Shown: positions 1-64,000 of the stretch, piece by piece
Layout of the letters: each line of letters opens with the position of its first letter
Numbering within the stretch: position 1 is the stretch's first letter
Assembly (NCBI GenBank): GCA_040377305.1
Contig: JBEIPA010000014.1
Coordinates: 32,001 to 96,000 of the forward strand
From: Flavobacteriales bacterium
Lineage (GTDB): Bacteria > Bacteroidota > Bacteroidia > Palsa-965
Direction of reading: 5' to 3'
DNA: 64,000 nt
The notes under the pieces: model-generated
The model's database searches: none
The model's input: only the letters and a program-made list of their open reading frames with translations
Told to the model about the DNA's origin: nothing
Made by a program: the position numbers and the translations under genes

Positions 1-25
1 GGGTGCACCAACCCCTTCGCATCAT

Positions 26-550
26 GTGAGCATTCTGCGCAACGCATGGAATATCGGAACGCATTATGTTAATTTCGATTCCATTCATTTTGCAGATACT
101 GTCCCCGGTTGGTTTACACCTTTGTACTACATCACACGCGGTGAATACGCGAGAATCGACATCGTTGCTATCGATTCTGCCGGTGGTTATTACCGCACCA
201 TTCTGAAAGACGACCAGGGTCGTGATGTTTGGGTGAAAAAACAAAAGCACATTACGTTTCTCACCTGGCTTGGGTTCTACAACACGGTTGCGAGCATAGA
301 ACTCAACGACGGCGATTTAATTCTCTACGACAAACCCGATCCGAAATCAAAGCGCGTGAACTACACACCTATGATGGGCACAGATGATCGCGCTACTATG
401 CGCGCACTCGAACTAAACGGACATTGGATGAAAGTTGAAATCCAAATTCCGCAACGCGATCCGATGATGTCGTGGAAAACCTACACGGGTTGGATCAAAT
501 GGCGTGATGAAAAGCAGCCGTTGATTAAGTACAATCTGATGGGATGCTAG
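26..550 (+). CDS. hypothetical protein, probably 5'-truncated at the window edge
   Basis: 174-aa ORF with a GTG start and no recognisable family; the C-terminus looks SH3-like (GHWMKVEI...YTGWIKW). Confidence 0.6.
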   Translation: MSILRNAWNIGTHYVNFDSIHFADTVPGWFTPLYYITRGEYARIDIVAIDSAGGYYRTILKDDQGRDVWVKKQKHITFLTWLGFYNTVASIELNDGDLILYDKPDPKSKRVNYTPMMGTDDRATMRALELNGHWMKVEIQIPQRDPMMSWKTYTGWIKWRDEKQPLIKYNLMGC

Positions 551-672
551 TGTGCTAATGGGATAATTTGCTAATGTGACAAATTGATTCGGAGTTCACT
601 GCCAGGTAATTTCCGGAAATATTTGTTCTAGCACATGAGCACACGAACAGATTACCACATTATCTTCGAGGG

Positions 673-1125
673 ATGAAATCCTTCTTCGACCCCGAAGCGA
701 AAACTGAGATACTTACCCGTCTCAATAAACTCACTCCCGAATCAAAACCGCTGTGGGGCAAAATGAACAGCGCGCAAATGATGGCACACAATGTGTCCGT
801 AATGGAATCCGCATGTGATACCGCCCCTCCAAGAAAACAAATGTTCATCGGAAAAGTGTTCATGTTGTTCATGAAGAAGCAGTTCACGAGCGACAAACCA
901 CACAGCAGAAACGCTCCCACGTCACCTGATTTTCTTATGGCGACAGAAAAAGATTTCGCGAAAGAGAAACATCGTCTCACGGAGATCATCACAAAATTTC
1001 ACGAGGGCGGTCCGGATAAAGTAACGAAGTATCCAAGTGTGTTCTGGGGAAAATGTACTCCGCAGGAATGGGGCATTGGAATGTATAAACACATGGATCA
1101 TCATTTTCAGCAATTCGGCATTTAA
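673..1125 (+). CDS. DUF1569 / DinB-like family protein
   Basis: LWGKMNSAQMMAH and C-terminal KHMDHHFQQFG motifs. Confidence 0.8.
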   Translation: MKSFFDPEAKTEILTRLNKLTPESKPLWGKMNSAQMMAHNVSVMESACDTAPPRKQMFIGKVFMLFMKKQFTSDKPHSRNAPTSPDFLMATEKDFAKEKHRLTEIITKFHEGGPDKVTKYPSVFWGKCTPQEWGIGMYKHMDHHFQQFGI

Positions 1126-1189
1126 TCAAACGGGAAACGACCGGCGGGAGACGGGAGTACAGACCGTAGTTTCATTTGAACCATCCAAT

Positions 1190-1939
1190 ATGTTTGCAAC
1201 GATCAATCACAAAGGCGAAGAATACAAAGTTGATCTTGGTCAACCCATTGACATTTCCATTCCGCTCTCCGACAAAAGTGCGCGTGCATGGTATGTTGAT
1301 CCGATGAAGATTGAAGCCGTGCGCAACGGAGATTGGGTTGGAGAAGTGAAATCAGGCGGTTCTGTGAATTTCAGAAACATCTTTTTCAATCCGCACGGAC
1401 ATGGCACGCATACCGAATGTGTAGGCCACATTGCGCCGGAGATATACAGCGTGAACGAACACGTGAAGAAGTATTTCTTCATCGCGGAATTGATCACCGT
1501 ACTTCCGGAACAACGCGACAATGGAGATTTCGTGATCACCGAAAAGCAGCTGCAGAATTTACTCGAGGGAAAAAGTCCGGAAGCGGTTGTGTTGCGCACC
1601 ATCAGCAATGCAGAATCCAAACTCGTGCAGAACTGGTCGAACACGAATCCGCCTTACCTGGAAGAAGCTGCTGCGAAATTTATCGCGTCGAAGAAAATTA
1701 ATCACTTGCTCATCGACCTGCCTTCTGTCGACCGTGAAGTGGATGATGGAAAGTTGCTTGCGCATCGCGCGTTCTGGGAATATCCACACAACACACAATT
1801 CCAGAGAACGATCACAGAATTCATTTATGTTCCGAATGATGTATTTGACGGAACGTATTTGCTGAATCTGCAGTTTGCGCCGTTTGAGAATGATGCTTCT
1901 CCTTCCAGGCCGGTGTTGTTCAGAATCACGAATCTTTAA
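1190..1939 (+). CDS. cyclase family metal-dependent hydrolase (kynurenine formamidase-like)
   Basis: NPHGHGTHTECVGH, DLPSVD..DDG.L.AH and DASPSRP motifs; ATG at 1190 chosen over the upstream GTG. Confidence 0.85.
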   Translation: MFATINHKGEEYKVDLGQPIDISIPLSDKSARAWYVDPMKIEAVRNGDWVGEVKSGGSVNFRNIFFNPHGHGTHTECVGHIAPEIYSVNEHVKKYFFIAELITVLPEQRDNGDFVITEKQLQNLLEGKSPEAVVLRTISNAESKLVQNWSNTNPPYLEEAAAKFIASKKINHLLIDLPSVDREVDDGKLLAHRAFWEYPHNTQFQRTITEFIYVPNDVFDGTYLLNLQFAPFENDASPSRPVLFRITNL

Positions 1940-2152
1940 ACACATAGAATCATAGAAACCGGGCGTGTTAAAAGGTGCATCAACAGAGTTGATGCAAAAC
2001 ATAGTTCACAGGAGAAGATCGCAAAGCGATCCGTGTATCCGTCACAATGCGCACGCGCATCGCGCATACTGCCCATTAAGACGAGAACCCTCATGTGATC
2101 TATGTACTTCTTGAGCCCCGCTAGCAAACAACGACCTATGATACTATGTGGT
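1938..2152. repeat. dispersed element with terminal inverted repeats (AAACACATAG..TCATAG / CCTATGATACTATGTGGT), copy 1
   Basis: Same ends recur at 49977-50123 around a different interior. Confidence 0.6.
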
Positions 2153-2166
2153 AAACACTTTCCGGG

Positions 2167-2544
2167 ATGAATTTAGAAGAACTCCGCAACTATTGTCTGT
2201 CAAAATCTGGTGTCGAAGAAACCTTTCCCTTCGGTGAAGAAACGCCCGTTTATAAAGTCATGGGCAAAATGTTTCTCCTCACCGGCTTCGAATACAATCC
2301 TGTTCAGTTCAATGTGAAATGCGATCCGGAATTAGCCATTGAATTGCGTGAACGTTATTCCTGCGTCGAGCCGGGCTTTCACATGAGCAAGAAGCATTGG
2401 AACACCGTTACCTGTGATGGATCTGTTTCCCGAAAGTTGTTGCACGAGTGGATCGATCACTCGTATGAACTTGTTGTGAGCGGACTGAAGAAGAATGAGC
2501 AGGAGGCGCTGAAGAAGATCTCACAGAGAAAGAGCAGGAACTAA
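2167..2544 (+). CDS. MmcQ/YjbR family DNA-binding protein
   Basis: ETFPFG...VYKVMGKMF, KCDP and PGFHMSKKHWNTV motifs. Confidence 0.9.
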   Translation: MNLEELRNYCLSKSGVEETFPFGEETPVYKVMGKMFLLTGFEYNPVQFNVKCDPELAIELRERYSCVEPGFHMSKKHWNTVTCDGSVSRKLLHEWIDHSYELVVSGLKKNEQEALKKISQRKSRN

Positions 2545-2557
2545 CTACCTTTGTACC

Positions 2558-3139
2558 ATGAAACGTCTCCTGCGCTATTTCATTCAAGGTCTCGTCGTAA
2601 CCGTTCCGATCGGAATTACTGTTCTGATTATCGCCAAAATTTTCTTCTGGATAAAAGGGTGGTTTGCACAATGGGACGTAATTGTACACCCGTACGCCGA
2701 TCCATTCATAATGATGGGGATAGTGGTGTTCTGTATTGTACTTGCAGGAATTTTCGCATCGAATGTTGTCGCGAATTTCTTCATCAACGAATCGGGAAAG
2801 TTCATTGAGAAGATTCCGTTCATTCGCCACATCTATTCTCCGGTAAAAGATTTTACAAGTGCATTCATCGGAAACAAGAAGAGATTCACGCGTCCCGTTT
2901 TAGTAATCACAAACAAAGAAGCCGATATCCGCGAAATTGGTTTCATTACAGACGACGACCTTCGCGAAATTAAAATAGGTCCCGAATATGCTGCAGTGTA
3001 TATGCCGGCTTCTTACTCCATCGCAGGACGTTTGCTGATCGTTCCAAAAACCAACATCACGCCAATGGAAGCCAATGCCGGTGATGTGATGAAGTTTGTG
3101 GTGAGTGGCGGAGTTGCTGAAGTGGAAGAACATCATTAG
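2558..3139 (+). CDS. DUF502 membrane protein
   Basis: Two TM helices; IPFIRHIYS, VYMPASYSIAG and FVVSGG motifs. Confidence 0.85.
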   Translation: MKRLLRYFIQGLVVTVPIGITVLIIAKIFFWIKGWFAQWDVIVHPYADPFIMMGIVVFCIVLAGIFASNVVANFFINESGKFIEKIPFIRHIYSPVKDFTSAFIGNKKRFTRPVLVITNKEADIREIGFITDDDLREIKIGPEYAAVYMPASYSIAGRLLIVPKTNITPMEANAGDVMKFVVSGGVAEVEEHH

Positions 3140-3420
3140 AAGAAGGGAGTCGGGAGATTGGAGTCGGGAGTAACGACCAGTGTGTATACATCTACTGAGG
3201 TCAGAACAAATATATTTCGAAATTGGCATGAAGTTTTCTTTAGCAGCTTGAGGTCATCCCGCAATTAAAGAAATGTGTTTGTTTAAAAACAACTTTCCAC
3301 TCCAGCCTCCCATTTCCCGACTCCCATCTTTTTCTTACCTTACGTAGACAAACTGCGACAAATGAAATCCTGACGTTTACAGTCGGGATTCACGAATTCA
3401 CAAACTCAAAACTCAAAAGA

Positions 3421-4089
3421 ATGCGTAAAATATTCCTACTCGTGCTCGCTACGGCTGCACTTACACTTCCTGCTCTTGCTGGCGACGGCGTTAAGGTCAA
3501 AGTGGAATCGAAGAATGAAAAGATCAATGGAGGTTCCCATCCTTGTCTTGTTGTAACTATTTACGATGCAACTCCCAGCGACATCGAGAGTGAATGGAAA
3601 AGCACGATGAAAGGTTACGATGCGAAAGTGAGCGGCAAGGATGAAATTTTTGCCGACAACGCACTCATCAAAGCAATCAGTGAGAACACCTGTGATGTGT
3701 ATGCGTACACAGAAAAAATCAGCGATACAGAAACAAAATTTGTTGTCGGATTTCTTCTCGGTGAAACCTGGATCGATTCCAAAAGCACTTCCTACAATGC
3801 GGCTGAAAAAATCGTGAAAGATTTTGCCATTGAGCAATCCAAAGATGGAATTGCAGTAAAGAGAAAAGCTGCAGAGAAACTGCTCGACGATCAGAAAGAC
3901 GATCAGTCCGATCTTGAAAAGAAGAACAAAGATCTGCACGACGATATCGCAGATTATAACGAGAAGATCAAGAAGGCTGAAGCCGATATCAAATCCAACG
4001 AGGACGAGCAAACAAAAAAGAAAGCGGAGATTGATGCGCAGCAGAAGGTGGTTGATGACCTGAAATCGAGAGAAAATTCTGTCGAATGA
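3421..4089 (+). CDS. secreted protein with C-terminal coiled coil
   Basis: Signal peptide and K/E/D-rich heptad C-terminus. Confidence 0.7.
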   Translation: MRKIFLLVLATAALTLPALAGDGVKVKVESKNEKINGGSHPCLVVTIYDATPSDIESEWKSTMKGYDAKVSGKDEIFADNALIKAISENTCDVYAYTEKISDTETKFVVGFLLGETWIDSKSTSYNAAEKIVKDFAIEQSKDGIAVKRKAAEKLLDDQKDDQSDLEKKNKDLHDDIADYNEKIKKAEADIKSNEDEQTKKKAEIDAQQKVVDDLKSRENSVE

Positions 4090-4290
4090 TAGGATGATAG
4101 AATTATCGGATGATGGGATGGAGTCACGTTTAAAGTGGCCTTAACCCTCTTTTCAATAAGAATTCAGACCAAGTGGTTTTTGTAAGTAGCTGTTTATCTG
4201 ATCATTATATCATCCAATCATCAAATGATCCTACCGAGGGCGCCTCATTTTTTGGTAACTTCGAGTCCCTAAATTTTAAGAGACTATCGA

Positions 4291-5274
4291 ATGAAGACGT
4301 TGGTTGAACAGTTTCCGTCGCAACTCAGTAAAGCGATCGAAATCGGAAGAAGTGCGAAGCTCACAGCAGCGAAAAACGAAATCAGAAATGTACTGGTTAC
4401 TGGTCTTGGTGGATCAGGTATTGGAGGCACAATCGTTTCTGAGCTTGCTTTCCCCGAGTGCCCTGTTCCTATGCAGGTAAGCAAAGGCTATTTCATTCCT
4501 GCTTACGTTAATGCGAACACGCTGGTCGTTGTTTCATCGTATTCAGGAAATACAGAAGAAACGTTGGCGTGCATGAAACAGGCATTTGAAAAAGGTGCAA
4601 CTGTTTGTGCAATCACTTCCGGAGGTGCTGTTGAAGCATTCGCAAAAGAAAATAAGCTCGACTATATTTTAATTCCGGGGGGCATGCCTCCGCGATCGTG
4701 TCTTGGTTATTCATTAACGCAGCTCGTTGCAATACTTGCACATCATCAATTGATTTCCGGTGATCACCTTGCCAATATTGAAAAAGCAAATGCACTGATT
4801 TCAAAAAATCAGGATGCTATTGCCGCACAGGGAAAATCAATTGCACAGTTTCTCCTCGGAAAAATTCCGGTGATCTACAGCACCACTCTATTCGAAGGAG
4901 TTGCCGTACGTTTTCGCCAGCAGCTGAATGAAAATTCAAAAGTGCTTTGCTGGCACCACGTAATTCCGGAGATGAACCACAATGAACTTGTAGGTTGGGC
5001 CGGCGGAACAGAAGAATATGCAGTAATTGTTTTCCGCGATTCTTCCGAGTACGAGCGCAACGCAATCCGTATTCAGCTCAACAAAGAAATTATTACACGG
5101 TATACACCGCACTATCTCGAGATACCTACCGAAGGAACTTCATATCTCGAGAAAGCAATTTATCTCGTTCACATCGGCGATTGGATTTCAGTAGAGCTTG
5201 CAGCTTTACGTGGCGTTGATCCGGTAGAGGTGAATGTGATTAATTTTCTCAAAGGAGAACTCAGTAAAAAATAA
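4291..5274 (+). CDS. bifunctional phosphoglucose/phosphomannose isomerase (SIS domains)
   Basis: GLGGSGIGG, SSYSGNTEET, QLNENSK and PEMNHNE motifs. Confidence 0.92.
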   Translation: MKTLVEQFPSQLSKAIEIGRSAKLTAAKNEIRNVLVTGLGGSGIGGTIVSELAFPECPVPMQVSKGYFIPAYVNANTLVVVSSYSGNTEETLACMKQAFEKGATVCAITSGGAVEAFAKENKLDYILIPGGMPPRSCLGYSLTQLVAILAHHQLISGDHLANIEKANALISKNQDAIAAQGKSIAQFLLGKIPVIYSTTLFEGVAVRFRQQLNENSKVLCWHHVIPEMNHNELVGWAGGTEEYAVIVFRDSSEYERNAIRIQLNKEIITRYTPHYLEIPTEGTSYLEKAIYLVHIGDWISVELAALRGVDPVEVNVINFLKGELSKK

Positions 5275-5344
5275 TACGCAATATTCAATGCGCAATGCGC
5301 AGTTCATGGAACCATTGCATATTGCGCATTGAATATTGCGTATT
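5273..5344. repeat. 24-bp perfect inverted repeat (REP-like hairpin)
   Basis: aatacgcaatattcaatgcgcaat at 5273-5296 is the reverse complement of 5321-5344. Confidence 0.8.
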
Positions 5345-5358
5345 GAATCCGACTCCTC

Positions 5359-6084
5359 ATGCGTAACGTAGTATTCTCAGACTTAGGATTGATTGACTAC
5401 AAGGAAGCCTGGGATTTTCAGGAGAAACTTTTCGCGCGAATTGTTGAGCAGAAATTAGCCAATCGCGACAAACCTGAAAGCGAGCAAATCACCCCGGAAA
5501 ATTTTTTGCTCTTCTGCGCACATCCGCACGTGTACACGCTGGGAAAAACCGGTCATCAAGAAAATCTATTGGTGAATGAAGAACAGCTCAACGAAATCCA
5601 TGCTACGTTTTACAAGATCAATCGCGGTGGAGATATTACATACCACGGGCCCGGACAAATTGTGGGCTACCCGTTAATCGATCTCGATCAGTTTTTCACC
5701 GACATTCACAAGTACCTGCGCTTCCTCGAGGAAACAATCATTCGGATGCTCGCCGAATTTGGTATCAAAGGCGAACGCTATCCAGGTTATACTGGAGTTT
5801 GGATAGATGTCGACGATCCGATCAAAGCCAGAAAAATCTGCGCAATGGGCGTTCGTACAAGTCGCTGGGTAACCATGCATGGCTGGGCGTTAAATGTAAA
5901 TTCAGATCTCTCCTATTTTCGGAATATCGTGCCGTGTGGAATTGACGACAAGGCTGTGACTTCGATGGAGAAAGAACTCGGCACGAAAGTCAATGAGGAG
6001 GAAGTCAAAGAAAAGTTGAAGAAACACTTTGCTGAATTGTTCGGGTGTACGGTAGTCGGAACTGAACAGCCGGGGCTGCCTTGA
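5359..6084 (+). CDS. lipB: lipoyl(octanoyl) transferase
   Basis: RGGDITYHGPGQ, KICAMG, HGWALNV and IVPCGI motifs. Confidence 0.95.
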   Translation: MRNVVFSDLGLIDYKEAWDFQEKLFARIVEQKLANRDKPESEQITPENFLLFCAHPHVYTLGKTGHQENLLVNEEQLNEIHATFYKINRGGDITYHGPGQIVGYPLIDLDQFFTDIHKYLRFLEETIIRMLAEFGIKGERYPGYTGVWIDVDDPIKARKICAMGVRTSRWVTMHGWALNVNSDLSYFRNIVPCGIDDKAVTSMEKELGTKVNEEEVKEKLKKHFAELFGCTVVGTEQPGLP

Positions 6085-6184
6085 TTTACTCGGCCGGCTG
6101 AAGCCGCGCGGAACCAATATCTGCAATACACAGCCTATAACTTTTCATTAGAATCTGCGTTTAATAGATAGTTGTTCACCCCCT

Positions 6185-7354
6185 ATGAAGAAGTTTTTCA
6201 AGCGAACCGGTCTTGTGTTGTTGGCGATTTTCATGCTCGCGAACCTTTTCATTTTGTTCTCCGGTCGCACTTATCTCTACAAAGGCGTTTGGAATACCTA
6301 CATGCAAGGTCGTTCAGGACCGGCGGTTGATGAATACAGCATTTTTGCGAACAACGAAATCAAAGGCGGCAACCCGAAGCCCTGGCCGATGTCGGTTAAC
6401 TACAACACCAACAAAATTCCGGCAGACATGATTACGAAAATGAGTGAGATTGAAACCGGGTCATTTCTCATCATTCAGCACGATTCCATTTTACACGAAG
6501 AATATTGGGGCGACTTCAGCGACAAGTCGTACACGAACTCATTCTCCATGGCGAAAACGGTGGTGAGCGTTTTGCTCGGTTGTGCCTTGCAGGATGGCTC
6601 AATAAAATCACTCGATCAACCCGTGAGCGATTTTCTTCCGGAATACAAGGAAGGTGATCTTTCGAAAATTACCATTCGTCATCTGGTGAACATGAACTCC
6701 GGAATTGCTTTTGATGAAGACTATGTGGACCCGTTCGCATATCCTGCCGAAGCTTATTACGGAAGCGATTTGCGTTCGCTCACGATGGGATACAGCACGG
6801 TGACGGAAGAACCCGGAAAAACTTTTCGCTACCTCAGTGGCAATTCTCAGCTCCTTGGATTTGTGCTGATGAAAGCAACCGGCAAAACACTTTCACAATA
6901 CGCATCCGAAAAATTGTGGAACCCACTTGGCTGCGAACAGCCTGCTTTCTGGAGTCTCGATGCAGAAGGTGGAAGCGAAAAATCATTCTGCTGCCTCAAC
7001 TCGAATGCGCGCGACTTCGCACGAATCGGTCAGTTGTATCTCGACAGCGGAAAATGGAATGGACAACAAATTGTTCCACTTGAATACGCCGTTGCTTCTA
7101 CGCAACCAACTGGAATGCTGAACCCCGACGGTACTCCTTGTCTCGAATACAGTCAGGCGTGGTGGATGATTCCCGACTACAAAGGACATCACATCTTTTA
7201 CGCACAAGGAATTCTTGGGCAATACGTGCTGGTGATTCCCGACATGGACATGGTTGTTGTTCGTCTCGGTAAACAACGACTCGCTGATGATGCCGATGGG
7301 GTTCCCGCTGATGTTTATTGGTATCTCGATGTGGCCCTCGCGATGGGTCAGTAA
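6185..7354 (+). CDS. serine hydrolase, beta-lactamase-related family
   Basis: SMAK (SxxK), FRYLSGN and ARDFARIGQLYL motifs; N-terminal anchor. Confidence 0.88.
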   Translation: MKKFFKRTGLVLLAIFMLANLFILFSGRTYLYKGVWNTYMQGRSGPAVDEYSIFANNEIKGGNPKPWPMSVNYNTNKIPADMITKMSEIETGSFLIIQHDSILHEEYWGDFSDKSYTNSFSMAKTVVSVLLGCALQDGSIKSLDQPVSDFLPEYKEGDLSKITIRHLVNMNSGIAFDEDYVDPFAYPAEAYYGSDLRSLTMGYSTVTEEPGKTFRYLSGNSQLLGFVLMKATGKTLSQYASEKLWNPLGCEQPAFWSLDAEGGSEKSFCCLNSNARDFARIGQLYLDSGKWNGQQIVPLEYAVASTQPTGMLNPDGTPCLEYSQAWWMIPDYKGHHIFYAQGILGQYVLVIPDMDMVVVRLGKQRLADDADGVPADVYWYLDVALAMGQ

Positions 7355-7480
7355 AACCGATATTCCGATTTACCATTTCCGAATGCGGTTCGGGTCTGAT
7401 ATAAATTTTATCAGCTCATCCAAAACGTGTTCTGAATTGGGCGAAGGAGGAAATCAGCTAATTAATTACATTTGTGCCGT

Positions 7481-7882
7481 ATGAGAAAAGACATTCCAGC
7501 GCCGCAAGTTGAAAACGTTGTAATGGCCGTTGTACTTGAAGAAGATAACGGGCAACCCGTGTGGAATGTTTTTCTGATTAACCTCGACATCGTGCCTATC
7601 ACGAATGTAATTGTGACTTCGCGCGGGTACGGAGAAATTAACGGAGAGAAAAGATCTACTTCAACTCTACGACACTTCTACGAGAATATTCCGGACCTGG
7701 AGTTCACACGCGTCGAGCCTATCATGGAAAACACGTTTGGGCTTACCAATGAATATTGGGTGAGTTTTTTCATAGGCGGTCAGGTGTACGACAAGAAATA
7801 CATTTTCCTTCCCGAGTCCATTACGGAGAAAAACTTCACACAAATTCCTTTGCTGAATGTTGAAGGTGTAATGATAAGATGA
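7481..7882 (+). CDS. conserved Bacteroidota hypothetical protein
   Basis: MRKDI..P.VE start; SRGYG...TSTLRH and NEYWVSF motifs. Confidence 0.75.
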   Translation: MRKDIPAPQVENVVMAVVLEEDNGQPVWNVFLINLDIVPITNVIVTSRGYGEINGEKRSTSTLRHFYENIPDLEFTRVEPIMENTFGLTNEYWVSFFIGGQVYDKKYIFLPESITEKNFTQIPLLNVEGVMIR

Positions 7883-7996
7883 TGAGATGATTGGATGATG
7901 AGATGATAGGATGATGATAGGATGGGTTCGTTTCTATAGAAACGAACCCATTGTATTTCCTGATCGTCCCTCATATAGCTAAGGAGCTGTACTGTC

Positions 7997-8371
7997 TTAC
8001 TCAGGCTTGGTGCCTTGATTTTTCGGTGGAGTGCTTTTGCCTTTCCCTTTCTTCGGAGGTTGACTCTTGTCGATTGAATCCTGGCGACGCATTTGTTCTG
8101 CATTGTAAATGGAATCGCGACGTGTGCGATCATACTTGATGCTGTCGTTGCGACGGATTTGCGTCACGCTATCGCGGTAATTAGCATACCGCGTACTGTC
8201 ACTTACCCGTTTCATCTCTGCTTCGCGATTCCGTTCTTCATCAGCTCGCTGCTTATTCTGAAGGTAGGTCGAATCCTGTTTCTTCTTCTTGTTCTTCTCC
8301 TGTGCATTTACTTCTGCACTGATGAAAAGAGCCAGTGTGCCTGCAATCAAAAACTTTATAATCGGTTTCAT
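7997..8371 (-). CDS. small secreted hydrophilic protein with RxDS repeats
   Basis: Signal peptide and repeated DST/DSI motifs. Confidence 0.65.
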   Translation of the reverse strand: MKPIIKFLIAGTLALFISAEVNAQEKNKKKKQDSTYLQNKQRADEERNREAEMKRVSDSTRYANYRDSVTQIRRNDSIKYDRTRRDSIYNAEQMRRQDSIDKSQPPKKGKGKSTPPKNQGTKPE

Positions 8372-8572
8372 AGTTGTTGAGTTTAGATGAGATGCATTGA
8401 AAATTACGTGCCAACAAAAACTGCTGTAAATTCTTCAGATCGTAATAAGTGTATGAGGTCGATATTCCTCACTCTGGGTAATTGAACTAACTACCTGTTC
8501 AATGAATTTCTGCTTTTACGTAATACTTTTTTCGCGGAACTATTTTTGCAAGTCACAACATAAATATTCGTT

Positions 8573-10195
8573 ATGACAGACGATCCGAAAATCCCTGAGC
8601 GCTCAGGCAAAGAAACTTCTGGCGCAAACACTCCTTATTGGGTGGCAAGTGTGCAGCCCTTCTCTACTCGCAAACTCACTCGTGATCTCGAAACAGAAGT
8701 TGTTGTCGTCGGAGGAGGAATTGCCGGTGTGAGCGTTGCGTATAATCTCGCACGCCACGGAGTCAAAGTGGTTCTGGTAGAAGACGGGAATATCGGTAGT
8801 GGCGAAACAGGTCGCACCAGTGCTCACCTCGTTTCTGCGCTCGACGATCGTTACTATGATCTTGAATCAATGTATGGTGAGGAAAGCACGAAAATGATTG
8901 CCGATAGTCACATGCGCGCCATTGAATTCGTAGAATCTGTTTGCGAAACTGAAGCGATCGAGTGTGACTTCGAACGTGTGCCGGGATATTTATTCCTGCA
9001 CCGCAACGACAAACCGGATTCATTACTCAAAGAATATGAAGCTGCGCAAAAAGCAGGACTCGACGTAACCCAACTGACAGACATTCCCGGAGTAAATGAA
9101 GACGGCAACTCTTTGCGGTTCAATCGACAGGCTATATTTCATCCACTCAAATATCTCAAAGGCTTATGTGAGGCCATCATCGAATACGGCGGGGAAATTT
9201 ACACCGACACGCATGCCAATGAAATTAATGGTGACGGAGTTGTAACCGCAGAAGGTCACAAGATTTCTGCGCAGCACATTGTAGTTGCAACGAATACTCC
9301 AGTCAACAACAAGCTCTTACTCCACCTGCGTCAGTATGCATACAGAACGTATATCGTGGGAATGAAAGTGAAAAAAGGCGCAGTACCGAATGCATTATGG
9401 TGGGACACCGGAGATCACGAAGAGAGTAGTCATTTCGCACCATATCACTATGTACGTTTGCAGTCTTATGATGAAACCCATGACATGCTTATTATCGGTG
9501 GAGAAGATCATGCAACTGGTTTGCCTGAAGCGAGCGGATCCGAAATGATACGTTACTCACGACTTGAACAATGGGCACTCAAACGTTACCCGGTTGAAGA
9601 AACGGTTTATCATTGGTCAGGTCAGGTGATGGAAACAATGGATGCGCTTGGCTACATCGGTCACAATCCGCTTGACAAGGAAAACGTGTACATCGTCACC
9701 GGCGATTCCGGAAACGGGTTAACGAATGCAGGAGTTGCAGCCATCCTGCTCACCGCATTGATCATTAAAGGAGAGCATCCCTGGAAGGATCTCTATTCTC
9801 CTGCGCGATTCAAACTGTTCACAGCCGGAAAAGTTTTCATGAAAGAAGTGATTGGAGGTTTGGCGCAATACATGAAAAACAAACCGCACAATACGGAACG
9901 CGATGTGATCGCAGAGATGAATGCAGGCGATGGAAGAATCGTTGAGCTTCACGGACGAAAATATGCGGTGTACAAAGATGATCGCAATCGGCTTCACCTG
10001 GTAAGTTCGGAATGCACACATATCGGATGTCAGGTTAAGTGGAACACCGATGAGAAAACCTGGGATTGTCCATGCCACGGAAGCCGTTTTACATTCGAAG
10101 GAAAAGTGGTGAATGGTCCGGCGAATCGTGATCTGTATTACCATTCAATCAAAACAGAATCGCAGGCTCTCGACAAAGACGAAAATGCTGCATAA
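8573..10195 (+). CDS. FAD-dependent oxidoreductase with C-terminal Rieske [2Fe-2S] domain (YhfW-like)
   Basis: VVGGGIAG, GDSGNG and CTHIGC...CPCHGSRF motifs. Confidence 0.92.
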   Translation: MTDDPKIPERSGKETSGANTPYWVASVQPFSTRKLTRDLETEVVVVGGGIAGVSVAYNLARHGVKVVLVEDGNIGSGETGRTSAHLVSALDDRYYDLESMYGEESTKMIADSHMRAIEFVESVCETEAIECDFERVPGYLFLHRNDKPDSLLKEYEAAQKAGLDVTQLTDIPGVNEDGNSLRFNRQAIFHPLKYLKGLCEAIIEYGGEIYTDTHANEINGDGVVTAEGHKISAQHIVVATNTPVNNKLLLHLRQYAYRTYIVGMKVKKGAVPNALWWDTGDHEESSHFAPYHYVRLQSYDETHDMLIIGGEDHATGLPEASGSEMIRYSRLEQWALKRYPVEETVYHWSGQVMETMDALGYIGHNPLDKENVYIVTGDSGNGLTNAGVAAILLTALIIKGEHPWKDLYSPARFKLFTAGKVFMKEVIGGLAQYMKNKPHNTERDVIAEMNAGDGRIVELHGRKYAVYKDDRNRLHLVSSECTHIGCQVKWNTDEKTWDCPCHGSRFTFEGKVVNGPANRDLYYHSIKTESQALDKDENAA

Positions 10196-10655
10196 CGTGC
10201 AATTGGTAAAACTGTTACAGTCGAGAGGCTTGAAGTTGGCGTTGGCTGAAAGCATGACCTGTGGAGAAGCCGCAGGGCGACTTGTTTCAGTGCAGGGGAC
10301 TTCCGAAGTATTGCTTTGCTCCGTGGTGTGTTATCATGAATCAGCGAAAACGTCGTTGCTCAAAGTAAGCCAGCGCATCATCAGGAAATACACTGCCGAA
10401 TCGCAACAAACAACGGATGCAATGGTCATGAAATTGAAGAGGTTGATCAAAGCAGACGTATACGCAGCGATAACCGGTCTTGCATCACCAGGCGGAAGCG
10501 AAACAAAACGCAAACCAGTTGGAACAGTTTTCTTTTCTCTAATTGCAGGAAAGAAATTGCGCCGCGTGAAAAAGAAATTCAACGGCTCACCTTCTGAAAT
10601 AAGAAAAAAGGCTTGCGATTTTGTTTACCGCGAGATGATAACCCAACTGCGATAA
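10185..10655 (+). CDS. CinA C-terminal / PncC family NMN deamidase-like protein
   Basis: AESMTCG and ITGLASPGG...KPVGTV motifs; ATG at 10185 overlaps the upstream stop. Confidence 0.85.
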   Translation: MLHNVQLVKLLQSRGLKLALAESMTCGEAAGRLVSVQGTSEVLLCSVVCYHESAKTSLLKVSQRIIRKYTAESQQTTDAMVMKLKRLIKADVYAAITGLASPGGSETKRKPVGTVFFSLIAGKKLRRVKKKFNGSPSEIRKKACDFVYREMITQLR

Positions 10656-10661
10656 GAATTG

Positions 10662-11033
10662 TCAATCATTGATGACAAGCATATCCTGCACGTCATACGT
10701 TTTGGGGGTTACCACCACATCAAAACTTCGAACGAAACAGAATAGTTCGCCCCACATGAGTTGTAGCTTCAGCTTACGTACAGGCAATTTGTCTTTCGGA
10801 TAATTTCCGGACTCCTGTGCGTTCTTGTCTACAACGTACAGTGTCACCGTCGGGTGATTTTCCGAAATGTACACTTTCAATGCCACCGGATCATAACGAT
10901 CGGGATCATAATCCGCAACGCCAGCAAGAAATGTGTAGAACGCATTCTGATCATGCAGGTCGAGTGATGCCATTCCGGTAAAATCATGTCCTTCCTTTTC
11001 GAACGGCTGCTCTTTGGTAGTGTGCGGTTTCAT
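10662..11033 (-). CDS. hypothetical protein
   Basis: 123-aa ATG ORF with plausible composition. Confidence 0.65.
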   Translation of the reverse strand: MKPHTTKEQPFEKEGHDFTGMASLDLHDQNAFYTFLAGVADYDPDRYDPVALKVYISENHPTVTLYVVDKNAQESGNYPKDKLPVRKLKLQLMWGELFCFVRSFDVVVTPKTYDVQDMLVIND

Positions 11034-11072
11034 TTTGTTTACGGTTAATGTGTTTCACGAATTGGCTTAACG

Positions 11073-11112
11073 AAAAATAATCCCCGGACCTTTATCGTCG
11101 CGGGGATTTTTT
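11073..11112. terminator. intrinsic terminator-like hairpin
   Basis: aatccccg...cggggatt flanked by A and T runs, downstream of the minus-strand low-complexity gene. Confidence 0.5.
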
Positions 11113-11240
11113 CTACAGGGTTATTAGTGCTGCCACACATCGAAAAAGAGGGCCCTGTAGAATTTTTTGCTGCCGCGTACCCGACCGTTTTTAACCAACC
11201 AACTCTAGGAAAACGATCGGGCATACGCGGAGCTCATTAT

Positions 11241-12689
11241 TTATTTGCGACGATCATTGGTGCGTCGTGAGTTTGATTGTCCCTCGCGTGAAGATGATCC
11301 TCCACGATTTGAAGAACGATTCCGGTCAGAAGACGATGAAGAACGGTTGTCGTCATCGTAACGTGATGTGCGCTCGTCGTTATAACGGCGATCACTGTTG
11401 TCATCATCTTCTGAATAAGATGAACGATTGCTCGAGCGTGTTTCGTAACGGTCATCATCATCGCCGTGGCGACTTGACTCCTGTTGCCATGTGTTGCGAT
11501 TGTCGTTGCCCCACATTCCTCGACGCGAGTTCTCGTCTGAAAATTCATTGTTTCCGCGCTCAGATGAACGGTTGTTCGATCCTTCATAGCCGCCGCTCCA
11601 GTCATTCGTACGTTGCTGGTTCTGGTAACCATCGCCGAAGTACTGATTGCCTTCGTTACGCGTGTTGCTGCGTGAATCGCCACGGTTCCATGAACGATCG
11701 TCATTACCCCAACCTTCTGATTGGTTCATGCCGCTGTTACCGCGTCCACGATTAGTAGACCAGCTACCGTTCCCGCTGTTGCCTTGACGATATTCAGCGT
11801 TTCCGCCGTATCCGTGTCCACCAGAATACTGGTCGCCGCCTTCGTTGCGGCTGGATCCGAAGTTGCGATGCTGATTGTACTCCTGACCTGAACCTTGTTC
11901 TCCGTAACCACCGCGATTGTATTGTGACTGCGATTCATTGCCGCCATAATTCATATTGCCATAGCCCTGGTTGTTGCCACCACCAAACTGCTGGTTGCCT
12001 TGACGATACTGTTGAGTGTCGCCAAAATTCCCACCACCGTGTTGTTGACCGCTTCCGAATTGGTTGTCCTGACGATACTGCTGGTTGCCACCACCAAATT
12101 GTTGGTTGCCCTGACGGTACTGCTGATCATTCCCTTGATTCTGCCAACCCGATTGCTGGTTGTGTGATCCGTATTGCTGGTTGCCACCGAACTGCTGGTA
12201 GCCCTGACGATGCTGCTGATCATTTCCCTGCGAACCATATTGCTCATTGCCCTGCTTGTTCTGGTTACGCGTGCTGTTCTGATCGTCACGACGATTACCT
12301 GAACGCTCGTTATCACCGAAACGTGTTTGCACTTCGTCTTCATCATCTTCACTTTCCTCAGAACCTGAAGTCATGCTGCTGCGCTTTGTGTCGCCCTCAT
12401 TTCTGTTCGACTCCGACTTCTCATTGCGATCAGTAGAAGTAGTCAACTTGCTGTCTTTACCAGCGGTGCTCTTGTTCTCAGTTTCGTAATCAGCGTTTAG
12501 CTTGCCTTCAGTGGAAATAGTGCTTTTGGATGTGGAAGTTGATTCGTCGTCATCTGAAGTGTTCGTCGCGTCCTTCTTGTCAGAAGTAGTCGCTGTTGTG
12601 TCCTTTGTGTCTTTGGCGTTAGACGACGCGTAGCCATATCGCGAAGTTGTATTGTCATCTTCGCGATCCTTTTTGCTCTTGTTGCTCAT
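11241..12689 (-). CDS. low-complexity G/Q/N/S/R/D-rich disordered protein
   Basis: Repeats QQYRQGNQQFGGG with almost no hydrophobic core; likely start MSNKSKK at 12689. Confidence 0.75.
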   Translation of the reverse strand: MSNKSKKDREDDNTTSRYGYASSNAKDTKDTTATTSDKKDATNTSDDDESTSTSKSTISTEGKLNADYETENKSTAGKDSKLTTSTDRNEKSESNRNEGDTKRSSMTSGSEESEDDEDEVQTRFGDNERSGNRRDDQNSTRNQNKQGNEQYGSQGNDQQHRQGYQQFGGNQQYGSHNQQSGWQNQGNDQQYRQGNQQFGGGNQQYRQDNQFGSGQQHGGGNFGDTQQYRQGNQQFGGGNNQGYGNMNYGGNESQSQYNRGGYGEQGSGQEYNQHRNFGSSRNEGGDQYSGGHGYGGNAEYRQGNSGNGSWSTNRGRGNSGMNQSEGWGNDDRSWNRGDSRSNTRNEGNQYFGDGYQNQQRTNDWSGGYEGSNNRSSERGNNEFSDENSRRGMWGNDNRNTWQQESSRHGDDDDRYETRSSNRSSYSEDDDNSDRRYNDERTSRYDDDNRSSSSSDRNRSSNRGGSSSREGQSNSRRTNDRRK

Positions 12690-12881
12690 AGGTTTGTTTG
12701 TTTTACTTGTGTGTTTTGTTGTGAAAAGGGTCTTGCAGGAATTACGAACGAAAATCCATGCCACTCGAGTTTATAAAACCTTAATCCCGTGATTCACAAC
12801 TAACGAGATGCAACCTCTGAATTTGGTGAGAAAAAGTTTGACGAAAAAAATCCCCGAGTGGGGAATTGTGTTTCGCACAAA

Positions 12882-12918
12882 TAAAAAAGGGGTTGCGGAA
12901 ATACCGCAACCCCTTTTA
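12882..12918. terminator. intrinsic terminator (aaaaggggttgcgg/ccgcaacccctttt)
   Basis: Perfect GC-rich stem with a T tract on the minus strand, after the HYR gene. Confidence 0.8.
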
Positions 12919-12933
12919 GCAAGAAAAATGATG

Positions 12934-15375
12934 TTATCGCTGAACCTGCAGCGAAGTTGTAGAAACTGTTCCGCTTGTAGAAGTAAACTGAACAACGTAC
13001 ACCCCTGTCGCGAATCCTTCAATGCCGATTTGTGTCTGTGAATCGACAATTGATTTCGTGAGCACAACATTTCCAAGTGCATCCATCATCACCATCGTTC
13101 CTTGTGCAGCGCAACTAAAAGTGAAAGTTGTATTCGCCGGATTTGGGAACAGCGTGAATGCTATCGCACCTGATTCTGTGATGCCGGTACATGGCACAAC
13201 CGCAATTGTGTCTGATCCGAAACCATTACAACCATTTGCGTCAGTGTAAGAATACATCACAGTAAACGTTCCATTGCCTGCTGTAGACGGAGAGAACATA
13301 TTTCCGCTCACTGCAGTCCCACTCCATGTGCCACCCGCAGGTGTACCCGTGAGTGTGTAGTTACCGTCCGTTACACAAACAGTATCCGGTGAAACGGTTG
13401 TTACCACAGGAAGTGGATTCACTGTAATGATGAATGAACAGGAGTCCATGTTTCCAGCTGAATCCATTGCAGCAAATACTGCAGGATAAACTCCAACTGT
13501 TAATGTGCTTCCTGATGTTGGACCGCTCAATTGGGTTACTGATGCACCGCAATTATCTGTAGCTGTCGGTGAATTGAACACAACAACTCCCGGACAAAAC
13601 GTAGCATCCTGCGGACATGATCCGATAATTGGTGCTTCCGTATCATTCACTGTTACCAGTTGTGTACATGTAGAAGAATTGCCACCTGCGTCTGTAACTG
13701 TATGAGTAACTGTAGTTGTTCCCACCGGGAAAACAGACGGAGCATCATTCGTCGAAGTAGTTGTACAATTGTCAGTAATCGTAAGTGAACCCAACTGAAC
13801 ATTGGATGCAGAACACATTCCGGAATCTGTAGAAACGGTTACATCCGAAGGGCAAATTACCACAGGCAGTTCAGTATCAGATACTGTAATTGTGAATGAA
13901 TCTGTATCTATATTTCCGGAAGGATCAGTAGCAACATAAATCACTGTAGTTACTCCTACCGGGAAAGCGTCACCCGAATTAAAATTAGAGCTTAGGGTTG
14001 CAGTGCAATTGTCCTGCGCGTTAGGAAGTGTCCATGTAACAACCGCGGTGCACATGCCGGGATCGTTATTCACTGAGATATTCGCCGGTAAATTAGCAAC
14101 CACCGGTGCTTCATTGTCACTCACCGTAACTGTAAACGAAGATGTGTCGGCGTTTCCGGAAGGATCTGTCGCAATAACATCTACCAGAGTAGTTCCTACC
14201 GGGAAAAAGTCGCCACTGTTCATTGTCGAGGTTATCACGGATGTACAATTGTCCGGTGCTGAAATTGCTGCCCAGGTTACAACTGCGCCACACTGACCTG
14301 CATCATTCGCTTGTGAAATAGCGGATGGTACATTCGCAAGAACGGGTACTTCATTATCAATTACAGTGATGTCAAAGCTGCACGATGCAGTGTTCACACC
14401 GTCAGTGCTCGTGAATGTATTTGTTGTTGTTCCTACCGGGAAAACAGATCCGGAAGGCAGTCCCGCAGTTTGAACAACCGAAGGCGTTCCTGCCGCGTAA
14501 CCAATGATTACTCTGCCGTTTCCTGGGCGAACACCGGTTTGCATCACAACGTTTGTTGCAGCAGGAATTGCATAGCCGCTTCCACCGCCGCCGCCGCGAC
14601 AATTTCCGCTTGCAGCACCACCGTACCAACCGCCACCACCGCCATAAACTTCACAACCACAACCTGTGATTGATCCGCCAAAACCAAAGCCACCTGCACA
14701 TGCAATAACGTTGAAGTTTACACACGTTCCATCAGCACCGCCTCCAATTTGTGTTCCGCCCTTCCCACCGGGATTAGCTGCAAAACTTGGATCACGATAA
14801 CCATCACCGCCGGTCAGACCACCGCCTGCTCCACCCACAACATGCAACGAGCTCCAATAGCCAGCACCACCGCCGCCACCAGCTACAACTACGCGATCAT
14901 TATATGTTATGCCGCCGATACGAACATCTGTTCCACCGCCGCCACCTTTTCCTGCGCCTTCACCGCTTCCGCCGCCGTTAAATCCTCCAGCGGTTGTTGT
15001 TGCTTGCCCACCAACAAAAATGTACAGAGTTGATCCCGGAGTAACGGCAACATCAGCTGCAACATATCCGCCCAGGTTGGTATTGTTTATCCAGTTAGAG
15101 CCGCCCTGTGCGCCCCACGTCTGAATAGTAACAGATGTTACGTTAGGCGGAACCACAAACGTTTCCATCGCGCCCGTGTAATCAAATGTGTCCAGGTTTG
15201 CGGCCGGACAAGTGTAAGCCGTAACAGCCGGTGTTGTGTAATTCACAACCGCACCACACGTTCCTGCGTCGTTACTTACCGTCGTGTTGCTATTACAGGA
15301 AATTTGTAAGCATTGTGCAGAAGCACTCACGCAGATTGTTGTTGCGACGAGCACTGTGTAAAGTTTTTTACTCAT
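12934..15375 (-). CDS. T9SS-secreted glycine-rich and HYR-repeat surface protein
   Basis: Signal peptide, Gly-rich domain (WGAQGG...GGGGG), HYR repeats (FPVGTT.V...ATD.SGN), C-terminal LFPNPA...GVYVV sorting domain. Confidence 0.88.
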   Translation of the reverse strand: MSKKLYTVLVATTICVSASAQCLQISCNSNTTVSNDAGTCGAVVNYTTPAVTAYTCPAANLDTFDYTGAMETFVVPPNVTSVTIQTWGAQGGSNWINNTNLGGYVAADVAVTPGSTLYIFVGGQATTTAGGFNGGGSGEGAGKGGGGGTDVRIGGITYNDRVVVAGGGGGAGYWSSLHVVGGAGGGLTGGDGYRDPSFAANPGGKGGTQIGGGADGTCVNFNVIACAGGFGFGGSITGCGCEVYGGGGGWYGGAASGNCRGGGGGSGYAIPAATNVVMQTGVRPGNGRVIIGYAAGTPSVVQTAGLPSGSVFPVGTTTNTFTSTDGVNTASCSFDITVIDNEVPVLANVPSAISQANDAGQCGAVVTWAAISAPDNCTSVITSTMNSGDFFPVGTTLVDVIATDPSGNADTSSFTVTVSDNEAPVVANLPANISVNNDPGMCTAVVTWTLPNAQDNCTATLSSNFNSGDAFPVGVTTVIYVATDPSGNIDTDSFTITVSDTELPVVICPSDVTVSTDSGMCSASNVQLGSLTITDNCTTTSTNDAPSVFPVGTTTVTHTVTDAGGNSSTCTQLVTVNDTEAPIIGSCPQDATFCPGVVVFNSPTATDNCGASVTQLSGPTSGSTLTVGVYPAVFAAMDSAGNMDSCSFIITVNPLPVVTTVSPDTVCVTDGNYTLTGTPAGGTWSGTAVSGNMFSPSTAGNGTFTVMYSYTDANGCNGFGSDTIAVVPCTGITESGAIAFTLFPNPANTTFTFSCAAQGTMVMMDALGNVVLTKSIVDSQTQIGIEGFATGVYVVQFTSTSGTVSTTSLQVQR

Positions 15376-15490
15376 TTTTTTCTGATTTGAGTTCTCGAAT
15401 TCATTAATCGTCCCAACTGTTAAAGTCGGGGTCGGTTTCATGTTAGAATATTAGCCTGTGCAATTTAGCCCAATTTCTCCAACTGAAAAC

Positions 15491-16720
15491 TCAATATTGG
15501 CGGATAATCTTCATTCTTTCTCCCCCGCAATTCAGGATATAGACAGCGGGAATAAGCGGCGTGAGATCGATCGTTTCCTCACACGTGGGTAAAGTGCCTG
15601 AAAGAACTTGTTCACCCAACGCGTTTTCTAGCGTGAATGCTGTTCCTTCGGCACCATAGACAATAATAGAATCCTGTGTTTTTGCGGGATGAACCGCGAC
15701 TGAAATCCATGGCACAATCATGGGTTCCTCCACGTGATAATTTCTACGTGGATTTCTATACGATGAATAATTGTACCCGTAATAAGATTCACTTCTGCGA
15801 ACAGAAATTGTGTCAGAAATCTCAAGTTCCGCCAAGCCAACCGGCATAGAAATCTGAAGAACATGCCCATTCCCCAGTGCAACTTTTCGCGCCGATTCAT
15901 TCCCATGAAAGACCAAATCCATCAGTGCGTCTGTCATGCGGAATAATGTGTAGTGATCCATTGCGTCATAACAATGGAGTGTGTTGGGTGCAACATGATT
16001 GGCATCATACGCGTAATTTCCCGCGTCGGAAGAACGGATGTAAACCATGTCCTTTTCCTCTTTTGGAATACTGATGTTTCTGAAAATATCAATTGCCATC
16101 CGGTGATCACACACCGCATCTTCGTCATAAATGAAACTCAACAACCTGGTATTCTCCGGATAATTCTCCAGCTGCTGCTGTGAAATTGCGTACGAATACC
16201 ACTGTGCAGAAGTCACAATAAACCTGCCGTTGCTTCCCCAATTATCGTGTTTGAAAAAATCATAGGCAATAGCAAAACTCGCGCCACCACCGAATGAATG
16301 TCCAACAAAACCAATACGTGTTGTATCAATCAACCGCGGATAATTTTTTACTGCGTAACGAAATCCAGTGTTGAGATTGTGATAACGCGTAAGTGTAGGC
16401 TGCGAAGTTGGGGAAGGAACAAATACGACGGAATAACCTTTCGATACAATCAGGTTTATGAACGGACGATAACCGTATGGTGTATTCGCACCATTACCTC
16501 CGAGGAAAAATACAGTGGGAGCCGGTGCAGAAATATCCTTTGGAAAATAAACGAATGAAACAAAAGTAGAGTCGGCAGGATTCACGAACAACACCGAATC
16601 AACTGCATGTGTGCCGAATGATCCGTAACCCATTACCGGCGCTGGAACCGGACCCGTAAAGTATTGTGCAAAGCAAGAACCGTGCATCAACATCAGCAAT
16701 CCGAATACCAAGCATTTCAT
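15491..16720 (-). CDS. secreted alpha/beta hydrolase with T9SS-like C-terminal domain
   Basis: GFVGHSFGGG nucleophile elbow; paralogue of the next gene; likely start MKCLV. Confidence 0.8.
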   Translation of the reverse strand: MKCLVFGLLMLMHGSCFAQYFTGPVPAPVMGYGSFGTHAVDSVLFVNPADSTFVSFVYFPKDISAPAPTVFFLGGNGANTPYGYRPFINLIVSKGYSVVFVPSPTSQPTLTRYHNLNTGFRYAVKNYPRLIDTTRIGFVGHSFGGGASFAIAYDFFKHDNWGSNGRFIVTSAQWYSYAISQQQLENYPENTRLLSFIYDEDAVCDHRMAIDIFRNISIPKEEKDMVYIRSSDAGNYAYDANHVAPNTLHCYDAMDHYTLFRMTDALMDLVFHGNESARKVALGNGHVLQISMPVGLAELEISDTISVRRSESYYGYNYSSYRNPRRNYHVEEPMIVPWISVAVHPAKTQDSIIVYGAEGTAFTLENALGEQVLSGTLPTCEETIDLTPLIPAVYILNCGGERMKIIRQY

Positions 16721-16813
16721 ATTTGTTAAACGTATTATTCGCAGGATCAATTCGGGATTTTCGTCCCGTGTCTATTCCCGATGTATAAGCGGACTGTTTA
16801 AGCGCACTGCTGG

Positions 16814-18037
16814 TCATTTCATAAAGCGGTATGTTGTTGCTCCGCATTGCAAAACATACAGTCCAGACGGTAAATACGCAATCGATATTTCAACACGTTC
16901 TGCTCTTGCATAATCTTCTGCAATAACCTGACCGAGTGCATTCACCAGACAATAAGTAGTGCCCGGATTGACATTTTTTATACAAATAAAATCACTGTAA
17001 GGTGTAACCACGGTGATCTCATGTTCTTCACCCGGCACAACAGTTGGAATTCCACAGTACATGTAACGTGGATTGCCCGGAACCGAACACGGATAACCAT
17101 AGCTGCCTTCCGCGTGCCATGCAGACAGTGTGTCACTCACCACGAGCGATTGAAGTCCAGGCGGCATGCTAATCTGCTGTACCGAGCCGTCACCCAGACA
17201 AACATTTCTCGCAGCGTTATTTTGGTTGAAGGTTAAATCCATCAACGCATCGAGTAACCGAAAAACCACATACGCATCCAACGCATCGTAAGTTGTTGTG
17301 TTTAATGCGGTGTGCGATGACTGATATGAATAGGACTGATACTGTGAAGATCTGACTAATACCATATCCTTATCAGCCGAAGGAATTCCAATGTGATTGA
17401 AAACGTCAATACCCATACGATGATCGCACACATTATCTTCATCATAGAAAATATTGAGAAGATAAGTCGCTGATGGAAATGTCTGGAGTTGCGGTTCGGA
17501 AATTAACAACGTGTAATGAGAAGCGACCGGCATGAGAAATCTTCCATTGCTTCCCCAGTTGAACATGGTGAATAAATCGTAGCTGATATAGTAGCACGCA
17601 GAACCTCCGAACGAGTGTCCGACAAATCCTACTCGCGTTGTGTCGATAATGTTCGGATAGTTGCGAGCTGCTTCTGTAAAGCCAATATACATCTGTGCGT
17701 AATCCATTACGGCATTACTTCCATCGTGCGGAGCAAACACACAGGCGAATCCTTTCGAAGCGATAAAGTGAAGCAACCAGCGACAGTATGCAGGACTTTC
17801 TCCGTTAAGTCCGTGCAGAAAAAATACGGTTGGGATCGCACTGTTTGTTCCCTGCGGGTAATAAATGAGGGATGTGTCGGTTCCGTTTCCGGCATTATAA
17901 AATTCTATGGAATCGACCTGATGGGAACCCCAGGCGCCGTAACCAGACGTCGGTGCAGCAATAGGACCGCTATAAAGTTGGGCATGCAAAAAGATTGTGG
18001 CACAAATTGACGACAAAGTCAATAGAAAACTCTTCAT
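16814..18037 (-). CDS. secreted alpha/beta hydrolase with T9SS-like C-terminal domain
   Basis: FFLHG and GFVGHSFGG motifs; C-terminal NALGQ...LPSGLYVL. Confidence 0.82.
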   Translation of the reverse strand: MKSFLLTLSSICATIFLHAQLYSGPIAAPTSGYGAWGSHQVDSIEFYNAGNGTDTSLIYYPQGTNSAIPTVFFLHGLNGESPAYCRWLLHFIASKGFACVFAPHDGSNAVMDYAQMYIGFTEAARNYPNIIDTTRVGFVGHSFGGSACYYISYDLFTMFNWGSNGRFLMPVASHYTLLISEPQLQTFPSATYLLNIFYDEDNVCDHRMGIDVFNHIGIPSADKDMVLVRSSQYQSYSYQSSHTALNTTTYDALDAYVVFRLLDALMDLTFNQNNAARNVCLGDGSVQQISMPPGLQSLVVSDTLSAWHAEGSYGYPCSVPGNPRYMYCGIPTVVPGEEHEITVVTPYSDFICIKNVNPGTTYCLVNALGQVIAEDYARAERVEISIAYLPSGLYVLQCGATTYRFMK

Positions 18038-18113
18038 TCTTCTCGTTCTGGTTTCCGGATATGCTAAGCTAATCTATTGATTTTGCCCCACACAAGATCC
18101 ATTCAACAACAAT

Positions 18114-18707
18114 CTACTGCAGATTATCCGTTGGGAGAAAGAATGAGTCTGCAGAAATCGTGTCGCTTTCATCCATGAGAATGAAAGATAAATCGTAGTA
18201 ATACACATTCAGCTTACCATAGCCATAACCCATTTCTTCAACGAGTTCAACGCGGGCAGGACGTTTTCCGTTTTTGATTTCCCAGGTGAGCGCCACGCCA
18301 TCATCTGTGGCAGGTCCAAAACGATCTGTGAAATATGATGTGATGTCGGTATACCACTCTGTTGCTGTTTCTTCATCCATCAAATAGATGTCGAGCGTAA
18401 GTGCGTACAATCCTGCTGAATCAAATTCGCAATCCCAGGTGAAATGTTTCTGTTCATCAAAACGCCCTTCAACGAGCAGGTAGTCCACATCTTCTTCGGT
18501 TATACTATCGCCCGGGGCGAGCATTTTCTTTATCTCCTCTTTCGACATGCCAAGTGAAATGCCGTGAAATAAAGAATCGTCGCTGTAGAATATTTTCTGA
18601 ACGAGTGGTGTGTGCGTTAAGAGCAATTTGTTGTTCACTTCCGGTTCGCTTGAACACGACGCCAGCAGTATAACGCTCAAAAGACTGCTATATAGAAACG
18701 TTCTCAT
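18114..18707 (-). CDS. putative lipoprotein
   Basis: Lipobox LLASC. Confidence 0.7.
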   Translation of the reverse strand: MRTFLYSSLLSVILLASCSSEPEVNNKLLLTHTPLVQKIFYSDDSLFHGISLGMSKEEIKKMLAPGDSITEEDVDYLLVEGRFDEQKHFTWDCEFDSAGLYALTLDIYLMDEETATEWYTDITSYFTDRFGPATDDGVALTWEIKNGKRPARVELVEEMGYGYGKLNVYYYDLSFILMDESDTISADSFFLPTDNLQ

Positions 18708-18728
18708 TCCGCCTCAAAGGTACGCAAG

Positions 18729-19242
18729 ATGTGCCGATGTGCCGATATGCCGATGTGCCAATATGCCGATGAATGAAACAATGAATCAATCAAATGTGCT
18801 ATCTAGTTTTCTGAACCTCCTTTTGCACTAACGATGATTTTGTTCAACACTTTGTTAATTGACTTAAGGTCCGTTTGTAAATCTCCCGGATCCGGCAATT
18901 CAGGCGACTGCGCACATAATTTTAACCAAAATGCAGTTTCATCTCCTTCTTTGGCCGCAATCTTCATCTTATGAATGAAATCCTTTTTGCTTTCCGCATT
19001 TTGAGCTTCACTTACGTTGGCACCAATCGAAGTGCCGGAATCAAATAGTTGTTGGGCCATGGAGCTTATCCCAGCTTTTTTCACCTCGAGGTGAAATGAA
19101 ATTATTTTCACCGCAAATTTTTCGGTTAGTTCTACAATTAGGTTTCCTTTTTCCATAAAATAATAAAGTTGAATGAGTAAATATTAAAACATCAAATCGG
19201 TAAATTCAATCGGCATATTGGCACATCGGCATATCGGCACAT
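18729..19242. mobile_element. four-helix-bundle gene cassette bounded by 34-bp perfect inverted repeats built from 8-nt units
   Basis: 18737-18770 is the exact reverse complement of 19209-19242 (atgtgccgatatgccgatgtgccaatatgccgat). Confidence 0.6.
18803..19156 (-). CDS. four helix bundle protein (23S rRNA IVP-like family)
   Basis: QLFDSGTSIGANVSEA...DFIHKMKIAAKEGDET.FWL signature. Confidence 0.9.
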   Translation of the reverse strand: MEKGNLIVELTEKFAVKIISFHLEVKKAGISSMAQQLFDSGTSIGANVSEAQNAESKKDFIHKMKIAAKEGDETAFWLKLCAQSPELPDPGDLQTDLKSINKVLNKIIVSAKGGSEN

Positions 19243-19266
19243 AATTCAGGTTGTAGTAAAGGTTAG

Positions 19267-19989
19267 TTACTCCGTAATTACGCAAGCTTTTGAGTCGAGT
19301 AAAACCTCACCACGAAATCGTCGAAGCACTTGCGCCACAGTAAAAACATCCTTCTGACAGTAAGTAACAATACGTGGAAGATTTTTCTCCGTGTAGTAAA
19401 CATGCGCGACCATACTGCCGTCTATATCATCTTTCGGCGTTGGGATTCCCAATGAAGCAGCGAGCAACACAAGCGAAGTATAACTCTTGTAATCGCCGAA
19501 CTTCCAAAGCTCCATGGTGTCGAGGTGCGGAATCTCCCATGGCTTTTTGCCGGCGATATCGAGCATATTCGGCAGCTGCACACTGTTAATGATCATACGT
19601 CGTGCGATGAATGGAATGTCGAATTCCTTAATGTTGTGGCCGCATAAACGATGTTCCGGACGAGCGTAATGTTTGCGCAGAAGATTTGCGAAATCAGTAA
19701 GCAGAATTTTTTCATCGTCGCCTGCGAACGATTTCATGCGGAAGGTCTGGCTGCCGTCTGTCCACGATAGTATACCCACCGTAATGCAGATTATCTTTCC
19801 GAACTCGGCGTAAATTCCAGCGCGACCGTATAACGACTGCGCGGTTTCATCCTCATTGCGGCGCAACGTTTCTGCTTTTTTGTTCCACAGCGCTTGCCAT
19901 GATTCGGGCACGGAATTGTAGTCGGGATAAAGAGGGACGGTCTCAATGTCGATAAATAAGACGTTCTCGGGATTGATTTGCTGGTACAT
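19267..19989 (-). CDS. PolB-like 3'-5' exonuclease family protein
   Basis: FIDIETVP, GHNIKEFDIPF and YCQKDV (DEDDy-type) motifs. Confidence 0.88.
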   Translation of the reverse strand: MYQQINPENVLFIDIETVPLYPDYNSVPESWQALWNKKAETLRRNEDETAQSLYGRAGIYAEFGKIICITVGILSWTDGSQTFRMKSFAGDDEKILLTDFANLLRKHYARPEHRLCGHNIKEFDIPFIARRMIINSVQLPNMLDIAGKKPWEIPHLDTMELWKFGDYKSYTSLVLLAASLGIPTPKDDIDGSMVAHVYYTEKNLPRIVTYCQKDVFTVAQVLRRFRGEVLLDSKACVITE

Positions 19990-20070
19990 AAATCAGTTAT
20001 GATTGGAGGTTTGTAATTTGAGATTTTCACCGCAAAGCAAATAAACAGGGTTCGAATTAGCCGTACAACA

Positions 20071-20154
20071 AACGTTTATAGTCGTTTGTAAGTACTTGTA
20101 AGCGTTTGTAAGTACTTGTAAACGTTTGTAAGCATTTGTAAACGTTTGTAAACG
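20071..20154. repeat. 10-bp period tandem repeat (about 8 units, consensus AACGTTTGTA/AGTACTTGTA)
   Basis: Directly visible periodicity in a divergent intergenic region. Confidence 0.8.
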
Positions 20155-20277
20155 GCTAGCGTCCGAAGTGCATTTGGCGACAATTTCGAGTAAATAATAC
20201 CAGATTCGGCGAAATATCCCCGTTTTTATCCCTTCGCCCGACTCCCGACTCCCATCTCTTTCGTATTTTTATCCTCT

Positions 20278-22386
20278 ATGGAAAAATTCCATGAGAACCG
20301 TGCCGGCGCCCCCTCGCCGGGCGTGTTGTTGGACATCCGCAATCTCGTTACTGAATTCCGCACCGATAGCGAAGCGGTCAAAGCCGTGAATGATGTTTCA
20401 TTCCAGGTGAAGGCCGGTGAAACGGTTGGTATTGTGGGAGAATCAGGCTCGGGCAAGTCAGTAACTTCTTTGTCGGTGATGGGACTCATTCCTAATCCTC
20501 CGGGAGAAGTGACTGGTGGTGAAATCATTTACAATTCACGCGAAGATGGTCCGGTAGATCTTACCAAGCTTTCTGAAAAACAAAAAAGAAAATACCGCGG
20601 GAATGAAATCGCGATGATTTTTCAGGAGCCAATGACTTCTCTTAACCCTGTTTTCACATGCGGCGAACAGGTAATGGAAGCAATTCTCCGCCATAAAAAA
20701 TATCCGAACCCGAAGAGAAGCGACGGCTTCAAAACATTTATTGCAAACTGGATTGTTCAGTTCTGCGTGTTCATTGCAATTTCTATTCTCGCATACAGTT
20801 GGGCAACGGCTCCGGGGAAAAATGCTCCGCCTGAAGTACAGGAGCAAGCGGTAATCGTTTCTCTCATTCTCGATTCTATCGTACTCGCCTTCTTTGTTGC
20901 GTTGGTTATTGTATATAATTACCGCAGGCACAAAATGGGCATACGCAACGGACTCCGCTTCTATTCTCCGGCAGAAAAGAAAGCGAGAGAAATTACCATG
21001 CGCCTGTTCGAGCAGGTAAAGCTTCCCGATCCGAAACGAATTTTCGAAGCATATCCGCACCAGATTTCCGGCGGACAAAAACAGCGCGTGATGATTGCAA
21101 TGGCCATGTCGTGCAATCCACAGTTGCTTATTGCGGACGAACCAACAACTGCACTCGACGTTACCGTTCAGAAAACAATTCTGGAGTTGATGAAAGATCT
21201 GCAGGCTGAACACAACATGTCCATTATGTTCATCACGCACGATCTGGGTGTAATTGCAGAACTCGCCGATCGCGTGATGGTGATGTACAAAGGAAAAATT
21301 GTGGAGCAGGGAACGGTACTCGAGATCTTCTCTAATCCGCAGCACCCATATACCAAGAGTCTGCTTGCCTGTCGTCCTCCGCTCACTCGTCGTTTGCATT
21401 GGTTGCCAACAGTTAGTGATTTCATGCGCACTGACGAAATGGGAAACATTATTCAGAACGAACAATCGGTTCACGAAGTAACATACAATCTCGTTGTTAC
21501 TGAACAGGAGCGCCGCATGCAACACCAGCAACTTTATTCGAAAGAGCCGGTGCTGAGCGTGAAAAATATTGAGACACATTTCGTCACGAGCAAAAACATC
21601 TTCGGCAAACCAATTAAAGTAGTGAAGGCTGTAGACAATGTTTCTTTCGACGTTTACCCGGGAGAAACACTGGGCCTCGTTGGAGAATCGGGTTGCGGGA
21701 AAACAACTCTGGGTCGATCTATTTTACGATTGATTGAGCCAACCGGCGGACAAGTGCTTTATCAGGGAAAAGACATCACAAAGCTGTCCGCAAACGATCT
21801 GCGTGCAATGCGCAAGGACATTCAGTTTATTTTTCAGGATCCGTACTCATCGCTTAATCCGCGTATCACTATTGGTAATGCCATTATGGAACCAATGCGT
21901 GTACATAACATCGGGAAAGATGAACGCGAACGGAAACAGATTGTGCTCGATCTGCTCAAGCGTGTGAACATGAATCCTTCACACTTTTATCGTTATCCGC
22001 ATGAATTCTCTGGCGGTCAGCGACAGCGTATTTGTATTGCGCGGGCGTTAGCATTGAATCCGAAGTTCATCATCTGCGATGAAATGGTTTCTGCACTCGA
22101 CGTTTCTGTACAGGCGCAGGTATTGAATCTTCTCAACGAGCTCAAGAAAGAATTCGGTTTCACATACATCTTCATCTCTCACGATCTCTCAGTAGTTAAA
22201 TTCATGAGCGATCGTATGGTGGTGATGCAGGAAGGAAAAATTGAAGAGATGGGCGATGCTGATGCGATTTGTGATAATCCACAGCGGGAATACACACAGA
22301 AGCTCATCAACGCAATTCCGAAAGGTGAGTTGGACGATATCCGCGCAAGCATGTCGCAGAAGCGGATGCGTGAACAGGCTTTCTGA
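20278..22386 (+). CDS. fused double-NBD oligopeptide/dipeptide ABC transporter ATP-binding protein with a hydrophobic insertion
   Basis: Two Walker A motifs ([16 protein letters not shown]), two SGGQ signatures, oligopeptide C-terminal motif HPYTKSLL. Confidence 0.92.
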
Positions 22387-22448
22387 TGATTCAGTGATCC
22401 AATGATGCGATACTGCAATCCCCACATCGCATTTGAATCAAGTATTCT

Positions 22449-23894
22449 ATGGACTTAGATTCCCCTTCATCCGCCAATCATCAGATCGCAAGATTAGCGA
22501 ATCGCTTTGTGCGTCCGTTTTTCGCGGTAGCGTTCGTGCTGATGGTGATTGTTTCTATGATGAGTGAAGCAATCTACGATACCGGCGATGGAATAATGCA
22601 CTACCAGATTGCACGTTGGTCGTGGACACATCCGGAACTACTGTTGCATCACTGGGGAAAACCATTTTTCACGCTGCTGTGTTCTCCATTCGCTCAGTTC
22701 GGATACAAAGGAGCTGTGTTCTTCAATGTTCTTTGTCATGTCGGAGCTGCATGGCTCACATGGCGCATTGCAGATCGTATGAAGCTGCCGTATTCGTACC
22801 TCGCCGGACCGCTACTCATTTTCGCGCCACTCTCCTGGGGCGTTGCACAAAGCGGATTGACCGAACCACTTTTTGCATTGACGCTGATGGCCGGAATTTA
22901 CTACATCATCGGCGGAAGAAACACAGTTGCCGCAGTCATCATTTCACTTCTGCCATTTGCGCGCACGGAAGGATTTCTCATTGCACCCTTGTTCGGATTG
23001 TTCTTTCTCCTTCGAAAGGATTATCTCTCCATGTGTTTGCTTGCTTCCGGAACTGTACTGTACTCGCTGATCGGCGGACTATTTTTTCACCACGACTTTC
23101 TCTGGATCATGCATCAGAATCCTTACGTCGGAGAAGCGGCATACGGACACGGAAATTTATTTCACTTCGTTGCGAACAATGAATTTTTGTTCGGGTGGTC
23201 AATAACGGCACTCGTCGTTCTCGGCTTAATTACTATTCCATTGCGACGTTTTTTTGTGCCCCGCCATTCACTCGCTGAAATCACTCTTGTCTTCTGCACC
23301 TTCCTCGTGTTCTTTATTGCGCATTCCATTTTCTGGTGGAAAGGAATTTTTGGCTCGTACGGACTGCTGCGCGTAGTTGCCTGTGTACTTCCTTGTGCGG
23401 TTCTCATTTCCATTCGCGGATTGCAATTGCTCACCTGGCCGATTTATCAGCGGAAAACTGCTGTGATCATCGTGTCTACCATTATCGTCGGTCTCACAAT
23501 CTTCAACACGATGAATCAGCGCGGGTTGGTAATGAAAGCAGACGAAAGACAACGTGCTGCGGAAGAAGTTGCGCGTGAGATCAAAGAACTCAAACTCGAA
23601 TCGCGTTTGATGTATTGTAGTCATCCCATTATGGCTCATCTGCTACAAAAAGATCCATTCGATCTCACGCAATGCAAACATCTTTATGAACTTAGAAATG
23701 CATATCCGCAATCTGAATCCATTATAGTTTGGGATGCGAATTTTGGCGGAATAGAATTTACGGATATTGGGAAATGGAGTGTAGATATCGGGCGCATGGA
23801 CGAGGTCATCACAATTGTTGCCCCTGATGATTCACAGAAAGTTCTCTGGCGTGTATATTACAGACCACAAGTTGATACGACACTGGGGATTTGA
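22449..23894 (+). CDS. multi-TM GT-C-like glycosyltransferase
   Basis: First luminal loop DTGDG..HY, LTEPLF and ARTEG motifs, about 11 TM helices. Confidence 0.7.
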   Translation: MDLDSPSSANHQIARLANRFVRPFFAVAFVLMVIVSMMSEAIYDTGDGIMHYQIARWSWTHPELLLHHWGKPFFTLLCSPFAQFGYKGAVFFNVLCHVGAAWLTWRIADRMKLPYSYLAGPLLIFAPLSWGVAQSGLTEPLFALTLMAGIYYIIGGRNTVAAVIISLLPFARTEGFLIAPLFGLFFLLRKDYLSMCLLASGTVLYSLIGGLFFHHDFLWIMHQNPYVGEAAYGHGNLFHFVANNEFLFGWSITALVVLGLITIPLRRFFVPRHSLAEITLVFCTFLVFFIAHSIFWWKGIFGSYGLLRVVACVLPCAVLISIRGLQLLTWPIYQRKTAVIIVSTIIVGLTIFNTMNQRGLVMKADERQRAAEEVAREIKELKLESRLMYCSHPIMAHLLQKDPFDLTQCKHLYELRNAYPQSESIIVWDANFGGIEFTDIGKWSVDIGRMDEVITIVAPDDSQKVLWRVYYRPQVDTTLGI

Positions 23895-24013
23895 AACTCC
23901 AATAATTCGTTTTGATTGCGCCGTACTGCCGGTTGGGTCTCTCGCGATTAAAACTAAAACTTTTCGCCGTGCTCGCCGTGTCTCCGTGGTAGCCCGCGGC
24001 AGGCGGCCAGAAG

Positions 24014-24742
24014 TTACTTCTTAAACTTCGTATCGAAGATATTGTAGCGCAGAATGCAATAGATCGCACGGAATCCATCTTTCCAACCAATCTTCTTTCC
24101 TTCTTCATACGTGCGGCCGTAATAAGAAATCCCAACTTCGTAAATGCGCACTTTTTCAACGCGTGAAATTTTCGCAGTTACTTCAGGTTCGAAGCCAAAA
24201 CGATTTTCTTTCAGCAAAAGACTCTGCACCATTTTCGCATTGAAGAGCTTGTAACATGTTTCCATATCTGTAAGGTTCAGATTGGTAAACATGTTTGAAA
24301 GAAAAGTCAGGAATTTATTTCCGATCGTGTGCCAGAAGAAAAGTACGCGGTGTGGTTTTCCGCCCATGAAGCGTGAACCGAAAACAACATCGGCGAATCC
24401 GTCGAGAATTGGTTTCAACAAAATATTGTATTCATTCGGATCATATTCCAGATCGGCATCCTGAATGATGATGTAGTCGCCCGTTGCAATTTCAATTCCC
24501 TTGTGAAGTGCAGCACCCTTGCCCATGTTGTATGGCTGGTTGAACAAACGAATGCCTGCTTCCGGATGCTCTGCAATGTATTTCTCCACTACCGCTTGCG
24601 TGTCGTCCTTGGATGAATCGTTCACAATCAGGATTTCCTTTTGTATACCGCCGATCAGATTCACTTCTAAAACCTTGTTCAGGATGAAGTGAATAGTTCG
24701 TGCTTCGTTATAGGCAGGAATTACGATGGAAAGTTTTTGCAT
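24014..24742 (-). CDS. glycosyltransferase family 2 (polyprenol-phosphate sugar synthase-like)
   Basis: [16 protein letters not shown] and DMETCYK motifs. Confidence 0.92.
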
Positions 24743-24771
24743 AACAGAGTCCAAAAGTACTGTTTTTGGTC

Positions 24772-26625
24772 TTATCGCGATAGCTGCAAATGCGCCTTGA
24801 TCTGCGATATTTCAATTGGTCCGCCAGGCGATTCAAATGGGACAGCACTTACATGGATAACGTCGTTGGGCGCGAGCTTGTTTGGCAAATTGCGGTTAAT
24901 GATTTGTCTTCCGACGAGATCACCCGGCCACGCTTCGATAAAGTAATACCCGCACCATAACAGGGAATCTCCTCTATTGTGCCAAAATTGTACGACACAT
25001 TGAGTCTTCGGTGCGGTAAACACAAGTTCGCATTGCAGGTCAACTCGTGCAGAAACGGTATCCGCCCCACGGTACACGTAGCGGTATAATTCGCGATTGG
25101 TTGCTGCATCCGGCAAATCAATTGTTGGATCGGAGGTGGTTTCCGAGTTCAGGTCAATAACCCTTTCGGCATGCGTGGTGCTCTGCAGAATCAATAGCTC
25201 AGATGGCTCGTACTGCAATAACGTATCCGCGGCTGCAATTGCGTGCTTTCCATACGGCGAGACAATATAAAAGTCTGCATCGGCATCTTCGGTCTCTGAG
25301 CACTGTACACGCGATACATTTCTCAACCCTTCAAGTTGCAGATAATAATTGATGATGTTGCCGAATTCGTTGTCATATCCCAACACCACACCGCCATATG
25401 CATTTTTCTCAACCTCTGCTTTTGCTTTCACGACGAGAATCGCATTCCGCACATCAGCGCAATAAGCCCACTCCGAAGTGTGTGAGAAGTTGAGTGTATT
25501 GCCCACATGAAACATTTGCAATGCTACAATCAAAGTGCACACTATTCTTCCGATCCGTTTCGGAAACACCGTATCTCGCAATGCTGACGCAAGAATCCAG
25601 ATTACAAGCAGGAACAAAAACAAAGCTGTACGTCCGCTTGGATACGGAACATCTAACACAATGTGCTGAACGACTACTTGCAACATCACCACAGCAAGTA
25701 TAGATGAGAGCACAATAAGTTCTGTGCGCGGTGCATCTGTCCGATTCCTGTAGAGCGAGTAACCCACAATTAATGCAGCGAGCAACATCGATGCTATCAT
25801 TCCGAAATCAGCAACATGCGGAGTGTTGTAGATCTGTCCGTTGAGTGGATAGGCAAGTTTCGCTGCAAGCACGCACACCGTTTGGTTCCACAGCCCGCTC
25901 GCCGTCCAGAAGAAAGCATTTACTTCCTGAAGTTGCGAAAGCACCGGGTAAGCCACACCAATGAACAACGCGAAAATTCCTGCTCCAACCCCAATGGCGC
26001 TTAATTTATTTCCGGTCGAAATTCCTTTCGCAAAAAGTAATGCCATGAAAATGACCGCTGCAATTGCCAGGAATACAGCAAGCATAACAAAATTCGACCA
26101 CATGGCGAACCCCGCAAACAGCAACGTCAACGCGAGATGCTTCAACTGTTTTTCCTTGCTGAAGTATTCGGTTACATACCACAAACTGCCTGCGAGAAAT
26201 CCGAACGACAATCCGTATCCTCTTGCTAAAGAGAAAAAATCAATCAGGTACGGATGAACATTCAGGAATACAAACACCGCAACAATGCTCCATACATCCT
26301 TGCTTCTTCTGGCGAATTTCACGGTGAAATAAAGATACACGCCGTATGCGAGTACATTCGGTAGTCGCAACGACCATTCTGCTATTCCGAAAACCTTCGA
26401 GCAAAGAATCATCAGCCACGTATTCAGCATGTGATAATTGGCGGTGTGCATATCATATTCCGCCGGAAAGAAGTTGGAGTTCTTCACATATCGCTGGAAC
26501 GTAAATGCTTCATCGATGGTAAGGCAAACCGACGAAGAGCGGATACCACAATAGATGAAAAGCAGCAGCGACAATCCACCGAGTATCCAAAACACAATAC
26601 GATTGTTCGGGGAAGATGTCATCAT
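24772..26625 (-). CDS. multi-TM GT-C-like glycosyltransferase
   Basis: [18 protein letters not shown] and ARGYGL motifs; paralogue of 28501-30345. Confidence 0.72.
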
Positions 26626-28481
26626 TTTAGTGATTGTCCGGCCGGCTCGAATACTTCAATGCGGAAGTCGTCCATGTAGACCGCGGTTTTAGATGGGTGC
26701 CATATCTGTACAATCCACTTATCGTCGCGATACAATGAAATAGGAGACATTACTTCGCACACCACCTTCTGCCATTCACCCGGCACATATCCAATACTAT
26801 CGAATGCTGTTGCCTCCCACTTCAGTGAGCGTCCACCCGCATCATACGACACGCATAACATAGGAGGAATCATTCCCGGCTTTAGTGCCGTGTCCATTCT
26901 CATCCATACGGATGCGCGTACCCACTGGTATTCGTTTGTGCCACCGTAGAAATTAACTTCGCGTTTTACACCGAACTCCGCTGGCGGGCGTATCAGATAA
27001 CTTCGCGTTCCACGGTATGCAATCGAGTCAACAATACTTTCGTGAGTAAATGACGAATCGCTTTCAAATGTGTAGAGATAATCATCAACACAAACGAGTC
27101 CCGCATTTTCGGGCATTACACGGGGCTGCGGCCAGTGATCTACTTCGAGAAAATTTAAATCTTCTGCCGTCACTGCTGTTTTTCCGAACACGCGCCAGTA
27201 ATAGGCTTCTGACATTCTCTCCGTATGAATAATACCATGATTGTACTGCCACGTTTGAAAAACAGAAAGCACCAGACAAAATCCGAGTAGTGATGCTACA
27301 GTAATTTTCACCCAGACTGCTTTCTCCCATGTTGCAACGATGAGGAAGCCTAATGGAATGGTAAGGGCAGCATACATATCAATTGCACCACGCTGACTAA
27401 AGCATGCTGCGTACCACCAACACTCCCAACTGAAGATTACCCAGGTATGCAACACGGTCAGCAATGCAATCGACCAGAAGACTTCACGTTTTCGTTTCCA
27501 CAGAAAATAAAATCCGGCGAAACAGAAAATCATGAGCGGTGTGTAAACGAACCAACCTTTTTTGAAAGTGAACATGCACTCGTATAAGAATGGCTTCCAT
27601 ATTGCGAATCGTTCTTCGTAACCATACGACACCCAAACTCCGAGCGAGTATTTCCAGTACGACAACTGGATAAATATCACGGCGCTGAACACTGCAATGA
27701 ACACGAGCAACTTCATTCTCTGTTCCCACAAAAACCTGAATTTTGTAATCAGCGTCTTCCACGATGAAACATTCCAGAAAAGTGGTACGAGAATCCAGAA
27801 GATTTCTGTTGGACGTACTAACACTCCGATTCCTAGCGTAAGACCCATTGCAAAGCTTCTTCCGAATGAAGGTTGTTCATGCCAGCGGATCACGAGCCAC
27901 AACAAAACACAATTGAGTGCGAAACTATTTCCATGCGGCATCACAGTTTCCGAAGCGGCCATGGACCAGTAATTAGTACCCATGGTAATCAGAATCATGA
28001 CCACTGCTGCGACGGGATCATTGAAGAAACGCAACAATACTTTCCTCAGAAACCACAATCCGATAAACGCGTAAATGCATCCTCCAAGCAAAATCGCCCA
28101 ACTGTAGGGTGGAGACAGACCGTCTGCCGGATAACCCAATGGCTCTGCAAGCAAATGTGCCGTGAAGAAGAATGGTGACCAAAGTATTGCGCTTCCGCAT
28201 GGATACTTAATCGACTTCATTCCTTCATGTCCATCGCGCAACTGATACAAAGTTGCAGTCGGATTGTAACGATGTTGCAGCGTATCGACCCACGACATGT
28301 CTTTGAAACCCGGATCATCATAAATGAAAATAGACGGCAGGTAGAGGTAATAGCCATAGCTATCCCATTTGATCATTTCGCCGTTGTTGTAGGCCGGTCC
28401 CCAACCGCTCCAAAAACGGTTGAGCACGAACAAGAAGCATAATGCAAAAAATACGTTTCGTGATGTAAGAAATTTCTTCAC
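26622..28481 (-). CDS. multi-TM GT-C-like glycosyltransferase with C-terminal carbohydrate-binding-like domain
   Basis: WDSYGYYLYLPS, KYPCG, VRPT and KGWFVYTP motifs. Confidence 0.72.
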   Translation of the reverse strand: MKKFLTSRNVFFALCFLFVLNRFWSGWGPAYNNGEMIKWDSYGYYLYLPSIFIYDDPGFKDMSWVDTLQHRYNPTATLYQLRDGHEGMKSIKYPCGSAILWSPFFFTAHLLAEPLGYPADGLSPPYSWAILLGGCIYAFIGLWFLRKVLLRFFNDPVAAVVMILITMGTNYWSMAASETVMPHGNSFALNCVLLWLVIRWHEQPSFGRSFAMGLTLGIGVLVRPTEIFWILVPLFWNVSSWKTLITKFRFLWEQRMKLLVFIAVFSAVIFIQLSYWKYSLGVWVSYGYEERFAIWKPFLYECMFTFKKGWFVYTPLMIFCFAGFYFLWKRKREVFWSIALLTVLHTWVIFSWECWWYAACFSQRGAIDMYAALTIPLGFLIVATWEKAVWVKITVASLLGFCLVLSVFQTWQYNHGIIHTERMSEAYYWRVFGKTAVTAEDLNFLEVDHWPQPRVMPENAGLVCVDDYLYTFESDSSFTHESIVDSIAYRGTRSYLIRPPAEFGVKREVNFYGGTNEYQWVRASVWMRMDTALKPGMIPPMLCVSYDAGGRSLKWEATAFDSIGYVPGEWQKVVCEVMSPISLYRDDKWIVQIWHPSKTAVYMDDFRIEVFEPAGQSLK

Positions 28482-28500
28482 TCCATTAAGTTAGTTAAAA

Positions 28501-30345
28501 TCAATATGCTTCTACCGTAATCGTGAAGTGTTTGATCTCTCGCGGAAGCGCCGGGAATGCATTTAAAGATGCGACAACGCAATCTCCTTTTTGCAGGCCT
28601 GGTACAACAATTTTGTTAGTGCCGGCAATCTGATTTTCTCCGTCCGGGTAAATATCCACAACTGAGCTGTAGATCACTTTGTCTCCACGGAATACCAGCA
28701 AGTCCATGAAACCCGTGGACTTCGTTTCAGTAACGAAGTCGTAACTGATATTCAGCAAAGTTCCGATCGGCGCAACAAGTGAATCCGTAACGTATCCACC
28801 GTAATTGTAGATCAGCCTGCCATCAGCAGCTCCGGTAATGGTGTCCTTGATCAGTTCCAAAATTATTCTGCTGGTTGGTTCTGTGGGAAACGCGTTGTTC
28901 TTATATAAAATTGAACCGTTAATGTATTGTTGTTCGGCAATCCAGTTGTTGGTGATTGGCTTTCCAGTGTACTGCCGGGAGATCAGCAAGTACTGATTGA
29001 GCGGGTGTTGGGCCAATGTATCTCTCGACAAATCGAATTCCTTTAGTGGTAATGTCTGCCTGTAATATTCCATTCCTGAAGACCAAAACTCGACGTCGTA
29101 CCCAAGCAGGATGCGCTCATCACTACTTGTTTTGTCTCTCAGATACGCAAGTGCGTCATCTGTTTGCACACTTGTCGGACTATAAAACATATCCTCAAGG
29201 CTCATGGTATTCACGAAGTGCCCGAGCTGAATTCCGCTTAGCAAAAGCAATCCTCCTGCAATCCATCGCTGAAATCGGGATGACAAAGAAGCTCCAACTG
29301 CCACAATCATAAGCCAGGGCCCAACGAGGAATAAGCCTATCCGCTGAACCGGGAGCGGAGTATTTAAAACCCAGAACTGAATCATCACTCCCAACACCGC
29401 AATAGTAATGATTGTCACAAGCACAATCGGGAACAGATCAAATTGCTTCTTTCTCCACTGCTGCACGGTCCACCAAATAATTCGTGCAAATAGGAGTACA
29501 GTAATAATCTGGACAATTAGAACAATTGTTTGAATAACCGCTTCATCGTTGGTTGTATTCATCAGCGTGCATTCAATAACACTGGCTACAGAGTGAGACC
29601 AGAAATCTGTGAACCACGTTGTCCAGAAACCATGTGCTGCAGATATTTTTAACGCGATCGGAATTACGATGGCGAGGGTTCCAAGCAATGCAATCACCGG
29701 CGTGAAAGCGTGCAACAATTTCGTTCTGATCGAAATTCCTGTCACGGAAGGTTGCCACAACCCAATGAAGAACAAACATCCGGTCAAGGGCAATACAAGA
29801 TTGAGATACGTGTAGTTCGCAAACACCGCTAATACAGATGCAGCAGTAATCAGCGCCAGATTTTTCCAGCGATATCCGGAGTTACAATAAATCCACAGTT
29901 GCCAGAATGCAAACGCCATAAGTCCGCTGGCAAGTCCATACCCACGTGCGAGTCCGAAGTATTCTACCATAAAAGGGTTGCTATTCATCAGGACAAACGC
30001 AGCAACGCCAATGAGTGGAGTTCTCATTCTGCGGGAAATCATTGCAGTGCTGAAGATGTACAATCCGCCCGCCAGTAAATTCGGCAATCGCAAACTCACC
30101 TGATCTGGTCCGAACAAATTGTTGCACACCCACATCAGAAATGTATTCAACGCGTGGTTGTTGGCCGACCATTGATCGTATGTCTCCGGAAAAAATTGGG
30201 AGCTGGTAACAAACATGAAATAGCTTCCCTGTTCGTCGACAGACATGGAAACATTAATGACGCGCAGAAGAATGTAAACGAAAATTCCTACTCCTCCAGT
30301 GATGAGAAAAATATCTCTGAGCTGATGAGAAGTCAGTTTACCCAC
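28501..30345 (-). CDS. multi-TM GT-C-like glycosyltransferase
   Basis: DEQGSY, ANNHALNT, LRLPN and ARGYGL motifs; GTG start. Confidence 0.72.
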   Translation of the reverse strand: MGKLTSHQLRDIFLITGGVGIFVYILLRVINVSMSVDEQGSYFMFVTSSQFFPETYDQWSANNHALNTFLMWVCNNLFGPDQVSLRLPNLLAGGLYIFSTAMISRRMRTPLIGVAAFVLMNSNPFMVEYFGLARGYGLASGLMAFAFWQLWIYCNSGYRWKNLALITAASVLAVFANYTYLNLVLPLTGCLFFIGLWQPSVTGISIRTKLLHAFTPVIALLGTLAIVIPIALKISAAHGFWTTWFTDFWSHSVASVIECTLMNTTNDEAVIQTIVLIVQIITVLLFARIIWWTVQQWRKKQFDLFPIVLVTIITIAVLGVMIQFWVLNTPLPVQRIGLFLVGPWLMIVAVGASLSSRFQRWIAGGLLLLSGIQLGHFVNTMSLEDMFYSPTSVQTDDALAYLRDKTSSDERILLGYDVEFWSSGMEYYRQTLPLKEFDLSRDTLAQHPLNQYLLISRQYTGKPITNNWIAEQQYINGSILYKNNAFPTEPTSRIILELIKDTITGAADGRLIYNYGGYVTDSLVAPIGTLLNISYDFVTETKSTGFMDLLVFRGDKVIYSSVVDIYPDGENQIAGTNKIVVPGLQKGDCVVASLNAFPALPREIKHFTITVEAY

Positions 30346-30361
30346 AATAAGAATTTGTTAT

Positions 30362-31018
30362 TTACAGCGCCATTTCAGGAATGTCGCCTTCTACGACGAG
30401 CTTTCCTGCAGTTGCATTTTTGATTTGCTCGACTGAAATTCCCGGTGCACGTTCGAGCAATACAAATCCTTTTCCCGGAACAATATCGAATACGCCAAGT
30501 TCGGTTACAACTTTCTTCACACAGCGAACTCCGGTCAACGGAAGCGAACATGACGGAAGCAATTTCGATTCTCCTGCTTTGTTAACGTGTTGCATGGCAA
30601 CAATGATATTTTTTGCTGCAGCAACGAGATCCATTGCGCCACCCATTCCTTTCACCATCTTGCCAGGAATTTTCCAGTTCGCGATGTCGCCTTGTTCACT
30701 TACTTCCATTGCACCGAGAATTGTGATATCTACTTTACCCGCGCGAATCATTCCAAAGCTCAACGCCGAATCGAAATAGGCTGTTCCCGGAATTTCGGTG
30801 ATCGTTTGCTTTCCGGCATTGATCAGATCAGCATCTTCATCTCCTTCGAATGGAAAAGGACCCATTCCTAACATTCCGTTTTCCGACTGAAGCATTACGG
30901 TAATTCCATCAGGAATATAGTTCGCAACCAACGTTGGAATTCCAATTCCAAGGTTTACGTAGTAACCATCCTTCAGTTCTTGTGCTATTCGCTTGGCGAT
31001 TCCGGTCTTATCAAGCAT
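30362..31018 (-). CDS. scoB: 3-oxoacid CoA-transferase subunit B
   Basis: VNLGIGIPT, QSENG and GMGGAMDL motifs. Confidence 0.93.
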   Translation of the reverse strand: MLDKTGIAKRIAQELKDGYYVNLGIGIPTLVANYIPDGITVMLQSENGMLGMGPFPFEGDEDADLINAGKQTITEIPGTAYFDSALSFGMIRAGKVDITILGAMEVSEQGDIANWKIPGKMVKGMGGAMDLVAAAKNIIVAMQHVNKAGESKLLPSCSLPLTGVRCVKKVVTELGVFDIVPGKGFVLLERAPGISVEQIKNATAGKLVVEGDIPEMAL

Positions 31019-31126
31019 ATCAATTAGTTAATGTGCGTATTGGTTAATTGGTTGATTCCTGTGTTTTCTATTTACAACTGTTAACGTGCCGGCATCAACT
31101 AATCCGCACATTAACTGATCAACTAA

Positions 31127-31837
31127 TTATCCGCGTTTGCGTGTAGTGCGCTGCTCAATCCTCTTCTCATAATTATTCCCCTGGAAAATCCGCTGCACAA
31201 AAATTCCCGGAATGTGAATGCTGTTCGGATCTAACACGCCAGGCTCTACCAATTCTTCTACTTCCGCGATGGTAATTTTCGCAGCACCTGTCATCGCATC
31301 ATTGAAGTTGCGCGCTGTTTTTCTGAAAACGAGATTACCGTATTTGTCGCCCTTCCATGCTTTCACAATGGAAAAGTCGGCATTGAATGCATGCTCGAGG
31401 AGGAAGTTGTGTTTCTCTCCCTGAAAATCGAATTCACGGGTTTCTTTGCCCTGTTGAATTTCAGTTCCGAAACCAGCACGAAGCCACACTGCGGGCATTC
31501 CGTACTTCGCAGCCATGCAACGAGTAGCAAGTGTTCCCTGCGGAACTAAATCAACTTCAAGTTCTCCGCTCAATAGCTGACGCTCGAATTCTGCGTTCTC
31601 ACCAACGTATGATGAAATCATTTTCTTCACCTGACGTGTTTTCAGCATCAACCCGATTCCGAAATCATCGACACCGGCGTTGTTGGAAATGCATGTGAGA
31701 TTTTTCACGCCCTTTTTAATAAGAGCAGTAATCGAATTTTCAGGAATACCGCAGAGGCCGAATCCGCCGAGCATAATCACCGAACCATCGGCAACATCAC
31801 GGATCGCTTCATCGGCATTGGCAACGACTTTGTTCAT
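31127..31837 (-). CDS. scoA: 3-oxoacid CoA-transferase subunit A
   Basis: GGFGLCGIPE, SNNAG, PQGTLA and KTARNFN motifs. Confidence 0.93.
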   Translation of the reverse strand: MNKVVANADEAIRDVADGSVIMLGGFGLCGIPENSITALIKKGVKNLTCISNNAGVDDFGIGLMLKTRQVKKMISSYVGENAEFERQLLSGELEVDLVPQGTLATRCMAAKYGMPAVWLRAGFGTEIQQGKETREFDFQGEKHNFLLEHAFNADFSIVKAWKGDKYGNLVFRKTARNFNDAMTGAAKITIAEVEELVEPGVLDPNSIHIPGIFVQRIFQGNNYEKRIEQRTTRKRG

Positions 31838-31980
31838 AAAGCAACTGTATTAGTCCTCAAATGTAACAAGGAAATGGGCATTAAGGCATTGGGGCATTAA
31901 GGGATTTAGGCTTGAACTTGATTGCCGGAATACCTTAATGCCCCAATGCCCTAATGCCGTAATGCCTGATTCTGCTGTAG

Positions 31981-34302
31981 CTATGGAGTATAGTCCGAGC
32001 CCCACATGTCCGTATCATCAAAACCCGGATCGTAAATTCCTCCCGGAGAATCGTCTTCGTACTTGCTGCAATCGAGATCCATCATCATTTTACGCTTCGG
32101 TTTTTCGAATGCGCCCTTGGAAATCTTGATCGTTTTATCCGCGTAAACACGTTGGAAGAAATACGCCCAGATCGGCAATGCCATACTTGCACCCTGGCCT
32201 TCACTCGTGTTGTCGAAGTGAACGCTACGGTCTTCGCCACCAACCCACGCACCGGCTACTAGCTCTGGTGTAATTCCCATGAACCAACCATCCGAGTTGT
32301 TCTGCGTGGTTCCGGTTTTACCTGCGATAGCCGTGTTGAGATTGTATTTGTAACGCAAACGAACACCTGTTCCGGAGGACACAACGCCTTCCATCAGATT
32401 GACCATGAGGAATGCCTTTTCCTCGCTGAGCACTTCCTTCGATTCCGGAATAAATTCTTCGAGCACTTTGCCGTTACGATCTTCAATGCGCGTGATGAAT
32501 GTTGGTTCAATCCACGTGCCTTTGTTCGCGAATGTACTGTACGCGCCAGTCATTTCGTAAAGAGAAATGTCTGCGCTGCCGAGACACAGCGATGGAACAG
32601 GATCAAGCGGACTTGTGATGCCAACGTTTCTTGAAAACTCAACCACGGCAGCAGGACCGAATTGCTTCATGATGTACGCTGTAATGTAGTTCACGGAATT
32701 CGCCAATGCTTTTTTCAGTGTGAGCATTTGTCCGTTCATCTTGTTGTCGGAATTTTCCGGACACCATTCCACATCTGTTTCAGTTGTGATACAGGTTTTC
32801 ACATTCGGAATCTGATCGCATGGCGACCACCCTTCCTGAATTGCGAGCGCGTATACAAACGGCTTGAACGTAGAACCAACCTGACGGCGGCTTTCTTTTA
32901 CGTGATCGTATTTGAAGTGGTGAAAATCAATTCCGCCAACCCAGGCACGTATGTAACCGGTTTGTGGTTCCATGGCCATGAATCCCGCCTGCAAAAATCC
33001 TTTGTAATAGCGAATAGAATCCAACGGCGACATCACCGTGTCTATTTCACCTTTCCAGGAGAAGACAGACATTTCCACAGGTGTTACGAATGCGGTATCG
33101 ATTTCCTCTTCGGTTGCACCATCCGCTTCCATGTGCTTGTACCGATCAGAACGTTTCTTCGCGGAGTTCATGATGTTCGTTATCTCATCCTGCTTCACCT
33201 GCCAACTGAACGGACGATTCTTCTTCTTCTCCAGCGATTTGTCGAACTGCGCCTGCAAGTCAGTCATGTGTTGTGTTGTAGCTTCTTCCGCATATTGCTG
33301 CATGCGCGAATCGATTGTGGTGTAAATCTTCAATCCATCGCGATACATATCGTATGGCTTTCCGTTTGGCTTGAGATGTTCTGCGCACCATTTCTTCAGG
33401 TAATTGTCGCGCAGATACTCCCGGAAATACATTGCCAATCCTTCGTTGTGTGTTTCCGGATTGAAGTCAATCTCTAATGGGATTTCTTTGATAGAATCGT
33501 ATTGTGCCTGCGAGAGAAACCCATTCTTCTTCATCTGAGAAAGAACTATGTTTCGACGCGTGAGTGCATTCTCCGGAAAACGAATTGGATTCCAGCGGGA
33601 AGGATTCTGACACATTCCAACGAGCATGGCAGCTTGTTCTACGGTGAGCGAATCGGCTGTTGCTCCGAAATAAACTTTCGAAGAAGATTTGATTCCTACC
33701 GCGTTGTATGTGAAATCGAATTTATTCAGATACAAAGCGAGAATTTCTTCTTTCGTGTACAAACGCTCGAGACGAATGGCGATGATCCACTCTTTCAGTT
33801 TCTGGAACACACGCTCAAAGAATCCTGCTGTTTGAGATTCCTCCTGGTGAAATTGCATTTTCGCAAGCTGCTGTGTAATTGTTGATGCACCACCTCCCTT
33901 GCCCATTTTCACAATTGCACGCACGAGTGAACGAGCATCTATTCCGGAGTGTTCGAAGTAACGTTCATCTTCTGTTGCGATGAGTGCGTTGATTACATCC
34001 GAATCAATTTCATTGTACGCAACGTTTACGCGGTTCTCTGCATAAAAACGTCCGAGCTCTTTTCCATCAGAAGAATACAATACCGTTGCCTGATTACTTT
34101 CCGGATTCTGCAATTCTTCCACATCCGGAAGATCCGCAAACCACGCAATGCCCAGCATCAATCCAACAAAACCAAGAATGGGAGCGAGAAACATAAACCA
34201 GAAAAGGCGCACGATGTATTTCTGCAACTTGCTTTTCTTCTTACCTCCGACCGCTTTTTCCTTCGGTTTATTCTCGGATTTTTCTGGTTTTTCTTCAGCC
34301 AT
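31981..34302 (-). CDS. class A penicillin-binding protein (PBP1A family)
   Basis: ATEDERY and GASTITQQLAK (transglycosylase); STFK, SVN and KTGT (transpeptidase). Confidence 0.95.
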   Translation of the reverse strand: MAEEKPEKSENKPKEKAVGGKKKSKLQKYIVRLFWFMFLAPILGFVGLMLGIAWFADLPDVEELQNPESNQATVLYSSDGKELGRFYAENRVNVAYNEIDSDVINALIATEDERYFEHSGIDARSLVRAIVKMGKGGGASTITQQLAKMQFHQEESQTAGFFERVFQKLKEWIIAIRLERLYTKEEILALYLNKFDFTYNAVGIKSSSKVYFGATADSLTVEQAAMLVGMCQNPSRWNPIRFPENALTRRNIVLSQMKKNGFLSQAQYDSIKEIPLEIDFNPETHNEGLAMYFREYLRDNYLKKWCAEHLKPNGKPYDMYRDGLKIYTTIDSRMQQYAEEATTQHMTDLQAQFDKSLEKKKNRPFSWQVKQDEITNIMNSAKKRSDRYKHMEADGATEEEIDTAFVTPVEMSVFSWKGEIDTVMSPLDSIRYYKGFLQAGFMAMEPQTGYIRAWVGGIDFHHFKYDHVKESRRQVGSTFKPFVYALAIQEGWSPCDQIPNVKTCITTETDVEWCPENSDNKMNGQMLTLKKALANSVNYITAYIMKQFGPAAVVEFSRNVGITSPLDPVPSLCLGSADISLYEMTGAYSTFANKGTWIEPTFITRIEDRNGKVLEEFIPESKEVLSEEKAFLMVNLMEGVVSSGTGVRLRYKYNLNTAIAGKTGTTQNNSDGWFMGITPELVAGAWVGGEDRSVHFDNTSEGQGASMALPIWAYFFQRVYADKTIKISKGAFEKPKRKMMMDLDCSKYEDDSPGGIYDPGFDDTDMWGSDYTP

Positions 34303-34410
34303 AGAGCGAAATTACGGAAAATAGGACACCATAGCCGCTACGGGAATAACTGTTAAGAGTGTTTGAATAAGTGTTATTGGATATGTTGGATTTCCCTAAC
34401 TTAACAGTGT

Positions 34411-35349
34411 ATGTTGCTTCGAGTCGCCTTCATCGTCGTTTGCTTGTCGTGCACACAGCTTCACGCACAAAGAACAATAACCGCATCAGACGGGTCTCAA
34501 TTCGTTATTGAATATTATCTCCAAGGCGATAGCTTATTCAAGCTAGGTCAGTACGATAAATCAATTGAAGCTTTTCGAAAAGAATATGCTATTTCAGCAA
34601 TGTTTACGTCGTATAATCTCGCATGTGCGTTTGCCAAGGCTAATGAACCAGATTCGGCTTTCAAGTATCTCTTTGAGGACTTAAAATTTGATAGTTCTAA
34701 GTATCCTTTAACGAATCCTGATTTTATCGGTTTACGAGGCGATAAGCGCTGGACCGAAGTTGTGAGCATTTCAACGAACAGTATAGCTGCATCAACTCCT
34801 AATGGAATCCCCGATTTACCCTTGGCGGTTAAGTTGTGGGATATGAGTGCTTGGGACCAGGCATATTATCATGAGATATTTATTGCCGAAGCCGAACTGG
34901 GAAAAAAATCCTCACGATGTGATTCACTCTGGAAGATGAAAGAAACAGTCAATATAGAGAATCAGCGCTTGTTGGATTCTATCATTACTGTAAAAGGTTG
35001 GCCGAAAAACTCACAGGTTGGAGACTATGCTGCGTCGGCAGCTTTTCTGATTATACAGCACTCTACTGAGGAGAAACAAAAAAAATATCTACCCATTATT
35101 AAAGACTTATGCGAGATCAAGGAAGCTTCATGGGAGTCTTATGCACTGATGTATGATCGGATTCAATTTCATGAAGGTAAACCTCAGCTATATGGTACGC
35201 AGATCATTTCTGATGAAGAAACTCATCAGATGAAATTCTACCCGATCGAAGACGAAGCGAATGTCAACAAACGCAGAGCAGAATTCGGGATGATGCCAAT
35301 TGAAACTTATGCGGAAATGATGGGTGTAAAATACACTCCGAAAAAGTAG
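34411..35349 (+). CDS. secreted TPR + DUF6624-like protein
   Basis: YNLACA, GWPK.SQVG...AFLIIQH and YDR...GKPQLYGTQ motifs. Confidence 0.75.
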   Translation: MLLRVAFIVVCLSCTQLHAQRTITASDGSQFVIEYYLQGDSLFKLGQYDKSIEAFRKEYAISAMFTSYNLACAFAKANEPDSAFKYLFEDLKFDSSKYPLTNPDFIGLRGDKRWTEVVSISTNSIAASTPNGIPDLPLAVKLWDMSAWDQAYYHEIFIAEAELGKKSSRCDSLWKMKETVNIENQRLLDSIITVKGWPKNSQVGDYAASAAFLIIQHSTEEKQKKYLPIIKDLCEIKEASWESYALMYDRIQFHEGKPQLYGTQIISDEETHQMKFYPIEDEANVNKRRAEFGMMPIETYAEMMGVKYTPKK

Positions 35350-35380
35350 TTTCTATTCTATCCGATTGCGTAAATTTCGC

Positions 35381-35818
35381 ATGATCATGGTCTACAAAAA
35401 GGAACATAAATACTCCTCATTTGTGATGCGCAACTTAAAAGATGCGTGGCCTGTGTTGCTGCTCGCATGCATACCGTTCGTAATCTGGCGCGACTTTCAT
35501 TTCGGCGTGTTCGCTTTTGCTCTGGTGATTATCGGAATCGGAATTGTGCACAACGAAAGACGACAGCGCTATTTCGTGGAGGAAATTACCGTTGAAGGAA
35601 ATCAGACCACCGTTGTTTACTACAAATACGGAAAACGACACACCATGATTCTGGACAAAAACCCAGTTTCTTCGATCAGAACATTTGATTACAAAGGGTT
35701 CAAATGGCGCGAACCTGTTCTGGAAATTGGAGATGGAAAAACACGTCTGTTGCAGTTTGCTGTGAGTGGCTGGACGCCTGAGGACTTTCAGAATTTAAGC
35801 GCTGAGTTCGCAGCTTAG
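35381..35818 (+). CDS. hypothetical membrane protein
   Basis: Two TM helices; start uncertain. Confidence 0.6.
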   Translation: MIMVYKKEHKYSSFVMRNLKDAWPVLLLACIPFVIWRDFHFGVFAFALVIIGIGIVHNERRQRYFVEEITVEGNQTTVVYYKYGKRHTMILDKNPVSSIRTFDYKGFKWREPVLEIGDGKTRLLQFAVSGWTPEDFQNLSAEFAA

Positions 35819-35820
35819 AA

Positions 35821-36768
35821 TCACTTCAAAAGTTTCGACATCACTCTTCCTGTCGCTGTTGGCATTGGGAAACTCATGAGCGTGCTTGTTGTTTTTGCAA
35901 TGTCGCACAGCACGTATGATTCGTCGCAGGAATAATTCTCTTTGAAGTCAGGGCCCATTGCGAGAAGCATAATGTGTTTGCAACCTTCGCAATTGTCGCC
36001 GTGGCTTACAAACCCATCGAGGTGACCATCGTCGTGGCGACCATGATCGTTGGTAACGAAAAGCGTTGTGGTTCCTGCGTAGTATGGATCGCTCTGCAGA
36101 TAGTCCCAGATTCGCTGCACGTAAATATCGCCCTGAATAATTCCGTTGAGGTAGCCGGGCCAGTTGTTCGAGTGTGCATATGCATCGGGATCTTTGAAGT
36201 TAACGAGCATAAGATCGGGTTGATGCATTGTCAGAATACTCAATGTGCGATTGAACGTAATCGAATCATCGCGATAACCAGTGAAGGGTCCATTCACACC
36301 ACAGTCGTAAGAAGCGATGAACTGATTGTCGTAAGAAGAATCAGCAGCGTTGTCGCAATTCGCAAGCACGAACAATTTGTCTTTACTCGATACAACCCAG
36401 CATTTTGCTTGCGGTGCGCCCGTAGCCTGTCGCCAATACTGGAAAATGCTTGGATACGTTGGATACTGATAACCGCTGTTGTTGATGAACTCATCGACAC
36501 CCGTTGTCATTGCACAGTGTCCACCATTCGTAAAAGTGAAAGAGGGATTGTGAAAGTTCGTGCATACGCTTCCGCTCAGGCTCATCTGTGCCATGTTTGG
36601 AATGTACGTGAGTTCCCCGTTGCCAAATGTTTCCTGGTACCGCGCACCATCTAGAACGACGATGATGACGTGTTTGGTTTTGTAAGGAGGAATTTCCGGG
36701 TCCTTCTTACACATGGAACACAGCACAAAAATTGCTGCGGCGAGAAAAATAGAATGGAGTGGTTTCAC
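35821..36768 (-). CDS. alkaline-phosphatase-superfamily metalloenzyme
   Basis: VLDGAR, DAYAH and TNDHGRH motifs. Confidence 0.8.
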   Translation of the reverse strand: MKPLHSIFLAAAIFVLCSMCKKDPEIPPYKTKHVIIVVLDGARYQETFGNGELTYIPNMAQMSLSGSVCTNFHNPSFTFTNGGHCAMTTGVDEFINNSGYQYPTYPSIFQYWRQATGAPQAKCWVVSSKDKLFVLANCDNAADSSYDNQFIASYDCGVNGPFTGYRDDSITFNRTLSILTMHQPDLMLVNFKDPDAYAHSNNWPGYLNGIIQGDIYVQRIWDYLQSDPYYAGTTTLFVTNDHGRHDDGHLDGFVSHGDNCEGCKHIMLLAMGPDFKENYSCDESYVLCDIAKTTSTLMSFPMPTATGRVMSKLLK

Positions 36769-36952
36769 GTGACACTAAGTTAACTATTCCGCTACGGAAA
36801 CAGAGTAGCTAACGACGAAATGCGGTCAATGTGCTCGGTTTTGTGAGAACCAAGATTATTCTCGGTGCGTGAGAGACGATATTGTAGCTTTATTTTGCCG
36901 CAGATTCGCAGATTGCGCAGATTGTATTCAACCGAGCACTGAGAACCGAGCA

Positions 36953-37420
36953 CTATTCAACCGAACGTTCAATCCGAATCCCAACGTCCTTCACTCCAGG
37001 AAGTTTTTCCATGCGCATGGCTTGCTCAATTTCCATGTGATATTTTCCAGCAACAGGGAAGCGAACGTTTTTGCGGAAGATGAGTTGACAATCGTGAATG
37101 TCTCCCTGACCATTGCCGATCCATGAGCCGTCTGGATTTGTCAGAGGCAATTCGATGGTGTCGGTTCCGGTTTTGCCGTTGGGAAATGTAATGTGCGAGA
37201 ACACGTACAAATTGCTGAACGGGTAATCGTCGGTATTGCGCACGTTGAAGTAGAAATTGTAGAAGGTGGTTGTATCGGGAACATCGAAATCGAAAACAAC
37301 GCGTTCGCTGATGTCCCAATCGCCACCGGGAATTTCCTGGTTCTCTTCGAACATGCGGGTGTCATCGCAAGAAGTAAATGCGAGACAAACAATAACGAGA
37401 AGCGAAAGAAAATACTTCAT
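36953..37420 (-). CDS. gldH: gliding motility lipoprotein GldH
   Basis: Lipobox; RNTDDYPFSNLY, G.WIG.G and EQAMR...GV.DVGIRIE motifs. Confidence 0.9.
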   Translation of the reverse strand: MKYFLSLLVIVCLAFTSCDDTRMFEENQEIPGGDWDISERVVFDFDVPDTTTFYNFYFNVRNTDDYPFSNLYVFSHITFPNGKTGTDTIELPLTNPDGSWIGNGQGDIHDCQLIFRKNVRFPVAGKYHMEIEQAMRMEKLPGVKDVGIRIERSVE

Positions 37421-37423
37421 GCT

Positions 37424-38911
37424 CTATTGAGACGGAGGACTTGGCGGATTATTGTTCCCACCCGGTTTTGGACCACGATTTTGATTGCGGTTCTGATTAT
37501 TCGGATTGCGCTGATTCGGATTCAGTCCGCTTCTATTTTGCGGAGGACGATTCTGATTCGGCGGCTTCGGTCCTTGCTGCGGAGGTCTATTCGGATTTGG
37601 TCCTTGCGGCTTAGGAGTTTGCGGTCCTTTATTTTGCGGTGGACGATTCTGCTGAGGCTTTGGTCCTTGCTGTCTCGGTCCTTGCTGTTGTGGAGGACGC
37701 GGATTAGGTCCTTGCGGTCTATTCTGCTGCGCACCTTGTGGATTGTTCTCGCCACCAGGTCCTCTGCCCTTGCCCTTTTTCCTTTTCTTGTTGCCAGTCT
37801 TCTGCTTGTCAAAACGCGTCAGAGAATCTTGTCCCACGACGTTTTCAAAATCAGGAGCTTTCACTGCTACTTTTTCTTCTTTCACTTTCTCGATAAGAAC
37901 ATCCGCTTTTTCACCACGCTTATTCATCTCAATCAATTCCTTCGCGCGAAAATTCGGAACCGCAATAAACTGGTCCGGCTCATCGAAGAACGTGTAATAC
38001 ATCACGCCTTTGAAAATATCTGTCTTCTGGTGACGTGCTCTTCCGCGAGTAGTTTCAATGTCGGTTGCTTCCGGAAAATCTTTCAGCGCATCGAGATACG
38101 AATCGAGTTCGTAATTCAGACAGCACTTTAATTTTCCGCACTGACCGGCAAGCTTCAACGGGTTCAACGAAAGCTGCTGATATCGCGCAGCACTCGTAGT
38201 CACTGAACGGAAATCAGTAAGCCATGTACTGCAACACAATTCACGTCCACAAGAACCAATTCCTCCCAGACGGGCTGCTTCCTGTCGCGCACCGATCTGA
38301 CGCATTTCAATCCGCACCCGGAAATCGTCCGCCATTACTTTGATGAGCTCACGGAAATCAACGCGGTCCTCAGCAGTGTAATAGAAAATTGCCTTCGTCT
38401 TATCGCCTTGATATTCTACGTCACCAATTTTCATTTGCAATCCGAGTCGAATCGCAAACTCACGTGCTTTCACAAGAGTTGCTTTCTCGTGCGACTGCGC
38501 TTCCATCCACTTGTCAATATCGTTTTGCTTCGCCTTGCGATATACTTTCTTCATCGCAGGATCGGCAGCATTTACGTTCTTACGCTTGAGTTGATTCTTC
38601 ACAAGCTCTCCCGAAAGTGAAACTGTACCGATATCGTGACCGGGTGATGATTCAACCGCAATCACATCGCCCATTGCCAAAGGCAGATCATTCACGTTGC
38701 GGAAAAATTCCTTGCGATTGTTTTTGAAACGAACCTCAACAACATCGAATGGTTTTTGTCCGGGCGGCAACGACATATCCGACAACCAGTCGAACACGTT
38801 CATCTTGTTACATCCGCCTGTACTGCATGACGTAGCCGCACCACCTTCTCCGGTTTTACCCGAAGTTGCAGTGCTGCATCCTCTTCCGCTTGAACATCCT
38901 CCACAGGCCAT
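37424..38911 (-). CDS. PSP1 / RicT (YaaT-like) protein with P/Q/N-rich tail
   Basis: RVDFRELIK, GSCGRELCC and GQCGKLKCCLNYE motifs; holB-PSP1-gldH gene order. Confidence 0.9.
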   Translation of the reverse strand: MACGGCSSGRGCSTATSGKTGEGGAATSCSTGGCNKMNVFDWLSDMSLPPGQKPFDVVEVRFKNNRKEFFRNVNDLPLAMGDVIAVESSPGHDIGTVSLSGELVKNQLKRKNVNAADPAMKKVYRKAKQNDIDKWMEAQSHEKATLVKAREFAIRLGLQMKIGDVEYQGDKTKAIFYYTAEDRVDFRELIKVMADDFRVRIEMRQIGARQEAARLGGIGSCGRELCCSTWLTDFRSVTTSAARYQQLSLNPLKLAGQCGKLKCCLNYELDSYLDALKDFPEATDIETTRGRARHQKTDIFKGVMYYTFFDEPDQFIAVPNFRAKELIEMNKRGEKADVLIEKVKEEKVAVKAPDFENVVGQDSLTRFDKQKTGNKKRKKGKGRGPGGENNPQGAQQNRPQGPNPRPPQQQGPRQQGPKPQQNRPPQNKGPQTPKPQGPNPNRPPQQGPKPPNQNRPPQNRSGLNPNQRNPNNQNRNQNRGPKPGGNNNPPSPPSQ

Positions 38912-39075
38912 AGGTCATTTTTTGAATGAACACAAATATACGGTCAGACGAGGGACTGGAAACGGGCATCTTGAGAATCTACTATCGAAATTGGGCGAAT
39001 TTTAACGAATTGAATGTGGATAAGTAGTTGGTTAGATCCGCGACCATCCGCTTGATCCGCTAAATCCGCGTTCCA

Positions 39076-40218
39076 TTACACCGATGCCTTATCGGGATTT
39101 GGCACATTCAGCTGCTCATTCGCCTTGAACGAAAGATCCATGAACACAATTCTTGCACTGCCGTTTCTTTCGATATGCTGCAGCGCAAGATTGATTTCGT
39201 TCATGAACTTGTAAGCATTTGCAGCATGAACGAACGGAGCGAATTTTGTGACGAATGCTTTCTCATCGCCGGCAATCCGTACGAGCGACTGATCTGCATA
39301 ATTCACGAGCAGGCTTTCGCGAATCATTTCGAGTGCGTACGCCAGAAATTGTTTTTGCCGCTCACGGCCCGCAGTTGCAAATTCATCTACTGCTTCCATG
39401 AGCACAGGCATGTTGAATTTCAGACATCCGCGCATCCATTTCTGGAATACCTGCAGATTGAAAACTGCTTGTTCGTCGGTGGTTACCAATTGCGATGCCG
39501 CAGCAAAACTTCCGTCGGCCTGAAATGTAATTCGTGTGGCGTCTGTATCACTCAATGAAAAGCGAACCTTGAGTGCAGCGTGTATATCATCATCATTGAG
39601 TCGCGACAATTTCACAAGTTGTGTGCGCGAAACAATGGTTCGAAGCAATTGATCTTCTGCTTCAGTGACGAGGAGGAACAACGTTTTATCCGGTGGCTCT
39701 TCGAGAATTTTCAGAAGCTTGTTCGCTGCAGTCAGGTTCATCTTCTCTGCCATCCAGATGATCATGATCTTGTATTCCGCTTCGAATGTGGTGAGTGAAA
39801 GTTTCTTCAGAATTTCTCCGCTCTCTTCTGTGCCGATGACTGGCTGCTTGTTCTCTGCTTCGATCTTTCCGAACCAATCGTCGAGTGTGAGATACGGATT
39901 CGCCAAAAACGATTCGCGAAATTCTTTGATCACAACTGTGCTCACACGCATTTCCTTCGATAATGCAATCGGATAAACGAGATGCAAATCGGGATGCACC
40001 AGTTTGTCGTGTTTCTGGCAGCTCGGGCAACTTCCGCAAGAATCATTCTCCCCGCGATTCGTGCAATGCACATAACGTGCGTAAGCAAACGCCATAGGTA
40101 ACGTTCCACAGCCGTCCGGACCGAAAAACAATTGCGCGTGAGAAATGCGATTGTCGCGCACGCTATTGACGAGTCGTTCTTTAATTGGGTGCTGGCCGAT
40201 GATGTCGCGGAAAAACAT
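39076..40218 (-). CDS. holB: DNA polymerase III delta' subunit
   Basis: SHAQLFFG, C.SC.SC, HPDLH, AANKLLKILEEPP and TIVSR motifs. Confidence 0.92.
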   Translation of the reverse strand: MFFRDIIGQHPIKERLVNSVRDNRISHAQLFFGPDGCGTLPMAFAYARYVHCTNRGENDSCGSCPSCQKHDKLVHPDLHLVYPIALSKEMRVSTVVIKEFRESFLANPYLTLDDWFGKIEAENKQPVIGTEESGEILKKLSLTTFEAEYKIMIIWMAEKMNLTAANKLLKILEEPPDKTLFLLVTEAEDQLLRTIVSRTQLVKLSRLNDDDIHAALKVRFSLSDTDATRITFQADGSFAAASQLVTTDEQAVFNLQVFQKWMRGCLKFNMPVLMEAVDEFATAGRERQKQFLAYALEMIRESLLVNYADQSLVRIAGDEKAFVTKFAPFVHAANAYKFMNEINLALQHIERNGSARIVFMDLSFKANEQLNVPNPDKASV

Positions 40219-40317
40219 GGGGCAAAAGTAGGGATTAAGGGATTAGGGAATTTGGGAATCGGGCGCGCTGAAAAAATAAAAGGGATTCAGCCTGCGCCAA
40301 ATTCCCAATTCCTATTA

Positions 40318-40779
40318 CTACGTTGACGTCTTGAACGCGTGCACAATTCCAACGATGTGCAATCCGAGCAATGCGATACCCGCGAGAATAAATGCTGGAG
40401 CAACTTCATCGAATGAAATGTTGTCAGGTGAAGTCATTGGGAGCAATGACCACAAAAGGAACAATCCGGAAAGTGAAAGTCCGATAATGGAAATCACTTT
40501 CATGGTTTTGGTCTTGATCTTCATGAGCGCAAGCACAAATGCTCCTACAGACATTAGCATGTACAGCACGCTCACAATTCCGCCCATGCGAGTTGAATCG
40601 TTTGCTTCCTCCTCGTAGAAAGAAGAGCCGTCGTAATCGTAACTGTAATCATTGTTGTAGTAATCGTTACTATCAAAATAAGCCCATCTTGCGTCTCGTA
40701 CTTCCTTTGCAATGCCAATACAGGCAACAATGTAGACCAGCGATAAAACACAGGCAGTGATAAAAAATGCGCGCATCAT
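40318..40779 (-). CDS. hypothetical membrane protein
   Basis: Four TM helices with a Y/D-rich loop. Confidence 0.7.
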   Translation of the reverse strand: MMRAFFITACVLSLVYIVACIGIAKEVRDARWAYFDSNDYYNNDYSYDYDGSSFYEEEANDSTRMGGIVSVLYMLMSVGAFVLALMKIKTKTMKVISIIGLSLSGLFLLWSLLPMTSPDNISFDEVAPAFILAGIALLGLHIVGIVHAFKTST

Positions 40780-40858
40780 AGGAGCATGGGTTTTCGTGTT
40801 CGACTAAGATAATCCAGTGGACAATTACCGTGCATTGCACCGGGAAGTATTTTTCTCC

Positions 40859-41506
40859 TTAGTGCATTATTTCGACTTGTTCAACGAAAATCCGTCCTTC
40901 TGAGTCGATAACACGACAGAAGTAGACTCCATCTGAGATAGATCCCGTAGAAATTTCGCTCGTGGATGTCATTGGAACACTTGTCATAACGACTTCTCCG
41001 ATCATGTTTACAATTTCAACCCGCACAATTGTACCCGCAGAAATTTGTACCGATAAGTTCTCTGAAGCAGGATTCGGAAATACGCGCGCATATATTTCAG
41101 GCAATGCCGGAATGTCGAGAACGGTTGAGACCTGAAACTGTAGAGTATCTTCATCATCAGCTTGAAAGCCCGGAGTGCAGTTTGGTATGCCGTAACCCGA
41201 ACTCAAGGTGAAGTACACGGTATAGTTGCCCGCGGTGAGTGGTGGAAACACCAAGGTATCTACGTCGTTACAGATAAACATAGCGGCGCCCATGCAATGC
41301 AGTGTGCTTCCGTAAATACTGTTTCCTACTACGGAGCCATAAGCTACGCCTGCGCAATTGCCTTGCGGAAATGTGAGATAAGCGTAGATGCGCACGGTGT
41401 CATTAGCATCTGGCATAGCAGGTGAAACTACCAGAGAATCGATCCACTGGGCCTTTGCGGCGAATGAGAACAATAAAATTGCGCTGAGTGTAAATAATTT
41501 TTTGAT
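40859..41506 (-). CDS. T9SS type A sorting domain protein; start codon uncertain (ATC at 41506)
   Basis: Signal peptide KKLFTLSAILLFSFAAKA and VFPNPA...GVYFCRV C-terminal domain. Confidence 0.75.
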   Translation of the reverse strand: MKKLFTLSAILLFSFAAKAQWIDSLVVSPAMPDANDTVRIYAYLTFPQGNCAGVAYGSVVGNSIYGSTLHCMGAAMFICNDVDTLVFPPLTAGNYTVYFTLSSGYGIPNCTPGFQADDEDTLQFQVSTVLDIPALPEIYARVFPNPASENLSVQISAGTIVRVEIVNMIGEVVMTSVPMTSTSEISTGSISDGVYFCRVIDSEGRIFVEQVEIMH

Positions 41507-41674
41507 GGGTTTTAAGTTTGCTGCTGCGAAGTTACCTCCAATTGACACGCAGCGCAATAGGCAATGGGCAATAGGGCATTGCGACGATGGGGATAGACAT
41601 TCGTCACTTCCTTACCTCGATGCCCTATTGCCTTAATGCCTAATACTTATCTTTGCGTCCGAATAAATTTTCCT

Positions 41675-42868
41675 ATGAAAACTGTTGACCAACTCAATTT
41701 CTCAGGCAAAAAAGCCCTCATCCGTGTCGATTTCAATGTGCCGCTTGATGCCGCCTTTGCAATTACAGATGATACGCGCATGCGTGCCGCAATTCCCACA
41801 ATCAGGAAAATTCTTGCTGATGGTGGCGCCTGCATTTTGATGTCGCATCTTGGCCGACCGAAAGAAGGACCGGCAGAGAAATTTTCTCTGAAGCATCTGG
41901 TGAGTCACTTGTCGACCTTGCTTGGTGGAACAAAAGTTCATTTCGCGACGGACTGCATTGGTACACCTGCACAGGATGCAGCGAAGAATTTGCAGATGGG
42001 AGAAGTTTTGTTGCTGGAAAATCTGCGCTTCCATAAGCAGGAAGAAAAAGGTGATGAAACATTTGCACAGGAATTATCGAAGCTTGGTGATGTGTATGTG
42101 AATGATGCTTTCGGAACCGCGCACCGTGCACATGCTTCCACTGCAGTGATCGCAAAATTCTTCGCCGGGAATAAGTGTTTTGGCTATGTCATGAACGGAG
42201 AAATTGCGAGCGTGAATAAAGTTCTCAATGGTGCTTCAAAACCATTTACCGCAATTATGGGCGGAGCAAAAGTTTCTGATAAAATTCTCATTCTCGAACA
42301 GCTCATTAAGAAAGCGGATAACATCATCATTGGTGGCGGAATGGCTTTCACATTCGTCAAAGCACAAGGCGGAAACATCGGAAACTCATTGGTAGAAGAA
42401 GATCGTTTGCCGAATGCCTTGAAAATTCTGGAAGAGGCGAAAAAGCTAGGCGTAAATATTTACATTCCCGTAGATGCGATTTGTGCTGACAAATTCGATA
42501 ACGCTGCCAATAAAATGACCTGCGATGTGAAATCGATCGGAGAAGGCTGGATGGGTCTCGACATTGGTCCGGAAACAGAAAAGCTGTATGCTGATGCTAT
42601 CGCGAAATCGAAAACTATTTTGTGGAATGGTCCGATGGGTGTTTTCGAAATGGAAAACTTTGCACACGGAACAAAATCTGTTGCCGATGCAATTGTTACC
42701 GCTACTGCGAACGGTGCTTTCTCGCTGATCGGCGGTGGCGATTCGGTTGCTGCGATCAATAAATACAATCTTGCCGATAAAGTGAGCTATGTTTCAACTG
42801 GTGGCGGTGCATTACTCGAATACATCGAGGCCGGAACTCTTCCAGGTGTAGAAGCAGTAAATAATTAG
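41675..42868 (+). CDS. pgk: phosphoglycerate kinase
   Basis: [28 protein letters not shown] and STGGGA motifs. Confidence 0.97.
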
Positions 42869-42883
42869 TAATTCGGATTGATC

Positions 42884-43402
42884 ATGAAACGAATTCTCGC
42901 TTGTTTGACTTTCGTCGTTTTGCTTGCCGCTGGTTGCATGAGTGGTGGCTGGCGCGTCGTAGAAGATGAAGAATTCACGATTGAATTTCCGGGTATTCCT
43001 GTCGATACCGTAACTGCAGTTGGAGAAACGGCCGGAGCAAAAATGTACTTTATTCCTGTCGACGGCGGATTAGATTCAAACGCTTACTACGCAGTTTCCG
43101 TTTACGAACTCAACGATTCCGCAAGCATACTAGGTGATCAACTCGATGATATGCTATTGAAAGATGCCGAGATTTACGCGTGGTCGATGGGCGCATTTCT
43201 CACCGACAGCGGAAGAGTAGTAACGAGCGGAACATACGAAGGACGTGAATACACCATCTTCCTTGCGGAGAATGCAGGCGTGCTGAAGATGAGAAAGTTT
43301 GCGAAAGGAAAAAATCTCTATACCCTCGTTGTGATTACACGGAACGCGTACATGGATAACCGCGATGTGTTTCGCTTTCTGGATTCGTTTAAACTCAAAT
43401 AA
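42884..43402 (+). CDS. putative lipoprotein
   Basis: Lipobox LAAGC. Confidence 0.7.
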   Translation: MKRILACLTFVVLLAAGCMSGGWRVVEDEEFTIEFPGIPVDTVTAVGETAGAKMYFIPVDGGLDSNAYYAVSVYELNDSASILGDQLDDMLLKDAEIYAWSMGAFLTDSGRVVTSGTYEGREYTIFLAENAGVLKMRKFAKGKNLYTLVVITRNAYMDNRDVFRFLDSFKLK

Positions 43403-43480
43403 TTTGAAATTTGAAGATTTGAAATTCTGATGGTGCTAGCTACGCCCAAGAATCAAATTTTCGAATCTCGAATCTTCGAA

Positions 43481-44050
43481 TTACCAGGAACCCGCACTAT
43501 CCTTCGGCGATAGTGTTACATCAACTTCAACATTCGCAGAGTCAGTCTCCGGAATCATCTTTCCTAAGTCGCTGTCCTGTAATCCCGGAATAACTTTCGG
43601 TGCAACAGTTGCAACAGGACGATACAGCAACGAGTTGTTTTTCATTCCCGCAGGAATTATGTTGATGCTCTTTTCGATTGCATCAATCACGAAAAAAATC
43701 ACGCTGAGAATGAGTACGAATTTGAATCCTCCGAAAGCTGCTCCCGCAATTTTGTTGATGATGCCAATGGAAGCTTTCTCCATCAGCTTCTCAATCAACT
43801 TCGCCACACCGAACACGAGCATGAGAATGCCAACGAAAATCAGCGCAAATGCAATCAGCGGAATGTATGGCGATTGAGAATCAAACCAATCGCTAATCCA
43901 GCCTGCGATAAGGTCTGAGAATTTCATTCCACCCCAAACGCCCAGGAAGAATGCAGCGAGTGTTCCCACTTCCATCACCACTCCTTTCATGAAGCCGCGC
44001 CAGAATCCCCAGAGAACAGGAATGATGATTAAGATATCAATGAAATTCAT
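43481..44050 (-). CDS. CvpA family membrane protein
   Basis: IDIL...GFWRGFMKG and NKIAGAAFG motifs. Confidence 0.88.
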   Translation of the reverse strand: MNFIDILIIIPVLWGFWRGFMKGVVMEVGTLAAFFLGVWGGMKFSDLIAGWISDWFDSQSPYIPLIAFALIFVGILMLVFGVAKLIEKLMEKASIGIINKIAGAAFGGFKFVLILSVIFFVIDAIEKSINIIPAGMKNNSLLYRPVATVAPKVIPGLQDSDLGKMIPETDSANVEVDVTLSPKDSAGSW

Positions 44051-44245
44051 ACTCAAAAGTAATGTGCTAACATGCTAATGGGATAATGTGCTAAAAGCAG
44101 TTGTGAATATCCATTGGTTGACAAGTCGGATAGTACTCCTTGAAGATTATGTCTTGCTTGATTTTTCGCGAACGTTTTTACGACGCAGCTAACCTGTACC
44201 TTTGGCTAGCACATTAACTTATTGGCACATTAGCATATTGTTCGA

Positions 44246-44590
44246 ATGCACATTGATGAACTCATCGCAAGTTGGAAAGCCCTGAAAGTCGCACTCAGAC
44301 CAAAGTTTGGTGACGATATCGACATGCAGGCTATTCTTTTTCTGATCGGCATGCAGGAGCTAGGTCAAGGACCGAAGAAACTTGAAAAGGCAGAGAAGGT
44401 GGATATCATGCATGTTGCAATTTGCACTTTACTCGAACCGCTAGGCTACTACATCTACAAAGGTCGCGACGAAGACAACTGGCCTCATTGGGAAAATACC
44501 GGAAAGATGCCACACATGACTTCCATGGAACAAAATCGTTTTATGCAGATCAGAATCATCGAGTATTTCCGTAGGCAGGGCCTCATCTAA
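44246..44590 (+). CDS. conserved Bacteroidota hypothetical protein
   Basis: ILFLIGMQELG...K.DIMHVAIC.LL...GYY...D.D.WPH. Confidence 0.78.
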   Translation: MHIDELIASWKALKVALRPKFGDDIDMQAILFLIGMQELGQGPKKLEKAEKVDIMHVAICTLLEPLGYYIYKGRDEDNWPHWENTGKMPHMTSMEQNRFMQIRIIEYFRRQGLI

Positions 44591-44712
44591 TGATCGGATG
44601 ATAGGATTATGTGATGATAGGATAGCGTGAGTCGAAATAAAAAATCCGGACTCATAGCCCGGACTTATATTTTTTCATCAGATGATTTTATCATCCAATC
44701 ATTCTATCATCA

Positions 44713-45039
44713 TTACATCTGCACCGTAACGTTATCCGTTTTGTCGTCCTCGAAGCGAGCTACACGACCTGTAGGATTTCCGTTTACGAAGATGTCGAGA
44801 ATCATTGGGAGATTCGTTTCGAAATTTACTGTTCCTGATCCATCAGTTGTTGCAGTGAGGGTTACATCACCACTCGTGCAATCTACCTGCGCACCAGCCA
44901 TTGGCGCTCCGCCAGGAGCAAGTACAGTGATAACAGCTTTGCAATTGATTTCCTTTGCGCAGCCGGTTGTGAATGTCGTAATCGACACCATCAGCACGAA
45001 AACAAAGAGTCCTGCGAATTTTACGACGAGTTTGTTCAT
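44713..45039 (-). CDS. small lipoprotein with carboxypeptidase-regulatory-like beta domain
   Basis: Lipobox TTGC and GAPMAGA.V...TDGSG motif. Confidence 0.65.
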   Translation of the reverse strand: MNKLVVKFAGLFVFVLMVSITTFTTGCAKEINCKAVITVLAPGGAPMAGAQVDCTSGDVTLTATTDGSGTVNFETNLPMILDIFVNGNPTGRVARFEDDKTDNVTVQM

Positions 45040-45144
45040 ATTTGTGTCCTGTTTGCCAGCCACAAGACGGCTTTTAAGCGGGTTTGCTGCAAAGTAGCCG
45101 AATAACTACTTTTACATTCTAACAAATATAACAAAGTTTTCAAC

Positions 45145-46005
45145 ATGCTTCGTAGGATTACTGCGCTCTTAGCGCTCCCGTTTATCTTCCTGTTATGCAC
45201 CTCTTTCATTGCGGCCGATAACAGGTCTAAAGTGTTGATCTCCACCGAGTTTGGTGACATTAAAATCGTCCTTTTTGACGAGACTCCTAAGCACCGGGAT
45301 AACTTCCTGAAGCTGGTAAAAAACGGCACTATCGACAGCACTCTTTTTCACCGGGTGATCAAATCTTTCATGATTCAGGGTGGTGATCCCGACTCGAAAA
45401 ATGCGAAAAAGGGCGCCATTCTCGGCAACGGAGAAGTTGGTTACACGATTCCTGCAGAGATTCATCCAAACTTATATCACAAACGCGGTGCACTCGCTGC
45501 TGCGCGTCAGTCCGATGACGTGAACCCAAACAAAGAATCTTCAGGTTGTCAGTTCTACATCGTTGAAGGAAGTGTGTGGACAGACAGCTCACTCGATGCA
45601 TTGGTTCAGCAGCGCTGGTACCAGCCTATCAAGCAAAAGATTTTTGATACGTACATCAACAAACCGGAGAACGCAGCAACTAAGTCTGCATTCGTTCGTG
45701 CACAAATTCGCGCGCAACAACTGCGGAACCACGATTCTCTAAACTATTGGGTCGGTGTTGTGAATCCTATTATCGAAGCAGAGTTTGAAAAAACGCCACA
45801 TCGCATTTTGACTGCAGATCAGCGCAAGATGTATACAACCTTTGGTGGTACTCCGTTTCTGGATGGATCTTACACCGTGTTTGGTGAAGTGGTATCAGGC
45901 ATGGATGCAGTTGATGTAATTGCTTCTCAACCAAAAGACAAAAATGATCGTCCGTTCCGCGATGTGAAGATGACGGTGAAATTGAATACTGGTAAGGCTA
46001 AGTAA
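45145..46005 (+). CDS. cyclophilin-type peptidyl-prolyl isomerase
   Basis: FHRVIKSFMIQGGD, QFYIV and YTVFGEV motifs. Confidence 0.93.
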   Translation: MLRRITALLALPFIFLLCTSFIAADNRSKVLISTEFGDIKIVLFDETPKHRDNFLKLVKNGTIDSTLFHRVIKSFMIQGGDPDSKNAKKGAILGNGEVGYTIPAEIHPNLYHKRGALAAARQSDDVNPNKESSGCQFYIVEGSVWTDSSLDALVQQRWYQPIKQKIFDTYINKPENAATKSAFVRAQIRAQQLRNHDSLNYWVGVVNPIIEAEFEKTPHRILTADQRKMYTTFGGTPFLDGSYTVFGEVVSGMDAVDVIASQPKDKNDRPFRDVKMTVKLNTGKAK

Positions 46006-46013
46006 AAAGACGG

Positions 46014-47021
46014 ATGCGCGATAGAATAGAAGAACTGTTCAAAGAAGTTGAGGAATTTTCAGCGAAGACGAAAGAACACGCTGAGGAATTCCGTCTGAAA
46101 TATCTTAGCCGCAAGGGAAAAATTTCTGAGCTCTTTGATGAATTCAAAAATGTTTCTCCCGAGCTTAAGAAGGATGTGGGGCAGATGCTCAACAAGCTCA
46201 AAGTAAAAGCTCAGGAAAAACTCGATGGTGCGAAAGGTGATGCTGATGAATCGTCTGCTTCAACGGGAGAAGATCTCACACGTCCTGTTGCTGAATGGAA
46301 AGGATCACGTCACCCGATTTCAATCGTACGAAAAAACATTCTTGATATTTTCACGCGTCTTGGATTCACCGTTGAGGAAGGTCCGGAGATCGAAGACGAC
46401 TGGCATAACTTCACGGCACTGAATTTCCCGGAAGAACATCCTGCACGTGATATGCAAGACACGTTCTTCATTGGAAATGAAATTGCATTGCGCACACACA
46501 CTTCAAGTGTACAGGTTCGCATTCTTGAAAAAACAAAACCGCCCGTGCGCATTATGATGCCGGGCAGAGTTTATCGCAACGAAGCTGTTTCTGCGCGCGC
46601 ACATTGTTTCTTCCACCAGGTAGAAGGATTGTATGTAGACAAAGGCGTTTCATTCGCAGATCTGAAGCAAACACTTTTGTATTTCGCTCAGGAGATGTTC
46701 GGATCGGAAACTAAAATTCGTTTGCGTCCCTCCTACTTTCCGTTTACAGAGCCGAGTGCTGAGATGGATATCTCGTGCACAATCTGTCACGGAAAAGGAT
46801 GCAACGTTTGCAAACACTCCGGCTGGGTTGAAATTCTCGGTTGCGGAATGGTTGATCCGGCTGTACTTACGAACTGCAAAATCGATCCGGAAGTTTATTC
46901 GGGATTTGCATTCGGAATGGGCATCGAGCGTATCACTATGCTGAAGTACGGCGTGAATGATTTGCGTTTGTTCTCGGAGAACGACGTACGTTTCCTCGCT
47001 CAGTTCGAATCAGAAATCTAG
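46014..47021 (+). CDS. pheS: phenylalanine--tRNA ligase alpha subunit
   Basis: HPARDMQDTF, RTHTS, FPFTEPS and GFAFGMGIER motifs. Confidence 0.97.
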   Translation: MRDRIEELFKEVEEFSAKTKEHAEEFRLKYLSRKGKISELFDEFKNVSPELKKDVGQMLNKLKVKAQEKLDGAKGDADESSASTGEDLTRPVAEWKGSRHPISIVRKNILDIFTRLGFTVEEGPEIEDDWHNFTALNFPEEHPARDMQDTFFIGNEIALRTHTSSVQVRILEKTKPPVRIMMPGRVYRNEAVSARAHCFFHQVEGLYVDKGVSFADLKQTLLYFAQEMFGSETKIRLRPSYFPFTEPSAEMDISCTICHGKGCNVCKHSGWVEILGCGMVDPAVLTNCKIDPEVYSGFAFGMGIERITMLKYGVNDLRLFSENDVRFLAQFESEI

Positions 47022-47072
47022 ATCGAGGCTGTTTTCTGCTACAAAGCTCACTAAGTTCACTAAGCTAAAATC

Positions 47073-47390
47073 ATGACTGTTTCGCGGCTTGATCAATTGC
47101 AGCAAATGTTGACCGAAGAACCAGGCGATTCTTTTCTACAATACGCTGTAGCAGTAGAATATGCAGTCGCTGGAAATATTTCAGAAGCCATCTCAAGAAT
47201 AGAAACGTTGATCGCCGACAAGCCGGATTATCTCGGTGCTTACTACAAACTCGGACAACTTCACGAACAAGTCGGTGCTACTGAAAAAGCCATTGATGTT
47301 TACCGCAGAGGTGCGGAAGTTGCGAAGAAGCAGAATAATGTTAAGACGTTGGGTGAGTTGAATACGGCGATTCTGTTGCTCGAAGATTGA
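47073..47390 (+). CDS. TPR protein
   Basis: P.DSFLQYA.A.EY and YYKLG TPR pattern. Confidence 0.8.
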   Translation: MTVSRLDQLQQMLTEEPGDSFLQYAVAVEYAVAGNISEAISRIETLIADKPDYLGAYYKLGQLHEQVGATEKAIDVYRRGAEVAKKQNNVKTLGELNTAILLLED

Positions 47391-47398
47391 CTACGGAC

Positions 47399-48016
47399 GA
47401 TGTGCAGATTTGCAAATGTGAAGATGTGCAAATGCGAAACTCAGATTGTAACAATCAAAGCTGCGGCTCTAAGGTTCCCATCGTGACCACCGAATCAAGA
47501 ATCAAGAGTTCGGTGTCAAACTTTTCCGTCTGCCTCAAGCGCATCATGTAATCCGCTAGCGAATCGTACGCAACATTTACAAAACTTGAGTCGCGTAGAA
47601 TAAATCTAAATGAATAATACGCAGGCGGTTCGGAACCTTCAAAACATGAATCGAGGGAAACTTTAGAAAACATTCCGGGATTAGGATTTCTCAGCTCCCG
47701 AGAATAACCCTTCGCCATGATTGTTTGTCCATCAATCTCCATCCATTCTATCAATTCACCATTCTCAAAAATATATTCTCCGCGATGCCGTGCACCAGTG
47801 TGCCTGATGATCGTAAATTCACCTTCCATTAGTTCTCCCTGGTAATAGCACTTGCCATTCTTCGTCGCAATTTCATTAGACCCAATATCTTTCGGGCCAC
47901 ACGAACAACAGCACACGCACAGGAGACAAATAAAAATGAAGGTGCCTGTATTACACATTTTTTGAGAGAAAATAAATTCAGCATCTGCACATTTGCAAAT
48001 CTGCACATCTGCACAT
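47399..48016. repeat. inverted 8-nt tandem arrays (ATGTGCAG-type) flanking an orphan gene
   Basis: 47399-47436 and 47981-48016 are near-perfect reverse complements. Confidence 0.7.
47455..47958 (-). CDS. hypothetical lipoprotein
   Basis: Hydrophobic Cys-rich N-terminus; the upstream ORF extension is repeat-derived. Confidence 0.55.
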   Translation of the reverse strand: MCNTGTFIFICLLCVCCCSCGPKDIGSNEIATKNGKCYYQGELMEGEFTIIRHTGARHRGEYIFENGELIEWMEIDGQTIMAKGYSRELRNPNPGMFSKVSLDSCFEGSEPPAYYSFRFILRDSSFVNVAYDSLADYMMRLRQTEKFDTELLILDSVVTMGTLEPQL

Positions 48017-48021
48017 ATACC

Positions 48022-49467
48022 CTACTCGACTTGTGTCAGCTTAATCATGTTCGTCTTCCCTTTCTCGCTGATCGGAATACTCGCGATGTTAACCAGGAAA
48101 TCGTCTTTCATGATGTGTCCTGCCTTTTTCAGGATGAACTTGATGTCGGCGATCGTATGATCAGTGCTGATGTCGCGATCGTAGTATAGGCCACGTACGC
48201 CCCACACGAGAGAAAGTTGTGTAAGAATTCTATAGTTATCCGTGAAGACAAAAATGTTTGCTTTCGGACGATACGATGAAACTTTAAAGGCCGTGTATCC
48301 CGAATGCGTCATGGTAACGATTGCAACTGCATCGACTTGTTTTGCGAGTTGTGTAGCGCCAAAACAAATGTGATCGGAAAGATAACGCTGCGGATCAGAA
48401 ATTTCGCTGCTGATTTCGGAATAGTACAAATCACTTTCTTCTTCTACCTGCGCAATAATTTTCGACATTGCTCCCACAACTTTGTGCGGATGACGTCCGA
48501 CAGAAGTTTCTCCGCTCAGCATTACTGCATCTGCACCTTCCATTACCGAATTAGCAACGTCGCTTACTTCAGCACGTGAAGGAGAAATGTTCGTGATCAT
48601 GCTTTCCATCATTTGCGTAGCAATGATTACGGGAATTGCAGCACGGCGACATTTACGCACGAGCATTTTCTGAATAACAGGAACGCGCTGCATCGGAACC
48701 TCAACACCGAGATCGCCACGCGCAACCATGATAGCATCCGTTTGTGCGAGAATTGCATCAATGTCCATCACCGCTTCCGGCTTTTCAATCTTCGCAATAA
48801 CTTTCGCTTTGCATCCCGGATCAAGAGTCTGGATGATTGATTTTAATTCGATGATGTCGGTAGAATTTCGCACAAACGACAATCCGATCCAATCGAAATT
48901 GTGTTTCAAAGCGAACTCAAGATCTTTCAGATCCTTTTCGGTAAGACAAGGCAAAGAGATTTTCGTATTCGGAAGGTTCACTCCCTTTTTCGAAGAGAGA
49001 ATTCCTCCGTGCAGAATTGTGGCCACGACTTCATTTACTCCGTTCGTACTGTCGACGTTCAGTACCAGTTTCCCATCGTCGACCAGAATATTTTCACCGG
49101 CTTGTACATCCTTCGGAAACTGCGGATAGGTGATGAATACTTTCGAAGCATTCCCGATCATTTTCTCTGTGGTGAAAATGATCTTCGCACCCTCTACGAG
49201 TTCTACACCATTGTTCTCCACTTCACCAATACGCAATTTCGGACCCTGCAAATCGCCAAGAATTCCGACGTGAGAGCCGAGCTTACGATTCACTGCGTAA
49301 ATATTATTGAGCTGTGCTTCCACCGCAGAATAATCTCCGTGAGAAAAATTGATTCTGAAAATATCAGCGCCTGCCTTTACCATTTCCTCCAGCATCTCGG
49401 GTGAAGAAGATGCGGGGCCCAGCGTTGCAACAATTTTCGTGCGGTTGAATTGTAAACGTTCACTCAT
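48022..49467 (-). CDS. pyk: pyruvate kinase
   Basis: TKIVATLGP, RINFSHG, MVARGDLGVE and MLSGETS motifs. Confidence 0.97.
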   Translation of the reverse strand: MSERLQFNRTKIVATLGPASSSPEMLEEMVKAGADIFRINFSHGDYSAVEAQLNNIYAVNRKLGSHVGILGDLQGPKLRIGEVENNGVELVEGAKIIFTTEKMIGNASKVFITYPQFPKDVQAGENILVDDGKLVLNVDSTNGVNEVVATILHGGILSSKKGVNLPNTKISLPCLTEKDLKDLEFALKHNFDWIGLSFVRNSTDIIELKSIIQTLDPGCKAKVIAKIEKPEAVMDIDAILAQTDAIMVARGDLGVEVPMQRVPVIQKMLVRKCRRAAIPVIIATQMMESMITNISPSRAEVSDVANSVMEGADAVMLSGETSVGRHPHKVVGAMSKIIAQVEEESDLYYSEISSEISDPQRYLSDHICFGATQLAKQVDAVAIVTMTHSGYTAFKVSSYRPKANIFVFTDNYRILTQLSLVWGVRGLYYDRDISTDHTIADIKFILKKAGHIMKDDFLVNIASIPISEKGKTNMIKLTQVE

Positions 49468-49471
49468 GTCT

Positions 49472-49897
49472 TTAGAAAATCAGATTTTGTTTAGACTTCA
49501 GCACCTGAGGGTCGATGCGGTAAGCCATTAATATAAACGGAACTCCGCGCATACCGGCAATCATTTGCTGTTCATCTTCCTGCGTGAACGGCCCTTGTGC
49601 GAGGAGAAAATAATCGGCTTGATGTTGTTCAGGCACTAGCAAGCCATGTGTGCCTTTATTGCTGAGCAAAGTGTAGGTTGCTTCGAAATCGGGGTGATCC
49701 CAGGAGTACTGCGTAAAATCGGAAGTAGGTTCGCCCTTCTTCAATGCAAGACTGTACGGTTCTGTTTTCGCCAAATCAATTTCAAGTGATGTATTCAATC
49801 CCCATGCAACACGGTGTGATTTTTCGTGAGATGATATTCCTACGAGAATAAAATCATACTCGTATTCTACTTCCAGCTTATGGCGTTGGATGGGCAT
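49472..49897 (-). CDS. IPExxxVDY family protein
   Basis: LVPEQHQADY motif, C-terminal LKSKQNLIF, position upstream of pyk. Confidence 0.82.
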   Translation of the reverse strand: MPIQRHKLEVEYEYDFILVGISSHEKSHRVAWGLNTSLEIDLAKTEPYSLALKKGEPTSDFTQYSWDHPDFEATYTLLSNKGTHGLLVPEQHQADYFLLAQGPFTQEDEQQMIAGMRGVPFILMAYRIDPQVLKSKQNLIF

Positions 49898-49976
49898 TCC
49901 GGTAAAGTTAGTCATTGCCTGTGTTCTGCAAGTTATGATTACCTGCTGTTACCAACAACCCCTTGTGAACCGTTTT

Positions 49977-50123
49977 AAACACATAGCATCATAGTCCTTT
50001 GTTTTCTTGCCGGGCGAAAGGAATTCATAGCTCACAAGAGAATATCGCTAAGCGATATTTCTCCTGTGTTCTATGATCGCGGTGCACATTAGCACCTAAC
50101 GAAACCTATGATACTATGTGGTT
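49977..50123. repeat. dispersed element with terminal inverted repeats, copy 2
   Basis: aaacacatagcatcatag ... cctatgatactatgtggtt; same ends as 1938-2152. Confidence 0.6.
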
Positions 50124-50682
50124 AGAGTTCCGTTCGAAGTCCCGAAGCAACCGCAATGACAACAGGAATTCCGGGAAGAATATTGGTTGACCAGTCGAGC
50201 GTTTCCGTAATCGGATAGTTGTATTCAATCTCCCCACCGTGCCACACAAATTTTTTCTGCCATTTTCCGGAAGGTGAAAGCTTGAAGTAGCCATCGTCTT
50301 CGTATCCTGAAATATTGAACCACGAACGTCGATAATACCAGAATGGCCCGAGCCCGGCGCTTATGTCGCCCGCATCGCCCATGTCAATTGTGCCGCGTAA
50401 ATTAATCATCGTCATTCCGGCAAATTTTCCTGCACAGTCGCGAAAACCCGATTGGCTGGCTTTCACAGAAAAGAAGCTGTTGATTTTGTATTCACAGGTT
50501 ACTGCCAATCCAAAGTGAAATGCAACCCGATTCTTCTTTCCGATCGCAGTTTTGTAGAGATGGCCGTTGAAATTGTTGTCGGTGTGAATAGAAACTCCCA
50601 TGAATTTGACGCCGACGTACCACTGCGCGTAATTCTGCAAAGCGAATAAAAGAAAGGCAAACAGGAGTATCGTTCGCTTCAT
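50122..50682 (-). CDS. secreted / outer-membrane beta-rich hypothetical protein
   Basis: Signal peptide and alternating beta pattern. Confidence 0.7.
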   Translation of the reverse strand: MKRTILLFAFLLFALQNYAQWYVGVKFMGVSIHTDNNFNGHLYKTAIGKKNRVAFHFGLAVTCEYKINSFFSVKASQSGFRDCAGKFAGMTMINLRGTIDMGDAGDISAGLGPFWYYRRSWFNISGYEDDGYFKLSPSGKWQKKFVWHGGEIEYNYPITETLDWSTNILPGIPVVIAVASGLRTEL

Positions 50683-50737
50683 AAGCTTGCTGTAAATCTA
50701 CACGTAAATGTTCTATTTTCGTTGCAAGAACTCTGCC

Positions 50738-51976
50738 ATGAAGAACATTCTCCTGTTGTTTGCATTTGTAATCGGTTTCGCATCGTGCGGAACGAAAGAA
50801 GATCCGTTCACCCGAGAACAAAAAGAAATTGATGAATATCTTTCTTCCGATGGACTGAATGTTTACAAAGCATTCAAGGTTTCTATTCGCGGCACGAAAG
50901 CGGCAGGACAAGATCCGGAATTCGATAAAGCACGTGCACAGTTGTTTCTGCTAACCGGATATCTGCTGCAACAGGCGACAGACACCACGCACGAAGTAGA
51001 TGCGTTTGAAGTTTACGAAACTGTTACCGAAGCAAAACCTGCAATCGATGAACTAATCAAGAAAGACGAAGACAGTCTTCCAACGGTGATGGAAAATATT
51101 TCATTCGTGGTAGGGCCAACAAGCGGGGAAGATCCGTTGGCCGGTATGTTTACAGAGAGTGAAGAACATCTTATCCTAAGCGGACTTTGGTTTGCTGGTG
51201 CACATGCACATCCGGACCTTGCGCTGTACGAATTGAATCGCGTGCAATCTGCAGACATTCGCGATCCTCAATTCAAGTGTCTTGCTGAAATGACGCGTTC
51301 ACTATTGTATCTCACGAACAACTGGCCGTATCATGCTGAGAAAAGTGCGGATGATTTTCTCGCAGTTACTGAATCAGAAAAAGCGGCACTGATTGCGAGT
51401 CCATGGCCGATGGTCGATGCAAACGGTAACGAAGTGACACCGGAACAATCATGGCATCAGTTACGTGCGATCGGATATGTATTGCGCGGTGTTGCCCGTG
51501 AGAAATGCGAAGAGGATGAAAAGAAAGAACAGGGTATTGAAGATTTTGAAACCTTCATAACGGAAGCAGAAGCCGGCGGACTAGATCACAAAGTTGTGGA
51601 TCTGGTAGGTTTGCTGGTTGCACTGGAGAAAAAAGATGCCGACAGGGCGAACAGCTACATTGTGAAACTCGAAGCACGTCCTGATCTGACTCAGGAAGAA
51701 AAAGATCTGATTGCGGAAATCAAACCACTCGTTGCAGAAATGAAAGCGGAAGAAGCAAAGGATGCAATTGGTGAGAACAATTTACTCCCCTCTTTCGCGA
51801 CCAACCTGTTTGCAGAACAGTTCATGAATCTACAGGTTGTGAAAGATCTGAAAGCATCGGAAGGCGGAAAGAAATTCATTGGCATAACCGAAATCAAAGC
51901 TCAAGAGCTGATTCCGACCGATGCCATCGACAGCCTCAAAAAGGATGCTGAAGGATTGTTTGAGAAAGTTCTCTAG
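50738..51976 (+). CDS. helical lipoprotein, hypothetical
   Basis: Lipobox FASC. Confidence 0.72.
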   Translation: MKNILLLFAFVIGFASCGTKEDPFTREQKEIDEYLSSDGLNVYKAFKVSIRGTKAAGQDPEFDKARAQLFLLTGYLLQQATDTTHEVDAFEVYETVTEAKPAIDELIKKDEDSLPTVMENISFVVGPTSGEDPLAGMFTESEEHLILSGLWFAGAHAHPDLALYELNRVQSADIRDPQFKCLAEMTRSLLYLTNNWPYHAEKSADDFLAVTESEKAALIASPWPMVDANGNEVTPEQSWHQLRAIGYVLRGVAREKCEEDEKKEQGIEDFETFITEAEAGGLDHKVVDLVGLLVALEKKDADRANSYIVKLEARPDLTQEEKDLIAEIKPLVAEMKAEEAKDAIGENNLLPSFATNLFAEQFMNLQVVKDLKASEGGKKFIGITEIKAQELIPTDAIDSLKKDAEGLFEKVL

Positions 51977-52299
51977 TACGGATTCTTCATCGTTTCGCCC
52001 GCAACAGATCCGTTCTGATCAATGCACTGACCCTCTTTCAATGAAAAGCGTACGCCGTCTTTAGAGATGACCGTACCATCGGGTTTGATTGTGCTTCCGT
52101 TTTTCAGGAATACATCTCCCGTGATTTCTTTCCCGTCGAAAAGGACAACCATTTTTCCGTCTCGCATTCTCGCACAATATTGTCCTGGCTCGTCTGCAGA
52201 GAACTCGGTTTTAACAACTCGAGTATTCGCATCGTATGCGTAAGCCGCACCTGTTGAAAGCATTGCTCCTAATGACCAAATGAATAATCGATTTTTCAT
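51973..52299 (-). CDS. small secreted DUF6799-like protein
   Basis: M.DGKM...L.NG..I.PDG.V..KDG....L.EG.CI...G pattern. Confidence 0.7.
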   Translation of the reverse strand: MKNRLFIWSLGAMLSTGAAYAYDANTRVVKTEFSADEPGQYCARMRDGKMVVLFDGKEITGDVFLKNGSTIKPDGTVISKDGVRFSLKEGQCIDQNGSVAGETMKNPY

Positions 52300-52425
52300 G
52301 ACCGTTTTGCTTTAGTTTGTACTTGTAATGGTCGCAAAATCGTGCCGTAAGAAAAAGGAGGGAAAACGTTCGGTAACAAGGGGTTTTTCGCTTCCTGTCG
52401 TGCAGGAGTGTTGACCTTACTCCAC

Positions 52426-52462
52426 AAAAAAAGCGTCCCGTCAGTTTAAATTGCCGGGACGC
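52426..52462 (-). terminator. intrinsic terminator
   Basis: gcgtcccg/cgggacgc stem plus U7 on the minus strand. Confidence 0.7.
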
Positions 52463-52485
52463 CTTAATTGTAATTATCGTGAAGA

Positions 52486-53055
52486 CTATTCGTAAGGCTC
52501 TTCGAAGTAAATCAGGATGTAACCTGCTTCGCTGTCGATCATGCGCTGAGTAGTAACTTCTGTTTTTTGTCCGCCGATTTCAGCAGTCCAGAGGTACTCT
52601 TCCCAATCTTTGTCATCAGTGCGTTTACCTTTGCCATATTTCGCATCGAAATTTGCAACGATGTCTTTGTACAGCTCTTCACCTGATTGTGCGTCAGGCA
52701 TAGTGATGTCCAAATGCACTTTCCAGACCTTCTTTGTGTCTGAATCATAAGCGTACTCGAGCATATACTCGTGATCGTACTCTTCAGTTCCCAGCTTGTA
52801 TAGGTAAGTGAGGTAACCGTCTTCGTCGCTGTCAGCAACTTCACTTCCGTGTTTTTTGCGGACATCATCGATAGACATACCTATAACAGCGCCATTCTCA
52901 AGAATAGTTGTGTTGCTGAAATGTAGTTTAGCGAAATCTGCAGATTTAGCTGCTGGAACTGTTACCGTGCTCTCTTCAGCATCTCCGGTTTTTTCGCCGC
53001 TTCCGCCGCATGCGATCAATGCGCAAAGTGGAAGTGCAAGTAGTAGATTTTTCAT
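52486..53055 (-). CDS. putative lipoprotein
   Basis: Lipobox LIAC; resembles 18114-18707. Confidence 0.72.
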   Translation of the reverse strand: MKNLLLALPLCALIACGGSGEKTGDAEESTVTVPAAKSADFAKLHFSNTTILENGAVIGMSIDDVRKKHGSEVADSDEDGYLTYLYKLGTEEYDHEYMLEYAYDSDTKKVWKVHLDITMPDAQSGEELYKDIVANFDAKYGKGKRTDDKDWEEYLWTAEIGGQKTEVTTQRMIDSEAGYILIYFEEPYE

Positions 53056-53363
53056 TTTCGGTTTTGATTTTGCTGCAAATGTACGAGCCACCACGACATA
53101 CGCCAATATTTATTCATAAATGGGTTCGCTTGATTGACCGTTACTGCTGCACATTTAACAAATGAAATTGCCAATTCGCCCATTTTGAAAGACTTGGGGT
53201 GAATCCAGATAACCGTAGTCCCAAAGGCTGGCACCTTGTATTCATGTTTATTCCGCTGATTTCAAAAGGAACCGGGCTGATGATTCCTTTAATCTCGCTG
53301 CATGCGGGTGGATTGTTCAGCATTTCCTGGGATTTCAATCTGAGGTTTTATCCAGTGATCGTC

Positions 53364-53882
53364 CTATTCAAGTTTCTCGATGCGCGCTACTTTGAAAATA
53401 TAAAGCATGCGGTCATCCCACACTTTTCCGGTTACACGCACCTTATCACCATGAACGATTTCGTTCCCACTATTGTCGTAAATCAATAGATCCTTGTCTT
53501 CGTAATCTTCCGGAATGGGTGCCATGGTGTTTTCGCAATCGCCTTCCCAAATCATCATGGTTACGTAGTCTCCTTCCATTGTTGAATCCTGTTTAAGATT
53601 CACGAGATACGTTCCGCTGTTCAGGTAAGTCATATTAGGCATTTCCGCATAACCTTCGAAGGTTACAAGTTCTTCCTTCGCAGGATAATTTGCGGCCGTA
53701 TCCCATTCGAGTGGCGTGCCGTGTGCAACCTTTGCAGGGCCTCCAGGACAAACTTCTTCTTCAGGCGTCTTGTGTACAGCAGGTTTGTCGTTGCAGTTTG
53801 CCCAGATTAAACCCGTTGTAATTCCACCAACAACGATCAATGCCATGATAAATCGGACGATAGCTTGTGCTTTGCTTTCCAT
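53364..53882 (-). CDS. membrane-anchored hypothetical protein (OB-fold-like C-terminus)
   Basis: N-terminal TM helix and GDKVRVTGKV motif. Confidence 0.65.
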   Translation of the reverse strand: MESKAQAIVRFIMALIVVGGITTGLIWANCNDKPAVHKTPEEEVCPGGPAKVAHGTPLEWDTAANYPAKEELVTFEGYAEMPNMTYLNSGTYLVNLKQDSTMEGDYVTMMIWEGDCENTMAPIPEDYEDKDLLIYDNSGNEIVHGDKVRVTGKVWDDRMLYIFKVARIEKLE

Positions 53883-53903
53883 ATTCCAGATATTTAGTTT
53901 GTT

Positions 53904-54419
53904 CTACTGTTCAGTACCATGAAGCCAGAATCGCGATACTGGTTTACTGCCGCGTTCATCTATATTTTTGTCTATCTCTTCGTCAAAGAAATAATAAATT
54001 CTGTTTCCGGGAAGCGAAAAACTTTGGCAGGACCATGCTTGAATTGGAATTACTTCACTGCTTCCGCTATTCCCACTTAGTGTGTAAATGATTTCCTCCA
54101 GCAAAAGCGTGTTGAATGAATTATTGATAATCATCACCGAATCGGAATCATAGGTTTTTGTTATCTCGTTTCCATCGGCGAGCATATAACTGAAAGTTCC
54201 GAAAGCGCGGTAAGTAGAAACTTCATTCTCTGCGTCAACAATATACAGTCGCCCGACTCCGAACATCAGTCCCGCAAACAATACACCTGCAAGAAATAGT
54301 CCGACCACAAAACCCTGGCGGCTTTTCATTTTTGTCCGGATGAACCACGAAACACCCCAGAAAATTGCGATGGTAAAAAGTGAGACGAGAATAGTGTAAA
54401 TGATATTGTTGATCAGCAT
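53904..54419 (-). CDS. hypothetical membrane protein
   Basis: Two TM helices; ATG at 54419 lies downstream of the rtcB terminator. Confidence 0.6.
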   Translation of the reverse strand: MLINNIIYTILVSLFTIAIFWGVSWFIRTKMKSRQGFVVGLFLAGVLFAGLMFGVGRLYIVDAENEVSTYRAFGTFSYMLADGNEITKTYDSDSVMIINNSFNTLLLEEIIYTLSGNSGSSEVIPIQAWSCQSFSLPGNRIYYFFDEEIDKNIDERGSKPVSRFWLHGTEQ

Positions 54420-54433
54420 GCAGGCAAAAGGTA

Positions 54434-54476
54434 TAAAAAAAGGTCCAGACAACACCAGGTCATCCGGACTCTTTTC
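54434..54476 (-). terminator. intrinsic terminator ending the rtcB operon
   Basis: Minus strand GTCCGGATGAC...GTTGTCTGGAC followed by CTTTTTTT, just after the rtcB stop. Confidence 0.7.
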
Positions 54477-54481
54477 ATTCT

Positions 54482-55885
54482 TTACCCATCCATTCGCACG
54501 ATACGCGGACTGAACTTTCCTACGATGTCGACTAAATCAACTTGCGCCTCCATCACCTGAAAAATGTCTTTGTACGCATGTGGCGATTCATCCAGACCAC
54601 CACCGATTAACGTCACGTTATTTTCTTTCAGCACAGATTTCATCTCTGCATTCGTTACGTTTTTCATTGCTGCTGTACGCGACATTTTACGTCCCGCTCC
54701 ATGAGAAGCAGAGTTGATGGAAATGCTCGCACCTTTTCCGCGTACAATGAATCCCGGTGCAGTCATCGATCCCGGAATAATTCCGAGAACGCCTTTGCCG
54801 GCAGGTGTTGCACCTTTACGATGCACGATTACATCTTTGCCGTTGAATTTTTCTTTCCATGCAAAGTTGTGGTGGTTTTCTACCATCGCGATGGGTTCAA
54901 CACCAAGCGCAGCTGCAATCTTCTCGTGAATTTTGTGATGACACGCCGAAGCATAATCACCAGCGAGATTCATTGCAAGCCAATACTCTTGTCCTTCCTG
55001 AGTTGAAAGATCAAGCCACGCAAGATGTTTTGCTTCCTGCGGCAAACGACATTTCTCCATTGCCACTTTCGTGTAATGGTTCGCAATCGTTGCGCCAAGT
55101 CCGCGCGAACCGGAATGCGACAACAACGCGAGGTATCGACCTAATGGAAGATTGAACTCGTTGTTCTCATCGCTGATATCAACAACTCCGAATTCCACAA
55201 AGTGATTTCCCGAACCGGATGTTCCCATTTGCTTCACTGCTTTCAGCTGCAGACCTTTCAGCAATGGAATTTCATCGAACAACTTTCGGTCAGTCACTTC
55301 AAACTCTTTGTTCTCCTTGAACTCTTGTCCTGAACCAAAGAGTGTATTATCCGTAAGCACTTTGTAAAGTCCGCGCGAGTCGGTGTCGATGATCTCGTGC
55401 GGAGTCGGAAAAATACTCAGGCACATTCGGCAACCGATGTCGACGCCAACTCCATAAGGAATAATTGCGTTTTCCGTAGCGAGTACACCACCGATCGGCA
55501 ATCCATAACCCTGATGCGCATCCGGCATCAAAGCACCGGCAACTGCAACCGGCAAACGAATTGCCACATCCATTTGTTTACGCGCACCATCTTCGATCTG
55601 ATCTCCACCGTAAATTGCGTAAGATCCTTGTTCGATGCGCAATGCAATTTCGGGACCTTCCGCTTCTTTCGGCTTTTCCGTCAACGCATCCGCAATCGCA
55701 GCGAGGTTCGTGTCGTCGAGATAATCCGCAGGTGCAGCAAGAATATTTTTCAGCATCTCCATCACATCTTCACGTGATGATTTGCGGTAATACTTTTCAA
55801 TGATGTTGAGGGCAATTCCCACAACGCGTCCTTGTTTGTATCCAAGTTCGCGAAGGTGATCTCCGGTGATGTTTAATTTGTTCAT
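54482..55885 (-). CDS. rtcB: RNA 2',3'-cyclic phosphate/5'-OH ligase RtcB with N-terminal extension
   Basis: MPDAHQGYGLPIGGV, GVDIGC, GNHFVE, HSGSRG, HHN, HRKGATPA, PGSM, SHGAGR and DESPHAYK motifs. Confidence 0.96.
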   Translation of the reverse strand: MNKLNITGDHLRELGYKQGRVVGIALNIIEKYYRKSSREDVMEMLKNILAAPADYLDDTNLAAIADALTEKPKEAEGPEIALRIEQGSYAIYGGDQIEDGARKQMDVAIRLPVAVAGALMPDAHQGYGLPIGGVLATENAIIPYGVGVDIGCRMCLSIFPTPHEIIDTDSRGLYKVLTDNTLFGSGQEFKENKEFEVTDRKLFDEIPLLKGLQLKAVKQMGTSGSGNHFVEFGVVDISDENNEFNLPLGRYLALLSHSGSRGLGATIANHYTKVAMEKCRLPQEAKHLAWLDLSTQEGQEYWLAMNLAGDYASACHHKIHEKIAAALGVEPIAMVENHHNFAWKEKFNGKDVIVHRKGATPAGKGVLGIIPGSMTAPGFIVRGKGASISINSASHGAGRKMSRTAAMKNVTNAEMKSVLKENNVTLIGGGLDESPHAYKDIFQVMEAQVDLVDIVGKFSPRIVRMDG

Positions 55886-56514
55886 TTTACTAATTGTATT
55901 TCTTGTGTAACATAAATTCGAGGTTGTTCAACTTTATTTGTTGACTCGAATTTCATAGCGATGATTTCTTCGCAAGCGCGAGTAATGTGCACAACCATTT
56001 CATCGACATTAATATTTAATATCCCGTCTGCACGAAGAATTGTACCTCCACCTTGCGCATGTGAAAACCTGAGTTTGCCCTTTGGGGCAAAACAGTGAAC
56101 TAAGCCGCATCGCATTTCATCATATAGATCAAATGTTCCATTGGATTCTGCTTTTAAATACGCTCGATAATCCTTAAGAGATGCGAGATTCCGAATGGAG
56201 CGCTCAAAGTCCTCACGAACAGTGCCCGATTTATCCCAAACTGTTGGGGAATTTTCATTTATACACTTTCCGAAGAATTCAATTGCCGAACTCATGCAAA
56301 TTGCCCCGAGCCATGGCGATACTTTAACCACAGCTTGCATTTCGTCAATAAGTACAGTCCGCATAAATTGCTTAGTTGGAATGGGCATCTGCACAACAAA
56401 ATGTGATTTATCATCAGTAAAGCCAAAGACAACATTTTTCATTTGTTCATCCGTGAAAAGGTGCTTTCGTTGAAACTCTTGAAGGATCGATTGAACTGAT
56501 ATTTCTTTCATCAT
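55882..56514 (-). CDS. putative HEPN-domain protein
   Basis: SSAIEFFG helix followed by MRCGLVH (Rx4H); ATGA overlap with rtcB. Confidence 0.6.
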   Translation of the reverse strand: MMKEISVQSILQEFQRKHLFTDEQMKNVVFGFTDDKSHFVVQMPIPTKQFMRTVLIDEMQAVVKVSPWLGAICMSSAIEFFGKCINENSPTVWDKSGTVREDFERSIRNLASLKDYRAYLKAESNGTFDLYDEMRCGLVHCFAPKGKLRFSHAQGGGTILRADGILNINVDEMVVHITRACEEIIAMKFESTNKVEQPRIYVTQEIQLVK

Positions 56515-56552
56515 GATTATTCTATACTAATCAATTTACAAAATTTGTTTTG

Positions 56553-56623
56553 ACGACCGACAGGGATTCGAACCCCGATCCTCAGATTCGTATTCTGAGA
56601 TTCTTCCGTTGAACTATCGATCG
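56553..56623 (-). tRNA. tRNA-Arg(ACG), no encoded CCA
   Basis: CGATCGA/TCGGTCG acceptor, TCAGA-ATACGAA-TCTGA anticodon arm, GGTTCGAATCC T arm. Confidence 0.85.
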
Positions 56624-56630
56624 AAATACA

Positions 56631-56653
56631 GTGTCGGGATACGATCCCGACAC
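56631..56653. repeat. small palindrome GTGTCGGGAT-ACG-ATCCCGACAC (related copies near 58529-58553 and 58651-58671)
   Basis: 10-bp perfect stem; the motif recurs within this locus. Confidence 0.65.
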
Positions 56654-56656
56654 CTC

Positions 56657-56788
56657 ACAGGCAAAAAGCGAAAAGAGACTGTTTGCATTGCTCTACCACT
56701 GAGCTACACACAACTTTCGCTATGTGGCCGGATTCGAACCGGCGTCCCATGGATTGGAAGTCGAAGTAACTCTTTTCTACGGCACTGT
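56657..56788 (-). ncRNA. Y RNA of YrlA type (Y1): Ro-binding-like stem plus circularly permuted tRNA domain
   Basis: Order is T arm (GCCGGTTCGAATCCGGC), GAAA-capped acceptor stem (CACATAGC GAAA GTTGTGTG), D arm (TAGCTCAGTGGTAGAGC), enclosed by a terminal stem; lies near the TROVE gene. Confidence 0.88.
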
Positions 56789-56794
56789 TCATTG

Positions 56795-56868
56795 GGTGTT
56801 AGATCGGTTTCGATCCGATTACCTCTTGCTTCACAAGCAAGCGCTCTCCCGAGTGAGCTACAAACACC
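56795..56868 (-). tRNA. tRNA-His(GTG) with G-1:C73 and atypical T loop (ATCGAAA)
   Basis: CTTGC-TTGTGAA-GCAAG anticodon arm; 8-position acceptor with one mismatch. Confidence 0.8.
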
Positions 56869-56873
56869 GTGTT

Positions 56874-56957
56874 CAGTAGGCAGTTTGGCAGTAGTGCAGT
56901 TGGCAGTCAAAATATAATTCTCTGACTGCCTACTGCCCAACTGCTTACTGCCTACTG
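56874..56957. repeat. REP-like imperfect palindrome of GGCAGT units (second copy at 58336-58421)
   Basis: cagtaggcag...gactgcctactg arms; near-identical architecture in both copies. Confidence 0.75.
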
Positions 56958-56963
56958 TTCTTG

Positions 56964-57037
56964 TACTCTGTGTGGGATTCGAACCCACGTGATCTGGTCG
57001 AAAACCAGATATACTAGACCAACTATATGAACAGAGC
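56964..57037 (-). tRNA. tRNA-Glu(TTC), no CCA
   Basis: GCTCTGT/ACAGAGT acceptor, TCTGG-TTTTCGA-CCAGA anticodon arm, GTGGGTTCGAATCCCAC T arm. Confidence 0.85.
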
Positions 57038-57039
57038 CT

Positions 57040-57117
57040 GATTGATTTGCGGATGACGCGCCGGGTTCTCTCCTTTGGAGAGTTAGAGAGGCGCGGCGCG
57101 TAATCCGCAAATCAATC
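57040..57117. repeat. long spacer hairpin between tRNAs
   Basis: gattgatttgcggat.acgcgccg / cggcgcgt.atccgcaaatcaatc. Confidence 0.75.
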
Positions 57118-57122
57118 TTCAG

Positions 57123-57196
57123 TCGCGACAGCAGGATTCGAACCTACATCTTCTCCAGTCCAAGTGGAGAGGCTTAGCCAATTAGCCGACCTCGCG
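57123..57196 (-). tRNA. tRNA-Pro(TGG), no CCA
   Basis: CTCCA-CTTGGAC-TGGAG anticodon arm, GTAGGTTCGAATCCTGC T arm, C1:G72 and A73. Confidence 0.82.
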
Positions 57197-57285
57197 ATGT
57201 TGATTAGCTGATTTTTAATTTCTGATTTCTGATGCTGAAAGGTGTTACCCCAAGAGCTAATCAAAAATCAGCTAATCCTATTTAT

Positions 57286-57390
57286 TGTGAGGAAAAAATC
57301 ACAGAAAAGACGAAAGCGCCATCTTTCGATGTCAGGATTCGAACCTGTTTCTTCCTGCCACGAAGTATCTCTTCTGTTACGTCACTCACA
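57286..57390 (-). ncRNA. Y-like RNA Y2: shared scaffold plus T arm and GAAA mini-hairpin
   Basis: TGTGAG-TGACGTA-ACAGAAGAG-ATACTTCG...CAGGTTCGAATCCTG...CTTTTCTGT-GATTTTTTC-CTCACA. Confidence 0.78.
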
Positions 57391-57418
57391 AACTCAAAGA
57401 ACAAATTCAATTTCAAAA

Positions 57419-57513
57419 TAAGCGGGCAAAAGTCAATCAGAGTCTGCCGGGATTTGAACCCGCGTCTTTCGACTTTCTACCAAAGAAGTATCTCTGATTT
57501 ACGGCACCGTTTA
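57419..57513 (-). ncRNA. Y-like RNA Y3: shared scaffold plus D-loop-like TGGTAGA, GAAA hairpin and T arm
   Basis: TAAACGG-TGCCGTA-AATCAGAG-ATACTTC...CGGGTTCAAATCCCG...CTCTGATT-GACTTTTGC-CCGCTTA. Confidence 0.78.
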
Positions 57514-57523
57514 CTTTTAACTA

Positions 57524-58051
57524 TTATCTCGTCGGGATCTTCAATCCCATTTTCTTCATCGCAAGCAATGCTTCTGCATTTCCGATTGCGTCGTTGACCG
57601 GGTTGTGATCATGACGCGTTTTGCGAAACAATCGCTTCCACTCGCTGTTCAGTCCTCCATCCATTTTCATTCCACAATACAGATCACCGATTCGTCTGCC
57701 TGAAAATCCAAACGGATTTTTTCCCAGGTAGAAATGGAAGTAATAATTAATCCACTGCCAATCGAACGCGAGGTTATCGCTGATGAATATTGCTTTGCCG
57801 TCGGATGTTGCGTTCAACCATTCGGAGAAACGTTTCATCACTTCGGCGGGCTCCTCGAACGACTCGTGTTGCCCGCGTGTGAAACCACTTACTGCAAGTG
57901 CATCCGGAATCCATTCTTTGGAAATTGGTTGCGTCTTTCCGTAGAATGTTTTCGCGAGTGTGGGTTCTATCACCACTGCACCGAAGCAAACCATCGAATA
58001 TTTATTTGGGATGGGCCCATCGGCCTCTACATCCACTACTATGTAACTCAT
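57524..58051 (-). CDS. DEDDh 3'-5' exoribonuclease (Rv2179c/RNase AS-like)
   Basis: VDVEADGP, SDNLAFD and HNPVNDA motifs; likely start MSYIVVD. Confidence 0.85.
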   Translation of the reverse strand: MSYIVVDVEADGPIPNKYSMVCFGAVVIEPTLAKTFYGKTQPISKEWIPDALAVSGFTRGQHESFEEPAEVMKRFSEWLNATSDGKAIFISDNLAFDWQWINYYFHFYLGKNPFGFSGRRIGDLYCGMKMDGGLNSEWKRLFRKTRHDHNPVNDAIGNAEALLAMKKMGLKIPTR

Positions 58052-58083
58052 TTTGTTTTTGTTTTTAATCAATTTAATAATTT

Positions 58084-58156
58084 AAGCTGGCAACAAACTC
58101 GCAGAGGTTTTGGTCTAATTAACAGTTAGAAGTAACTCTGCAATACGGCACAGCTT
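58084..58156 (-). ncRNA. Y-like RNA Y4: minimal scaffold with only a short hairpin insert
   Basis: AAGCTG-TGCCGTA-TTGCAGAG-TTACTTC...CTCTGCGA-GTTTGTTGC-CAGCTT. Confidence 0.75.
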
Positions 58157-58214
58157 GCCGATGTGCCGATTTCCAATATGCCAATATGCCGATTGGAAAT
58201 ACCTCAATAAAATT

Positions 58215-58332
58215 CGGAAGCAAAAAACGATTCGGGTGGGGCGTCGCAATGAGGATTTGCACCTCTTCCTGGTTTTTACATCAGGACCCTTGCCCCCTGT
58301 CGAGCGAAGTATCCCGGCTCTACGGCATTCCG
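58215..58332 (-). ncRNA. Y-like RNA Y5: scaffold plus D-armless tRNA-like insert
   Basis: CGGAA-TGCCGTA-GAGCCGGG-ATACTTCG...TCCTGA/CCAGGA hairpin, GAGG-TGCAAAT-CCTC T arm...CCCGAATC-GTTTTTTGC-TTCCG. Confidence 0.75.
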
Positions 58333-58335
58333 TTT

Positions 58336-58421
58336 CAGTAGGCCGTTTGGCAGGCGTTCAGTAGGCAGTCAAAATTTATTCCTAATGACTGCCGACTGCA
58401 CTACCGCACTACTGCCTACTG
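58336..58421. repeat. REP-like GGCAGT palindrome, second copy
   Basis: Similar to 56874-56957. Confidence 0.72.
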
Positions 58422-58426
58422 ATTAA

Positions 58427-58646
58427 ACAACGGTAACTGGCAACAAGTCTGCTTTCTGCTTTCACAGAATACGGCCGTCCTATTTCTGTATTGCTACAGA
58501 CAGTTGACTGGTAATCATCATCCGCATGGTGTCAGGATCTGAAATCCTGATACTGCGCACTCAGATTAACGTTCGCGAACCACAGTTACCCGTGCATCAC
58601 TACCTTAGGACCGTTATCGAAGTATGACCCGTTTACGACACGTTGT
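58427..58646 (-). ncRNA. Y-like RNA Y6: scaffold plus about 170-nt insert containing 23S rRNA H69/H70-like sequence
   Basis: ACAACG-TGTCGTA-AACGGGTC-ATACTTCG-ATAACGGTCCTAAGGTAG...CGGCCGTA...GACTTGTT-GCCAGTTAC-CGTTGT. Confidence 0.75.
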
Positions 58647-58686
58647 GTGATGTCAGGATCCTATCCTGACAGTGCACATAATTTTT

Positions 58687-58696
58687 TCAAAGAACG
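58687..58696 (-). promoter_or_regulatory. boxA-like antitermination motif (CGTTCTTTGA); second copy at 57394-57403
   Basis: GTTCTTTGA occurs ahead of or inside the ncRNA blocks that follow TROVE and the exonuclease. Confidence 0.5.
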
Positions 58697-58766
58697 TTTG
58701 TACTAACCAAGCCGTCGGGCGACCTCTCCTTCAGTGCAATTTCCGAAGGAGAGGCGTAGCCGTAAA

Positions 58767-60281
58767 CTACAACTCGAGTTGTTTTATCATCGCGATTGCA
58801 TCTGTACCGTTTTCTGCAGCATACAATACGTCGAACACTTTATCTGACCAGCCCGCGATGAGTGTTACATCGTCGCGCTGCACACTGATTGGTGTGTTAC
58901 CGTAACCTGCGAGGTCGAACAAGTACAGTTTCGCCATTGGCGCAATCTGTTTGTATTCTTTCCACGCCGTCTGCAACGAATCACCGTCAGCTTTGGTATT
59001 CCACATCTGGCAGTCAGTGAACATCATCACTTTGTCCATCACAACATTGCGCTGAACAAGATCTTTGATCACCAGGTAACCATTTGTGGCGTAACCAACT
59101 TCACCTTCCCGCTTGTAGTACTCATCAACATTCGCAAGTACTCCACGGTTAGGCATGTTGATTACCTTCCAGCGATCTCCGAACATTCCGGAAACCACTC
59201 GTTCACACTTGCTCTGCATCAGCATACCCAGTACCAGACCGATATCGAACAAATACACTTTGCTCTTCGCCGAGATTGGTTTCTGCATTGAACCCGAAAC
59301 GTCACACGCAATCAACACACGTGTTTTGTAATCGAATCCGCTGATGTTTTTCGCTGAAGCTACAATTGCATCTTCCAGCGCGTTAAGTATCATCGACACG
59401 TAATCAGCTTTCAGCACTTTCACTTCACGGTATGCAGACAGGAAACGGAATGGCAACTGCTTCGATTTCGCAACCTGGTTTGCATCAGAAAGCGTATCAC
59501 ACACTTTTTTGATTGCATCCCATGATACACCCGCTTCAATCATGTTACGGATGTTACGCAACATCGCCATGTATCCCAGCTTACCGCTGAAGATCAGTTC
59601 TTCCCATTTCGCACGAACCGCAAGCTCTTTTGCTTTTGCATCAGCGAATTTTTGCTGACCCAAAGCAGAAAGTTCAGTTTCCCAGGTATAAGCAACAGAC
59701 AGCTCTTTCGCAGCGATCTTGTTGAAGACTGCTTGCTGTTCATCACTTTTCGCTTTCGGGTGAACAAGGAACAATGCATCACGCAACGTTACTGCCGCTT
59801 CACGGTTGTATTTCGAGAACTGGTATTCATCAAAACGATTGAACGCCTTTGCGAGTCCTTTCTGTACCTGTTTCGAAAGCTTGTTCAGTTTCTTAGTTCC
59901 CGAACGGTTGTTCGCCAGTTGGTAGTAAGCCAGAAGCTCAGTGATCTCATCAGCACGCTGAACGACACCGTTCACCGCTTTGGATACAACTATATTTCCG
60001 GAGTTACGTTTTGCAAGTTCGACTGCAAGCACCTGTGGAATAGAACGCATGTACATTTTGTTACGTGCATACACCGCAAGCTTCGCCACGAATTCAGCAT
60101 CTGTCTTCTCCATGAGATCCACGATACGTTGAAGACGCTCGTTTCCTTTCTCATAGAACGAATCGCTCAGTCCTGCGGTTACTACCGCTGAATACAGTTC
60201 GAGCTCAGGAGTCATTGCGAATGCTTTTGCGCCTTCGTAATTAGTGACTGCTGTTTTACGTTTGAAGATGTTGAATTTCAT
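58767..60281 (-). CDS. rsr: TROVE domain protein (Ro60/Rsr orthologue) with vWA domain
   Basis: NYEGAKAF, YARNKMYMRS, TWE, GYMAMLRNIRN, QLPFRFLSAY, MIDAS DVSGSM and AGWSD motifs. Confidence 0.93.
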   Translation of the reverse strand: MKFNIFKRKTAVTNYEGAKAFAMTPELELYSAVVTAGLSDSFYEKGNERLQRIVDLMEKTDAEFVAKLAVYARNKMYMRSIPQVLAVELAKRNSGNIVVSKAVNGVVQRADEITELLAYYQLANNRSGTKKLNKLSKQVQKGLAKAFNRFDEYQFSKYNREAAVTLRDALFLVHPKAKSDEQQAVFNKIAAKELSVAYTWETELSALGQQKFADAKAKELAVRAKWEELIFSGKLGYMAMLRNIRNMIEAGVSWDAIKKVCDTLSDANQVAKSKQLPFRFLSAYREVKVLKADYVSMILNALEDAIVASAKNISGFDYKTRVLIACDVSGSMQKPISAKSKVYLFDIGLVLGMLMQSKCERVVSGMFGDRWKVINMPNRGVLANVDEYYKREGEVGYATNGYLVIKDLVQRNVVMDKVMMFTDCQMWNTKADGDSLQTAWKEYKQIAPMAKLYLFDLAGYGNTPISVQRDDVTLIAGWSDKVFDVLYAAENGTDAIAMIKQLEL

Positions 60282-60327
60282 GACTGTTTGTTTTAATTGT
60301 TATTGACGCTGCAAATGTTTTACTCAT

Positions 60328-60348
60328 CTACGCAATGGTCTTGCGCAG
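60328..60348. promoter_or_regulatory. palindromic operator CTACGCAA-N5-TTGCGCAG upstream of the TROVE gene
   Basis: Matches 61490-61510; lies 8 nt from a -7-like box AACATTTG (60312-60319, minus). Confidence 0.72.
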
Positions 60349-60434
60349 TTCGATTTATTTTAACTTTTTGTTTTAATCGCCTGATTTTCAGTTGGCATTA
60401 ATTCGTTTTTTCAATCGCAACATTTATTGCGGCG

Positions 60435-60507
60435 TTGGAAAGGAAGGGCTCGAACCTTCGACCTTGTGCGTATAAGGCACGTGCTCTTACCACTGAGCTA
60501 CTCTCCA
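60435..60507 (-). tRNA. tRNA-Ile(TAT), rare anticodon, no CCA
   Basis: TGGAGAG/CTTTCCA acceptor, GTGC-CTTATAC-GCAC anticodon arm, GAAGGTTCGAGCCCTTC T arm. Confidence 0.85.
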
Positions 60508-60514
60508 AGTCTTG

Positions 60515-60586
60515 CGGCGCGGATTGGACTTGAACCAATATAATCTCCCTTAACAGGGGAGAGCTCTACCATTGAGCTACCAGGCC
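60515..60586 (-). tRNA. tRNA-Asn(GTT), no CCA
   Basis: CTCCC-CTGTTAA-GGGAG anticodon arm, ATTGGTTCAAGTCCAAT T arm, G73. Confidence 0.85.
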
Positions 60587-60591
60587 ATTTG

Positions 60592-60664
60592 CGGTAACGA
60601 TGGGATTCGAACCCACAACTTTCCGATAGACAATCGGACGCTCTAGCCGTTGAACTACGCTACC
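60592..60664 (-). tRNA. tRNA-Asp(GTC), no CCA
   Basis: GGTAGCG/CGTTACC acceptor, TCCGA-TTGTCTA-TCGGA anticodon arm, G73. Confidence 0.87.
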
Positions 60665-60669
60665 ATTTG

Positions 60670-60742
60670 TGGACAAGGAAGGAATTGAACCTTCATCTTC
60701 TGATCTTCAGTCAGCCGCATTCACCGCGTTTGCTACCTGTCC
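60670..60742 (-). tRNA. tRNA-Phe(GAA), no CCA
   Basis: GGACAGG/CTTGTCC acceptor, CTGA-CTGAAGA-TCAG anticodon arm, GAAGGTTCAATTCCTTC T arm. Confidence 0.8.
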
Positions 60743-60748
60743 GTTTTG

Positions 60749-60822
60749 TTGACCCACCAGGGCTCGAACCTGGAACCCCCACTTTAAAAGAGCGGTGCAT
60801 CTAACCATTGAGCTATGGATCA
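60749..60822 (-). tRNA. tRNA-Lys(TTT), no CCA
   Basis: TGATCCA/TGGGTCA acceptor, CCGCT-CTTTTAA-AGTGG anticodon arm, CCAGGTTCGAGCCCTGG T arm. Confidence 0.86.
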
Positions 60823-60834
60823 ATATTTCTTCGC

Positions 60835-60891
60835 TTGTCCTCCTTCGGCAAAGCCTGTGCTGAGCGAAGTCGAAGTGCTCAGTCTGACAAG
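60835..60891. repeat. Bacteroidota REP-like element (CTGAGCGAAGTCGAAG); complementary half CTTCGACTACGCTCAG near 60981-61010
   Basis: The two halves are complementary and bracket tRNA-Gln. Confidence 0.55.
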
Positions 60892-60894
60892 TCG

Positions 60895-60965
60895 TTGTCG
60901 GAAATGGATTTGAACCACTATAGCCAGATTCAAACTCTGGTGTCCTACCATTAGACGATCCGACA
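60895..60965 (-). tRNA. tRNA-Gln(TTG), no CCA
   Basis: TGTCGGA/TCCGACA acceptor (U1:A72), CCAGA-GTTTGAA-TCTGG anticodon arm. Confidence 0.86.
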
Positions 60966-61011
60966 TTCAGTGTGTTTTCTTGTCATTCTTCGACTACGCT
61001 CAGTATGACAA

Positions 61012-61043
61012 TAAAAAAACCCGGTCGTGTGCGGACCGGGTCT
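61012..61043 (-). terminator. attenuator terminator 2
   Basis: AGACCCGGTC-CGCACAC-GACCGGG-TTTTTTT; the 5' arm can alternatively pair with GTGGACCG (61081-61088). Confidence 0.8.
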
Positions 61044-61064
61044 AACAAATCAGTTCAACTGATT

Positions 61065-61154
61065 TCAGTTATGACAACATCGGTCCACGAATTTTCCTTT
61101 CTGAAAATCTCGTTCGCTAAAATTGGGCAAGGCTATATAACTATGTTTCTTCAT
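61065..61154 (-). CDS. putative leader peptide 2 MKKHSYIALPNFSERDFQKGKFVDRCCHN
   Basis: 29-codon uORF containing the antiterminator and ending about 20 nt before terminator 2. Confidence 0.7.
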   Translation of the reverse strand: MKKHSYIALPNFSERDFQKGKFVDRCCHN

Positions 61155-61254
61155 GGTGTTTCTTTCTCTTCAACTTTTTTATTGTCAGGCCGAGTAGTCA
61201 TTGCAGTCTGCGGAGCAACTTGTGCTTGAAGATCGACGTACCGAGGTCGGGCAA

Positions 61255-61284
61255 TAAAAAAGCCCCGAATCTCTCCGGGGCTTT
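61255..61284 (-). terminator. attenuator terminator 1
   Basis: AAAGCCCCGGA-GAGA-TTCGGGGC-TTTTTT; the 5' arm can alternatively pair with CGGGGT (61312-61317). Confidence 0.8.
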
Positions 61285-61307
61285 ACTTCAGTTATATCCT
61301 AAAGCAA

Positions 61308-61385
61308 TTACACCCCGTGCAACAGACGATCTCCTTCGAGATTTATCTGTTTGCGTGTTTGCGGATATGTAAAATGCTTTTTCAT
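61308..61385 (-). CDS. putative leader peptide 1 MKKHFTYPQTRKQINLEGDRLLHGV
   Basis: 25-codon uORF with an A-rich upstream region; its last codons form the antiterminator. Confidence 0.7.
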   Translation of the reverse strand: MKKHFTYPQTRKQINLEGDRLLHGV

Positions 61386-61404
61386 TTTTCTTCTTATTCT
61401 GCGA

Positions 61405-61412
61405 CAAATATA
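61405..61412 (-). promoter_or_regulatory. Bacteroidota housekeeping-sigma -7 box TATATTTG for the leader/tRNA transcript
   Basis: Perfect TAnnTTTG about 20 nt upstream of the leader 1 ATG. Confidence 0.65.
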
Positions 61413-61489
61413 TTGTAAAGAAATAATGCGATCCAAATTATTCTGCAATTATTTTTCATGATTTGCAGTATTTACTTCACTTTGTCCAA

Positions 61490-61510
61490 CTGCGCAAATA
61501 CATTGCGCAG
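61490..61510. promoter_or_regulatory. palindromic operator CTGCGCAA-N5-TTGCGCAG upstream of the WYL gene
   Basis: Perfect 8-bp arms; lies 7 nt from a -7-like TATCTTAG (61518-61525). Confidence 0.72.
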
Positions 61511-61545
61511 ATAATTCTATCTTAGATGAGCCAATCACGCACATC

Positions 61546-62574
61546 ATGCCGATAAACAAACTCGCACTCATCCGCTACAAGACAATTGATAACTGTCTGC
61601 AGAACCGTTTCCGCAAATGGACACTTGACGATCTAGTGGATGCATGCTCGCGTACACTGGAAGAGTTCGAAGGAATTACACAAGGAGTAAGCAAGCGTAC
61701 TGTTCAGCTCGATATTCAGACGATGCGCAGTGAAAAGCTAGGATACAATGCTCCTATTGTGGTCAGCGACAAGAAGTATTATTCGTACGAAGACAAGAAT
61801 TACAGCATCACGAATATTCCGTTGACGAGTCAGGATTTAGGAACGCTCACGGAAGTTGTAGATATTCTACGCCAGTTTAAAGGGTTCGGTTACTTCGAAG
61901 AGCTCAGCACAATGGTGAACAAGCTCGAGGACAAAGTGCAGTCTCAGAAGAACAAAGGTCGCTCGTATATACACTTTGAGAAAAATGATTTGCTAAAAGG
62001 TCTCGAGTACATCGAATCATTGCACAAGGCGATCATTCGTCAGAAAACGATTGACGTATTATATCAGTCGTTCAAAGCACGTGAAGCGACAAGCATCATT
62101 TTTCATCCTTATCTGCTCAAGGAATACCGCAACCGCTGGTTTGTGATCGGCTCAACGCAAAAGAAAACAATTCTTACTCTGGCACTGGATAGAATTTTTT
62201 CTGTGAAAGAAGTCGGTGGAGAGAAATACATCAAGAATACCTTCTTTGATGTTGACTCGTACTTTGATGATACGATTGGCGTTACGAAGAATCTCGGGAT
62301 TCGACCACAATTGGTCGTGATGAAAATTGATCGTACGAATGCGCCATACGTAATCACAAAACCGATTCACCACACGCAGAAGATTCTGAAGACAGAACCC
62401 GACGGAATGATTTTCAGTATTAACGTGACGTGGAATTTTGAGTTGGAAAGAGAAATCCTTGGGTTTGGTGAACAGATAAAGGTGTTATCGCCAAAGAGAT
62501 TGCAGAATAAGATTAGCTGGAGGGTGAAGAGGATGGTGGAGAGGTATGAGGAACTTCAACCAAATGAACGATGA
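61546..62574 (+). CDS. HTH-WYL-WCX transcriptional regulator
   Basis: SKRTVQLDIQ HTH, HPYLLKEYRNRWFV...LALDRI WYL core, ILGFGEQIKVLSP C-terminus. Confidence 0.93.
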   Translation: MPINKLALIRYKTIDNCLQNRFRKWTLDDLVDACSRTLEEFEGITQGVSKRTVQLDIQTMRSEKLGYNAPIVVSDKKYYSYEDKNYSITNIPLTSQDLGTLTEVVDILRQFKGFGYFEELSTMVNKLEDKVQSQKNKGRSYIHFEKNDLLKGLEYIESLHKAIIRQKTIDVLYQSFKAREATSIIFHPYLLKEYRNRWFVIGSTQKKTILTLALDRIFSVKEVGGEKYIKNTFFDVDSYFDDTIGVTKNLGIRPQLVVMKIDRTNAPYVITKPIHHTQKILKTEPDGMIFSINVTWNFELEREILGFGEQIKVLSPKRLQNKISWRVKRMVERYEELQPNER

Positions 62575-63659
62575 GCGGCAAAGTAAATTCATTTCACGAA
62601 GCAGTTCGAACGAGACCTGGCATGTATATTGGCAGATTGGGTCCCGCTGGTTTCGGTTATCTTGTCAGCGAACTGATTAGAGATTTTGCTGCTGACCTGC
62701 AAGCAAAAGAAGCGCATGTGAGGATCGACATAAAAGGGAAGGTCACAATTAAATTTCCCGAAATAAATTGCACTCAGGCTGACCTTTATACTTTAATAAA
62801 AAATGGTCGGATGAGTCGCAGTTCTTCATTTTGGAGGACATCACTTGCCATTATCCCGCCGTTATCAAAAGCGACCACGCTCAAAATCGGAAGCACTAAG
62901 TATACTGTCAGCCGCAACGCTAAACTTAATCCTCACTTCGAGTCCGATACCGCTAAAGCTATTTCACGATTTGAAATAACCTTTCAACCGGATGCAGGTA
63001 TTCTCAAAGCCAAAGCGCCTGAAATACTTACTTTATGTGCTCGCTTGCATGAGCTCACGGTGGTTTGTCCCGGATTAAAAATCACTTACCGTGATGACAA
63101 TACAAAACCATTTACGCAAATGGTCTGGCATACTCCTGAAGGAATACGCACACTATTGGCGCCGGCACGAAATATGTTTTATGAAAAGAAATTAGAAGGA
63201 GGTTTTTCCTTTAACGAAAAAGGACTACGCGGTGAGGTGTACTGGTTATGTGCAAACGGGGGATGTGATCCTATCTATTCATTTGCTAACGGTGAACGTA
63301 CTGTGAAAGGCGGATCGCATGTGAAAGGATGCGTACAAGGTATACTGGACGCGTTGAAGGATTTAGTCAAAGGAAATGGCGAGAAATATGACTTCAGTGT
63401 GTCTCGTGCAATCCGACATCAATGTCTCGTAGTTTCCGTTTGGGGAAACGGCCTAAGCTATGCGGGCAGTACAAAAGAATGTCTGGAACATAAACCTACA
63501 AACCAAATTCTCCGCAAACTTGTTGGTGCGCACATGGAGCAGCTGTGTGCGTCGAATCCAAAGGATGCTATACAACTTACGTATCGGTTGCAGAAATGGA
63601 ATCTTGCGGAGATGTATCCTGAATTGTATTCCGGAAAATCAAGGAAAAAGAAGAAGTAA
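62571..63659 (+). CDS. degenerate GyrB/ParE N-terminal-like protein (GHKL-like plus transducer, no TOPRIM)
   Basis: AVRTRPGMYIG, ITFQPD, RLHEL...PGLKI, SFANG..T..GGSH..G and YAGSTKE motifs; lacks DNGRG and GLHGVG. Confidence 0.78.
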   Translation: MSGKVNSFHEAVRTRPGMYIGRLGPAGFGYLVSELIRDFAADLQAKEAHVRIDIKGKVTIKFPEINCTQADLYTLIKNGRMSRSSSFWRTSLAIIPPLSKATTLKIGSTKYTVSRNAKLNPHFESDTAKAISRFEITFQPDAGILKAKAPEILTLCARLHELTVVCPGLKITYRDDNTKPFTQMVWHTPEGIRTLLAPARNMFYEKKLEGGFSFNEKGLRGEVYWLCANGGCDPIYSFANGERTVKGGSHVKGCVQGILDALKDLVKGNGEKYDFSVSRAIRHQCLVVSVWGNGLSYAGSTKECLEHKPTNQILRKLVGAHMEQLCASNPKDAIQLTYRLQKWNLAEMYPELYSGKSRKKKK

Positions 63660-63660
63660 G

Positions 63661-64000
63661 ATGAAAATCATAGCCATTTCAGATACACACGGTCAGCATG
63701 GGAAGGTTGTGCTACCGGAAGGTGATGCGATTATTCACGCTGGTGATGTTTCCGTACGTGGAACTGAATCGCAGATCGTCGATTTCATCAACTGGTTTTC
63801 GGGACTGAACTATCGGTACAAGATTTTCATTGCGGGCAATCATGACTTCTTCTTCGAAAGAGAGTCACAGGAGAAAATCAAATCTCTGATTCCCGAGAAC
63901 GTTATATACCTGAACGATTCCGGTATTGAACTAGAAGGAATCAAAATCTGGGGCTCGCCGATTCAACCCTGGTTTCAGGACTGGGCGTTTAATCGGCAGA
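63661..64000 (+). CDS. calcineurin-like metallophosphoesterase (partial, runs off the window)
   Basis: Manual translation MKIIAISDTHGQH...IHAGDVS...IAGNHD...IWGSP; absent from the ORF track. Confidence 0.88.
   Translation, partial: MKIIAISDTHGQHGKVVLPEGDAIIHAGDVSVRGTESQIVDFINWFSGLNYRYKIFIAGNHDFFFERESQEKIKSLIPENVIYLNDSGIELEGIKIWGSPIQPWFQDWAFNRQ

Follow-up and report, generated by a model that had tools for sequence, protein, structure and literature searches.

The classical attenuators trpL, hisL and pheL have runs of one or two residues in their leader peptides, and their cargo is biosynthesis genes. In mycobacteria the whiB7 gene is preceded by a uORF attenuator, where translation favours an intrinsic terminator and stalling favours an antiterminator (PMC10274678). 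This attenuator senses general translation stress as well as shortage of the amino acids encoded by its uORF; in M. smegmatis the uORF encodes all amino acids but cysteine, and loss of its start codon raises read-through (PMC10274678). Two uORF attenuators in one leader are found in the Salmonella mgtCBR operon, and in E. coli toiL one uORF senses stalls at many positions (PMC3641672; PMC12121999). The Salmonella rsr-yrlBA-rtcBA operon contains Ro60, Y RNAs, and RtcB and is induced by tRNA damage (PMC7790460).

The Anabaena trn operon is reportedly regulated by the repressor TrcR. This operon (L-array) is a silent bank of extra tRNAs that is induced by translation stress and co-regulated with rtcB (PMC8421152).

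The locus described here lies in a window of 64,000 nucleotides, the whole stretch of DNA that was analysed, from a Flavobacteriales bacterium. It resembles whiB7, the response of which is set by uORF composition, in that a uORF would govern the choice between terminator and antiterminator; the two are not homologous (PMC10274678). While whiB7 has a single, Ala-enriched unit that controls a transcription factor in Actinobacteria (PMC10274678), there are here two serial and compact units (25-58 codons) that appear to be selected for diversity, and the genes under direct control would be those for tRNAs and RNA repair. The geometry is that of trpL, hisL, and pheL, and unit 2 has the sequence motif of two pheA leaders, but the uORFs contain one codon each of many residues and the cargo is tRNA and repair. 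The two mgtCBR attenuators answer different signals (ATP and proline) additively, while both units here are predicted to read the same signal (PMC3641672). Unlike the present leader, toiL works by translation attenuation with Rho termination and has a toxin-antitoxin cargo (PMC12121999). The rsr-yrlBA-rtcBA operon is controlled by RtcR, a sigma-54 activator binding tRNA fragments, and has no tRNA array; the text of the paper mentions neither attenuation nor Bacteroidetes (PMC7790460). The trn operon is regulated through promoter repeats by a protein at the promoter, unlike the leader attenuation proposed here, and the text of the paper mentions neither attenuation nor a leader (PMC8421152).

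A literature search, with most subscription papers outside its scope, gave no work in which tRNA arrays or Ro60/RtcB operons are subject to attenuation by a leader peptide, and no description of RNA-repair operon control in Bacteroidota was found. The type of mechanism is known (whiB7-like), while its use on tRNA and RNA-repair banks was not found in the literature searched. If the proposal is true, Bacteroidota gain a protein-free sensor of tRNA loss, and tRNA genes come under leader-peptide attenuation, so that the tRNA supply measured by the ribosome feeds back on tRNA transcription. One could then also test directly what kind of damage calls for the spare tRNAs, Ro60, Y RNAs, and RtcB, and a 400-nt cassette of this kind could act as a tRNA-damage reporter.

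The leader and the genes behind it

Bacteroidota promoters have the consensus TTTG / TAnnTTTG. Such a promoter and two uORF-antiterminator-terminator units make up the leader:

61405..61437, minus strand: Bacteroidota-type promoter, TTTG (61437-61434) + 21 nt + TATATTTG (61412-61405)
61308..61385, minus strand: uORF1, 25 codons; all ten tRNA residues lie in its predicted sensing window (codons 2-19, 61382-61329)
61312..61317, minus strand: candidate antiterminator strand 1, CGGGGT, in the final uORF1 codons; pairs with GCCCCG of terminator 1
61259..61284, minus strand: predicted intrinsic terminator 1, 26 nt past the uORF1 stop
61065..61154, minus strand: uORF2, 29 codons; all ten tRNA residues lie in its predicted sensing window (codons 2-19, 61151-61098)
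61081..61088, minus strand: candidate antiterminator strand 2, GTGGACCG; pairs with CGGTCCGC of terminator 2
61017..61043, minus strand: predicted intrinsic terminator 2, 24 nt past the uORF2 stop

The promoter box, the coordinates of uORFs and terminators, the peptides, and the pairings given in the first-pass annotation were all recovered when the sequence was rechecked. Both units display what is expected of an attenuator, a short ORF ending just before an intrinsic terminator (26 and 24 nt). It had also been noted that both uORFs start with MKKH. This is so in this genome, but comparison with related leaders led us to reject the idea that the shared start is conserved, since a uORF2 that begins with MKKH is peculiar to this genome. 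The start codons show no excess of A at -3 over background, and an Rfam scan of the leader for T-box or other families gave only chance-level matches (E 0.3 or higher). A 16-codon ORF between the units (61201-61151), whose stop overlaps the uORF2 start (ATGA), is not conserved in the related loci L001 or L002.

The surroundings of the leader contain the following features:

61546..62574, plus strand: gene for a WYL-WCX transcription factor, divergent (Pfam WYL 7e-12, WCX 4e-11)
61490..61509, no strand assigned: palindrome by the WYL gene, candidate WYL-factor operator, one of only two genome matches
60434..60965, minus strand: six tRNA genes, Gln(UUG), Lys(UUU), Phe(GAA), Asp(GUC), Asn(GUU), Ile(UAU) (ARAGORN)
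60434-60507, minus strand: tRNA-Ile(UAU), single copy in the genome
60328..60347, no strand assigned: palindrome before TROVE, candidate WYL-factor operator, probable internal promoter
58767..60281, minus strand: TROVE / Ro60 (Rsr) orthologue (Pfam TROVE 2e-30)
57360..58675, minus strand: six Y-RNA-like stem motifs, starting at 58671, 58640, 58327, 58150, 57506, and 57383 (custom motif scan)
58072-57524, minus strand: 3'-5' exoribonuclease gene, flanked by Y-RNA-like stems (Pfam Rv2179c-like 1.6e-6)
56552..57196, minus strand: four tRNA genes, Pro(UGG), Glu(UUC), His(GUG), Arg(ACG) (ARAGORN)
56776-56659, minus strand: YrlA-like RNA amid the four-tRNA group (Rfam YrlA 39.8 bits, E 3.9e-6; below the gathering score of 69)
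55882..56514, minus strand: 210-codon ORF, no Pfam family matched
54482..55885, minus strand: RtcB RNA ligase (Pfam RtcB 3e-81)

On the minus strand the order after the leader is six tRNAs, TROVE, the Y-RNA-like stems, the exoribonuclease, four tRNAs with the YrlA-like RNA, the ORF, and rtcB. ARAGORN finds ten tRNA genes in all, six directly behind the leader and four 3.8-4.5 kb downstream, behind TROVE; since this program misses degenerate tRNAs, array sets are possibly incomplete. A second genomic copy exists for every array anticodon except Ile(UAU), and the array is therefore regarded as a spare tRNA set. Three CAU tRNAs are also encoded in this genome. Ro60, Y RNA, and RtcB, the combination known from rsr-yrlBA-rtcBA, are all present at the locus, with a YrlA match below the gathering score. 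RtcR (CARF-AAA+) is absent as divergent regulator, that position being held by the WYL-WCX gene, and there is no RtcA among the eight ORFs scanned at the locus.

Short repeated elements are found after terminator 2 (61010-60980, 18 genome matches) and between tRNAs (60890-60845, five genome matches). Many related arrays likewise contain tRNA-Ile(UAU), and in L124 / L286 the array ends in an ARAGORN-called tRNA with a CUA anticodon (labelled Pyl).

Conservation, pairing and folding of the two units

Tandem ribosome-coupled attenuation was the interpretation first put forward for this leader. It is supported by the conservation and covariation of the units, by their fixed geometry, and by the folding model. 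Attenuation as such we consider highly probable. It is also likely that the two serial units are ribosome-coupled transcription attenuators which hold the spare-tRNA/RNA-repair operon off until translation stalls. A ribosome reaching the end of the uORF would cover the antiterminator strand, and the terminator would fold. If the ribosome stalls in codons 2-19, the antiterminator would be left free to capture the 5' arm of the terminator, and the polymerase would read through. A ribosome that never starts would likely also free the antiterminator and thus cause read-through.

The tandem uORF-terminator layout was observed in 59 loci, which are this one and 12 found via TROVE alone plus 46 found via a pattern for terminator 2. 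This unit-2 pattern did not cover unit 1, and a metagenome scan with it gave 120 loci, 46 of them also with unit 1. Of 204 loci 59 were kept, those dropped being pattern loci with a GC content over 56% and loci that lacked two terminators; these loci are kin, and counts of homologues are not independent. Among the TROVE-anchored loci 13 of 84, this one included, passed the two-tandem-terminator filter, while most TROVE loci are without a leader; the named relatives bearing TROVE-anchored loci belong to the Bacteroidota. In the family of a Chitinophagaceae genome the unit-2 pattern is found in 38 of 301 genomes and the reversed control in none. A second set from this family has a unit-1 uORF at 33 of 40 places, most of which lead to tRNA arrays, rtcB, or TROVE. 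A comparison of homologous leaders had been proposed as a check, and it shows uORFs of high amino-acid diversity across the tandem loci and, in unit 1, terminator/antiterminator covariation. The distance from stop to terminator is 23-34 nt in unit 1, and in unit 2 it is 18-35 nt. To judge from these genomes, the tandem leader is widespread in Bacteroidota. A scripted check of viral contigs gave 16 unit-2 pattern matches, none with a tandem leader before a tRNA array or TROVE/RtcB.

As to the samples, L098 is one row in the locus, diversity, pairing, folding, and window counts and was left out of the alignments and of the covariation and kin-paired tests; none of the conclusions depends on it. 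One alignment, in which L116 stands in the wrong orientation, was kept out of the counts. L029, which has three units, and the mis-picked uORF2 of L159 were left out of the diversity, pairing, folding, and window tests, and L138, a duplicate of L136, from the pairing test onward. The second set omits L286 and L321 (duplicates), L295 and L308 (pheA leaders), L291 and L313, as well as L304 for uORF1.

Single leaders were also seen. Those after rtcB in L037, L047, L058, and L065 are uORF1-like (QLHI motif) internal attenuator candidates before a small kinase-like ORF, and in L058, L060, and L065 single leaders precede small tRNA clusters on the opposite strand.

The potential of the uORF 3' end to pair with the terminator arm is directly observed (-15.7 versus -8.5 kcal/mol for shuffled sequences), and 37 of 48 loci beat at least 57 of 60 shuffles. 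Conservation and pairing of the unit-2 motif are circular in the loci found by the pattern; a unit-2 duplex of -5 to -14 kcal/mol is present in all 12 TROVE-found tandem loci other than L029. In unit 1, the variable, distal antiterminator-terminator positions can pair in 165 of 235 cases, compared to 149.1 +/- 3.8 with partners permuted, and there are clean swaps, for instance TTGCAGGGC with GCCCTGCAG in L066. The antiterminator is mutually exclusive with the terminator and conserved, in loci that are kin and not independent. Depending on the lineage, antiterminator 2 reads as DR, RP, or GP in different frames and antiterminator 1 as HGV or CGAC, so that conservation of the RNA element is independent of the peptide. 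For the unit-1 alignment, RNAalifold returned four terminator pairs only and was uninformative beyond the terminator.

Termination and switching are inferred from these pairings and from a model in which the ribosome footprint is masked codon by codon on the nascent RNA, with equilibrium folding. For uORF1 the model predicts that the 5' arm of the terminator is captured with the A site at codons 2-19 and released once the A site lies between about codon 20 and the stop. For uORF2 of this window it predicts the same switch if the RNA behind the ribosome is held unpaired, and none if this RNA is free. With regard to the co-transcriptional folding proposed as a check, the equilibrium model supports the envisaged switch for unit 1, and for unit 2 here only with the upstream RNA unpaired. 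Modelled read-through is less probable with the ribosome at the stop than with a first-half stall in all 48 unit-1 and all 53 unit-2 models, the means for unit 1 being 0.10 and 0.95, respectively. A strict on/off cut was reached by 41 of 48 unit-1 models but by 22 of 53 unit-2 models. When the ribosome is absent, read-through is the outcome preferred by the equilibrium model, and in this it agrees with whiB7; a 9-pair 1:2 helix, of the type that in classical attenuators protects and gives termination without translation, nonetheless forms when the uORF1 region is folded alone.

Three leaders of the same genome with the same geometry served as controls, namely the His leader of hisG, a Cys/Met leader, and a Leu/Ser/Tyr leader, and their control-codon runs end at the edge of the modelled sensing window. 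Phe/Tyr-run leaders of prephenate dehydratase (L295, L308) use the antiterminator/terminator sequence motif of unit 2, hinting that this unit may have been recruited from an amino-acid attenuator.

The Cys/Met-run attenuator (L251, G000:C50 near 23328, minus strand) is followed first by tRNA-Cys and then by a 708-codon ORF. This ORF may encode a sulfite reductase.

What the uORFs encode

No classical run of one or two control residues is found, with 23 distinct codons among the 25 of uORF1 and likewise among the 29 of uORF2. Across the family the uORFs have 25-58 codons, and their composition bias is directly observed. uORF1 has 17.5 distinct residues in 29 codons, compared to 14.3 in a proteome null (2433 long ORFs of this genome, applied to all hosts) and 14.7 from base composition, and is above the diversity null in 48 of 49 loci and in 19 of 19 after clustering at 50% identity. 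uORF2 has 18.5 distinct residues where 16.5-16.9 are expected and exceeds the null in 52 of 55; it varies widely in sequence and length and still retains the bias. Diversity is specific to the coding frame, which exceeded its shifted counterparts in 86 of 96 and in 88 of 108 comparisons, the second set is above the null in 28 of 30 and 32 of 34, and the bias persists inside the sensing windows. Taken together, uORF1 and uORF2 lack none of the 20 amino acids at 35 of 45 loci, where 6.6 such loci are expected, and at 25 of 30 in the second set, where 5.7 are expected. Ala is depleted (log2 -0.55), so that these are not Ala-enriched leaders of the whiB7 kind, and the cargo is tRNA/TROVE/RtcB. Selection appears to act on which residues the uORFs contain and not on their order, and, if the proposal is right, the uORFs give a measurable sign of selection for amino-acid diversity in an otherwise drifting peptide.

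The uORFs are probably translated, and stalling is the likely inducing signal. A broad sensor rather than a single-amino-acid one had been envisaged from the start, and conservation, covariation, fixed geometry, and the folding model favour it; family-wide, uORFs that sample nearly all 20 residues would act as a general alarm. Pangram leaders stand before rtcB or TROVE at six loci with no tRNA detected downstream, five of them with all 20 residues, and the ancestral role is therefore likely to have been a general alarm for RNA repair.

The first-pass annotation had further stated that both uORFs contain all ten residues served by the downstream tRNAs (K, H, F, P, Q, R, I, N, E, and D). Translation confirms this, and for this lineage the match is real; as a family-wide rule, however, it gives way to high diversity, found also where there is no downstream tRNA. 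The shuffle test that had been suggested gave chances for all ten of 0.016 (uORF1) and 0.029 (uORF2) in base shuffles. They are 0.007 and 0.021 in proteome windows, and about 0.0008 each within the 18-codon antiterminator-free stretch, or 0.005 each given 14 distinct residues. All of these figures are post hoc, the match itself having drawn attention. The share of cognate codons in the uORFs of this window is not above base-composition expectation (P = 0.24 and 0.055), and all ten residues are present in both uORFs at only 11 of 46 loci, and in both sensing windows at 4 of 44 (second set 4 of 30).

That the uORF codon set is tuned to the array has about an even chance, or a slightly higher one; the events that speak for it are few, and several individual tests are not significant against base composition. 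In this lineage, which belongs to a clade with shorter uORFs, only residues in both sensing windows should open both gates, and these are the ten of the array plus one to three variable extras. Here they are the ten with Leu and Tyr (Thr, Gly, Ser, and Ala occur in one sensing window, Trp, Cys, and Val in neither), in L001 the ten with Thr, and in L002 the ten with Gly, Thr, and Tyr. The intersection common to these three loci, which have the same ten tRNAs, is exactly the ten. Between the three genomes uORF1 is 22-24/25 identical, so that its match amounts to about one event, while the uORF2 found here shares only 9 of 29 residues with either of the other two, in a different order. Arg is encoded in their sensing windows by CGC or CGA without exception, and tRNA-Arg(ACG) can read both. 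Where the arrays of relatives are smaller, the sensing windows hold five of five (L020, with E, P, H, and D lost from the intersection) and five of six (L147), and L029 has three units before eight specificities, holding eight, seven, and eight of them.

Unrelated leaders before small arrays have matching runs. Just outside the window (G000:C7 about 97260-96290, L225:2761-1795, minus strand) a neighbouring array of tRNA-Leu(UAG), Tyr, Leu(UAA), Ser(GCU), and Tyr has its own single attenuator, the uORF of which contains 11 consecutive Leu/Ser/Tyr codons (11/25, P = 0.004); the run is kept in G015 (L227). In L058 a Pro/Tyr-rich leader precedes tRNA-Pro and tRNA-Tyr (6/29, P = 0.03).

There is an even chance that the leader is a self-referential inventory check of tRNAs. 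In this, two units forming a serial AND gate would have shared codons that evolved to match the tRNA genes behind, and loss of a replaceable tRNA, for instance to an anticodon nuclease, would induce its replacement together with the repair kit. If this is true, leader peptides in Bacteroidota list the parts of the tRNA bank, from all-20 pangrams to tailored subsets.

A possible though less probable account has the same attenuation mechanism and differs on tuning alone. The units would answer general translation stress (antibiotics, ribosome damage, lost initiation), diversity would widen the trigger, and the ten-tRNA match would be an inherited coincidence. The exact ten-residue intersection despite the turnover of uORF2, the loss of E, P, and H from the sensing windows of smaller-array relatives, and the Leu/Ser/Tyr and Pro/Tyr runs are hard to reconcile with it. 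The six pangram loci fit it well, as does the fact that the ten are common residues in most arrays. Kin-paired tracking of array content also leans this way. In the long-uORF clade it falls short of significance, with 10 pairs against 6 (P = 0.23) and, for presence, 5 against 4; the overall result depends on three pairs of the short clade that are not independent (sign P = 0.08 and 0.19). A plain permutation test gave P < 0.001 in both sets and is not relied on, since kin share both array and uORFs. The same account can further draw on the Ile codons. ATA is, as had been reported, the sole Ile codon in both uORFs, but the suggested link to the rare tRNA-Ile(UAU) does not hold up, ATA use being 29:20 with that tRNA and 32:23 without (P = 1). 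A specific ATA trigger was rejected, as ATA makes up half of the Ile codons with or without the tRNA and is equally frequent in the +1 frame. ATA nonetheless accounts for just 10% of the Ile codons in this genome's long ORFs.

RNA structure and the WYL factor

It is improbable that the residues of the uORFs are a by-product of a conserved RNA structure or of a protein-bound leader (riboswitch-like, or bound by Ro60 or WYL), with translation playing a minor part. Some features of the RNA do point in that direction. The motif ACATAT persists while its reading frame changes, the residues FSPKGDY are encoded by a TAGTCC/GGACTA hairpin, and the uORF region folds into a hairpin that includes the antiterminator. 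However, the frame is open from an invariant ATG to a stop at a fixed distance, the diversity is specific to the coding frame and is kept by the variable uORF2, and no Rfam family matches the leader above chance.

The palindrome CTRCGCAA-N5-TTGCGCA has only two matches in the genome, at 60328-60347 and 61490-61509, and in relaxed form it lies within 400 nt before TROVE in 60 of 84 loci across Bacteroidota. It is very improbable that regulation of the locus falls to the WYL factor alone, with terminators that damp expression constitutively or serve as processing signals: most TROVE loci do use a WYL gene and palindrome with no leader, but seven loci with the leader directly before TROVE (L054, L055, L066, L071, L074, L101, and L102) are without both, and the antiterminators are conserved and covarying. 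Leader and WYL control therefore look like alternatives. In WYL-only loci two copies of the palindrome stand about 110 nt apart, while here the leader and six tRNAs stand between them, which suggests that these were inserted.

In the attenuation reading favoured here, the first six tRNAs are surely under the control of the leader. It likely gates the remaining genes as well, by read-through, since the terminator scan gave nothing ahead of TROVE. TROVE onward may have an additional, WYL-dependent start.

A gyrase-B-like ORF is found at 62571-63659. Next door (L225:961-8447, G000:C7 95.4-103 kb) there are further RNA-repair genes, encoding a metallophosphoesterase, an RNA ligase, an HD-kinase (AAA_33), an RF-1-domain protein (PrfH-like), and a second RtcB.
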